DNA of 64,000 bases from Tubiluchus corallicola (Eukaryota; Animalia; Priapulida): contig JAQGDQ010000094.1 in assembly GCA_030141605.1 (NCBI GenBank), positions 496,001 to 560,000 on the forward strand, written 5' to 3'. The notes under the pieces were generated by a model. The model saw only the letters and a program-made list of their open reading frames with translations. It had not been told where the DNA came from and ran no database searches. Both the position numbers and the translations under genes were made by a program. Below are positions 1-64,000 of the stretch, piece by piece; positions within the stretch are counted from its first letter, which is position 1, and each line of letters begins with the position of its first letter.

Positions 1-196
1 AATGCCAGCACTAAAAGTACTATGATGTGGATGAAGTAATACCATGTTTTTTTAGTTAAAGTAAAATACTTGCAGAAATATCTCTTTTGTTCTGTTCGTT
101 ATTGAAATATATCTAATTTGTTTTTTGTGATTCTCACCTAATAAGAGTTTAATCCTGTAAACACAGGAAAGCAATATTAAATTAGAGTCTGAAAAA

Positions 197-266
197 CTGT
201 GCATTTCCACTGGGATGCAAACACAAGACCTGCTTTATAGGCAGCTATGCTAATCATTACACTACA
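197..266 (-). mobile_element. Degenerate tRNA-derived (SINE-head-like) sequence
   Basis: Reverse complement tgtagtgtaatgattagcatagctgcctat...gtttgcatcccagtggaaatgca resembles the A/B-box region of a tRNA-Gly but does not fold as a full cloverleaf. Confidence 0.4.
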
Positions 267-423
267 GTGGTACCCGACTTTTCAGACTGGGAAATTTACT
301 CTACTAGTCACTAGAGGACTAACAGCAGGAATCACAGTCCACACTTGTATTAAAACGTAATATAACATATTGTAACAATATGTAGTTTGAAAATTTTCAC
401 TATCTGCATATTTCCCATCTCAG

Positions 424-609
424 GTATACATCGGCTGCTCAGGATTTAGCTATGCATGCTCGAGGTCTGCTACAAGAAAAATCCAACTGGAAGACGCGGG
501 ATGACAAACCAGCTTCAGGTGATGACATCACAGTGTTTATAGTTCCACTGAGCTTTCACAAAGAACCGGCAAAAACCACCGTACCAACAAGTGCCTCTGT
601 ACTTTCTAA
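424..609 (+). CDS. PPM1H: Exon encoding the C-terminal part of the PP2C catalytic domain of a PPM1H/J/M-type phosphatase (rest of gene lies upstream of the window)
   Basis: Acceptor tttcccatctcag ends at 423. Translation from 425 gives YTSAAQDLAMHARGLLQEKSNWKTRDDKPASGDDITVFIVPL, matching the PPM1H-family C-terminus (YTxAAQDLxxxARG...W...SGDDIxVxxxPL). GTAAGT donor at 610-615; read-through gives TAA at 611-613. Confidence 0.88.
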
Positions 610-1321
610 GTAAGTTGGACTTTATGAGGACTATGGTAGAGCCTTTTTCTTCTTGTGTTTACGTCGTTCATGCACTTTCAGCTTAGGGCTACTTTATTTG
701 AATTTACTGTCAAACAGTCAACTGATAAGACACACATCTGCAAGAACTGAACTGTGTTAATACAGGCTATGCTGTCTTCAGACAAGCTTTATGCCCAGTT
801 GACTTGTGCACAAATAAACATTCTCGTTTTACAATAACTAATTAGAAATGAAGCAGTCAAAAATACGAAACCTAATGCAATGATGTTCTTCATCAATTTC
901 CAAAAACAAATCTAATTTGAGTCTCACATCTCTAGTCTTCAAGATCGATTTGAATCTAAATTTTTAATTCATCTAATTTTCAAAATTTGCTGAATTTGAA
1001 TCTTGTTAGATGTGGAATTTGAATCATAAGAATTTCATATAAATAACAGTTTTAAACAGACTGTTCAAAAGACTGTTGAAAAAATTATGTAAAAATCATT
1101 GACATTACAATTTCTTCTGCAATGATTACTCCTGGATGAGTTACAAAACAGTCTGACATCAATCCAAACTGAACTGTTGTCTTGAAAATTTTCTTCACTC
1201 CTAGTAGTCTTACTACAGCATCACCAGCATTTTTATGACAGTATTTCCTAAAATCGAGCTAATAACTCATTTTTCCTATCTACATCACAAATGTGTTACT
1301 AGAATAGTGGGTTATATATTA

Positions 1322-2292
1322 CAGTAAGTGCTCACTTAAAGACACTAATGCATGCCAGCAAAACACGATGTTAAGGGGAACATCATTATATGAAACAATG
1401 CATTCCATAGAAAACAACGTAAAAGCTTTCAGTTGTGTTCCTCACCCAAAGTTCAATAATGCTTGGTTTAGCAAGAGCGGTCACTAAGTTGCATTGCAGG
1501 ACAAAAAATCAATAATGCTTAGCTATGTAAAGCTTTCATTTGCTTTGCCCAACAAAAATCAATAGTACTTCGGCATAAATCAAACACTTCATGGATTTTA
1601 TCCTTTATTACTGACAATTTTTAACTAAAAGTTAAATTGTTAAAGTTAAAGAGAGAACTGAAGTTTGCAGTGAAAATTCAATCTTTCATGCATGCATCTT
1701 ACTCTGATTGATCCCCTTATGCTATTTGTTCCTCCTTTTTTCATATCATGCATAGTCTCCATGTTTTTTCTGTTAAAGCTTTTTTTCAACACTGTAAGGC
1801 ATTAGCAACACAATGTCTCACTTCTGAGCTTCGCTCTGTTTCTGGATTATTTTCTCAAAAAAATTTCAAATCCAGCACCATACCGTGTTTTAAAAGCTTC
1901 TTGCAGATGTCTAACTCTAGCCATTTTTGTTTTGCACTCCTGAGAAGTATTTCTAGTATAGCTTTTCCAGCAACATAAATGCAAATGAGGTGAAGGTAGC
2001 TATAATTAACCAAGTAATGTAACATCAATCAGCGCTATCAATTAGCGAGTAATCAGCAAGGAGTCAACGATGCCTGCTAGGTAGGGCAAATTGTCGAATT
2101 GTACTAAGGTGGTTTCTGTTAATAGGGCTTCTCTGTGAAATGCGAGTGCAGTAACTAAAATTTCAGTGCTTGAAGGCCAAAAAATTGTCGTTAAGATGAA
2201 ATGTTCGTCGTTGAGTAATAAAAGTTGTCAAAAGGTCAGCTTCGTTAAACAAAAAGTCGCTAGGTGAGGTGTCATCAGGCAAGGACTTACTG
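1322..2292 (-). mobile_element. Non-autonomous pogo/Tigger-like (Tc1-mariner) DNA transposon in the PPM1H intron
   Basis: TA on both flanks and inverted termini CAGTAAGT...ACTTACTG. The minus strand at about 1780-1960 gives a decayed NPETERSSEV..C..A.QC segment like pogo transposase C-termini. A similar right end occurs at about 40790-40903. Confidence 0.6.
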
Positions 2293-2361
2293 TATCTAAT
2301 ATTTGAAATAATTGAGAATCTGCATATTATTTGCAGAATAGTATAGTATGCTATGTTTTAG

Positions 2362-3259
2362 GTCTAGTTCTGGTGTACCAAAGGACTGGATGTCTCCCGT
2401 TATGGCAGCTATTGAAAGTGAGGAGGGTCTGTATGCATCGGGTGACTCAGGGATTGCTGAAAATGATGACTTTAATCCTGCTGAATATCGAGAAAATTTT
2501 CAAAATCGCCTACAGAATGATGATAGTCTTCTTGACTACAGCTTGCGTAAAACATTGGGCGCAACTTCAGAGACTTCCAATAACTCAGAAACGGATATTA
2601 ATGCCCGCACACCAGAAAGTACCGACCTTGGAGTTGCCTCAGATGTTGGCGCAGAAGAAGCATGGCATGATTTCGAGGATGGATTGTCAGAATCAAAGGG
2701 ACCTGACTCATTTGAGATTGCTTTTCGATTACGCAATGCTTCTATGGTGGCTTCACTACAGGAAGATCAAATTACCAAGGACATTTTGTCTTCAGGAACT
2801 GAAACTAGAGGTGCTCTAAATACTAATGAGGAAAAAGGATTTAATTGTGAAACTAGCCAAAAATTAGAGTTTGACATAAGCAATGAAGCCAGTGAGAAGG
2901 CACATTCTGGTGCAAGCCAAGAAGCGTGTGACAAACTAGAATGTGGCATGACTGATGGAGACACGGAGAAATCACAACATGGTGTAAGTGAAAAAACTCC
3001 TTATGATGAAACCAGTAAACAATCAGGCAACGATGTGAGTAAAGAAGCCAGTGAAAAGCTTGATTATGATGTGAACAGGGAAGCCAGTGAAAAGCCTGAT
3101 TGTGATGTAAGCAAAGAAGCCATTGAAGAACCTGTTCATGATGTAAGCAAAAAAGCCAGTGAAAATCCTGATATTGATGTAATCAACAAAGCCAGCAAGA
3201 AAACAAATTTTGAAGAGCTAGAACATAGTGATTCAGATTTGGAAGAAGGTTATGTGTAA
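2362..3259 (+). CDS. Probable terminal coding exon of the PPM1H-like gene: acidic, low-complexity tail with 12-aa repeats
   Basis: Long ORF (2348-3259 in the track). Acceptor ttttag ends at 2361 in phase 2, the same phase as the donor at 609/610 (AA|G = Lys, then SSSGVPKDW...). D/E/S-rich; stop TAA at 3257-3259. Confidence 0.62.
3032..3211 (+). repeat. Five tandem 36-bp coding repeats (DVSKEASEKxDx)
   Basis: Units start at 3032, 3068, 3104, 3140 and 3176 with consensus GATGTAAGCAAAGAAGCCAGTGAAAAGCCTGATnnT. More degenerate units extend back to about 2873. Confidence 0.85.
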
Positions 3260-3855
3260 AGGTTTAGAAGGAATATTAAAAGATTTTAATACTTAAAATG
3301 TAAGCAATTTGGCCTGATTTTCCCCCTAATGCAAAACGAATGCTGCTTGACTTTGTCATCTATAATTACTACGTATAATTATTGATATGTATTTGATGTA
3401 CTGTAGCAGTCATAATCCTCTTTTTCCAAATCCTTATAAATAACCTGTACAAACTTTTGTGTTTCAATAATGACTCAGTTTGCTTTTTTAACTAATTTTT
3501 CTCATTGATGCAGAATCAAAATGTACGTTAATTTATTTTTTCATATGTATATATATATATGTATTCTATATTATATTATATTTTATTATATTATGTTATA
3601 GTATATTATATTATCGTGTTTAGTTTCTTCACTTGTAAAAGTTTTGTCTTAGCAGTGACCCCCACCTGTAATTTAAATTTTTTATTGTAACCTTTTTTCT
3701 GTAAATATTAAAATAATTGCCCTGTCATGTTCTTTTTGAGTGAATTAACATGCTTGCAAGATGTTTCATCGATGTATGCATGCAGCATTGTTAGTTGCAA
3801 CATAATGTCTTGCCATAGTCTGTAACTTTTATGCTTTAGTATGTCTAGTTGTAGT

Positions 3856-4615
3856 CAGGGATGCGAGGATCTATTAATTTCCCAATCCGCAATAAATTTG
3901 GTCCACAAAGATAAAATCTGCAGTCCACTAAAAATCCACATTTTCTTATTAACAGCGATCCGCAAACACTCTATACTAAATTTCTTAAAATCTATGATCC
4001 GTCCTGATCCGTAAGGCTTCCGATCCGCATCCTGCTTACATGTCTATTTTAATTCACTTCCACATAATAATCTGCATGTTCAGCAAACCTTGGTTTAAAT
4101 AAATAAAAATATTTTAAATCAGTGGAAATCGCACCTTGTTGCAGTGTGTCCACTGGGTGGTTCATTTTCATTGATTAATTGCAATTGTAAAAAGGAATAT
4201 TAGAATATTCTTTATCTGATGTTATTGATTTCACATTAGTATTTTTAGAGCAAATAAAAGATTTTACTACTACTGCTGCTGCTGTTGCTACTAATGCTAC
4301 TGCTACTAGTATAGTAGTACATTAGTTTAATGATTAATGAAGCTAATTATTATTTTTATTTCATTGTTATTCAACTTGGTAACTTGTGATGAGTGTCAGT
4401 CTGCTATTTTCTTCCTGCAATGCTCACATTATTATCTAATGTGTATTAACATTAATGAAAATTAAAATCCGCAAAGATCACCAAATTTTTAATCCGCATT
4501 TGGTCCGTATAATTCCTTATCTTTAATAGTAAATCCACAATCCGATCGGATCCTCAAAAAATCTTGCGAATCTTGCTGTCATCCAGTCCGCAAGATCACG
4601 TTCCGCTCATCAGTG
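3856..4615. mobile_element. Possible hAT-type MITE with repeated ATCCGC subterminal motifs
   Basis: Starts CAGGGATG, ends CATCAGTG, with many atccgc/gatccg motifs in both arms. No convincing TSD. Confidence 0.35.
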
Positions 4616-7600
4616 GTTCTTTATTCACTTCTACGAACATAGTGCTAACTGAGAACGGGTTTGTGCATGTCTAGAATTATTATATGCCTGTTTTACCAAT
4701 GATGCTACCACTGATACTTCCATGCTTAAACACACACTTGAGTGTCCTGCCCTATCTCGCCTTCATTTGTAAAGTTCATTTGCAATATACAAGTGCAATG
4801 AATTGTTGTTGTTGCAATAAACACAATTACATATTTTGGTGCTGTCATTAAACAATTTGAAACCTTGTATTCACTTTTATCTCAGACTTTCAGCCTCTCT
4901 GCCTTCTATGTGCCAAACACTTTAATTAATTAGATTTTATTCAAGCTTTATTAAAACAAATGAGGCAATGAGCAGTCAATGGCTTTAAAGCTGAAGTTCA
5001 CCTGCATAAAGCATTTTAATTTACCTTTATTAACAATATTACATATAAGCAGATATATTTAATAGATAACAGTTTTTGAGTTATCAGTCTAATAATCTGT
5101 CTGCATGACTAATAGACCTATACAATATTAGTGCTTTATATTTGTGTGATTGATATTTGTAATTGTTGTTCAGATGAGTAATAATCATTTTAATGATTTT
5201 ATTAGCTGGGAAATTTTCTAACAAATGTTGTGGTCATTTACAGTTGGTATATTCTATTGTAATTGTTCATTTTATTATGATAATTGATATATTATACAAC
5301 AGTCATATTTTTCAAATCCAACCACTCTGCTTACTAAAATAATAATATTGTAAATTTTCAGTTTTTTTAAATATATTTTGGTGTTTTCCTGTATCGTGTT
5401 AATAAGAACATAAAGACAAAAATTAATTACTGCTTCCAATTAACATGGAACATAGAACATTTATTGTCTCCAACGTTTGTCCACTATAACAACAGCGTTT
5501 TCAGTAAGTGTTGCTTAAATATTAGGTAATTGCAATCATGTAGCAGGCAGGGAGGGACCAAAGGGTCATCTAGTCATATTGATAGGTTTGACAAAATTAA
5601 AAATAAATTTATTATTGCTTCAATTACAACCACCTATATAAGTTAACTCGTTGATTAACTAAGTAGCCTAATTACAGTTTTCAAGTTGTAAATCTTTTTG
5701 CAGTTTGCTGACTGATACAAATTAGGATTAAGAATTACTTGAAAGTTTTTCGACATCCTTGCAGCATAAAAAATATTCACTCAGTCCTTAAATAAAGCCT
5801 ACTGTAAGTGTACATAATTATATACACTTAGTCCTTGGTTTTTCAAGTAGTTAGAGTGCCGTAAAAAAGGGCAATATATTTTTTATTTTTATAAAATTAA
5901 TTATTTTGTGATCGTTGCACATGTATTTTAGCCATACAAAATAATCTTTTTGCAGCGGGTAGAGGACACAAGACTACTGTGATTTCCATGAAAAGCAAAA
6001 TACTTTTCGTTTTCTCCAAGAGGTGGCACGACAAGAAAAACTTTGATCATGTTCACTTGTTTCATTAACAGGTAGCCAGTTAGCCACTAGCCAGGTAAGG
6101 AAAGTTCGTAAGCAGTACGGAATCGGTTGCGTTTGTCGAAGATTTCGGAATTTCTGTGTAAGTGTATTGTATTTTCAAGGAATTCAGAATTATAATATTT
6201 GTGACAGATCATTACTAACGACGATCAAATCTCCAAAGAATTGATAATTGTCTGATTTGGGTTACACACCAAATGGTATTTGGGCTAAGTGGTTGGAGAA
6301 AGTTCAGCGTGATCCGGCACTGTCAGAATTTGATAAGTACTGTATGCTAATATCATCTTATTGTTTTTACTTATAATAAGTTATCATAAATTGTATTAAA
6401 TGCTGATAACAATCTGATAATTAGGCTTATGCTGTTTTATTGACTGAAATCCTGCTTAGAATGTGCACATGAGTGTCACTGTGTGATGGATATTTTTTGA
6501 CTACTGCCTCTTCAGTACTTGCTATAAATTTGTTATTTTTGTGCGCCTTCTGCGCTCTTCTCCAAGACTAGTGTATTAAATTTTCGTGGTATTATCTTCA
6601 AGTTTGGGAAAACACTGCTGGATTTAGCTGAAAAGATGCCTTGGGCTATTCAACTAATTGAAGAGGGCCCCACCAGCCGTATTCAACCTCGTTTCCCTGA
6701 CTCTGAAAACAAGTAAAGGTTCAAACAAAAATTAAGCTGAGGGTAATGATAGATGTTTAGTAAAATAACACAATTCACAGTTCTTTCTAACAGAGTTCCT
6801 CCTCAAAAGAGTACAAGATGGTATTGCTAAATGCTGTAGTGAATGCATGAATGCCAAACGAAACACTTTGTTTTGCAAAAACTGAACTTTGCGAATATTT
6901 TAAAGCAGAAATTAGCGGAAATTAAAAAAATGAAATTATAAGTTTACTTTTATATTCTTTGAAGCCCTTGAACTTGCAAATTTTATTCCTGGGAAGTGTT
7001 ACTAAAGATGATAATGACTACGTGACAGTGACAGTGTGACACTTTTAGATTCTATTTTAAGTTTGTCATTATGTGCAGTTTGAAGAAAATTGAGAAATTT
7101 CTTACTTGGTAAACAGTCTTCAGGTGATACGTATCAGCCATAATGATCACCTTCTGATGAGTATTCAAAATATATGTCAGAATGAGAACTACCTACTGTC
7201 AGGTTAAAATATTCAAATTTTTCACATCAGTTAAAATTAACCTTCACTGGTTAACTTGTGGGTGGGGTATTAGAAACAAGAAAGCATCCTTAGATTCCTG
7301 ATTCATAGAAAGTAAAGAAAGGTGATTTCTGAAGGAAGATTCTTTTAGAGGTTGGTACATTATAACAACATGTGTAGGGCAGACTTATGAGAGTGTCAAA
7401 AATATTATACACAGACTTTGAGGCCTTAGCCTTCAGCCAGTCTAGCTTGTAGGTGAATTTACCCCTAGACGAAAACCTCAAACTGCTCGGTTAGCTGAAG
7501 AACTTAGGCCTCGTTTAAATGCAAGAAATAGTTTTATTATGTGTTACTGGATAAAGACTTGAAAGGGGTTATGACATGTGGCGACTTCAGTAATGAATGT

Positions 7601-10600
7601 TATATTAATTATAAAAAAACAGAATCTTGATGTATGAACAGAATTGAAAGATGTTTATGAAATTTTAGCAAGATCTAGAAAGTTTTATTAAATTGTAAGG
7701 GCTTTTTATAGTTATTAAGTAATTTGCAGCTAATAAATTTGTGTCTAACAGTGGTAATTTTTGTTAGGAGTTGGACATACCAATCAGTAAAGCCAGTTTC
7801 TTGAAAAGTAATAGACATACTAACATAGCCACTCGCTTCTAAAACTATATATTATGTGTAAAGCTTCAATAGATATTATCACACCACTTTCAATTTCGGC
7901 TCTCTAAATGTACTTGGAGATAAAATTTTTTATCTCTACCACGCGCTACCAAAATCTCAGCTTTTGCCAAAAAAAAAAACAAACACTGCTGTGCCAAGTA
8001 GATACTGTAACTGTGGCTGAAAAGTTTTTGATTAAATTTCTGATTAAAAAATAGGCACCCAGCTTGTGAAGCAATACGTATGCGTATATATATATATATT
8101 GTAACAAATTTTGTGTATATATACTGCTGTTGCTATTGCCGCTGCTGCCACCACTACTATTAGCATGACAACGTATGTATTACACATACAGTATGTATGC
8201 AATATATCTTTGAGTTGTGAAGATTTCACAAATTTATTTGTTTTCATTTGAAATTAACCAAAGTTCTCAAGAGGTCTTTATTAATTTTATCATTAAGTTT
8301 TTTGGAGAAAACCTGGGATGAAAACATGACAAAAACGATGAATTTAAATAAATTGAAAAAATGACTAATACCTTTCTGCTGGTTGATTGGCATTGTATTA
8401 CTTGCTTCTTATTTTGATCATTCTACTTGGTTTGTTGGTAATCATTTGAGGTCTGTCATATTCTAATAATAATTCTACCATCATACTGTTTAGGATGCTT
8501 TCTTGTGTACTTGATGAAACTGATAAGAATTTCCACAGGTGTTTAACTAGATGATTGATTTACACATAACAACAGCTTTGAGCCAAATTACAAAATTACC
8601 TTGTGAATAGTGGGTTTGGAAACATCTCCATGTCTATTAGGTTTTGCTATTTATGTCAGTTGTAGAATAGCTCTGCGTATCACTGGCTAGCCAAAAGGAC
8701 TGTTGCTTCCTGGGTCGAAATGAAGTATTGCTTGTGAGTACCATTTATGTTAGTAAGAATTTGTTGTCTGAAACAGCATCCACAGCAGTCGCAGATCTAT
8801 TCAATAACCTGCCTCGACATTGCACAATTTGATTGATAAGCACTTAGCAAGTATGAAGTACACACTTTTTGATTGTATTTTTTCTTTTTTGTCTTAAAAT
8901 TGAATGTATTTTAAGTGAGTTCAAACTGGTAATGGTCTAATATACTGTTTGCTCTATAAAAACACATCTATAGCCACAATGTTTACTCATATTGTGTATG
9001 AAAAAACTATATGTGCAAACCCAAAATTATTCACCGAGCTTTCAGTTTTCATTATTCTGCTTAGTGATAGTGAAATTCTAGTGGATTCTCTATATTCCTT
9101 TTAGACTTTCAATTCCCTTATGAGGGATATTAAATGAGGGTGTTAAACCGTAAGATTTGTTTCATAATTTATTGCATGATTAAACAAAGCTTGATTGTTG
9201 TTTTTCTTCATTATTAGCAATAGATAATACAAAACTCGGTTAAGAGTTAATCTGGATTTAGTGCTCAATCGCTCGTAATAAATGTTATATTTATTGTCAG
9301 ATGTGATCAAAAGTTGGTAATATAATTTTCAACTGTAGCTCAGGTTGCTAAGCCTTTCTTACATTTCCTAGTTGTGTAGCTATATAACCTAGTTTCGTTG
9401 TTGTCCGGTCATTGATTTTTTATATACAAGCATCAATAAAACTAACCTAGTCTGATCACTATCGATGTATCAATTATGGCCGTTCATAAATGCTGTAAAG
9501 GGCAATATCCTTTGTGCACGGGAGACATGATTGGGGGGTAATTACGCTCGTAGAAACAGCTGACATGGTGTTAGTGATCCCATAATTACCCGTTTGCATT
9601 CTTCACTGGGTAAAACATTGATAAGTTTAGGTGAACCTTGTTATTTTCGCCTTCCAATCTTAAGCTTGGACAAGCGGCGACATTTTGCAAAAAGTCTAAA
9701 TTTGTTGTGTTAGAAGGCCATCAAAAACAAGAAATTTTGATGATCATATCTATATCTGCGCGTGAGATAGATTTCAGAATTTTGTTGTTTACTTACAAAG
9801 ATTTCAAGTCCTCCTACAGTTACTTGTACAGTAGTTTGCGCTATATTGTGTTCATGTTACCGTTAATTTTGATTAACATTGGTTAAGTACTAAGTACAGA
9901 TTTACCAAAACGCAGATGAGTGTCTCGGGGAGAGAGAAAAGATAGGTAATGAGCATGATAAAGGTGGGAGGGAGAGAGTGGGGACGGGTGATTTTGTAAA
10001 AATGTGCAGTTATTTCGTCGTAGTAGTTCAATGTCTAATTGTTTTAATTAATTAAGGATCTTTCGTGTTTTTCTTCAGACGTTTTTCACATAAAATACAG
10101 TCCTTTATTAATCCTAGTACTAACCTTGTTGTTTCGGGCAGTTTATGTAAAAAATGGACATCTAGCTGGAGGCTTTGTTAATTATTTTCTCTTTTGTCTT
10201 GTTTATTCTGACAGTTAGTTTATAATTATTAGTCGCTTTTAACTGCTCTGTAATTAGTAATGTTGGGGATTGTATTTTAACTCAATATTGTTTACAAGTG
10301 GAGCTGTGTGTCCAATGCAAAACTGATGCGACTCATGTGGTACCTATCTGAGAGTACCACGACTTGCTGGAATTGGAGGTACTTTTGTTGGTTGGGTTGT
10401 TGAAACGTGCATTTCATTGCTTTTTTGGTCTAAGTTTCACGTTTTGCATACATCTGCTAAACTTGTAAGTACCAAAAGTGTGATAGACTTTTTAATAGAG
10501 TAATGTTGGTGACTTTTAATGGTGTATCGAGGTCAAAGGTCATTTGTGAATTTAAAACTGTGGGGTATTAGGCCACCAAAAGTTGAGTAGCTTTAGTGCT

Positions 10601-11784
10601 ACAGAGAAGACAGATTATACTGTATACTTTATGATCTTGAATAGCTTGTTTGAGTTAAGTCAGTTAAATGCCGAATGAACACAAATCAGACTTTTTCATC
10701 CACAGGATCAGCCAAAGCCACAGTACTAGGGTTAGGTCCGCTGTGTGGTGTGATTCAAGACCATCTTGCTTTTGTGCGATATCTATCTATGAAAATACCT
10801 CGGCATTACCTTTCATTTGATGTATTACAAGCTACTATTCAACAGAATGTGTGAGCATTTTGTCTGTTTGGCTCCTCAATTTCACTCCTAGCGATGTTCT
10901 GTGTCAACCAATCTGGTCGCAGCTCATATTATTGAATCCATGGCATGATTGTCATTGAGGCCTTTCATTTGATACATTACGACCTACTGTTTTCCCGCAC
11001 TCAGCCGTTCACTAGATTTCAACCTCCTAGCCACATAACCAAAAATTGTAAGAGGAGACCCAGCCTAAAGAGATTATAGGAAACCCACTGCGTGACCTTT
11101 GACCCAGGTGACTGGTCATATACAGACATAAATCCCCCTGTCTGGCGATTGCGCTCTGAGAGCTTCGTGAGCCTTGCCCTCTATGTTTGCGAGTTATTAA
11201 AAGAAACACAAAGGCCGAAGAGTAAATAAGCAAAAAACGTGGTAGGCCGAAGAGTAGATAAGCAAAAAAACGGGGTAAGTCAACAAATTAAAGTACTTTA
11301 AGTAATGCATGATATCACAAGCTGAAGTGTTTCACCTGAGATTCCTGCAATATCCCTTTCATCATGCCGTCTAACTAATTGCAGCTTTAATTATTAACAT
11401 TGCAATGGGAAACTCATTAATTAGTAATCAAGGTTTGTTAACTGAACAACGCCTAATTGATGTGCAATTGCTAAACAATTGTTGTGTTGCTCACACCTAC
11501 GAGGGTTATTAATTACGTGACAGGCTTTAGGTTGAGAGAGAGGCTATGTATCTAGCCCTGAGAAACCATAATAGATTATTAGCTCAACGTTCGGCGCGAG
11601 GTAGGCTTTTATAGTGGTTATCTTTGATTAATATTTCTGGCTTAGTACTAGCGGTTTACTGTGTTTTCACTTCGCGTTGATTTATTTTCAGTGAATAAAA
11701 TTCCAGACCATCCAGCTGATTAGTTATTGCCGGTTTTAATAATGTTTAAACCTTCTAATGACTACCACATAAATTAAAACTTAA

Positions 11785-12361
11785 AGGAAAGCCAGAACTC
11801 ATCTTAAACTATAGCTCAAAACAATCTACCCTATAATAATAATATTGAAAGGAAACATACTATTTCTTTCAATACTGATTTACGCAAAAGAATTATTACT
11901 ACAGAAACGTAATTTCGCATTCGCGCTGTTAGTTCTTCGTTGTTACTGCTGTTACATGCATTTCGCAATTCGCTAATTACATCGGAAGAGCGCCTCTCAG
12001 TTCAAATGTGTTCAATTTTGACGTAGTGCAGACGTCCGAGAGCTACTGGCAAACTAGAAATTTGAATTTAAAACTTAAAATTTGCTGAGTTTTTGTGTAT
12101 CACGCTGAATGTTGTACAGTAACACTGTACTTCAATTTTCGCTTTCGCAAACAGGTGCACCACGCTCGTGAAATGTTTTTGTGCTGTTGAAAATTATGTT
12201 CAGTTGTGATGTCATCACTAGTTAGGCTCGCTTGTCGTTAATTAGGTTATAGTCTATTATTTAAGTACCAGAAATACTTTGGTAGTGCTATAGGTCTTAA
12301 AATGTGTACTTTTACCGTACCTCAAAATGGGGTAGGATATATAAATTCACACAGTTTTTCT
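11785..12361. mobile_element. TTAA-flanked (Kolobok-like) MITE, copy 1
   Basis: TTAA at 11781-11784 and 12362-12365; termini AGGAAAG...TTTTTCT; collinear similarity to 33977-34558. Confidence 0.65.
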
Positions 12362-12419
12362 TTAAATGTAAACTTTTGTGGACCATTTGTGGTATTGGAC
12401 TCTGGTTTTTTTATTTATC

Positions 12420-12740
12420 TATGCGTTTTCAAATCATGCAGTAATTTTTCTCAAATCGAGTTGTACCGATTTTGAACTCATTGCCTGCATATGTTGATCG
12501 TAACTGCACAAAATATTAAGTTATTTAAAAGCCGCTTATATAAATTTAAATAAATAAAGTTACCTTACATAAATTCCTTGTCCTCAATAGACACATGCTA
12601 GCAGTTAATCTCTTTGTGTCTTTACCACACTCTTGTAAATATTTTATTTGTATGTTTTTCCAACGTGTTTTATATATATTGTTTTTATTATAGACTGTAT
12701 TTTACTATTGGGTGTGAATAAAATAAAATAAATAAATAAG
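12420..12740 (+). mobile_element. CR1-like LINE 3' fragment
   Basis: Translates as NFFSNRVVPILNSLP..AQNIKLFKSRL, followed by a 3' UTR and an (AATAA)n tail. Confidence 0.6.
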
Positions 12741-15700
12741 ATACCAAACGCAGAGGTCGGTTAGCTGTCTGTAGGTTCTGAGCTACGTCTCTTTATTTTG
12801 ATACTTTCTAAATCTGTGTATTCAATATGCTTGCGGCTACAACGTTTTGCTACAAGTATGCATTCACCCGCTTTATGTTCTGCCGTTTCTACTCGTCCTT
12901 GTACGGAAACGGTTGTTCACATTGAAATAGAATCACCAAAGTTGTATATGAAATTAAGCTTCTCTTGTACATTAAAAACTGAAATTTTTCTACAGCACTA
13001 TCTTCTTGTGACTTTGCATGATTTTCTGCGTTTTGGATCGACCTCTTTTACGATGTCCTTTGCATTATTTGTAGGCGCGCTACGTCAGTAGAAGTTTGAG
13101 GAAAGTAGTTGAGAACCGTGATTATTTAGAATGTATAGTAACCACACATGTTACACTGACACACAGCCGTAGTTCATTGTATTGTTTTCTCAGTAGCAGT
13201 TGCTCAAATTTTCATGTTAAACCAGGAGTCTCACCTGCATGGTTTTAGGAACGTAATGATCTTAAGTGTGTAAGATTTTCTTATTAATTGTAAATATTTA
13301 CTTGAAATTTTATTTGTTTCTTCCTCTGAGTAGATGAGTGAATTGCAATAAATTTATTTAATTTATTGTGTGTAGATGTTTGGTTTATAGGTCCTAGATA
13401 TTTTAGTGTTTTGCCGTAACCGTAATATAGGCCGCTTAGCGGTGAAGGCCTACACTAACAGGTGTGAATTGTCGTTATTATAAACAAAGGATTCGCCACT
13501 GTCAACGAGACGTAAATATTGTCTTGTTTACCACATTGCTCACGTATCTACAAAGTACAAATACTAGCGAAAGAGCGCTTGATTTGTTGTTTCTAATTTA
13601 CCTGCGTCCTGCAGCAAAGACTGGCTCACAGGTTTGAGAATGTTTATTCAGATTATTTCCTTAGCTTATTGGCTGATATGTATTATCAAGCTCAAAATTG
13701 AATGGTATACATAATAAGCTTATAAATTTAATTGCAATCGTCCATTTATAATAATTAATAGGTTGCTTGATGAGTGAAACTCAATGGTAAATGAAAAGCA
13801 ACAGACCTGCGCTTTTTTACTGTACAATCACCGTCTTCTTTTAAGTGAGAATTTCGCCAGTTTCCGCTTGATTTCTTCAGTTTTGTTTTCATCTTTAAGC
13901 CATTCGGTTTACTTTTGAACAAAATAAAGGGGTTAACCCTGCGTTTGTTTGCTTTTCCCATGTTTACATTATTGTGCAGTGTTTACTTTTCGCTCATCTC
14001 ATTACCGCTATCTCTGTAAAACTTTTTCAATTTTTCATATCGTCCGTACAGTCATTGTAACCATGTGAAGTGAATTAAACTTGAACGTGTACAATGAAAC
14101 TGAAAATTTCTGAACATTTGAACCGTCCCTTGAGTTTATTCTGTGCTGCTGTGAAGCATATTCTGTTGATGATGGCAGAAGGTGCCTAGAAACAACAAGA
14201 TTTTTTTAAAAAAATTAAACATTGGCAATGGTTTATCCTGATACTTCATTAATCCGGCGTTACATTTTTAATCCCGCCTGATTGTTTCATATTATGTTCT
14301 GTTCGAATAATTGCTCTTTGGAGAACTTGTGTCATATGGGGACAGTCGACTTGCTGTGTCAGCGTAAAACCGAAAGTAACAAAATATTTTCCATGAACCA
14401 ATCATTTCAAACAAAAACAAGTTTTATGACTTATCACCAAAACGCCAACACATTTGTTAACGTGCTCACTTGGATGATTCCTTGCTCAGTCTGATCCAGT
14501 GTTTGTTCCTCTTAATCTTAGCAATTTGTAAGCATCCATTCTGCTAAAAATTCTAACTGAGGTTCGAACAAACTGAGGGGTAATCTCCGGTAATTTCAAG
14601 TCTGTAAGTTGTCGCAGCCGGTATATGTTGTTATAAAAATTGAATGATATTAGAGACAGGTTAAGAGAAAAGAATTCACGAGCTCTTCTAATACTTTGGT
14701 TCTCCTCAAGCATCAAAGAATTTTCTTTAGTTTTGAGCAAAAACTAAAACCATGGCCAATTTTATCAATACTTTACATCGCATGCGTGAGCATTTTTGAT
14801 AAGTTAGTGATTAGAAACCAGTGGCAGTTGTGCGCAGTTTTTGTATTCATTTACTCAAAGCATATCGGAGCGCTTGAAGCGCCATTATTAATGAATATTG
14901 ATGCTGTAAGTTAACATGATTGTTTCGTATGAAAGGTCCAGGTGCTACTTGGAGTAAGCCAAGGTCATTTTTCTTACAATCTTGACAAGATCATAAGATG
15001 GGCACATTTACTTTGACGCCTAATAAAACTCATTCTATATTTGTCTGAGAAATTTTACTATCCTTTCATTCTTTTCGCTTTTCATTCCTGGTCTAGGCCT
15101 TGGATAAACTTATTGTGAAAATGCAGTTAAACTCTTGCTAAAAGATTAAAAAATTCTTTTGCAAAACGTCTCTTGTATCTATTGCACATCAGAAACGATT
15201 CTGTTAAACTCAAACCATGTCGAATTGACGATGTTTAATATTTTATTCTGTGGTATTTGTAAAGTTTTCGAATGCTCCTTTATGATGGCTGCTAGCTTGC
15301 ATTTTGCTGAAAAGTGTTTTAATTTGACATAAATTTTCACGGACATGAGTCTTGTGTGTGAGTCTTTGAGCCAGTGAATAACTCGGTGAGTCAGTCGGCA
15401 AGTGAACATAAAACTGCAAGGGCTCACATTAACAGCAAACACTAGGTCCTTATGGTCCAGCATCACCTTATCTGTGTGTCTCAAAAGTAATGTGTACAAG
15501 TGAGTAATTAGCACCGATTAACTCACTGAGCATTAATCTAAAAAGTGAGTAACTCAGTGAGTCAATCAGTTAGTGGACACAAAACTTCAAGAGGCTCACT
15601 ACACTAATGTAAACGGGTGAGTGGCTCAGTGAGTCAGTTTCTTTGTGGCATCATAAAAGCCATGAAATTCATTCTAAATTGAATGTTCAGCAAGAGGTTC

Positions 15701-18029
15701 ACAACACGTCTCCTTTATCGAGCGGTCGTTTCTTGTAAATAATGGACTTTACATATACTGATTAACAATGAAGGTTTTTACAAGATTTAGTGTTGGCTTT
15801 ACTAAGTAAGTTCTAGCAGGAGACTGGTTTATTGTTTCAAACCCTGTTCATTACCGTGTTGGCCAACATGCTGCTGTTGAAAAGATGAAAACGGTCAACC
15901 TTTCAACCGAATCAAGTTAGGGAATTCTCTTTGATGATCTGCAATGCAACAGTTGACCTCGTGGTACAGTGAAATTATTACGAAGAGAAACATAAGGCAA
16001 AGCGTAAATATTTTAATATTCTTCATGTGATCTTTTTGACTTTTCTCTCATTTTTCTGCACCTGTAATCACTCCACACCTGTCTATAGGTAACACTAGCT
16101 GAAAGACATCAACCAAGAACAAATTGAATTGCTTTATCAAATACTTGTTGAAAGTCAAGAGGTGTTTGATTCAAAGATTTTCTATAGACGTTAAAGAATG
16201 AGTTTTCCTTGAGACGGTATTACAGTTCATTCAAAGTAAAATCCACAGTTGAACATTACTAGGTGTTATTCAAAGTTTAATTGATCGATAACTCTAGATT
16301 CTAAAGATTCTTACAGCTTGTAAACGCCTATTGCTTATAATCATATGTAAAACAAGGTGTGGCACAAAAACTAATCACACCCCTCCAATCATATCCACCC
16401 TTGTTTTGCGGGTGCACAGATGTGCCACCAGCTGTGGTCGATAATGAAGATGGACTGATAAATCTGGTGCTCAAAAATAGATGATTTGATGGATAAGAGA
16501 ATGTCAAACTAGATTAAATTGGACACGCAACAAGTCAGAGTTTTTAGATTTGTGCACTTGCAGTATATAAAAACTGAGCAACTGGTGTTTCTTTCAACAA
16601 GTTATGTTTTGCTATATTACAGAATTATGTTTATTTTATTCTTAGCGTTTATTGATCTGATATGTTTATTTTGCAGATGCTAAAACTGTGCACAGCATTA
16701 CTAAGTTTTAACTGCTAGGTGGATTTATTTGTTATTTTCTTTCCGTAATTGCAAAATATTTTTCGAATTTTTGATGTTATTTTATTCTGCAGTATAAAAA
16801 TAAGATAAACTGCTATTTCTTTGATGTTTTCTACCAGTCTGGCTTGTCGGAATTAAGAAAAAGTTATGTAATATGGCAAAATAAGACGTGATTTATTTCG
16901 TAATATTCCAGTTTTTCTAAAAAAAAAGTTAATTATAACAATGTGGTTGAATTATCCGAGCAATTTTTATAGAATTCAGCATTAGCATACACGTTTTACA
17001 TCTTTTTATGGCAGAAAGCTGGTGTATGTTACCTGATTTTAACATTCTCTTATGTAATATCTATGCGCATCTATGAAATACGTTGTTATTTTTGTACGTT
17101 TAATGGAAACTTTGGCATTATACGTAAATACCAGTTATAAAATAAAGTTTACGTGTTTCCAGGGCGAGCACGATCTTTGTTTTGAACATGTTTTTCCAAA
17201 GTTTGTTTCGGGTCGTCCAATGACTACATTTACAAGATTTAGAACACGAATTTTTTAATGAGTTATTCTTTGTCCCTTTGTATCAACGTGGCTACAAAGC
17301 TGCATATGTTCTTTGGTTTCCACATGTCATTAGAATAATGTGCTCTTCGCCCTTGCCACGTATTGGGCTGAATTTCGTCAATTGCTGTCAACATTTTTAT
17401 CTTCGCCATCTGACTTTTTTCTCCTAACTTTAGAGTTGTAGAGTTATTTTCACATCTGATTGAAACTGTATAGTAAGAGTTGCTGTGATTCGTCTAAACG
17501 TTTTTATAAACGACTGCACAGTCAAAGCATCACATCATTTTTGTATACAGTTATTTTTTTGCTAACTTTTCATCTTATCATGCGTGCTACTGCATGTCTA
17601 CTCGTGTGCATTACCTGTGAAAGCTTTTCATTTTACTCCTTGATAATGTACAGATAGCCATGCACCTGGTTACACACCTGTCCCACAGGATTTTGAATGG
17701 CAGACCACCTCTGTCTGGTTTGACTATAAGAATAATGTGCCACTCTGACACTATTGCAAGCTTTTGAGTATTTAGGTTCAAGACTTTCTTATGCTGATAT
17801 TCAGAATGTTTTTTACACAGTATTAAATTGAGGTTATTCTAAATCGTATGTGTTTTACATTGTTAGATTATTAAATCTATATATTTATAATCATAAAATT
17901 TAGATTTCAAACTAGTTGACAATGTTTCTGATGTGGTCAGAAACTGAAGATTTTGCAAACAATACAGTCAGTAGTTACAGAATTGGGCATTGAAAAGACA
18001 CCAGCCTCTTCTTTTAAAGTTCTAACATT

Positions 18030-18880
18030 ATTTTATTGAATTCAGTTTGCTTGAATGCATAGGAACTGCACTTCATAATGAAATGGCAACTTGTAACATT
18101 TTAACCTGTGACCCAGGAGTCAGAGGTCCACCAATTTTGGCATAACTGATACCATTCAGTTTATCTCTTTGAGACATTTCATTTGATATACTACATCATA
18201 CTATTCCTAGACACCCAATGTATTCCTGTTCCTGACCCCCATTTTTCAGTTTTTGCCTCCTAGCGGAAAATTTCCCATCCCTCTAAGTGCCCCATATTCT
18301 GCCATACCCAGGAACTTGGCAACACCTAACCATATACCAGATATTATGGCCCCAGCTCAAAAACTGTCGGAGAAGATAGATCCTAAAGAAAAATAAATGA
18401 AGACCCACCCGCTCCATGACCTTTGACCCAGCAACTCCGGTCACATGTATACATAGTTCCCTTTGCCCAGAGAGTGTACCCTGTGAATTTGGTGTTCCTG
18501 CCCCTAAGCATGTAAAAGGACACCAAATGGCAGCCCCAAATTTTGCATTGTGGCCCTTCCCTCGGGCGTTTATAGCTTGTCAGCTTTTTGAAACCCCAGT
18601 TCCATATCTACCCCACAGTACCCAAATACTTGTGAAAAAGAATTGCAAAAAACCGAAAGCCCTAAGAGGAATTATGTCTTAAAGGAAAAACTGACCGATG
18701 CCTACTGCCCTTTCCCCTTGACCAAAGGTCAGTGGTTCCCTGCCCAGAGCTACCAAACCTGTGAGTTTGGTGACCCTATCTAACAAAGGTTTAAGAGTTG
18801 TTAAGCATTTAAGTTGCAGAGAATAAATAAGAATAAATAACTCAATGAAAATCAGTAAGATTTTGCTATAGCTAAATCTT
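18030..18880 (+). mobile_element. Helentron-associated (HINE/DINE-like) non-autonomous element with TGACCTTTGACC motifs
   Basis: Sub-terminal inverted repeat attttattga / tcaatgaaaat, a short AATAAATAAG repeat, and a near-perfect 3' palindrome AGATTTTGCTATAGCTAAATCT at 18858-18879. Shares blocks with about 10500-11260. Confidence 0.5.
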
Positions 18881-21800
18881 AATAATTATCAGGAACCAAT
18901 AAAAGCTCAAAATTGATTACAAAAAATAATTAGTTATTTTTTAAATTATTTATTATTATTTATATAATTTAAAAATAACTAGTCCAGCAAAACTAATACT
19001 TACGAAAGTTGGATTGACTGGTGAGCTATTAACAAGTTTAAGGCGCACCTTGATCACAAGTTAATCATCTTGATCACAAGTTGATCACCTTAATCACAAG
19101 TCTAGATGTTCTAATGGTCACTGCATTCGACTTATAATCTGAAGGTCCCTGTTTCAATCCTGACTATTTTGCATTACCTTTCGGATAAGTTTGTTTTCAA
19201 AAATGTAATAAAGCTGTATAGGTTCATTTTATCATTGTGGATTCTCGTATACTGACACAGTTTGCAGTTTTATGTGCATAGTGTGCGCTAAACATTTTAC
19301 ATAGACGCTCAAATAAATTTGATTTATCCACCTATTAAAGAAAATTAACGAACTAAGTAACAGCACTGTCTCTTAGTTTCTTTAAAGTTTTTAAATCATT
19401 GATTTCTATGTAGTGCAATAGTTCAGTTACAAAGCATCTTTCCCTGACTGACTATATTTTTTATTACCACTTTTACTCCAATTTGTCTGTTTCTGTACTT
19501 CTTTACAGAACAGGAACGTCTTTGTTAATTTTTCTTCTCCAGTTTTCTTATTGGTTTTTCTTCCGTCTGAAATCGAGTTTGTGTATTTGTCTATTCATTG
19601 CCTTCCTCGGGCGGATGAATACAATCACTGTCCATCTCATAACAACCGAACTTATTGTCTAGGGAAGACTTATCTGGTCTTAATAAAACTTGATCATTTT
19701 TGTAAACATTCGATGTGTTTAGACTTGTAGAACACACAATCTTTACCAGAACCTAAGAACTGCACTTAGCTGTGCGCTATTAATTATTGTTTCTGTGAAG
19801 TAGCTGATATATTTGAAATACCATGGTACTACTAATAGACCTGTTAACATAAAAGTACATCAATAATCACTCTGCTATGGAGCCTGTAAAAGGTCGATCA
19901 GGAAAATGTGTTAATAATAATTGCCATTATTGTACATAATTGTTGTAGATATTACAGGTTTATTGTTAAAAGAGTGAGTCTTCTGGTATCTCCAATGAGA
20001 AAACTTAAACAGATAATTAAGGTATCTGGTTCAATGATAATTAGATAAACATTGCTCTGCTATGAGAATAAATCCAATTTGTTGAAGTATAATAAGAAAC
20101 TGTCAAGTGTTATTAATGGTGTGACTAGTCAGTTGAAGTAGGACTTTTCTTGTACGAATCAACGTTAAAAACTTTTAAAAGGGATTGTGCGTAGTCATAT
20201 AAGAGAATCTCAGACCTTTTGCTTACTTTTTAAAAATATAGCTTCCTTACTATTTTCCAGGAAATTGCAGTCTGGTGAAGCAAAAAGCTCCGCTTTTGAT
20301 TGTCGATCTTGATTGGCACCACGCACTTGAAAAATCATCATTCAATTTAAGACAGCCACCCACATTGTTAAAACGGGTCACTAAACATGAAGGGTACAAG
20401 AGTTTATTTTTACTTTTAATCACCTGTTTTCCAGTTTGTAATAAGCACTACACTGAAACCTGCAATAGAATTAAAACGTTTATTAGGTGACAGTGCAGAA
20501 AAAAATTCATGGAAGGTTAGTATTTATCTACAAAACAATTTACCTGGTAGCTGTATATCCTGATTAAACCCGCGTTTACAGTTAATTCGTCGTGTGAGAA
20601 TTCCTTAAAGCTAAAATTTATATTTGTATCGTCTATATGTAGCTTTATATCCAGAAATAAAAAGTAATGGAATGAGGAATTTTACACAAATACTTGTATC
20701 TAGAATGCTAGAGGGTTTCATTATCTACTCAAATAAAATATTAATTAAATTTATAGCGTTTCATCATAGAGGATTATCCTCGATAATGAACTGTGTTACA
20801 GTCCTTCCACAACCATCTTTTAAATAGGTCTTTCCTTTAATTCTGGATCCCGGCATGCATAAAAAGGTACACTTAACTGTTTGCCATTGTACAAATTAGT
20901 AAATTACAGTCACATTAGAATTAAATTGACAATGTTAAGAGACTTGGGAAGTCTTCCCTATTGCATTACATTGCCGTTAGCGCGTTTAGATTGACACTGG
21001 ATAAGTGCACGTTTAATGAGTTCACATTCTTTGACCAGTTTCTAAAGGAGGACCACCTTGCATGAAAACCCACTCCGTCATCATCTTTGCGTCTCCTGCC
21101 GCCCACAGTTCTACATTCCTGCATGAAACGTGTGATAATAAATTACCTCTCAGCACATCACGTATAGTTGTTGCAGTAAAGATATAAATTTTATAGTTTT
21201 AATAACAATGACAACATCATGTTACATCAGCAACAACAACAACAATCTTTATGCATTTATTTCAACAGATAACATGTCTGTTACACTTAAGGCTTTTATC
21301 ACTCACACACAGAAAATAAAACCTTATTAACCCTTACTAATCCTTTTATGCTTATTAACATACACTAGACAGGGCAACAGCAAGTATAACTTTTAAAATT
21401 CGTTGATTTGATTAGCTGCAGTATCGAACCCACAACCTTCCAGCTGGAAAACATGCACATTTCTACTAGATTTAACTTTTACCTAACCAACATTTCAGCT
21501 TCCTCCTTGATTATCCAACTTGTTGGTGCCAGAACTTAGTCCACTCACCGCAGGTGTGGGCCATTTGAAGTCATATACCCAGGCCCTGAATAACGCTTTT
21601 GATTAAATACATTTTAGCCACAAGTACAACACGTAACAAACCTTTTTATTATTATGTAGAACGTATTTCAGACTACAGTAATCATGTTCTGCTGGTTTGA
21701 CACTTTACTGGTTACAAATAGTATTGAAATTTTAGTTGCAACTGCAAGTACATCGAGGTTACCAGTCTTGGGCACTCATGTGATGATTTTTAAATGATTG

Positions 21801-24353
21801 ATTTTTTAATAACACGAGTATTATATTGTTTTGCTATGTGATACAGAGCTATATATTTTATATAAAATGATAAACAAAGTCGGTGCCACCAGTCACTTCA
21901 AAGAAGTTCAATAAACGTCTGTAAAACTGCTTAATGTTTAAATACTACTTATTTTAAGTTTTTCCATGAAGTAGCTGTAATCGAAAGCAGTTTTGTGATA
22001 CCTGGCGACACCTGGCTCAAATCCAGGCAGTATCAAACTTTTTATGTATTTCGAAAATTTGTCAATGTGTCTGTTTAATTACTTTAAATTGCTTTAATCA
22101 TAAAAGTCTTAATGATAATGCGGCGCACCATAATTATCGGTAGTAATTGTAATATATATTTTGTATTTTTTCTAAAACACGATTACAAGAGTTTTAGTGC
22201 TTGAAGCAAGTTTTTCGTAGTTACTGTGGAAAATCCGCTTTTTAGACTAGTTTTTCTCCCGGGTTGTTTTTTTCCATTTTGTTTGGGTAAAGCTGGTCCG
22301 CGTTACCATAATACAGGTTTGTATAACTTTTACGCCTGCAGTCAGATGTGATGTGTTTTTATGTACGAGGTTTATGTAAATGACAAAAGCCAGGTTTTAG
22401 ACGCCTCTAATCTCGAATAGAGGGTAGCTGCTGTGTGTGAACCCAACGTTAGACTTGTTAAGAGGCAAGTTTACTGTCTGCCGAATCATGACTGATTGCA
22501 TAGGAAATTCCACGGGTATTGAAAAATTAACTACAGTATTGTCAGTTTAAAGGAACGAAAATTGTCAAGCTGTCAGAGTTATGAAAACAGTTTCGGTCTC
22601 GTCTAGAAGACTTTGTCCTGTGCTCATATAACGACCGCTATCGTGTACAGTCCAGTCAACTTGGCTAAACAAAGCTACTTAGTGGGGTGGACAGGTGAAA
22701 ATGTTGAATATAAATCCAGAAATATTGCTTTCTTGTAACTCGTTTAGTGATAGGAGTACTAGTTCTTTACAAACGTGTAAGGCTCTAGTTAAAAAAGAAA
22801 TTTTCTGGTAGAGAATGCCGAAGATAAAAGGCCCGAGTGAAATACTGGATTTATAAATGCAGTTATTCTCTATTTAGGAATGTCCAGTGTAAAAGTACAA
22901 GAAACAGCAAAAAATGACTACTGTGAGCAAATTGTTCCTTTTAAGAACAAATCACGAGACATCCTGAGACAATCTTCCCTTAAATTGTAATTTAATTATT
23001 TTTTAGACAATTTTATCCGACTTGTGCCCATACGTAATGTATTTGTATCAATAGAAAACGTTTCTGAATAAGTCTATTTAATTTATGCTTACTTTGTTTA
23101 GTCTGTACATGTGAAGTTTAAATAATAACTTGGCTGAAGTAGTTTTGCTAAATAAAATACATTTTTTGGAGAGCTTTTACTGGTTGAAAGCTGTTCAAGC
23201 AAAGTTTTGATTGGTTTACACGAATAATAGGATGAATACATTAGTGCTGGGAGCATTGTACCTAAACCTTTGATTGTACACGATAAGAGTTTTAAACTCT
23301 CTTGTCCAGTCGCACTTATAACTAACAAAGCCAGACAGGTAGTCCATTAAGCACCGTCCACACACCTACAACACCTAAGCTTACCTCACCTGACGACTAA
23401 TTAGTAATATTGGTCATGACAGGTAAGGTGAATGAGTTCCTAATACGTAGCTAATTGTTGATCACTTGCAGAATAGGATATTAGATAGTGTTTGTTTTTC
23501 ATAATTATTCCTGTTGAATCATTGTTTTCAGTTGTCTTGCGTTGTTTGATTTAGATCAAGTAGGAATTTCAGTGTAGGCAATTAGGTAAATTATAATTAT
23601 GTACATCATTGTTAATTAACCCACCAAATGATGTTGATTTTTTCATATCGCGTGCGTTTCGGCAACTAGCACTACTGTGTATTTGAGTTTATCTTACAAA
23701 ACTTACACAATATTTATAGGCCTATAATTTATAGAATAACATTATACTTTTGCGATATTGAGTTATTCGAACTCAAGCAGCGCTGAGACAGCGAACTATT
23801 TAATTTCACTATTAACGCATATATAGTGAATAAATTTGACCTTTGATTTGTAAATTCTATAATTGTAATGATTTTGTTACTGAGATAAAAGTTTAGCAAC
23901 ACTAAATAATTGTAGTTACAGCAGTTTTGTTTACTGTATGTATGTTACAATTTAATAAAATAAGTCAAGCATTTATTATGTCAAAAATATTTACAACTTC
24001 TTTGTTAGTACTGCTATATTGCCTGAAGTCATTTTCTCAGCAACTGATTTCATGTGTGATAGTAGAAAGTGTTGTGGTGTTTTATTTAATCATTTACTCT
24101 TCATTGCGTTTACATAAACACTGCTGAGTCAGTTGTGGACAGTAATGCCATAAAGTATGTTGATCTGTTTTCATGTTTCTCTCCGTCTCTCCCCTTTCCC
24201 TCCCTCCCCCCCCTCTCTCTCTCTTTCCTCCCCTATTTTCATTTACAAAGTGCATATATCAAATAGCGCTATTTGATATCAGACGTCAATCTGCCTCTAG
24301 TAAACAAACACCTTTTTCTGTTGACTTGCTCTGTTGGGAAGTTTGCTTACTTC

Positions 24354-24367
24354 GTTTCCATGGCAAC
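24354..24367. promoter_or_regulatory. RFX X-box upstream of Rab23
   Basis: GTTTCCATGGCAAC matches the palindromic X-box consensus (GTTNCCATGGNAAC). It lies about 1.4 kb 5' of the Rab23 start-codon exon. Confidence 0.6.
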
Positions 24368-25883
24368 TAATAGCGCGGTTAGTGATAGGAAAAGGTTTCA
24401 TTATTTACTGGATCGATTGTTCATGCATCTGTATTATTGCTTCTGATCAATACAATTCAATTAATAACTGTTCCTGCTGCAGTTCTTATAATCAATCAGC
24501 TCAAAACTAAGCAAGAATTATTGGGCGATTAATCCACATTCAATTATGTACCCATTTGGTATGTCCAAAGTTTCTAGAGATTGTCAGGTTTACCTTGTCA
24601 AGGAAAAAAGCAAGAAAAATAACTTTCTCATAATAAAAGGCAATAATAATATGACTCATTTATAGTTTATGAATGTTAAGTGATTTTTAGAATTCAAAAA
24701 GATAATTTAAACAGTGCAACTGTGCATTTAAGTTCTGCTTTTTTCTGAACAAAAATAAATTAATATTTTTAATAAATAATTTCATATAGTCACTAAAACA
24801 AGTGGCATCGTAACTATGTACTTTTTTATCAAAGGTACCTACATCAAAGGTGCTATACACATTTTGTTTGTCACTTGTAGGCTTACATGTGTGCAATTTC
24901 CTAATAAAATGTAGCTTAGGTCTGTTTGGTTTATTAGCTCTCATGCATTTTTAAGTGCACATGTTGATTGCTTTCCATTCTGCTATAGAGGTATAAAGTC
25001 TATAATAGACTTTTTTATATTTCTTTAATTCTACAGACCTTGGTGCAAGCTAGCTGGGAACTTGGGGCCCATCATAATTGTTCTCAGTTGGGCCCCACAT
25101 CTCCTAAGCCCGGCCTTGTTTATTATATCATTATTGCTTTCATATATCTGCAACTTTTTCTTTTTTCTAAATACAGCATTTCAGTTTTTACTGTAACTAT
25201 GTTGCTCCTTACACTGACCGTGGGCTATTTATCAACCAAAACACACTAGACCTTTATATTAAATTTCTGTTACTCTGTGGTTATATCACAATTTGGCCCT
25301 TTCTTTTTCTCATTACAGAAAAAAGGGAGTTGATAAATTTGAAGGCCACTTTGGGCCTATCAGTATTCACCAGATGTTACATTCACAATCAGAAGTGTGA
25401 ACTTCTGTTGAATTTTCTGTTTTTCCTTACCCATCTTTGAAATAAGTTTTCAACTAGCCATAATTTATGGGCTGTAGGGATTGTTGAATTAAATCAATTA
25501 TTTATTTCAGGTTTCCAACAGGTTATATAAATAGAATTAGCAAAACACTCCTATATCTTCACCTGCCAGAGATGCAGTGTAGTTCTTCAGTTGGCCATGC
25601 TACCACGTGGAGCCTGTCATATCCTGTTTATACACAGAATCCAGAAAATAATGAAAAGTGACACAAACTTTAGGTACTAACGGGAGTGGTCTTAGCAGAC
25701 CTCCTTGAAGGACCTCGACTCATCATTTTTGTTTTTTCGCAGGTTGGCGAAGATGACTGCAGACAGGATTTACAATTGAATTTTGTGCTTGAACTTTTAC
25801 CGGGCCTCGGGGCAAGGCCGGTCAGCCACTTTCTGCAATCTCACACTTGAGTTTAAGCATTGAAACTCAATGCGGTAAAAGTG

Positions 25884-28800
25884 ATGAGGGAGGAAGAGAT
25901 AGAGACTGCCATTAAGGTTTGGTTCACTTAACAGACAATCTTTTTTTTCTGTTTAATGCTTATTCCCCCTTGCCTCCTTGGGGCAGTCTTATCATTGCAG
26001 ATATATTCTTTTTTAATTTTATAGTTTTCCTTTTTCTGCACCTGTTATGATGGCACTGTAAAACATTAACACTGTTAAAAAACTTTGCTTTCCAGCCTTA
26101 AAATTTTATATGAATCCCTATAGCCAAGGATGCTACCATGTGCATATCTCATTAATAACTGGCAAAAAGTTTATGATTTTCAGCAAGGTTATAATTTTCA
26201 ACAGCATTGAACTAAACTTTTCTCCTCAATTTCTCTTTTGGCCTGTTAGAGGTGTAGTGAATTATAATGAATTCTGTCGTAAATTTCAGCTATGATTATC
26301 ATAAAACAGTTGATGGAGAGCCAAGCATTACTTTTATCCTTCATTGGCCATTATTGACACAATTTTAGAACTGTGTAAGAGGATCCATTCTAAACACATC
26401 ATTGACACAAAATAAAATTACTAATGTGATCTGAATTTGTTAGCGCTACAGCCTACAGGAAATAGGGGCCATTTGCCATTTCCATACAATGTGCTATATT
26501 TACTAGCTGAATAACCATGAAGTGCAGTGGACAATAGGGGAGTAAAATCATAAATGTGTTATTCATGCTTCTTGTTCATGCTCAAAAGTAATGTTGTTAC
26601 AGTTAATGTAGAAGTGCATAGATTTTACTAATGCTGCAATTTATTATTTAAAGTGCTATAATGGCATTATTAACTGCGGAATTGATTAAGTTTGATAATC
26701 ACTGAGTTGCCAAAAGCTGTGACCAGCCATTGAATGCTTGTGCTATTCTCATAAATTAAAAATGTTAATGTGCAGATTGCATGTGTGCTATTGAAATAGA
26801 AGTATGAGTTCAAAGTGAATAAAAACTCTTTGTATTTGCAATAATTTGTGTTGCTCAATAAAAAGTGAATGACTCATTTTTATCCATATGAGTAATTTGT
26901 TTGTCTTCCACTAGGTGGTAATAGTAGGCAACGGTGCTGTAGGAAAATCATCTATGATACAGAGGTACTGCAAAGGCATTTTCACCAAGGAGTACAAGAA
27001 GACTATAGGTGTTGACTTTTTGGAAAAACAATTTCAGTAAGTGCTTTGTTTAACTGAGGTAACTCAGTTACTACAAGACCTATTGCAGAGTCTTTGTTGA
27101 TAAAAAGTGTGCTTTAAAGTTTCTTTTAGGTCAACCATCCGTCTAACTCACATACTTCTAGTTGCAACAACTTGTAACAATATACCAGAATATCCAACAG
27201 TTGATCATGTTTTATTAAGTAGTTTTCTTGTAATTAAAGTCTTCTTGAAAAAGTGGACATCTGTCAGCTTGATGACTGTTGCAGAATTAACGGGGAAGAT
27301 GTGCGGCTAATGTTATGGGATACAGCCGGTCAAGAAGAATTTGATGCAATAACAAAGGCATATTACAGAGGCAAGTACCTTTCAAAGTTGCAAGCTTCTT
27401 GACTGCTTCACAGTTTTTATCACTATATGGCAATTGGGTGTGTATGGAAATCACAAACATATCATAAACTAAATTTGCAAGCATGGTTAAAGCACCTTGC
27501 TTTAGTATGTAAACTTTAGGTATAATGCACATTATAAATGTGCAAGAAGAAAGTTTTTAACATTTTTATACAGTTTGGCACTCTGAAGCTGGAGTTCTAA
27601 TGATTGTGGTAGGATTGGGACCTTGGTGTATCAGTCACATGCGGATATGAATACCACGTAAACAGCCATAAACAAACTCCTCAACAGTATAAACAGCCAT
27701 AATTAAGCCGGCAGTAGCAAGTATCAAACCCTAGTGGTTACCTATCCATTTTCTGATTAAGCTTGACATTACTTAATTTCAGTTACTAAGTATGCACTGT
27801 TAACTCACTCAAAATTTTGGCTGTTGTCTGGATAGGTCTTAGCTTGTGTTTGTGTTCAAATTTGTAGTTTTCTACAAAGATTTAATTTCTTTTAGAAACT
27901 AAAGTTATTTGTTTAAATCAATTTTAAATCTGTACAGTAATGTGCCTGCAGTCTCGCATTTTGTTTTATAAAACTGACAGGCAAATAAGTATATTGTGTT
28001 TTTACTTTGCACTAAGCTAATTTCCATTTGTTTTGTGTTGGTCTTCGATGTTGATTATCTACATGCAAGAAAACAGTTTGTTACCTTATTTGTGGGACAC
28101 GTATGTCCAGCCTTCCGCGCTTCACGGTCGTCCTCTTTTCTTCCCTAAATTGCATTTATCTGCCGTGTTGTAATTTGCATATATTTTCCTTGACAAGCAA
28201 AATGACAGGTTAGACAAATTCATTCATTGTTCTGTAATAAAAGTTACTAGTTTTTCTAATTATTGGTTAGAAATTTCATCATGCCAGTTTGTTAGTGAAG
28301 TGAAACTATGTTACAGATAAACAAGTACGTGATATGGGGGGAAATTCTACTGTGAGTTGATCGGGGTGGGCAAATAAAATTTGTGTCTCTGCTGCTATGT
28401 AATTGATATTTCTTGAATGACATTGCCTGATTGAAACATAATTAATGATCTTCTATTAAACCTTGAATTAATATACTTCGTTGTACCATAATTAATCCAT
28501 CGTTTGTTGAAGAATGGGGCATAGAAATAATTATGACTCCTATCTCAACTGCTTTCTACTCCTATCTTTAGTCACATTGTTGTTGTTATACCATTTCAGG
28601 TGCTCAAGCTTGTGTTCTAGCTTTCTCTACTGTAGACAGAAGTTCTTTTGATGCAATAGAAAAATGGAAAAAGAAAGTGAGCATTTTAGAATAATTAGAT
28701 AAATATACATAAAGCAAATTACTGATCGTAAGTGATTCGCTTAGATACTACTTCTTTTTTGCTGTTCCTCCATATTTGTTAAACATTGAATGTTGACAAA

Positions 28801-31800
28801 GTGTTGGATACAAAACATTGTAGAGGAGCTTCAGAGGAGCTAAATGCACAATACTTGTTGTGATGACAAAAAGTATAACAGTAGAATAGAAAACTTTAAA
28901 TATTTATTGATGTAAAAGATTAAACAAAAATATCGGTAAAAATATAGGCATATAAGGTCTTGTAACAGCCAACTAGTGAGAACAGAATGTAACAAAATTG
29001 GAGCAAACTGTTCACTATTGGGCTAAACCTGTTTTTAGAACAGGGTAACAGATAGGTAGAAGCCATCTACTACATCAGTAGTGATTTTACAGATTACTGA
29101 GCTAATTACAATTTAAATGTAATTTTTGTAATTTTCTGGTCATTCACAATGTCAATACTTAAGATTAGGTTTAAGTGAACAAGCGGTGACCAAGAAATTT
29201 TGTCTAGTGAAATTCCTGGGTTGTTCATATCCATGGCCATATCTAATGTTTAAGGCTGGAGGTAGATCCACGAATCAACTGTAGTTACCTGTGTACTTTC
29301 TTACATCCAGCCTGCCTCTGGGTCTGTACAATTTACAAGAATGATCTCTAATATTAGCTGCATTCCTCAAGGATGGCTCATCTTGAATGTTAGTTTTATT
29401 GATAATCTGAAAAACCTGAATCATGAAATTTTGCATATAAAATTTAGAGAATAGGCAATTCATGTTTTCTGAAAAGCTTCCTATTAATTTGTTTGCTTTG
29501 AGGAAAACTAGGTCATCTGTTAAAACAAGGTATCACTAGCAAAGACTTACAAAGCTCAGTGAATTAACCAAGTGCCAAATAAATTAATCCACATTATTTA
29601 GGTTGCTATGGCAATGCGGTAATGATGATAGTTTAACTAGAAGTAGCACACCATTAATTATGTGCTGATTGTGCAATGGCTCTTACTAGCTTAGATTTTT
29701 GTAACAGCGAGGATCTTGTGATATCTGAGCTTACACAAACATTTTTGATTTTTAGTTAAATATGTTTTGAAACATCTATATTCATTTGTTTTAATGATAA
29801 ATATACGTATTACATATATTCAGCATAGCAGTTTTATGAAGGTGATTAAAAAAATGTTTCTTTTATTTTTCTGCTGTTATCATCACAAATGTACTTTTCA
29901 GATGTCTGTTGCCTTCATATATAATTAAAGCAACATTTCTGACTTATTAACTTGGTTTACTCTATTAGCTTCTCAAACTCAGCTGTAGGCTTCGATCATC
30001 CATGATGTATAATCAATAGATTTAATTAGCTTCGTTTAGACTAAGCTTGCATGTAATTTATGCTGGTTCTTAATCATGTTGGTTTGTTTTGGCAGGTGGA
30101 AAGTGAATGCTCTTACATACCTACTGTATTGGTGCAGAATAAGATGGACCTAATTGATCAGTCAGTGGTCCCCAAGTAAGTGTTGATAAGTACTGTCTCC
30201 TATGCATGTATGGCAATGTAACGAAAGAGGGTGAAAGGTGCAAAGGAAGAATGATGTACGACAGGAAGGAAGGAGCAAAGGAAAGCCATTAGTGTAATTA
30301 CTAACTTGGAGTATAGTGACATTTGGAATTTAAGGCTGTAGTTGTCTATCATGTAATAACATGTTATTGACATAAAATACAAATTGTTTGTGTTTTATAT
30401 TACGCAGTAGTTTGCATTAATGGTTCTAACATAGAAGCTGTTCATATGTTTTCATCTCTAAAGTTTGAGCATTGAACAAACATGATATTGGATTGCCACG
30501 TTGCATTATTTTTTTAATATCCTCGTGTAGATTTTGCTGCTTATAGTAAAGTTGTAGGTGCGAAAGTGTAATCAGCAAAAGAAAATTGGTAACAATAGTA
30601 GTGTTATTTTTGATTAAAAAGCATTAACCATAAAATGGATTAATGTATTTTACTGCATAAATCTTGACACATTTGGATAAGTACAGTAGACACATACACA
30701 CGTGCACAGATTAATGAAATTATTATAGTCTATCTAAGAATCACCAAAAGTGCACATAGTGCACACAGTTATTATAGATAAAACTAAAATCATAATATGT
30801 ATGTTTGATGCATACTTATATATGTATATGTATACAGATTACTTTTGCATTTGTTTTAGGGAAGATGCTGAAGGGTTAGCTAAACGACTAAAACTACGGT
30901 TGTATCGAACGTCCGTGAAAGAAAATTTACACATAGATGATGGTAATTAAATAGTACATGTTTTACATGTATCATTGGCATAATAAACTGTAAAGAATGT
31001 AAGAACCTGGTTCTGTAATGCAAAAAGAACTTTTAAATTATGTCATTAGTTTAGAAGTGACAAGTAACAAGCTGTGCGCCATTTTGTATCACCAAAGTGT
31101 CTTGTTCTTTTTACAAAGTAATATATTGTATCACCATCCCAATGTACACCACTGGCTCACCAAAAAAACATTAATCTTTTTGACAGTATAAAGTAATTAA
31201 TACTTTTCTTTAGTTAGTGAAGAGTTTGCTACTGCAAATGCTCTGATTATTTTTTCAAACTTTACGCATTGTTATTTTTTATCTAAAGTTGTTTCAAACA
31301 TCTGACTGTTCAAATGGCCATGCTTAATGGTCATTTCAAGGCAAACTTTTGAATTTTATTTATGAAAAGTGTTTTCTTGTCCTTAATGTCTTTTTTAATA
31401 TTTTATCATTGTCATATTCCTTATTTAATATAATTTTTAAAATTCTTTCCATGTCATTTTGTCAGAAATGAAAATTTGACAAAGTTCTTGAAGAAATGAA
31501 TCATGACATCATTCCCATTGAGAAACAACATGAATCATACTTTTGTCATCTTATAACCCTCAGAACTATTCCACTAGAGTCCTTCAAAGCTGTGAATAAC
31601 TGCAGTGCTAGATATTAAGATACTATTATTATTTATTTGTACATCAATGTACATTAATACCACATGGTCATGCAGTACATTAGTAATTTTACAAATGTAA
31701 TCAGTTACTGATTTATAATACATTAATCACAAAATTATACAATGGAAAAAACAAAGCAATAAAGAGACAAAAATGACAATAATTAACTTTAAAAGTTATA

Positions 31801-33352
31801 CTTTAAAATACTATGAAATTATTTGCATGTGGTTAATCCTGCATAATAAACATTAAAATTTCATTTAATTCAGTCAAGATAAGAAAAGAGAATTCTGCTG
31901 CTTCTATTGTATTTAAAATATCCATGGCCAGAGATGCACTAGAAGTTTGATCATCAGTTAGTCTGCATTCCTCTATAAATACATATGATTGGACAAGCTT
32001 CGGCTTAGATATCATCAATGCATAATCTATATTGTAATTTTGGCAGATGTACTTCACATTATTTCCCATATGTGATAGAACTGAATAACAACTTTGTCGA
32101 GCAACTTTGTTCTTTCCTGAAAATTAAATCCTGCTAACCGTTTCGTTAATTTTCATCTATTTATTATTCTGTCCAGGGGAGGAGGCAGTCATTTCCTGAC
32201 ACCCTTACTCTTTATACATGTTTTTATAGAAAGACGTAGAGACGAGAATTGAGAATGTACGTCCTTCATTAACTTTTTGCAATAAGTTACATAAATTTGT
32301 TTGCAGTTTTCAGGTATTTAGCAGAAAAATATTTACAGCAGATGAACAGTTCAGTAGATGACTGTCAGATGCATCGTATTGGCGGGCACAGTAAGTAGAA
32401 GTTTCTCTGTCTTTAGTTCTGCACTTCTAGTGATTTTTTTTGCAAAGTACATGTGCTTATCTGGCAGTCAAGAGTAATAAATACGAAAGATATTACATAA
32501 GATACCTGTGTTTCATAATGTGAATTGTGCTTCAGAAGTAATACATTTTTCTGATTGAGTATCCAGTAATTAAATTTATGAAACTACTGCAAAGTAATAC
32601 ATAAAGTTAAGATGCGATGCAAGTGGACTGTACAGTTGTCTAATCATGCTGCTGTTTAAATAATATTTGAAAATAATAACTTTACTTAATGAATTAAAAG
32701 CTTACAAGTTAATCGTTGTTAAACCTAATTAGTAATTTGTTTGGAGACACACTGAATATTTCATTCATTGAGTGTTGCTTTCTTGAATGAAGATACTTCA
32801 GGAAAGCAGTTGAAAGCCTTGGAGCCTTGAAAATTAACTAGTGTTGCTTTCAAGTAATGCATATGCCTTTGAATGTATGATAAATGGTAAGATATTTTGA
32901 AGAAAATTATTGTGAAAATGTCTAGCAGATTGTTTTTAATCTTCACTAGCAGAAATTGCAGGTTTGCCTGTTGTAGCATAATGCTCATTAAATTTTGTTG
33001 ATAGAAGACAAGTCATGTCACTTTGCAAGAATGAGTGTGCAACAGGAAGTGTTGCCAGAAGAAACTTTCTGTAATTCAGTGCATTTTTATAGAGGCATAT
33101 CTTGCTAGTAACATAGTATTTTTACTTTAGACATTGGTCTTGCTTGTGGCAATTTGTATAAAAAATTGTGCAATCAAAGCACTGAAGTTCCTATATATGC
33201 TTGTTGTGCTAATTTGACATATTATTAATGCAGATGCGTTTGCAACTGGGAACGGGGTGCCCGGAAAAGGACGTGAGACGATCCAGCTTCATCCGAGCAA
33301 GAGGAGAACACAGGGAAAGAAATCTCCCCTTGGAAGGTGTAAGCTATTATGA
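25884..33352 (+). CDS. RAB23: Ras-related protein Rab23, complete (227 aa, 8 coding exons)
   Basis: Exons 25884-25916, 26915-27036, 27285-27370, 28600-28676, 30096-30175, 30860-30942, 32307-32390, 33234-33352; phases are consistent (684 nt). Protein reads [48 protein letters not shown]...[23 protein letters not shown]...QNKMDL...RTSVKE...RCKLL* (CaaX end). The exon carrying the ATG begins at an acceptor ending 25742. Confidence 0.96.
29050..29465 (-). mobile_element. CR1-like LINE 3' fragment in Rab23 intron 4
   Basis: The minus-strand translation MIQVFQI...[19 protein letters not shown] matches the CR1 ORF2 C-terminal motif (RGHxxKL...RLDxRK). Confidence 0.55.
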
Positions 33353-33976
33353 ACTATCCAGCTCCAGTCCTCGGCACTGCCTATACTAATCAAACGATGG
33401 GGAATCTTTAGTGCAGTTTACTTCTGTGATTACATGCAACACATTATGTCTCGTACATCTTGTAATATCCTGTGTAGCTGAACGTCGTGTTCTAAGATGT
33501 GGTGCGTTCTCTAACATTGCGTAGAACATTATGTTATTTTGAAAAACTCGTAACACAGGTTTAAAGCAAAATGTAGATAGCTGACAATAGGTTCGTTAAG
33601 CGTATTTGAACATGTCCACTGTCTAGCAGTGCTAATGGCAACTGGTGCATTGTGGTTACAGATTACTGCTCACAGTGATAAACTAAAAGGTGTGCATTGT
33701 AGCCATATTTGCCCTAATTCGGTACATCTTGCATATCGTAACGGAAAAAAGACGTATTTTTGAACTCTGATGTAAAACTATTTGAGGTATTAAATATTGA
33801 AAGACAGAATGTTTTTCAAGAAAGATATGCTTCAAAGAAATATTACGGGGAGTCTAATTTTGTTAGTTAATTGTTGTCTAACATACTTCCAGCTATTCAG
33901 GTGGGTGACAGTGCAGGCTTGGATTTTGAAAACACATGCACAATAACAGTTTGTGCCTGATCAGAATGCAACTTAA

Positions 33977-34558
33977 AAAACCTGGCTGAAATCTTGAATT
34001 ATAGCTTAAAACAATTTACGTTATAAAATATTGAAAAGGAATGTATAATTTTTCAAAAATAACTTACATGAAGGAATTATTACCACAGAAATGCAATTTC
34101 CTATTCGCATGGCTAGTTCTTTGCTGTTACATGAGCACTACCGCTTGGAACATTTCGTTAAAAACAGGTGTTGTACCTCTCAGTTCAGAGGTGTTCAGTG
34201 GTGATGTAGTATGCACGTTTGAGAGCACTTGCGTGAGCACAGCAATAAGCTTGAAATATAAATTCTAGACTTATAATTTGCCAAGTTTTTATATATCACA
34301 CTGTATATTGTACAGTAGCACTGGACTTCAATTTTTGTTTTTGCAGACATATACAACACACACGTGCAATGTTTGAACTATTGAAACTTATGTTCAATTG
34401 TGATGTCATCACTAGTTGGGCTCGTTTGCTCTTCATTAAGTTTTTAATCTATTATTTAATTATCAGAAACACACTGTGACATCATTACCGATGTTAAAAT
34501 GTATTCTTTTTCTGCAGTTCAAAACGGGGTGTGTTATGAAAAATCATCCTGTTTTTCT
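33977..34558. mobile_element. TTAA-flanked (Kolobok-like) MITE, copy 2, in the probable Rab23 3' UTR; a third partial copy lies at about 34670-34950
   Basis: TTAA at 33973-33976 and 34559-34562. Shares blocks with 11785-12361, e.g. ttatgttcaRttgtgatgtcatcactagttRggctcg. Confidence 0.6.
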
Positions 34559-37500
34559 TTAATCATGTCATGATGGCAGCATTGTTAGATTATTCATTAA
34601 TCCAGTGATGAGCTTAAAATGTGAAATTGTCAATTTAAATTTGCGATGTTTTGTATTTAATTGTCAGTCTTATACAGTAGTGCCAAGCTTCAATTTTTGC
34701 TTTTGAAAATGTGTGAAACTCTCATGATGGTTTCTACATTTAGAAAAATTTTCTCACTTGTAAACTCACCGTTACCTATGCTTACCTGCTGTTAATGAAT
34801 TTTTTCATATAATTTCCGTAGTGCTCCCGTAGGTATAATATCACAGTCTCAATGTAAATCAGAAACTTTTGGTAATTATTGTAGTTAATAAAATGTATGT
34901 CTGAGACCAGGTCAAAAGAGTTTGGTCTGAGAAATCATACTATTTTCCTTTAAATAAATTATCATCTAAAGACATAGTTTTAATATAATGACGAGTTTTG
35001 CACTGTGTTGCTGCGATTAGCGATGACCACTAATTTATATTAACAATGGACAAAAATTGTTTCAGATGAGCGGTCCAGTTCTTCCCACTAAATGACATTA
35101 TGCTTATTTATGCTATTGCTGTCTGCCAGCGCTTTCATTAATTCATGGTTGTGCTAGAAAAATTGTGAACAGGGTAACTAACAGACGGAACATTATGCAA
35201 TGTACTGTATTTTAGTACAAATGCCAATTACCAAATGCAGCATGCCCAGTGTCTAATTCATCCACATGTGTTACAGTATTGTGTTCTATAATTCTCCTCT
35301 TTAAGACAAGTCATCTTACCATTATACTTCTACATTGTTTAACTGACAAAAAGAAACTCTAACATATGTTTATTGTTTAACTTTGCATTTTGGTTATCAC
35401 CAAGATCGTTTAATGTACTAACATACAATTTTATTGACTATATCTTACTGTGACATTTTTACTTTTTTATGTTTCTTTATTTTAGAAATGTTTTAAATAA
35501 TGCCAACATTGATTTCTTGAACGTGTAACTTTACTTATATTTTATAATCTTTAATTTATTCAGGGTTCTTATTAGGGTCACCATAATTATTATTTTTGTA
35601 CATAGCTTATTAACGTACATTTATTATTTTATGTAAAAATGATGTGCTTATTCTATTGCTTATGTTAGGACAATTTTAAAAAAATCCCTTAGGTCATTTA
35701 TTAGCGTTTGATTTTGTTCATGTTAGATAAATGTCAGCAATACTTTTATTGCATACTTTATCAAAAATTGAATTTTTCATTTTTTGCCATAATTAGATTG
35801 TAATTCTAACCAAATAGAATAAACTGATAGTTTCAACGTCGAGATTAAATAAAAAGTACAGAGAATTTTGTGATTTCAATAATTAAATTGTTTTTCGCTT
35901 CGCTTAATATCTTTTACAAACTTATTTTTCAACTTTACGAATTTGTAGTTCGATTTCTGATGAAGGACATTTTTGTATAACTGTGACTAAACAAAAACTT
36001 ACGTTTGCTTACACTTACTGTTAAAGGGCAGTAAAATTCAATGACATATCTTGAAGATTTCTTGAAAAGTAAAATTAATTGCATAATAAATATTTTTATG
36101 GCTACTATTTGCTGTATTTGAGAACATTTGAGTCCAAATTTTTGGTTTTGTCATAAAAAAACGTGAATTGTACTGAGGCAAATTTATTTTGCTGTTAACA
36201 TAAATACTGAACACATTACATTTATTTCAGGTGATAGTGCTATATTTCATTCATTTTCAGCACTAACTCACTAGTGGATTTCAGCAAGCCAGCCACTCAG
36301 TCAATTTCCCTCTTAAAACGAGAAATTTTTAGTACATGTGCACTTAAGTAATGATCTGATTTACTATTTTGCATTTAATGACTTTGTTTCAAAACAGAAA
36401 ATGGACTAGTAACATCTCCATAGTTATACATAAAAACTTAGTACATTATAAATTTACGAGTATCTTTTTATTTTTCACAGACGTATTACAGTACTGGTGT
36501 TACCATAACAACAATCATTAATCACACTACATGGTGGCACAAATGTTTTTAGACATATAATTACAATATAAATAGGAATATCTAGCATAAATGCTATTAC
36601 TAAACATATACATTATATAAATATACATCTGTTTTGTACGTACGTGCAACATGACATCATCACATACTATAATGACTACACCAAATGGTGGTAACATTTA
36701 CGTACTTCTTGAACATCACGAAGGGTAAAATTGAATTAAGTATAACCAAGGCAAATGAAGTCTGAAATTGCCAGTAGAGAAATTTCCTTTTTTTTACTGT
36801 GACTATAACCCAGTATTGTGAGGTCAGAAAATCGTTCAAACCATCTGCAACTATTCAACACTTAGCAAGCACTTTCTAAGAAAAGAACCTAGCTAGGACC
36901 ACTAATGGAAGTAAACTGTGGAGCCTGTATAATATTGTTAATGAAACTGATTTAAACAAGTACACAAACTTACTTCACTAGTAGAAAAAAAAGGTACAAG
37001 TAACGCAGAAATTCGAAATTCTGTAAATCCAGTCTAGCTTAGTCATTCAGGACTAGTGCAATAAATAATTCAGAAACTTGTAATCATAACATAATAATGT
37101 AGCATTCAGAGTCGAGAGTTTTCTCTCAAAGAAACTTGCAAGTTTTATATCAAGAAATGTGCAAGTGTCTTCACACTAGAAAGCAGTGTCTGCTGTGACT
37201 ACTCTAAGACAGTAATCATAAGCAAAACCTTATGACGGATAATGTAGCGACATTGAGGTTAAAAGAAATTTACTCTTAGCAAATTGATTGTCTTTGCAAC
37301 AGCTAGGAACTGTCAAGAGGTTTCACAATGAAAACAGGTCGTGTCTCTATTCAAAGCGAGAAGTGTAGAAAAGATGCAGATAGTAAACTCGCAGCAGGGG
37401 CATTTACACTAAACAGTAATCAACTCGTAGCTCTTGTCTGCGACTTCGCAATTTCTTGAAACAAAAAAGTCACAAAGCAGTTATACAAACAAATTTGCTG

Positions 37501-38720
37501 TAAAATAGAAAATTCTGCCGTTGGCCCAAGTGCAGAAAATATATAAATCATGTGCAAACGAAAAAGCATTGTTTACAAAAAATTGCAAACTAAACCAAAC
37601 TATAGGTATGGAATAACGGCTTGCTCATAAAACGGTAAGTTGTTTGAACCCCGCAACCAACACTTACATAAATTAGATATTGAAAAATCTGTAAAATACA
37701 AGGAAGAAATTGTAAGAACCTGCTTTATGTTACGGCACATTGGTAGACATTAACATCATCAAAATTCTATAAGTTATTTACACCTTGGTAATTTATAAGT
37801 TATATACACAAGGAATCACAAAATTAAATGACTGATCAACTGAGTCGATGATACATGAACACAGTAATTAATAAACATCAGTTGTGCTGAAGGACAAATT
37901 GTGAAAAATAATAGTTCGGCGCTGAAATGCTTAACATTAGAATCCATTCGTGAAAAATTAACTTTAAGGCTATAAGAGTGAAAATTGTTCATAATAAAGC
38001 TGGGTGTGCAAAATTGTGTGTCAAAATAACAACCTAACACTTTTGCAAATCCAATGTTCATCCTGCATGATCGACATTGTGCACAAGAGCAACTCCACAA
38101 AATCATATTTAGAAAAACGTGAAAGAAAATAAATCCAAAAATCAAACTACTTGTTGTTACTAAAATCTCTTAGGAATTCTAAAAATGCAATTATTCGATT
38201 TGTGTGCAGCTAAGAATAAAGGAAAATTAATATAATGGATTGAACTTCTAATAAAACAGAAATTTCAAGTATTAATAAGTTTCTTAACGTAAGAGCACTG
38301 GCTAGAAACTAATAATGAGATAATAATAATAATAAAACTATAACTATATTTTTACTGTTAACAATGTTCATAGACTGATAACAAAAACATTAATAGTAGC
38401 TAGTTTGGCAAAACTTATAATGCAATACTTCAACATTTGCAAAAAGGAATCAGTGCACATTCAGCCTGTTTTTGTATCCTCTAAATCCATATTTAAGAAT
38501 CACTAGAAAACCAGAAAAACAAGAAAATGGTAGTTATGTATTATGAATGGACGAATTACTTGGTAGATGAACATGTTCCAAAAGAAAGTGAAATCAAAAT
38601 TAAAGTCACGTATCCATTCTTAACTCCTGGCTCCGATCCTATGACTAAAAATAATGCATTACATACAATGGCTGATTATATGGAAGCTCACTATCAAATA
38701 GTAGACGCACAGTGAAAAAA

Positions 38721-41700
38721 TCACACTTTGTCATCTGAAATGTAACAACAAATGTTTTACGTTTAATGCAAACTATGAAATGGCAAAGAAAATATTTGTC
38801 ATTGATTAAGATATTTCATGCCATAGTAGATTTCAGGAATTAAAAGAAAATCAGCGTAATTAAATATCAAATAGTGCTGTCGAAAGTTTGTTGGATACAC
38901 CCAAGTTGAACACCAAATAATGGCACTTCAACATAAATAATTAACTATAGTAAAAGTTAATATAGTTACAAGTCATAATAGTACCAATTGCATACAAGAT
39001 AATGATACATCAGCATACAATAATAGTCGGGATATTGATGAAAAACTTACCGTGGTACCACCACCTAGTCTTCTTTGGATTTTTGTTGCATGTGCGTACA
39101 TAAAATGTGTTATCAGGTGGTCGTTTCTGCAACAAATGAAGGATAAATTATGACATTTTACTCGCATTGGAGGATCTGACAAAGCTAAACCATATCTAGA
39201 AGTACCTGTTCAATTATTTTTTATATTCTTGCATTTTTCATCAGAAGACATTTTTACGAAAAGTCACATATAAGTCAAAAGCTTCATAATGTTGATCATT
39301 AACAAGGTTTACCCGCTAAGCAGATTCTCCCACCCCTGGCCCGTCAGAAGTGCCTTAGTCAAGTTTGAATCTACGAGATAAATAGCCAAACTCAGTATGG
39401 TGAATGAAACCCACTCAAAGTAAACGATGGCAGTTACACATCCATGAGTTGGCCAACCTTGGTGTTGCTTAACTTTTATTGCAAAGCACAGGCGCATGAC
39501 CACTAGCCTATTTCCCTGAAATTTCACGTGTATTTTTCTCAATGTAGCTGACCAATGTATTTACAACTTCATTTACTGATTACTAATTACTGATTTTTTT
39601 ACAAACCTTTTCCTTGCAGCTGCTTAGCATACTGACTATACTTAAACAGATAGATTGTACAGAAAGCGCTGGTGACCAATCCTCTGTCAAGATGGATAGA
39701 CAAATGTGGCCATTACTGTAGACATGTGGATGCACAGGAATGTGATTACCAGTGAAAACTACCTGTGGTAAAAATGCAGAAGTTCACTAAAATTCAGGAA
39801 AACGAAGACGTTTGTGGCTTCCTAGTTTGTCTACAAACAAAGAAACCCAGTGTTCCTGGTTTAAAAATCCTCCGAGGAATTTTCCAGCACAATTATAGAG
39901 CTTACAAATCAATTTCGTCCTACTAAGCACAAAAAGTAGTGCCCAGCAGCAGAAGAAAAACTTCTGGCACTCCAACCATTTAATGTTTTCATTTTTGTTT
40001 CGTGGGTGAAGACACAAATTGTGCATGTTTTTTGCGTCCCTGAGACCGACTTTCCCTTTTCAACAAGAGGGGATAAAGATAAATGATTTTTTTCTAAAAA
40101 TCACCCGGAGTTTGATTTGCAGTACTGACCAGAGTAACTTTTCTATGTATGAGTTGTGCATAACACGACAGTCCTAAAACATTCAGCTCCAGCATTAAAA
40201 ATTGCAAAGATTATAAAAGACATAGAACACTGTCACAATAATACAATCGGCATTTAGAGAAACGCTACTGTTTCTCCCAAAATTTTCGATCTACTAAGCC
40301 ACACGATACAATACACATGCCGGTAAGTAACAACATTTGCTTTTTTTCTAGATTGTATGTAGTAATTAGGACAGCTACGATGATTTCTGACTAGGCAATT
40401 TTGCTGCATTTTGAAAACTTTTGTTAATGTCGGATTAGTAATTAATAATTAACAGTAACTGAACTTTAGACGAATCTTGCACCCTTTCACCCTTACGCCC
40501 GGGGGCAATTGCTCCCTCTCGCCCCTACCTTGCTATGCCCCTGGCTACAGCAAAAGGTTGCAGGCAAAATTCCTTCACGCAAAATCAGGTGCAAATACAC
40601 GACAATAAATCTCGCTTGATACAAAGAGCTACAAAGACCATTTAGTAATCTGCCGGGAAGCAAAAACATACATAATAATTATGCTGTTTTATATTATCAG
40701 TGAGTTTTTAGGACATAATAATGCAATATGTACTGCTTTAATGCTTAAAATTAAATAAGAAAGTTGTTGATGAAATAAAAATGGTTTTGAGCAAAGTAAA
40801 AAAAATTGTCGTTAAAACGAAACATGAGTTAAGTGAGAAAAAGTGTCAAATGTTCAGCATTGTTACGTCACAAAAACAGGAGTTATTAAACGAGGTCTTA
40901 CTGTATATGACTTTCAAAATTTAATTTACATAATACTTTATTTCATCTTTTGGATCTTAATGCTCTTTAAGAAGATGGAAGAAACTGTTTAAGGGAAATA
41001 AAGCTCTGGAGTAATTACCTCGGGTGAATCAAATGGATACCTATTACTAAATTTGAATAGTAGTTGAAAGCGTTCTCCCTCATACAGAGTACCTGTAGCA
41101 CCTTCCATTTCTATTGTCCACCTATAATCATACATAAGTAACTATGTAAAATAATGAAGGCAGGGCCAACCATGCAAAATTTCATCTGCAGACCATACAA
41201 CAAAATACCCTTGAATTTCTATTCCAAATCTTAACTTTATAGATACACAGATCCAGTTATGAAAAACCAGGTCAATAAAGTGCAATTCATAATAAGTTTA
41301 CATATAGCCGTATTTATACTCATCAACATGCAATTACAAGTTAGATCCCAGATGAAACCTTTACACGGATATCTAGGTTTCTGCACACTTAATGCCCACA
41401 CAACTATAAACTCGCAATGATTTGCACAAAACACTAAAAACTTTTCAGTGTAGAACATTTTTACTAAAATAAAGTTTTGAAGACAATGTCAGTACATACG
41501 TGTGTAGACTGTGGTCTGCATTAACTTTTATCCCAGGAGGCGGATCTCGTACAAGTGTTGACAGCTCCTTCTGTAGTCGTTTCTGTTAAATTATTATTGT
41601 TATATTAGCTTAATATGTTACAACTGTTGTACGATATTACATTGGACACAATAATTCACGAATTCTTATTAAAAAAGTTTAGACGACAATGGTGGTTACA

Positions 41701-44700
41701 GCCTATACTAGTAAAATAGTGACCGTGACTAGTAGCTACTAACTATTTAAAAGCTTAATGCATTTGAAACAATATTTGATCATAATTTCGACAACTGTGA
41801 CCTTCTATAACATTCTAATTTAAACAAGTACAGACAGCAATAAGCCTTTTATGCTATAAAGTGATGCCAGGACTCTCTTAATTCTTTTTAGGCAGTTTCA
41901 CGCTTTTAATAATTTAGACCACTTGTGCACCTACTAATGATTAATGATGACATACGGGCTCGTTTTTGTGCCTTGTAAATCCACTAATGGTCACCTGCCT
42001 GCAGATTGAGCCAAGTAAAACAAGGGTAGTAAAATATTCCCTTGGGTCAAATAAGGGACCAACTTGGAAACAAACATTTAGTTAGGAAAAATATGAGACT
42101 ACTCGCTGGAGACATCATCTTTAATGATAAGAATAAAAAGTCCATGAGCTTTATTAGAATCAGAAGCAGATATTCTTTATTGCCAAAAGATTTTTTAAAA
42201 ATCTGCTTTAAAAACTAATAAAGGGCATTCAACTTTTTATTCATGATAATAAACATTTAGATCCTTTAGGTAAATATTATCCCTGGTCTATACCCAAAAC
42301 AAGCTTTTTACAGTAAGTTGCTAACCCAACCAAGTATACTTCAACTGTGGTTTCTTTACTGCCACAGAGCTACTACTGGCTTTCAGTACTATCATGTTTA
42401 CTCTCAAATAAGGATAAGTTCGACGAAAGACGCAAGATACTTGAATTTTCTGAAACTACCTTCTCACATGGTAATGGAAAAACCAGGGCTGTCTCTCTCT
42501 CCTAGTCAATGCAACTGTGCTTTTCCTGTGTTTCATTTGTTGTGCCTCTGCAACTTTAATACGTGATTGTATGCTTTTATGTGTGATGTTTTTATTTGTA
42601 AATAATATAAAGAAACCAAAAAATTGGTTTTAGAATCTTTATGTGTTTCCCCCTTTTTATTTCAAGTCTTGTGTCTTTTTATTGTATTAATTGTGGGATT
42701 TTTTAATAATCAGCAAGGTGTGCAACTGGCTAATAACCACTAAAAAGAATTTCAACTAATTAAATAAATTCTTTCCTAGGATTAGGAAATTAGGTGTTTC
42801 ACAAATCTAACTCAGCCAGCACATGCATGGATATCACTGACAAACTGTATGTCTGTTCTCCATCACATAAATATGACAAACCAGTTATTAAAATTTAATG
42901 CAGAATTGAAAATATTACGGTTAACCTGTTTTTTACTCAAATACAGCCAAAGTTATACAACACACTTACATAAACTAACACTAGCTCAACAGTACCATAT
43001 CAAGGCCTTGCTCAAACGAATATCAAGTACCTGGCATAAAAGAGTTTTTCAACAACCATGAACAACAGCAAGTACATTTGTACATGAGTACATCTATGGA
43101 ATATTTGGCAAAATCCATATGGGCTGACAAAATCCTTACTTCAAAAGTTGAAAGAGTGCTAGCATACAAAAGATGTTTTTAGAGCACTCGGTGCTTGTTT
43201 AAAAGACTTGACATTGGGGGCATTAACAATACCACTGCTTAAACTGTTCCATTCCTGCACAACACGGTAGGAGAAAAATGCTTGCTGATATGTGTGCATG
43301 AATGCTGAATATATAGTTTTTGCTAATGACATCAATGTAACTCTCTATGAGGATTCTCAAAGAACTCACTCCGATCCAAATTTGTGGCCGGATTCACTAT
43401 CTTGAACATGCAGACAATTGTGTCATGGCTCTAATCTAGGGTAGGAACTGATATCGTTGGCAAGACGAAGACATCTTCTTTGGACTTTTTTATCTTCTCT
43501 TTAAAAGATACAGATTGCAGTGCCCTAATAACAACAGCATATTCCAACAAAGGACTAATCAAAAGGTTTGTATATAGGTACAGCAACTGACGGCTCAGGG
43601 CATACGACTCTCTAATGATACCAATTCTTTGTTTAGCAGTCTTACATGAGTAATATAATTGTTGCTACCATATGCAGAATATCAATTGGAAGGTGCTGCA
43701 TAGGAAGAGCAAGAAAGATGGTGGAATGCTTTTGCCCCCTAGTAAGGCCTACAAAAAGGTTAAGAAGATGCATTATGAGCATTTTGTGAATTCTTACAAC
43801 ATCATTGAATCATGACTAACACACATTAGGGAAACAAAGGCTGTTAAAGGGCAAGAAGAATTAATGAATTTTGCAGATGACTCGAGAATGGCCCCAGAAA
43901 TACTGAATCATTGACCAGTATTAACAAAATAGAAGAAATAAATAATCAGACAAATCTTTTGTGTATATTAGAGAAACTCCCAATGTACCTTTAACCAAGA
44001 CAGAAAACAGAAGCATATAAAATTAGAATAAGTCAAAAATGAAGTCCAACAGTTGACAATGTAGTGCATTTTGTTTAAGCTGCAGCTTTAGAAGCAACTG
44101 ATCCAGTTTTCGGTAATTTAGGGTATGCCCAGACCAAGAAAGAAGGCCCCCAGATAGTGTTTACACGGGCAGCAAAAATTAGACTCTGGTACCCTTTTCC
44201 TTATACTCGTGGGGTACGCAATTGTTAAGATTCAGTAGCAGTGAAGAGATGGTCTTTATTCGTACATAAGAACAACGACTGGCGCATTTCACCTAACCAC
44301 AGCTGTTAGGCCTGTGTCACACAGAAAAAGCCACAAAAAGCAAGCCATAATCCGTAAGGTATAAAGCGTCTTCCATCTTCCGTAAGGTGCATGTCATAAT
44401 TCGCAGTATGCGCCTTGCTTTGTATAACTATGCGGGAGACACAAAACTACTATATTTTAATATAATAGGTACTATAGTTTAATAGTTAAAATAATTTTAC
44501 TCATTACAGAATAACAGATTGTCAGTCGCATACGTTGTATATGCATAACATGATTGACTGGCATGCTGCCTCCTGCATGTAGTATACATTTATTATATGT
44601 ATTGTAGTAATATGGCAGTAGTAATTAAGTGCTGTGGGTTAAATATGCCTTTTAATGTTTATAGTACATCGATGTTATGAATTGTTTTATACGTAATTCT

Positions 44701-47700
44701 TATGAAATGAATTTTGCATAGAAAAGCTTAATTATGCAAATTTTCACATTAGTGATAAGCAAAAATTCCTTATGGCAAATGAAATTAATGGCCAAAGGCT
44801 CAAAACGGCTTGCAAAGCTCCACTAGAGACCTTGATAACATAGTTGCCCAATTCTGGCAGGTGGAAGTGTGTGAAGATGAAACCACTATTCTGAAGAAGA
44901 TATCAAGATGATTATATATATATACTAATACTAATCTGTAATAAAACATACAGAGAATGTACAGTAATAAAATGTTGTAGGAGGATTCAGTAATTCTACC
45001 TAAGGATAATCACTACCAATTGCCAACACTATTGACAATTGATAGTGATTATGCTTAGATAAACCCAATACCATTCTGAAGCAAGTATCCTGAGCTCCCA
45101 AAAACTTACCTGTGCTCCCTGTGGCACAGTCTAGATTGCAGGGTCGTAAAAACAAGCTACAAAATGACTGTGGAAATCTTAAATTTGCTAAATATGGCAT
45201 ATGCCGAGGAAATAAATGCCAAAAGTATTAATGGCAGCCCTAGAAAGATTTGGTATTAGCCTCACTTTGCAGTTAGTAAAACAAACAAGCCAGATAAAAA
45301 CAAGAATTGTGTTTAATTGTGCTGTTCAATTTGAAGGTACTACTCTCAACAGGAATGTTACGCAGGGCCCTGCTTCAGGAGTTGTGCTTAAATTTAGAAA
45401 AAACCAAATAGATTTCATGGCTGATCATGAATGCATGTTTCACCAAGCAAAGGTACTGCAGAGGATAGTGATATACAAAGATTTTTATGATGGGAAAATG
45501 GTTGTTTAAACGCATAACCAAAAGTCTACAGAATGGCCGTACACACATTCTGTGGAATGTGGTGACCAAGTGCAGCAGCTTTTGCACTCCAGAGTACTGC
45601 AAGGGATAACAGGCATTTGTATGATGAAAATGTATTGGAAGGCCATTAACTCCGATTTCCGATGATCCCGAGGATGCAGAACCATTGAGGCCAAATCGTC
45701 TGCTTTTGGCTCACAATCACGCTTTGCTGCCACAAGGTATTTTTTGAGACTGATCGATACAAACACAAGTGACAACGCATTCAGCTCTTAGCGACAACAA
45801 CAACAACAACAAAAAATAGACTATGCCAAAGAGAAATCTCAAAGTTAATGATGTGGTGCTTGTGAAGGAGATCAGATATCTGTAGCCACTGTGAAATATG
45901 TAACAAGCTCATGATGGCCTGAAGGAGTGAAGGATAGATTTTTGGAGCAACCCATACAGAAGCTTTGTCTTCTGAAGGGTGCTGACAAATTGCTTGTTGA
46001 ACATGTTTGTCAAAATGCTCTGGTCAAGTTTGCATTAGAGAGGGGGAGTGTTGCTGCCATATGTAGAATAGGAAGTTGGAAAGTGCTGGCCTAGTTATGA
46101 ATGGACTTTGTATTTGAAAGAGACCTTTACAATGGGTAGAATAATCTTCTTACACACTGCATACCTTTCAATGTAACCATTTTGGGCTGTACTCTTGCCA
46201 CTAGCATCTCTTCCTCTCACATTTCTATCTTCATCATCCTGCCTTCCCTTGCACATTTTTACTCAGCTTCACTGACAGACATTGCATCTCTTGCTCTGAT
46301 GGCACATATAGCTGTTACAGCTGGGCTTTAAGCATTTGAAGCAAAGTCTTTTCTTTCTGGACAGCTCCAATCTGTCTTCTGGCTTCATGGCAGCCAAGTT
46401 TGCACATTCAGTTACGAAGTGTTCACCTATGCAGATGCTGCATGTACTAGGTCTCTTTGACTCACCTGATATTTTGAATAAAAAATTTGTTAGGCAACTT
46501 GCTTTAGCATCTTTTCTCGCCGTGAGTTTCTGGCATCTGTTCTTTTTCGGTCTGTATATTCTAAACTGATTTAGTAATCATTAAATTTCAGTGATCACAT
46601 GGAAACCCGAGCCAAGATATCAGATCTTACCACCATAAGGCATCATGTGATTAAGTAAAAACATAGAAGGTATCAATAGTGACTTGTATAATTCTGAGAA
46701 AAGCACACTCAACAGTTTCAGCTGAAGAAGCCCACTGGTCAGACTGAGACTCAATACTGTCGAGATCTATTGTGGTCGTAAACATGTCAGAATCAAATTG
46801 TGATTTGATTTTAGCATATAATTTTAACAAAGCAGGGCTCCAATAGAAAGATGCATCCTTTATCTACACACTAATATAAAGAAAAGTTGAAACATACCTC
46901 CTATTCATAAAAAAATTACTGTTAGCGTCACGAGAACAGACTAAGACCGAGCGATTTCCTGAAATGTTTTCATTTGGGAGTTAGCAGATAGCAATATTTT
47001 TATCTACTGCTGTGTGCCACAGCCTAGGTGTTTTGGATATAAGCACGTGGTGCCTCCTGGTGTTTGTTTTTCCTAGTTTAGACAGGTGAGCTAGGTCAGG
47101 AAATAGGCCATTGGCCTCATTTCACAGTTAGCATATGAAAGAAGTGAGTCACCGGTATGCGGCAAAGATGTAAGTTTCATTTCTTCACATTTCGTCATGT
47201 CATATTATTATTAATTATCATTATACCAGTTACTTAATGTTTTGACGTTGGTTTAGCAGAAAGAATTTTTAATTTTTCTTCAGCTAAAACGAAGTCGAAC
47301 GCATGTCGCGTACAGTTTTATATCTCAGTCTGTGTACCTAGAAGAGACGGCCATATTGCTTTCGAGAACAGAACACCTGGACAAGGGTAGTACAGCATGG
47401 CTTCCGGGCAAGGACGAGATTTGTTGAGACTAAATGAAGAACAGCTTCAGCAAAAAACCGTACAAGAGTTAAGAAAGTTGCTACGGGATAAGGGATTACA
47501 AGTCGCTGGAAGCAAAGCAGAATTAGTCCAACGAGTACTGGACAGCGAGATTACTGCAGAGGTAACCACGCCTACTTCAAAGAGTGAGAGTGTTAAAACG
47601 GCTCGTGACCAATCAGGCGAGGTGGGAGTGATGCAAACGGACAACACCACGTCCAGCAGTGTGAAAACTTCTGCAACAAACTTAAGCAGGTTTGATTTGC

Positions 47701-50700
47701 ATGCCTTGAAAATTAAAGAACAGAAACTAAAATTACAAGCCATGGAAATCAAACATTTGAGCCTGCAAAAGGCTAGTCAGGGTTCTGCTAGTTCAGATGT
47801 GGCTTCGCCTGTAGCCAAAGAAATATCAAGTGCAGAAAAGGTCAATGAGTGGATTGAAAAGTCACACAAAGATGTCACAGAAGTCTCGTCACCTGAAGGG
47901 CTCATCAAACCCGAAGCTTACGTTACTATGGCTACCAATGATAAATACGCCATAGGTGCTCTAGTACTGGCTTCTTCGCTATGTAATGTTGGTATTACAC
48001 TTAGTTTAGCGATATTAATTACAACTGGAATTTCTAAACCCATAATGACGCAGATAAGCGCCACCTTTGATCACGTGGAGCTTGTGGAAGCTATTGACAG
48101 TTCACATGTAAAAAGTCTACAATTACTAGGACGGCCCGAATTAAAGGTGACTTTTACAAAACTGCATTGTTGGAGGCTAACTCAGTTCTCAAAATTTGAT
48201 TTTTGGATTCTGATGTAATTGTCCTGCAAAACATAGATGATTTATTTAGCTGGAACGAACTGTCAGCAGTTGCAGATATTGGCTGGCCTGATTGTTTTAA
48301 TAGCGGACTTTTCGTTTTTGAACCTAATCTTAGCACGTACAGTGAATTGAGGTCATTCGCTCAGTCAGATTCAAGCACATTCGACGGTGGAGAGCAAGGT
48401 CTACTAAACCAGTATTTTAAAGCCTGGAATACAGCTTTTGATAAACGATTGCCATACAGGTATAATGTAGCAGTAAAGCAGTTTCGAGAAAGTGTCAAGG
48501 TTGCTCATTTCATGGGTCCTAGTAAGCCCTGGGACAGTATACGCAGCATTTATCACAAGCAAGTGGCGCCAGCTACAGGTAAAACAGACTTTGAATCTGA
48601 AATGTTAAATATTTGGTGGTCACTTTACATTCATGAGGTCGAACCAAACTGGCCTCATGAATTAGAACTAATAAATAAAGCTAATGTTCAGCAGCACATT
48701 CCTACCCGAACAAAACTCAGTCCTGATGCACCTGAATTTGCCACTCGCTTACATGACAGGAGCAGTGTTCATAGAAAATTATACACATGATGACGGGGCG
48801 AGATATACCAGGCTTTTACAATTTTGCACGGGCGAAGCAAAACGGGTTGTCGAAAGTTGCAGTTATATGGACCCGCAGATCGCATACAGTCATGCTAAGC
48901 AAATGCTTATTGAACGTTTCGGGTCACCCTTTATTGTAACACAAGCGTGGTTGGCTAAAATAAATGAGTTTGCAGTCATAAAAATAATGAAAAGGAAAAA
49001 CTCAGGGAATTTTCTGACTTGATGATTGGTTGTGTAGAGACATTAAAGGCCATGGACAATTTAGCCGAAATAAATACACAAACAAGTTTGCTTCAAGTCA
49101 TTAAGAAACTCCCATTCCGTTTGCAAGACAAATGGAGAGACGTTGTTACCAAGTTAAATAAACATGATGGCAGAAATCCTACAATTTACGACGTGGTGGG
49201 ATTTGTCAAAGAGGCGACTGAAAAAATAAACCATCCCGTGTTTGGTGACCTTGCAACCGGTGGTCAAATGAACATTACAAAACGCAAGAATAAATTAGCA
49301 ACTAGGAATTTCGCATGCACTACCTTTCGAACAAGAAGTTCATCCAGAGAAGAAAAATCGAGTCAAACAGGCGGAACGCCAAAGGATAGAAAATTAAGCA
49401 GTAGAGATGTCAGAAAATGTGTTCTGCAACTCAGCCGAGCATGTTTCTCTAAAAAACTGTGAACAGTTTAAAGACAAGTCGGAAGAAGAGAGACTACAGT
49501 TTGCTCGGAAAAGTCGCTTATGTTTTAACTGCTTACAGAAAGGGAACCAAAGAGCTGGAAGCTGTTACAAACCAGGCTGTACAAGACAGGGATGCAGAAG
49601 AAAACATTCTGCTCTGCTTCATGACGCTCTGGAGAAGTGGGCTCCTTCCAATGGCGAGAGGTCAACAAATGTTGAAGCAACAAGTTGCGCTGTCACTACA
49701 ACCAAACTGTCAACAAGGGCTGTGCTCCCCATCACTCCTGTAAAGGTACAGGTGCAAGGCGGACGTCCAATTCAGACAATGGCTTTGTTGGACCCAGGAT
49801 CAACTAATACGTTCTGTTCCAAGGCCATATATGATGAGCTGGGAGCTGTTGGCAAGAAACAAGTCGTGTCACTGACTACAATTGAAAAGAAGCATTCAAA
49901 AATACATACTTCTGTGACCAAGATGTACGTCAGTAAGTTGGATGGATCAAACAAAATGAAACTTCCCTTTGTCTTTGTCAGGCCATCTTTGATGTTGGAT
50001 GTGACTGACTATTTGGTAGACGAACAAGACATTAGTAACTGGCCTCATCTCAAAGATGTTCCTTTGACGCTAGCTGATTCACGTGAACTGCAGCTCGGGT
50101 TAATTATAGGACAAGACGTCTCTGATGCATTAATGCCTTTAGAAACACGCTGTGGGCCAAGAGGAGTTCCGTATGCAACAAGGACTAGACTTGGATGGAC
50201 ATTAAATGGCCTGATAGGAGGCGGCAATGAGGACACTAAAAAGCTGTCAAACAACCTTCTTCAGGCAGAACAGGTTACCAGCCAGCGACAAGTCGAAAAA
50301 TTTTGGAAAATGGACGCTGTTGACGATAGCATACAGTACTCCCATGACGATAAGTTGGCGCTGAGCATTTGGGAGAAGTCCATCACCAAAAGAAATGGTC
50401 ACTACGAATTGGAGATACCTTTTAAGTCTAATGATGACAACATTCCTGACAGTTTTCAAATGGCTTCAAAGAGGTTGGCAAGCCTTCGCTGTAGACTCAG
50501 CAAGAATAAGTTGTTGCATGAAAAATACTCCCAAGCCATGGCTGATCTGCTCCAAAAGGGATACGCAGAAGAAGTTGTTGAACATGATACGAATGTTGCA
50601 ACATGGTACTTGTCACATTTTCCAGTTTTTAATGAGAACAAACCCGAAAAAACTAGGATCGTATTTGATTGTTCGGCAACAGAAGACGCAGTCTCTCTCA

Positions 50701-53700
50701 ACATGTTGGCACTACAAGGTCCAGATCTGACTAATAAATTGCTTGGTGTCCTGCTATGCTTTAGAAAGTATCCAGTAGTAATCATGGCTGATGTTCGTGA
50801 GATGTTTCACCAGGTGTACGTAGCACCGAAGAATAGGGACATGTTGAGATTTCTCTGGTGGAATGATGGAAACCTAGATGCGCCACCCTCCATATTTCGA
50901 ATGACAGTCCACCTTTTTGGCGGTGTGTGGTCGCCCAGCGTAGCTTCATTTGCTCTCCAACAGACAGCTAGAGATAACGTCAACTGTTTTGATGAGCATG
51001 CATTAAATACGGTGGTACATAGCTTCTATGTCGACGACCCCTTTAAATCTGTGGAAACTGCAAAAGAACCAATCGATTTGATGTCAAAATTAATACAGAT
51101 TCTAGACACTGGAGGTTTCCACTTGACCAAATGGATGAGTAACGACAGAGACGTATTAGCATGTGTGCCAATTGAAGAACGAGGAAAGAACATTAAGAAT
51201 CTTGATCTAACCCAGGACGATCTACCAAATGAACGAGCCTTAGGGGTTAAATGGGATGTCAAAAGCGATATACTTGGCATTCAGGTTAAGCTGCGAGAAA
51301 AGCCAAGCACCAAGCGGGGACTACTTAGGTCATTAGCAAGCACCTATGATCCCCTAGGCATGGTCTCGCCTTTCATTTTACAAGCGAAAAGACTGTTTCA
51401 GAACGAATGCCGGATCCAGGAAAAATCATGGGATGATAGACTGGAAGAAGAGACTGAGAAAAGTTGGGATAAATGGAAATCTGATTGTCCTGCACTAGAA
51501 TACTTTACGCTAGACAGATGCCTGAAGCCAAGAGATTTTGGAAGAATTGCTGACTTGCAGCTGCATCACTTCAGCGATGCATCCCAGTATGCTTACGGCA
51601 CTGTAACTTATGCACGGATGGAAAATGCTGATGGAGTTGTACACACAGCATTTGTAATGGCAAAGTCTAGGCTAGCACCTATGAAAAGCCTAACCATACC
51701 ACGCCTTGAGTTGTGCACAGCAGTATTAGCCTCAACTGTCGACAAACAACTGAGAAGAGAATTGTCCATACCCATCAGCGAGTTCGTGTTTTGGTGTGAC
51801 AGCACTATAGTGCTTCAATACATACGCAACACCACAAGACGTTTCCATACTTTCGTGCAAAATAGAGTGACTACCATACTAGAAACTTCGTCGCCAGTTC
51901 AGTGGCATTATATCAGTACCGCAGATAATCCAGCTGATGACGTATCCCGAGGAATGGACGCCAATGCCTTAGTAAAATCTCAGCGTTGGAAATATGGTCC
52001 TAGTTTTCTGCGAAAAGCCCAACATGAATGGCCGCAGCATGATCCGAGCAAAGAAAATGATGAACTTAACGACGATAAAGAAGTCAAGCAGACGACATGT
52101 TCCACTACTGTAAAACACATACAGGATAGAAACGACACAATTAGCAAGCACATTGAACATTTTTCGTCATTTTACAACCTCAAGAAAGCAGCAGCTTGGA
52201 TTCTTCGTCTGAAGGACATTTTGCAAAAGAAGATCAGAGGAGAAAAACCTGAAGTACCTCCAAAGTTAACAGTGCAAGAGCTGACAAGAGCTCAAGATGC
52301 ATTAGTAAAATTCGTTCGGACTCAGAACTTTGGCATGGAATATAAGGCGCTTACACAAAAATCTGCTAAATTGATGCGCATCCCTAAATCAAGCAGGCTA
52401 CGAAAACTTGATCCGTTCATTTGCGAGAAGGGTTTGCTACGTGTTGGTGGACGACTGAAGGCGCCAGGCACCCTATGATATTACCGAGAAAGCATAAGCT
52501 GTCAGAGCTAATCATTCGTCATTACCACGAAACGAACGGCCACATTGGCAGGGAACATGTCATAGCTTTAGTAAGAAATGAATTTCGGATAATTCATGCA
52601 AGAGCCTTGGCACGCAAAGTCCTGTACGAATGCCGACATTGCAGGCTTCGCAAGCCATCTTTCCTTGATCAAAAGATGGCAGATTTGCCTATTGACAGAC
52701 TACAGCCATCAGACGCTTTTACCACTATTGGCATTGATTGTTTTGGCCCGATACAGACCAAGAGAGGTCGCTCACACATTAAACGCTATGGAGTCATCTT
52801 TACATGCCTAGCTACACGCAGTATTCACTTGGAAGTCCTATTTGACATGTCCACTGATTCGGTTATAAAGGCGATTAACAGATTTTGCTGCCGCCGAAGG
52901 AAGCCAGACAAAATCAGGTCAGATTGTGGGACTAATTTTGTAGGAGCAAGCAGAGAGCTGAGAAAGTCTATAGCCGAGTGGAACAATGACGTCATACATT
53001 CAGAGCTTCTTCAGCGGCAAATAGAATGGCAATTCAACCCACCAAGAGCCCCACACATGGAAGGTGTTTGGGAGTCTCTCATTAAGAGTGTGAAGAAGAT
53101 TCTCTTTCCAACGAACAAACCTTGGATGATGAAGGCTTGGCAACCCTGTTTTGTATAGTTGAAAATATAGTTAATAGCAGACCGCTAACTACAGTTTCTG
53201 ACGATGTTGACGACTTCAATCCGTTGACTCCGAATCACTTTCTTCAGATCAGCGCAGTTCCAAACCTGCCTTTGGGAAAGTTTTGTCAGGCAGATCTCTT
53301 TCGACGAAAGTGGAGACAAATACAGTATCTCTCGGATATCTTTTGGCGCAGATGGTTGACTGAATATTTGCCCACTCTACAGACTCGAAGCAAATGGAAC
53401 AAGGAGCAGAAGAATGTTGAAATAGGAGACATCGTATTAGTTCTGGATGAGACACCAAGGAATCACTGGATGCTAGGACGGATCATTGAAGCACGGAAAA
53501 GCAGTGATGGACTAGTGAGAAGTGTGATGTTGAAGACTAGAGATGGGACTCTAAAACGACCAATTCATAAAATAAGTTTAATCGAATGTAACAATTAGTT
53601 GATTTTGTTAAGCATTCATAAACTGTATGTTTAAGTTAAACTTTGAAGTAGATGTATGTCAATTTAGTCAGTCATGATATGTTATTACACTGTTGGTTTC

Positions 53701-56700
53701 CTTTAATTTTGTAAATGCTGCAGGAGAGCATTTAAGGAGGCAGTGTTTTGGATATAAGCACGTGGTGCCTCCTGGTGTTTGTTTTTCCTAGTTTAGACAG
53801 GTGAGCTAGGTCAGGAAATAGGCCATTGGCCTCATTTCACAGTTAGCATATGAAATAAGTGAGTCACCGGTATGCGGCAAAGATGTAAGTTTCATTTCTT
53901 CACATTTCGTCATGTCATATTATTATTAATTATCATTATACCAGTTACTTAATGTTTTGACGTTGGTTTAGCAGAAAGAATTTTTAATTTTTCTTCAGAT
54001 AAAACGAAGTCGAACGCATGTCGTGTACACTAGGTAATAGGAATGCTTCAGAAAAAAGAACCAAACTGTAAACACTGAAAAGTTAAAAAGAGCTTCAGAT
54101 GAATTTTTTCAATGTGCGCCATTTTACAGTGTCTGTGTGGGCCAGTAAGTGGCGTACTCTACCGGCGTTGTTTTGTAACTTTTGATTTTCTTTCGAAACG
54201 CGGCACAAATAGCAAAGAAGGGTTGCAGTTTATACAATGAAAATTGGAACATACGATACTTTGAGGCTTCATACTGTACAAAAAATATGACTGTATGAAG
54301 AAGAAAGCCAATGTTCTAGCACATTAAGTGCTTGTTAAGAACAATAATTTTCTTGCTTGTAGTCCTTCGTTGTTTTGAATACATGACTTTTTGTATCATG
54401 CAACTTTGAAGGTTTTTGACTTTCCAGCAGATTTCACTTTAAAGATGTTTTCACGTGTCAGCTCCAAGATGCGTAAAGATTAGGAAACTTGAAACTTTGA
54501 AGCCCTGTACATTTCCTTGAGTACTGTTTCTTTCAGTTGCTCAGCACATATATACACTCACATACTGACTGACCTTACTGACTAACCAGCTAACTAGCTA
54601 TGATTTACTTAGTGTCGGTTAGTTATTTAATTAGTTAGTGTTGGTCTAGCTAAGCTAATCAGAGAGTCAATCAATTAGTTTTGGCAATTTTGTGGTATGG
54701 CAGGTTTGGTGGTATGGCAGGTTTGGCGATATGGCACATTTAGCACTATGGCGGTATAGCAGGTTTGGCAATGTGGCATTTGGCGGGTGGTGTTGGTATG
54801 GGAAGGAGGTAGAGTGTCGACAATGGGACTGATATAGGAAGGTAGAAGGGTGTTAGGGTGTGAGGAAAACCACCTAAACTGCAAGTGCGCCACAATGGCC
54901 CGAAATAAAGACCACCGAGCATTCCCTTTGGAATGCCGCTATGAACATTAATCCACTCATAGATAATACATTTAAAACTCCTGACAAAGACAATTTGTTA
55001 CCTAGAGTCTTAATTGATACAAAGGATCACATTTCAGCCCCTTTAGCACATGTTATAAACTTATCCCTCGAAAATGGATGTATTCCTAATAAGCTAAAGG
55101 AGTCGGTAATTGTTCCTTTGTTTAAAGCTAAGAACCCTATGGACTTGAGGAATTATAGACCCATCTCCCTCCTACCATTTTTTCTAAAATTTTTGAAAAC
55201 TTTTTGAGTTCAGTTGTCAGATTACCTAAACAAAAAAAAATATTATTAATACAGAACAGTTTGGGTTCAGGAAAGGTTGTTCAACTGAAATAGCTTTAGT
55301 TAAAATTGTAGAAAACAAAATAATTAAATACAGAAGGTAAAAAAGGTCACTTGGTATTTTTTGCTACCTGTCAAAAGCTTTTGACTCGGTCGATCATGAT
55401 ATACTACTATCAAAACTATTTTACTATGGAATCAGGGACAAGGCTCATCAGCGGTTAGAAAATTACCTTAAAGAGCATACACAAGTAGTTAAATATAATG
55501 GTTGTTTCTCTTCAGAAAAAATATAACTCATGGTGTGCCGCAAGGGTCAATTTTGAGACCACTTTTGTTCTAAATATATATAAATGATTTATTACATTTC
55601 CTAATTAGTTCTGTGGAAGTTGTAACTGTATATTTTTAGGTGCTGCCATCTATTAACTAATCACTTTACATTTTACCAGCTAAACTCACCCATAATATAA
55701 TTGTTCGGTCCAGTGAATATGCATACTCACTGGATCTCTCCCTATTTTACTGTAATGGTATTTGTGAAGCCAAGTTTGCATAATTACCTATACCTATATA
55801 TACTGACTGGATTCTACTTCTAGTCACTCTCTGTCTCACTCTCAATGCAGTGCAGAAGTCATGCTAGTCGTGCTACACAACTGTCTAACTCACACTCTGT
55901 GCAGTGCAGCAGTCGTGATCCTCATTTTACTTACTGTCTAACTCTCAGTGATCAGTGCAGGACATTCTTGTCCTCAGTGTGCAGTGTAGCAGTCATTCTA
56001 CATATGTGTATGTAGTCTAATAAATGTTTCAGTTTTGTGCAGATATGTGGTATAGTGTTTTATTCTTTTTCTACAAAGTGTTCAACTACAACTTCATACA
56101 AGACTTTCACAAGTTCCAAAATGATTCAATATGCTGACGACACTAGCCTCCTTTTTAATATTAATCAGTTCAATGCGCAAAACACAGACAAGATAAATGA
56201 TGAACTCGAACAAATTCCTATGTGATTCAAAATTAATAAGCTTTCCCCAAATCCGTCAAAAACTAAATACATTGTTTTTAGGTCGCGTTATAAAAATATT
56301 CTAAGTAATATTGACATCAACATAGCTCAGGTGCCCATAACATGAGTAAATGAAATGAAATTTTTAGGTGTAATCATTAATGAATTTTTAGATTGGCAAG
56401 CACACATTAATAAGCTATGAGTTAAAATGTCTAAAAACATAGGAATTATTTAACATATAAAACAATATACTTCCAAAAAAACATATGATTTCACTATACA
56501 GTAGTCTTGTTTTGCCATATCTGACCTACTGTGCAATCCTGTGGGGTACAACGTATGCCAGTGTGTTAAACAGTATGACAACGCAAATGCAACCGTCAGA
56601 TGTATAACTTACGGAAAAGATTCCAGATAGGCAACAATTATTTCAATGAAAACAGAATTTTATTATTTGATAATTTAGACAAATGATTAAAAATAGCCCT

Positions 56701-57475
56701 TCCGTTAAAAAATTTGAAGAAACATTTAAACTACAAAACTTCAACTTGTATAGTACTTCATAGTTTTTTCCCTTCCTCTTAACCCAGTAAAGTTCATCCT
56801 CTGCAATATAATCATTATTTGTTATTTCAGTTCTAGGTTAATATACCATTGGCAGTCACAGCATGATGCTAGCCATGGCGTATTCGTATAACGTACGCAA
56901 TTATTATTAATTATCATTTACTGAATTCATTATTACATATGATTGCACGTCGGCACTATCATAATAACTATAATTCTCACATCTTTTTCTGTTCTTTTCT
57001 CGTTTTAACCATAACATTTTTTACTTATTCCTGTTCTACATGCTTTTGTATATAAATTCTCCTCCTTATTTCTATTTCACATTCAGCCATTCTTACATTT
57101 ACAAGCTATTAGTATTAATAAGCTTCTTGCTGCAGTGGTGTTATCATGAATTGATACTAATATTTATAACTATATCCGTTAATTTCAACTAAATCACACA
57201 ATGATGTACATTATATGTACGTAAAATGTATGTTACTAGTATGGTAATTACTATTTATGTGAAATAAATAAGTAAAATTGAAAAAATAAATAAAATTGAA
57301 ACTCTACGTTACCTCCTGCAAGAAAAGAACTAAACCAAGAAGATTAAATCTCAAAAAGCTAAATAAATAACAGTAAACATCAAGCAAAAAAATAAACTCA
57401 ATAGAAAGACGCGAGTTCATTAAAAAATGTATTAAAGAAATGTATCTATTGTTCACTGACCTGCATTGACGCCAT
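38721..57475 (-). CDS. UBE2W: Ubiquitin-conjugating enzyme E2 W, complete (148 aa, 6 coding exons; intron 1 = 41583-57460)
   Basis: Minus-strand exons: 57475-57461 (MASMQ), 41582-41500 ([17 protein letters not shown]...), 41121-41019 ([34 protein letters not shown]), 39762-39607 ([52 protein letters not shown]), 39126-39051 ([25 protein letters not shown]), 38734-38721 (DDKV*). All introns GT-AG, phases consistent (447 nt). Not in the ORF track. Confidence 0.95.
43190..43659 (-). mobile_element. CR1/L2-like LINE ORF2 3' remnant
   Basis: Minus-strand fragments [34 protein letters not shown] and [12 protein letters not shown]. Confidence 0.6.
43660..46120 (+). mobile_element. Old, internally deleted BEL/Pao LTR retrotransposon
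   Basis: Diverged LTR starts TGTTGCTACCATATGCAGAAT (43660) and TGTTGCTGCCATATGTAGAAT (46049), the latter after a PPT agagagggggag. Gag remnant [26 protein letters not shown] (about 43700-43890); RT remnant KTRIVFNCA...QGP...[10 protein letters not shown] (about 45300-45450); integrase end PIQKLCLL (about 45950). Confidence 0.75.
46270..46500 (-). mobile_element. BEL/Pao gag zinc-knuckle fragment (opposite orientation)
   Basis: Minus strand 46448-46323 reads [42 protein letters not shown], the BEL-type CCHC followed by R..LCF.CL. Confidence 0.7.
47029..47314 (+). repeat. 5' LTR of the BEL/Pao element
   Basis: TGTTTTGG...CGTACA, a direct repeat of 53744-54029. Confidence 0.97.
47397..49420 (+). 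pseudogene. Frameshifted gag region: SAP domain, coiled coil, glycogenin GT8 domain, PAM2-like motif, BEL gag (DUF1759-like) core
   Basis: Overlapping ORFs 47397-48218, 48203-48790, 48684-49022 and 49019-49462. SAP: [31 protein letters not shown]. Gag core: [24 protein letters not shown]...[10 protein letters not shown] and [16 protein letters not shown]. Confidence 0.85.
47913..48646 (+). CDS. Glycogenin-like glucosyltransferase (GT8) domain inside the retrotransposon gag, intronless, with one frameshift at about 48200
   Basis: [23 protein letters not shown]...[21 protein letters not shown] / [39 protein letters not shown]...[14 protein letters not shown]...LPYRYN...[12 protein letters not shown]...WW is collinear with animal glycogenin-1. 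Confidence 0.93.
49407..53598 (+). pseudogene. BEL/Pao zinc knuckles plus pol (aspartic protease, RT, RNase H, integrase), split by two frameshifting deletions near the integrase
   Basis: LCFNCL knuckle; protease ALLDPGS; [27 protein letters not shown]; RNase [29 protein letters not shown]; integrase H..H..CRHC, IDCFGP, SDCGTNF, GVWE; C-terminal [14 protein letters not shown]...LKRPIHKI. Confidence 0.95.
53744..54029 (+). repeat. 3' LTR of the BEL/Pao element
   Basis: TGTTTTGG...TGTACA; differs from the 5' LTR by three substitutions. Confidence 0.97.
54680..54800. repeat. Degenerate ~18-bp tandem repeat (tggcaggtttggNggta)
   Basis: ggtatggcaggtttggtggtatggcaggtttggcgatatggca... repeated about 5 times. 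Confidence 0.6.
54941..57300 (+). mobile_element. 5'-truncated, decayed CR1/L2-group LINE interrupted by a solo LTR
   Basis: [15 protein letters not shown]...PLFK...NYRPISLLP; QFGFRKG.ST; [10 protein letters not shown]; GVPQGSIL; QYADDT; A-rich tail near 57260-57300. Confidence 0.85.
55612..56111 (+). mobile_element. 500-bp solo LTR inserted in the LINE RT
   Basis: Termini TGTGGAAG...CTTTCACA; 5-bp TSD AGTTC at 55607-55611 and 56112-56116; AATAAA near 56019. Removing it restores the frame [20 protein letters not shown]. Confidence 0.85.
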
Positions 57476-57560
57476 ACTTTTTTGCTGTCAGCAGTGTGAA
57501 TTTCGTCAACGCACCGCGTCGACAATCGTAACTCACAATTCCTTTATTCATTTAAAAACA
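57476..57560 (-). promoter_or_regulatory. Probable 5' UTR / core promoter region of UBE2W
   Basis: CpG-enriched stretch (cgtcaacgcaccgcgtcgac) immediately 5' of the MASMQ exon on the minus strand. Confidence 0.4.
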
Positions 57561-57819
57561 TAGAGGTATATACAATTATTTATGGCCGTTATAAACGAAA
57601 TATTGATTTCCAAGAAAACTGTTACTCCGGGAATTATTTATTAATGAAGTTTTTAAATTTAGCTTAAAAACAAGATAGTGCTTTTTTGTTACGTGCATTG
57701 GTCATAATCGTGAAGAAGTCAAAGTCTCGAAAAATTGATGTGAAAAAAACTTTTTGAGACTTAGTGGGCACTTTGACTTCTTTGCGATTATGTTTTCAAA
57801 TTTATTAACAATGCAAAAT

Positions 57820-59476
57820 ATATAATTATGCTGACAATAGGCCGTTATAAGCAGGACAGAATGTGCTCCAAACATTAAACAAACTAGATTCTAATTGTAG
57901 CAAAGTGTTGAACTGGTTTGAAGATAATAGCATGAAAGCAAATTCAGAAAAATTCCACGTTGTTGCCATTGGAAATAAATCACAAGCACTAAATCTAAAC
58001 TTCGACATTGACGCAAAAAATCAAAATTAATGTGACAATCAAATAAAAATCTTGGGTACATGTTTGCAAAATCCAATATAAAAACAAGTAGAAGTCCTTC
58101 CTAACTGTAAGTAGAAGAATTGCAGCATAATTTATTATTTATATCATTCTTTCACCCTGTTAAAGGAAAAGCGGATAATTGTGTAAACATTAGTTCAGAA
58201 TAAAGAATGCTCTAAAGTGATGAAAACTACAAAAGCTTTTTTTAAATCAAAGCTTAGATTAAATAATAATTACCTCGCATACTCAAATTTCGTTAAACTT
58301 TCAAAGCCACGCGCGGCTCAGTGATTCTTCTAAGATTGGCAGCGGCGCGTTTTTGTCACGTTAGCGTGGTCGATAAATAGAAGGCGGTACCATGGTAACA
58401 ATGATCATGAACTACAGTGTTAGTTTCTCACGTCATATGGATGTAGAGCCCATTTTCGTGACATCATACGTTTAAGCAGTAACACTTACGCAAACGTGCT
58501 TAACGCGCAAGGGAGATGTCTGCCATTGCACAAACTGTATTAGTTTCTGACGTAAGCAATAGCTGCGTTCGGTTGCCGTTAATTAACTTTCTAAGCTAAT
58601 TATTCAAATATAAGAAACATTTGCTAACTTTGTAGGCAAGAAAATGTGTATTTTGGACAGTAAATTAAAATGAGATTGAGTCTAAACAATCGTCCAGCCT
58701 TCCTTTAAAGTTTAATTACTGTCTGCCTGTATGGCATTTTAGTAGTTACGCAGTAACGAACAAACGTGAAAAAATTTAAGAAAGGGCACTGAGATTTACC
58801 TACAGTGATTATGCCTTAAGTTATGAAACATGCTAAACAAATTTAAAAATTCGTTAATTCTTTGCGTATAAGAACTTTAGCCTTAGAAATATTTAAAATT
58901 CTAAACAAAGAAGGAGCTAGCTACTTATACGACCTGATGGCAATTAAAGAATCTAAGTATTCATTCCGATATATTAAAATTACAAATGTACCACGCATCA
59001 AATGCACTAAATACGGCTAAACTCTGCGACATTCTGCCGCAGTTCGCGGAATCAATTGCCAAACGATAAGCGAAATGCTTAATGTAGTTATGAACTTATG
59101 GTATGTTTCAAAATATAAATTCGTGGAAAGATGACGAATATAAATGTACTGCATGTCGCAGAAATTGAAAATTTTATGGTTCTGATTAAGCTGTACTTCC
59201 AAACTATGAACTGTTTTCGAATGTGATTTTAACTCGATTAATTAAAGGCGTTGATTTTAGCATCTAAGTTAGCATTTATGATTTTAAAGTCTGCTAGGAT
59301 CCAAAGTGTTTTATTGTAGCAGTATAATTGTAAAATCTTTTTATCGCCTAAGCACTATTTTTACTAGTAGACTGGCTTTGTAATATATGTCGGCTTAAAA
59401 GTTATTAGGAGTTAGTGTTTTTTGTGTTTATGTAAAACCCGACTTTAAATAAAATTTGATTTATTTTGATTGATTT
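57820..59476 (+). mobile_element. Decayed L2/Crack-group LINE 3' part, interrupted by a MITE
   Basis: YNYADN; LNWFEDNSMKANSEKF; ERALRF; RTLALEIFKILN; VPRIKCTKYG; ends aaataaaatttgatttattttgattgattt. Confidence 0.7.
58164..58704. mobile_element. TTAA-flanked (Kolobok-like) MITE
   Basis: TTAA at 58160-58163 and 58705-58708; imperfect TIRs AGGAAAAGCGGATAATTGT and reverse complement AGGAAGGCTGGACGATTGT. Confidence 0.6.
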
Positions 59477-61040
59477 GAGAACGTACGTATTATCACGTCC
59501 GGTATTAACTTAGCGCTAGGCCGTTCGACTGCTAATACACAGTGTGCACACTCATGTGTCATCATAAATATAATAGCAGCAAATAAATGCGGTGAAATGT
59601 TTTTTTTCGCACTCCGCAACAATGTGAGGTTATATCTATTAGGAAGCCCTTGCATCTCAGCAATGTACTTAGGCACGGAACTTAACGACTTGGGTTACCA
59701 GTATAAAAGCACTACGCTGTTTGGTGCAATTAGTCTGTATGTATAATTAGTCTGTACGGAAAAATAGTCTAGCATAGACTAATTTTAAAGGGGACAGGTC
59801 ATTTTGGCGCGGCCGTTTGGGCGCCCGCCCACTTGGGCGCGAGACATTTCGGCACAAGAATCGACGCACACTACGCTTGAATAATTTCTGTGTCGCACTA
59901 CAACACGTGATGCTTATAGCTGGCCTATTAGGTGAAACCTCTTTGTTTCTTTAGTCGCAGACTAATTTTTTCAATGTACCTAAAGTTTTTGTAAACGAAT
60001 AAACAATTATTTTCGTGAATACGATCATGTAATTGACATTAGAAATAATTAAAACACTCACCATGTGCAAAAACCTGCTGTTTTTAAAGCTTATTAAAAA
60101 CTCTTACAACTCGAAAGTTAAATTACATTACATTAAGATGCACTGAAGTTTAAAATTACAATTAAATTATATTACATTAAAACGACTTTACAAAACATTA
60201 ATTAAGAAAGACTGAAGTTTAAATTACATTACATTTAAAAGACAATAATTTACGTGAATATTAACCTCATTAAAATCCATTATTATAATAATCTCGTGTC
60301 ACAGTGTATACAGTAATAATGAAGTTACTGATAATTAAAAAGTGCAGAGGTATAAAACTTAGACTGTGAAGAGGCTTAATCTTGAAAGTGATAATTATGT
60401 ATATTTGCGTTATAACGATGCGTTATAACGTTATGTCAGCGTTCAGATTACAACTGTCCTGCTACGTTCTGTTAACTTTATCAATGTATGATACTGTGTA
60501 AATAATTATCGGAGTTAACAAGATAGGAAAATTTCAAATTGACAAGAACGTGTGGAAGGCAAAGTTGAACACCAGTTAAACCATAAGTATACCACAGGTT
60601 AAGACTCAGCATTAGTTGACTTAAATTTCAAAAGCTTTTCAATACAATATAGGCGATACACCCTAAAACATATTATGAAAGAAATCTACTTAGATCTTTT
60701 CGTATAAGCATTAAACACCTGAATGTGTCAATTTTGTATGATATTGTTTAAAACCTACTTCGTAAGCAATGTGCAAAAGCACACCTGTTTCATACAGCCA
60801 GTGAGTATTAAAAATTGTTCATGTTGCTGTTGGCATTAAACAACTAGCCTACTGTATTGTCTTACGTAAAGATTTAGTTCATTTTATTCTTTGTAATCGT
60901 TAAACATATCGACAGACTGTATTTAGTCAGTTTTCTTCTATTAAATTTCTTAGACGTTTATTGAGTAAAGGTCTAAAATAGAAAACTCATTTTTTTCTTC
61001 TCCTGCAGGACACACCATTTTCTGTAGGGAGGGTGTGCAC

Positions 61041-61518
61041 TGTAACAATACCATAGATATGGTTTGTTTAGATAAAAGATCTTGGTGATTGCTTAGGAGG
61101 GTTCTGCATTCGAGACTGTCATGCTGCTCTGATCTTCTTTTTTCACTTCTTCAGTTTTGTCACTAAGTGCAGGTTGCATATACAAGCTAAATTCTTCACG
61201 CCATTTTTTCCATGCTTGTGACAGATTGCGTGATTCGAAGTTTAGTGCGTTAGGTGGTTTTAGCTGATTCATAGTTCTCTACAAATTTGCCGTCCGAATA
61301 AATACTCAAAACAACTAGTTCACTTCTGACACCATGTTACACGCTACAATAATATTAGCAACCAGACAAATGCGTGCATAATAAAGTAGTATTTATTAAA
61401 CTAATTAGGAACTTAAACAAAGAAGATCAGAGCAGCATGGCAGTCTCGAATGCAGAACACTCCTAAGCAATCACCAAGATCTTTTATCTACACAAACCAT
61501 ATCTATGGTATTGTTACA
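61041..61518 (-). mobile_element. Gypsy-derived fold-back element: LTR + PBS + gag start joined to an inverted partial LTR
   Basis: 100-bp inverted repeats 61041-61140 and 61419-61518 (3 mismatches); TSD TGCAC at 61036-61040 and 61519-61523. Minus strand: 184-bp LTR 61518-61335, PBS TGGTGTCAGAAGT 61334-61322, gag-like MNQLKPPNALNFESRNLSQAWKKWREEFSLYM from 61272. Confidence 0.85.
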
Positions 61519-64000
61519 TGCACTAGCCATTGTACTAGCATGGAATGGCTTTATTAGTTCAGTAGCAGTTCGGCCCATAGAATGGCCACTATGAGAGATG
61601 CAAGACACGTCGGCTAGTTTTGTTTCTCTCTAAATTTATTTTTTAATCTTTGCATTTTCTATTCTGTTCTTGAACAATTTCTACAATTCTACAACAACAA
61701 CTCTACTACAAATAGACGATAAAAAGTTAACAGCACTGGAGAAACCAGTGCAAAGCAAGAGTTGGAGCCGGATTCGCGAAAAATTGATTGGATCTCGATT
61801 ATATTAAAAACAGGATGTCATGCGTAAATGATCTGATAAGCTCATTTTAAAATACCAAAATTTTTCAGTGTTGCGGGACTAGGTTTCGCTCTGTTTGCGT
61901 TCAAACTTTCACTTACTCAAGGACACAGAATATACGCTCTGAATGTTATTTTGAAGTCACTTTAAAGCAGACACCTCTGTAAATCAAAACGTAATTTTAC
62001 CTGCATGAAATTCACAAATCCTACTTTCTGAGTGACTTAAATTTAAATACTTATCTGTTTTACCTGCGCAATATAATACAAGTGATGCATTCTGAATCCC
62101 CTCTTGAGTTCAGTGGTTGCTGCGATAGTTTAAGCACCATACAGGACAAGACTGCTTCTATCCTCCCAAGACTTGTCATCCGACTGTTTCAGGCGCCAAT
62201 GTGAAGGTTTGATAACACCTCAACGATAGATTGCTCTCTATGTTTTGTGTCTAATCTAGTCAGCTATTCAGTTTAATCATAAAGGTTTACTCACATGCAA
62301 AACGTTAACAGTTTGTAGATTTCAAATCTTACCCATTTTAATTTGGCAATAATTAGTAACTGAGTCAATCATTTTAGTTGGCGTGGGTAGCTCTTTTAAA
62401 GCTGGTTTAATGTGTCCCAGTTGTTTGGTCTGCATGGTAGTTTATCTTCAGGATGAGGTATTCGGACCGAGATCTCTCATCAACCAATAATTCTGGTTCA
62501 ATCCGTTTACTCATTACTGCATACCAGTTCTAACACTAGTGTTGCGAAGGTGGCCACGAGGTCCAGAGTTCAAATCATATCATTCAAACAATGTTGAGTT
62601 GTAGTTGAGAAATCAACTCAAATTCAAAAAAGTTAAACAGAAAATTAAAATGAGAGCTAGCCAGAACCTTTTCCTGCGTTTCTCATGCTGATCATAATTA
62701 CAGAGCAGGTGCTTTGATGGTACATGCTCCCACACACATATCCATTTGTGCACTAAACCGTATTCCATACCATGTAGCTACTATTATAGCTGCTATGTAG
62801 TGCTGATATGGAATGGTTTCCCAATAAGTTGAATCATCAGAATGTGAGGTTGGGGTGAAAATAAATGACCTTTCGTTCAGCAGTAACAATGTAACAACGT
62901 TGTAAATATCCTCAAATTGTATGAACATCGTGTGTATGATACCTGCTGACTGTCTTAATGAATGTATAGGCCTAGTATACTGATTTGGAATTGCATGTGG
63001 TGAAAAGAAGATTACAAGTAGAGGTCGTGAGTCTGGGACAGAGCCAGGATTCTAACACGATTGTCCGATTTTAGTAAAAAGTACAAATTTGAGGATTCAT
63101 TGACGATGCGCACTTTGGAATTCCATAATCCGCTCTGGCAAATCACAACGTTTGCAGTGCGCCAGGCTGGTGAAGAGTTTAAATGCGAAAAAGAAACTTC
63201 CGTGTTTTTCAAGATGGTGGCAGTTTCGCGGATCAAAAGTTGCTAAAGTTTGTTTGCGACTTCGTGTATTATTGATTATCGGCTCTGCAGCTACTAAAAT
63301 AGAATTGGTTTTAAGAACATTGAATGCTTTGATTATCTGCGATTGTACTGAACACGGTTTAGAGTTTTAGAAAAAGGTGTGTAAGACTAACAGTCTAGAT
63401 AAGTTGACTCACTGTTGGAAGTTTGATGGGTCCACGATGGCATGCCATTAGCAGTGCTTTAGTGCAGATTTGCAAACCAGAATTATTTTTAAGATAGCAG
63501 ATACATTTAGATAGTACTCGCACGACAATGATTAGTTAGGCCGTCAATAAAATCTCTTGTTTCATTGATGTATTGAGAACATATCACCCCAAGTTACATT
63601 GGCACTGTATAAAACAACGAACTTCACACGATCGTAGACTCTGCTATTTTTTCTCTTGTGTCAGGTTCTAGTAGGAGACAGCACACAATAAACAACAATG
63701 CAACGAAATTGTAAGGCAAAACTTTCTTTGTTAGAACTGTATTGCTTTTGATTTTTGTTGGTGCATTGCAGTAAAAATGTAATTATAATTAAATTTTGGT
63801 AATGGTTTTGTGCAATTGTATCGTGCTCTCTTAGAAACAAGACCAAAACTCATGAATTATAATGTAGGATAGATGTGGAATGTACAGATACAGTCTTAAC
63901 TGGTGTTAGTGTTGAAATTTGCAAAACACCGAGTGTGTGTAATTGACATTTACAAACAATGTATTGTCATTAGCATTAATTAATGTCAATTTTTACATTT

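Follow-up and report, generated by a model that had tools for sequence, protein, structure and literature searches.

A BEL/Pao-type LTR retrotransposon of the priapulid Tubiluchus corallicola with a glycogenin-derived GT8 domain in its gag region

BEL/Pao retrotransposons have LTRs of 0.2-1.2 kb and a total length of 4.2-10 kb, and integrate with a target-site duplication (PMC8742986); the ICTV description of the Belpaoviridae adds an 18-nt primer-binding site for tRNA-Arg or tRNA-Gly. In-frame capture of host domains is already known: according to the consulted part of PMC6431247, the planarian Burro/GYPSM1 elements carry MATH, BIR, BCL-2, SUMO and dUTPase domains. The AlkB demethylase of an orchid Gypsy element is described as demonstrably active in the consulted part of PMC9289625. 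Fixed accessory enzymes are rare in LTR retrotransposons and have pointed to host controls of transposons (AlkB/m6A, dUTPase, exonucleases). Glycogenin, the Mn2+/UDP-glucose GT8 enzyme that primes glycogen, is an unusual cargo. Its glucose acceptor is Tyr195, and loss of Asp102 abolishes its autoglucosylation (PMC13671788, consulted in part).

We analyzed a window of 64,000 nt from Tubiluchus corallicola (Priapulida; assembly GCA_030141605.1, contig JAQGDQ010000094.1, positions 496,001-560,000 of the forward strand); the coordinates below are positions within this window. A BEL/Pao-type LTR element of 7001 nt spans 47029-54029 and has the following layout:

47024..47028, unstranded: 5' target-site duplication CTAGG
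47029..47314, plus strand: 5' LTR, 286 nt
47315..47325, plus strand: primer-site position, not of tRNA type; its sequence can pair with a splice junction predicted inside the LTR
47397..47912, plus strand: gag start, with ATG, SAP domain (47445-47543), Ser/Thr-rich stretch and coiled-coil-like stretch (by eye)
47913..48197, plus strand: N-terminal half of GT8, in frame with the ATG; TNDKY at 47934, TFTKL at 48150
48200..48646, plus strand: C-terminal half of GT8; DSD at 48206, GWPDCFNSG at 48281, FDGGEQG at 48380, AHFMG at 48503
48647..48771, plus strand: Gag linker, in frame with GT8, LxPxAxxF/W motif at 48716-48739, terminating at a deletion
48772..49700, plus strand: remainder of the gag core plus the zinc-knuckle region; frame changes near ~48981 and ~49430
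49701..53598, plus strand: pol, with protease motif (by eye), RT 50763-51116, Pao A17/RNase H 51309-51803, integrase 52493-52975 and DUF5641 53308-53580
53734..53743, plus strand: purine-rich tract adjoining the 3' LTR
53744..54029, plus strand: 3' LTR, in which 53885-53998 is an intron-like GT..AG stretch
54030..54034, unstranded: 3' target-site duplication CTAGG

The two 286-nt LTRs have TG...CA ends and differ at 3 of 285 compared bases (~1% divergence), and the element is flanked by the 5-bp duplication CTAGG; LTR length, total length and duplication all fit the BEL/Pao ranges of PMC8742986. A polypurine tract precedes the 3' LTR (9 of the last 10 bases are purines). Directly 3' of the 5' LTR there is no TGG-led primer-binding site, the sole TGG lying ~63 nt downstream, and the first 11 nt pair with the predicted LTR splice junction. 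Because the tRNA-Arg/Gly primer site is missing, we name the element 'BEL/Pao-type' and not a textbook semotivirus. The SAP domain occupies residues 17-49 of the ORF starting from the ATG at 47397 (Pfam E 7.9e-09), a start common to 6 of the 120 full-length relatives listed, and the Pfam domains RVT_1, Peptidase_A17, Integrase_H2C2, rve and DUF5641 follow in BEL/Pao order. The Pol protein is 36-46% identical over ~1000 residues to the 120 full-length BEL/Pao relatives listed and, judged by the presence of PF05380 in these long relatives (120/120), it groups with BEL/Pao. The linker motif LxPxAxxF/W was found in 28 of 65 scorable relatives, across which the N-terminal Gag region that hosts the GT8 site here ranges from 198 to 566 residues.

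The GT8 domain (47913-48646; Pfam GT8 E 1.9e-10) lies between the SAP/coiled-coil start and the linker motif and is intronless. Glycogenin-1 is the best structural match of both halves (E 1e-20 and 1e-36), and glycogenin is also that of an AlphaFold model (E 3e-09), which covers the C-terminal half alone with pLDDT 64 and is uninformative on activity. The alignment stops after the last GT8 helix and the glycogen-synthase-binding C-terminal part of glycogenin is absent, so that we call the domain glycogenin-derived, not glycogenin. The domain retains the DxD, the metal-binding His motif, TNDxY and TFTKL, and has Glu in place of Asp163, a residue that does not vary among the 117 glycogenins compared; the equivalent rabbit residue is required for full activity. 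Since no sister contig differs at this codon among 40 of 102 rows listed, the Glu may be family-wide. There is no poly(A) near the 3' border of the domain (the longest A run within 48600-48770 is 4), and neither a target-site duplication at its own borders nor UTRs around it were found. What the sequence-only reading had proposed about structure is borne out: an LTR- and duplication-bounded BEL/Pao element, an intronless GT8 domain placed between the SAP/coiled-coil start and gag and entered in frame from the gag ATG (the ORF 47397-48218 runs into it), and the missing C-terminal part.

The further proposal that the frame continues from the ATG through GT8 into the linker does not hold for this copy, in which a one-base frameshift at ~48198 splits the domain between the ORFs 47397-48218 and 48200-48790. 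Ten codons that include the Tyr195/Tyr197 acceptor loop are missing at ~48470-48475. At 48771/48772 a larger deletion has cost the gag core its first part and shifts the frame; the spacing between linker motif and core motif is 32 codons here, whereas 28 relatives have a median of 88, and loose contig ends of at least 161 letters are found on both sides of this deletion. Other frame changes lie at ~48981, ~49430, ~52470 and ~53110, so that the copy contains six in total, one of them within GT8. This copy is dead, and it is a broken young copy of its family.

Sister copies were sought among contigs assembled from public sequencing runs (X1-X4), X1 and X2 being from one sample. Divergent GT8 contigs differ from this copy at 10 of 117, 11 of 175 and 14 of 146 letters, that is, by 6-10%, far more than the 3/285 between the LTRs, and therefore cannot be alleles of this insertion. 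The frameshift at 48198 is absent from X1 and X2 contigs and is carried letter for letter by an X3 contig, which indicates that the break is real and copy-specific; the frame change at 48981 is likewise missing from sister contigs, and contigs with 1 and 14 differing letters cross the pol frame change at ~52470 without a gap. An X2 contig departs at 48474 with 40 extra letters, exactly where this copy lost the 10-codon tyrosine loop. The border between GT8 and linker is bridged by X1, X3 and X4 contigs. At the 5' border no divergent contig bridges by the 31-letter rule (the best, from X3, reaches 27 letters; 24 of 135 pieces listed), and no public-run contig joins GT8, linker and gag core in one piece. 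One X1 contig departs from the element at 47908, five bases before GT8, so that GT8-less derivatives of the family may exist; X1, X2 and X3 contigs depart at 47939, and no joint skipping GT8 occurs among the contigs listed. Contig depth, which is no copy number, is similar over GT8 and pol and greater over the N-terminus. The single run presumed to be RNA contributed no contig here. Variants of the N-terminal and gag regions (12 of 134 and 20 of 287 letters) are comparable to those of GT8, suggesting that the domain and the family as sampled are of the same age. Taken together, the diverged GT8 contigs and the two runs lacking the GT8 frameshift identify the domain as the cargo of a retrotransposon family present in several diverged copies.

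The domain is ~50% identical to any glycogenin found (44-53% over ~255 columns to animal glycogenin rows). In a quick tree of known glycogenins it is placed with those of animals but has no sister group, and its branch measures 1.46 changes per column versus a median of 0.24; a fast-evolving host gene could account for this length. That no contigs with exon-like ends are listed at 80% likeness weakly hints that the host glycogenin gene is not close to the insert. Near-invariant glycogenin columns are kept in 62 of 68 cases and variable ones in 15 of 74. Among the GT8 differences listed, 14 of 31 are synonymous versus 25% expected (p=0.012; polarity of changes not set), giving a dN/dS of ~0.4; 3 of 11 differences are synonymous in the pol control. 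These patterns suggest that GT8 was probably kept by selection. The earlier reading had posited that a host glycogenin mRNA was captured and kept in the gag region, and had named sister copies lacking the domain, a poly(A)/TSD belonging to it and neutral evolution as outcomes that would speak against it; diverged sisters do carry the domain, it has neither poly(A) nor duplication of its own, and it is distant from glycogenins yet constrained, all of which supports the proposal. For the suggestion of that reading that the enzyme acts on nucleic acid or host defence proteins, the analysis yielded no evidence.

No LTR family with such cargo was known to the earlier reading, and our protein, metagenome and literature searches agree. 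GT8 was found in 0 of the 120 full-length BEL/Pao relatives listed, and no BEL domain occurs among 120 of 604 matches listed for the GT8 C-terminal half in proteins of 344-2000 aa, or in the 13 matches (554 candidates) of a long glycogenin's GT8 in proteins of 1793-5000 aa. When the SAP+GT8 ORF was compared with 1.84 billion representatives, the best 150 of 921 matches were all via the GT8 part (best 57% identity), and Pfam checks of 18 odd-length matches gave no fusion. A BEL profile had no match in 279 GT8 proteins, nor did BEL proteins in the best 80 of 445 metagenome GT8 loci; metagenomes searched with the N-terminal ORF yielded no fusion, IMG/VR no fusion or near relative of the GT8 domain, an exact look-up of 7 ORFs no match, and the ESM Atlas no usable match for the fusion, with a glycogenin cluster at 0.90. 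These blanks are weak negatives because transposon proteins are poorly annotated, and Repbase/Dfam and the supplementary sequences of PMC3118150 were outside their scope. The literature search found no paper on GT8 or glycogenin in an LTR retrotransposon.

Our preferred, still tentative reading (probability roughly 0.42) is that of a broken young BEL/Pao-type copy from a family whose gag-linker GT8 is an old mRNA capture, is translated in Gag(-Pol) and glucosylates its own Gag. Under this reading, the glycogenin GT8, which occupies the variable gag linker, likely goes back to an old capture of a spliced mRNA, possibly by template switching onto co-packaged glycogenin mRNA. Unbroken copies would likely translate it within Gag(-Pol) as one continuous ORF, and the domain, as an active Mn2+/UDP-glucose transferase, would glucosylate its own Gag chain, uncoupled from glycogen synthase. 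The resulting short alpha-1,4-glucans might tie particles to glycogen-rich cytoplasm; alternatively, the glycogenin dimer surface might aid assembly. In either case GT8 likely gives the particle a putative sugar-transferring part. A far-reaching form of this reading, in which an active lineage forms glucan-coated, glycogen synthase-independent virus-like particles that link transposition to host UDP-glucose/glycogen stores (e.g., in oocytes) through a self-glucosylating Gag, we regard as somewhat doubtful.

GT8 might also be selected without being catalytic, as a Gag module for dimerisation or for binding glycogen/UDP-glucose, or as a decoy pairing with host glycogenin. The Glu at the invariant Asp163 and the lost tail for glycogen synthase are in line with this; the dimer-contact residues Asp160 and Trp128 lie within the kept GWPDCFNSG and FDGG, and human GYG2, a glycogenin that has a regulatory role despite being almost inactive, offers a precedent (both from the consulted part of PMC12267440). 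Against it stand the kept DxD, His, TNDxY and TFTKL motifs and the additional letters of a sister contig at the place where the acceptor loop is missing here; the idea is rather unlikely. A tolerated passenger of no benefit to the element, constrained merely because stops, frameshifts or misfolding spoil the polyprotein, is unlikely too: the mild dN/dS, the changed Asp163, contigs departing at or just inside the GT8 start and the absence from all relatives listed, which marks the domain as dispensable for BEL/Pao elements, would suit it, but 245 residues of no use, inserted where gag varies most in length, should have been lost by in-frame deletion, and active-site motifs, not core residues alone, have endured 1.46 changes per column. 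It appears improbable that a host glycogenin, itself divergent, was captured only recently, or that GT8 belongs to a defective side lineage which a master element lacking GT8 mobilises in trans. This idea gains from the X1 contig that shares the N-terminus up to 47908 and from the contigs crossing ~52470, which imply that defective lineages or alleles are common; GT8 variants as old as the sampled family, sister contigs free of the GT8 frameshift and the lack of a GT8-skipping joint among the contigs listed argue against it. Finally, a LINE-made processed retrocopy that entered a single element copy at a later time, or a chimera of the assembly, could explain an intronless domain in a broken copy but is refuted as far as present data reach, given that poly(A), border duplication, UTRs and C-terminal tail are all missing, that GT8 is in frame at both entry and exit, and that two studies supplied independent contigs over the domain and across its 3' border.

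If self-glucosylation of Gag is true, this would be the first sugar transferase in an LTR retrotransposon within the literature searched. A carbohydrate-priming domain inside Gag has no obvious role in the known replication cycle; an active one would imply that particle glucosylation or glycogen attachment can benefit a retroelement and would be a naturally occurring glycogenin variant no longer tied to glycogen synthase, whereas an inactive one would still show clearly that the Gag linker can tolerate an entire folded host domain. Baculovirus P13 (PMC4133818, consulted in part) is similar as a predicted GT8 on a mobile genome of animals, but is a stand-alone gene of a DNA virus; we rejected it as the source, because the domain groups with animal glycogenins and has no viral structural match at E<=0.001. 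With animal glycogenin (GYG1; PDB 1ll2, 3t7m; PMC13671788 and PMC12267440, in part) the element shares the GT8 catalytic domain and the DxD and His motifs, but it lacks the glycogen-synthase-binding part, has Glu for Asp163, has lost the acceptor loop in this copy and is fused inside gag. To judge from the consulted parts of the papers, the orchid AlkB element (PMC9289625) and rotifer LTR elements with a GDSL or DEDDy ORF3 (PMC5408684) have likewise fixed a host-type enzyme, but as separate extra ORFs and not inside gag, and these are nucleic-acid or lipid enzymes, in contrast to the sugar transferase type found here. Burro/GYPSM1 carry host-like domains in frame within the Gag-Pol polyprotein but are giant Gypsy elements with cargo behind Gag tied to apoptosis/ubiquitin, and the consulted part of PMC6431247 names no glycosyltransferase ('glycosyl' occurs 0 times). 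The BEL/Pao elements themselves (Belpaoviridae; PMC8742986, and PMC3118150 in part, in the consulted main text of which 'glyco' is absent) share LTR and genome size, the gag-pol order PR-RT-RH-IN, Pao A17 and DUF5641 with the element described here, which differs from them by GT8 in gag and by having no tRNA-Arg/Gly primer site.

The element at 47029-54029 is a single LTR retrotransposon with a 5-bp target-site duplication, a purine tract preceding the 3' LTR and two 286-nt LTRs that end in TG...CA and differ at 3 sites. The order of its Pfam domains is SAP, GT8, RT, Pao A17, integrase and DUF5641. For the pol ORF, each of the best 120 long relatives is a BEL/Pao Gag-Pol protein, at 36-46% identity; the named ones are mostly from echinoderms, with others from a nemertean, a crustacean, amphioxus and fishes, and the protein collection searched contains no close relative. 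Residues 173-269 of the first ORF, together with the next ORF, match glycogenin-1 structures across the whole catalytic domain, so that the sequence-only reading of 47913-48646 as an intronless, glycogenin-derived GT8 holds. As that reading also stated, alignment with glycogenin, which consists of a catalytic part and a glycogen-synthase-binding tail (PMC12267440), shows the tail to be absent, and a poly(A) or duplication of the domain's own, looked for at its borders, was not found there. The insertion site is a low-complexity part of gag whose length ranges from 198 to 566 residues among 65 scorable relatives. An LxPxAxxF/W motif, found in 28 of these 65 and in 4 of 1300 shuffles, lies downstream of the insert. 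SAP occurs in 6 of the 120 long relatives and GT8 in none (Pfam and a GT8 profile); by domain content, then, SAP is ordinary in these BEL/Pao elements and GT8 is not.

The element is surrounded by a high-copy repeat (46830-47023 and 54035-54300), and many contigs join both sides of this repeat, skipping about 7.1 kb, as its empty copies would. Other features of the window are as follows.
43700-45640 (+) and 46120-46520 (-): gag and pol fragments of older BEL/Pao elements, shortly upstream of the young element and unrelated to it; they have no GT8 and do not match it at the nucleotide level
54878-56500: decayed remains of a LINE-like reverse transcriptase, recognised by eye through the ORF at 54878-55207
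2342-3259 (+): probable host exon, an acidic open frame of 305 codons that contains short repeats
61041-61518: MITE-like inverted repeat, 103-nt arms, 96% complementary, 272 nt apart

The window copy is dead. It consists of 7 ORF pieces with 6 frame changes between them, one of which, at ~48198, splits GT8; 10 codons, including those of the acceptor-loop tyrosines Tyr195 and Tyr197, are missing from the domain, and a deletion at 48771/48772 takes away the start of the gag core, leaving 32 codons between motif and core compared with a median of 88 in relatives. Because of these frame changes and deletions, the earlier statement that GT8 stays in frame into the gag linker is wrong for this copy. 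At 48771/48772, contigs coming from both sides continue into sequence other than that of the window, and none joining linker and gag core was found among the public-run contigs. Besides the 10-codon loss, contigs of runs X1 and X2 (one sample) display a second length variant of the tyrosine loop, 10 letters longer than the window at 48465-48475, and the loop has therefore been hit more than once.

The element is present in 4 public DNA runs from 2 studies, and short contigs cover the whole of GT8 in each of the 3 DNA runs compared. The ~48198 break is not an assembly error, since a contig of a third run, X3, is identical to the window, letter for letter, across it; the break is absent from the X1 and X2 contigs. 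Among the contigs listed, GT8 variants differ from the window at 10/117, 11/175 and 14/146 letters, far more than the 1% between the LTRs of the window copy, and so represent other insertions; they are as far apart as the variants of the N-terminus and gag. Sister copies do possess the domain, as the diverged contigs show, and at the place where the window is without the tyrosine loop one X2 contig carries 40 additional letters. Three contigs bridge the GT8/linker border. The window itself crosses the 5' border, as do two X3 contigs that overlap each other, and no divergent contig among those listed bridges it under a 31-letter rule. One X1 contig (83 letters) departs from the element at 47908, five bases before GT8, and contigs of X1, X2 and X3 depart at 47939, just inside its start. 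These departures count against a simple picture of sister copies and possibly represent GT8-less sisters or internally deleted derivatives; no joint skipping GT8 was seen among the contigs listed.

We propose that a glycogenin mRNA was copied in frame into the gag linker via two template switches and that the family would since have carried GT8 under purifying selection, unbroken copies making SAP-coiled coil-GT8-linker-capsid-nucleocapsid(-Pol). Because the tail is lost, the known route of recruiting glycogen synthase would be closed to GT8, and its likeliest chemistry would be a short self-glucosylation of Gag (probability of about 0.4). The element's GT8 contains TNDxY, TFTKL, Dx[10 protein letters not shown] and AHFxG; glycogenin requires Asp102 to glucosylate itself, with Tyr195 as the acceptor (PMC13671788 and PMC7046021). 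As aligned, the active site shows one serious departure, Glu in place of Asp163, a residue invariant in the 117 glycogenins compared. We take this position to be important in glycogenin, and mutant structures exist at the matching rabbit position. A close rival, in our view rather improbable, is that GT8 acts without catalysis, through binding or dimerisation. Equally close, and unlikely, is the view of GT8 as a tolerated passenger.

The best glycogenins are 50-53% identical to the domain. A quick tree (69 rows) places it among animal glycogenins, where it has no sister group and a branch length of 1.46 versus a median of 0.24; part of this length may belong to the host glycogenin gene. Compared with the 117 glycogenins, GT8 keeps 62 of the 68 columns with conservation of 95% or more, 22/29 and 37/69 in the intermediate classes and only 15 of the 74 variable columns, so that in this alignment most change falls at positions where glycogenins are tolerant of it. 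Of the 31 GT8 differences listed among copies, 14 are synonymous, whereas the mutation spectrum seen here predicts a fraction of 0.25 (p=0.012), and dN/dS from these 31 is about 0.4; without one X2-only contig, 11 of 23 are synonymous. The count covers 40 of 102 rows, with one row beside the break left out, and is unpolarised, adjacent changes being counted singly. The few pol rows yield 3/11 synonymous differences, no better than neutral. Self-glucosylation of Gag stays our preferred reading; the analysis gave no support to the idea, also raised earlier, that nucleic acid or host defence proteins are the target.

No tRNA-type primer site was found in the element. Both LTRs contain an intron-like stretch of 114 nt, which in the 3' LTR is of GT..AG type with a GTAAGT donor and a pyrimidine-rich acceptor:
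47170-47283: in the 5' LTR
53885-53998: in the 3' LTR
Removal of the stretch, in its 3' LTR version, yields a junction that pairs without mismatch with the first 11 bases after the 5' LTR (47315-47325), of which the unspliced LTR pairs with only 7; controls reached 11 in 0/300 and 1/300 trials. In the 5' LTR version there is a difference at 47284, a site at which the other letter stands in most contigs. The predicted junction suggests splice-dependent self-priming.

Three amphioxus gene models (P0274, P0389 and P0390), each of >3000 residues, contain a glycogenin domain near the C-terminus and no BEL domains. In agreement with the sequence-only reading, which knew of no LTR family with such cargo, none with glycogenin or another glycosyltransferase was found in the open literature or protein collections searched. 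Planarian Burro elements likewise have host domains in frame (PMC6431247), and captured enzymes are described for LTR elements of orchids (PMC9289625) and rotifers (PMC5408684). Capture of host domains and enzymes by LTR elements is already known, and the glycogenin cargo, so far from one species, is a new instance.
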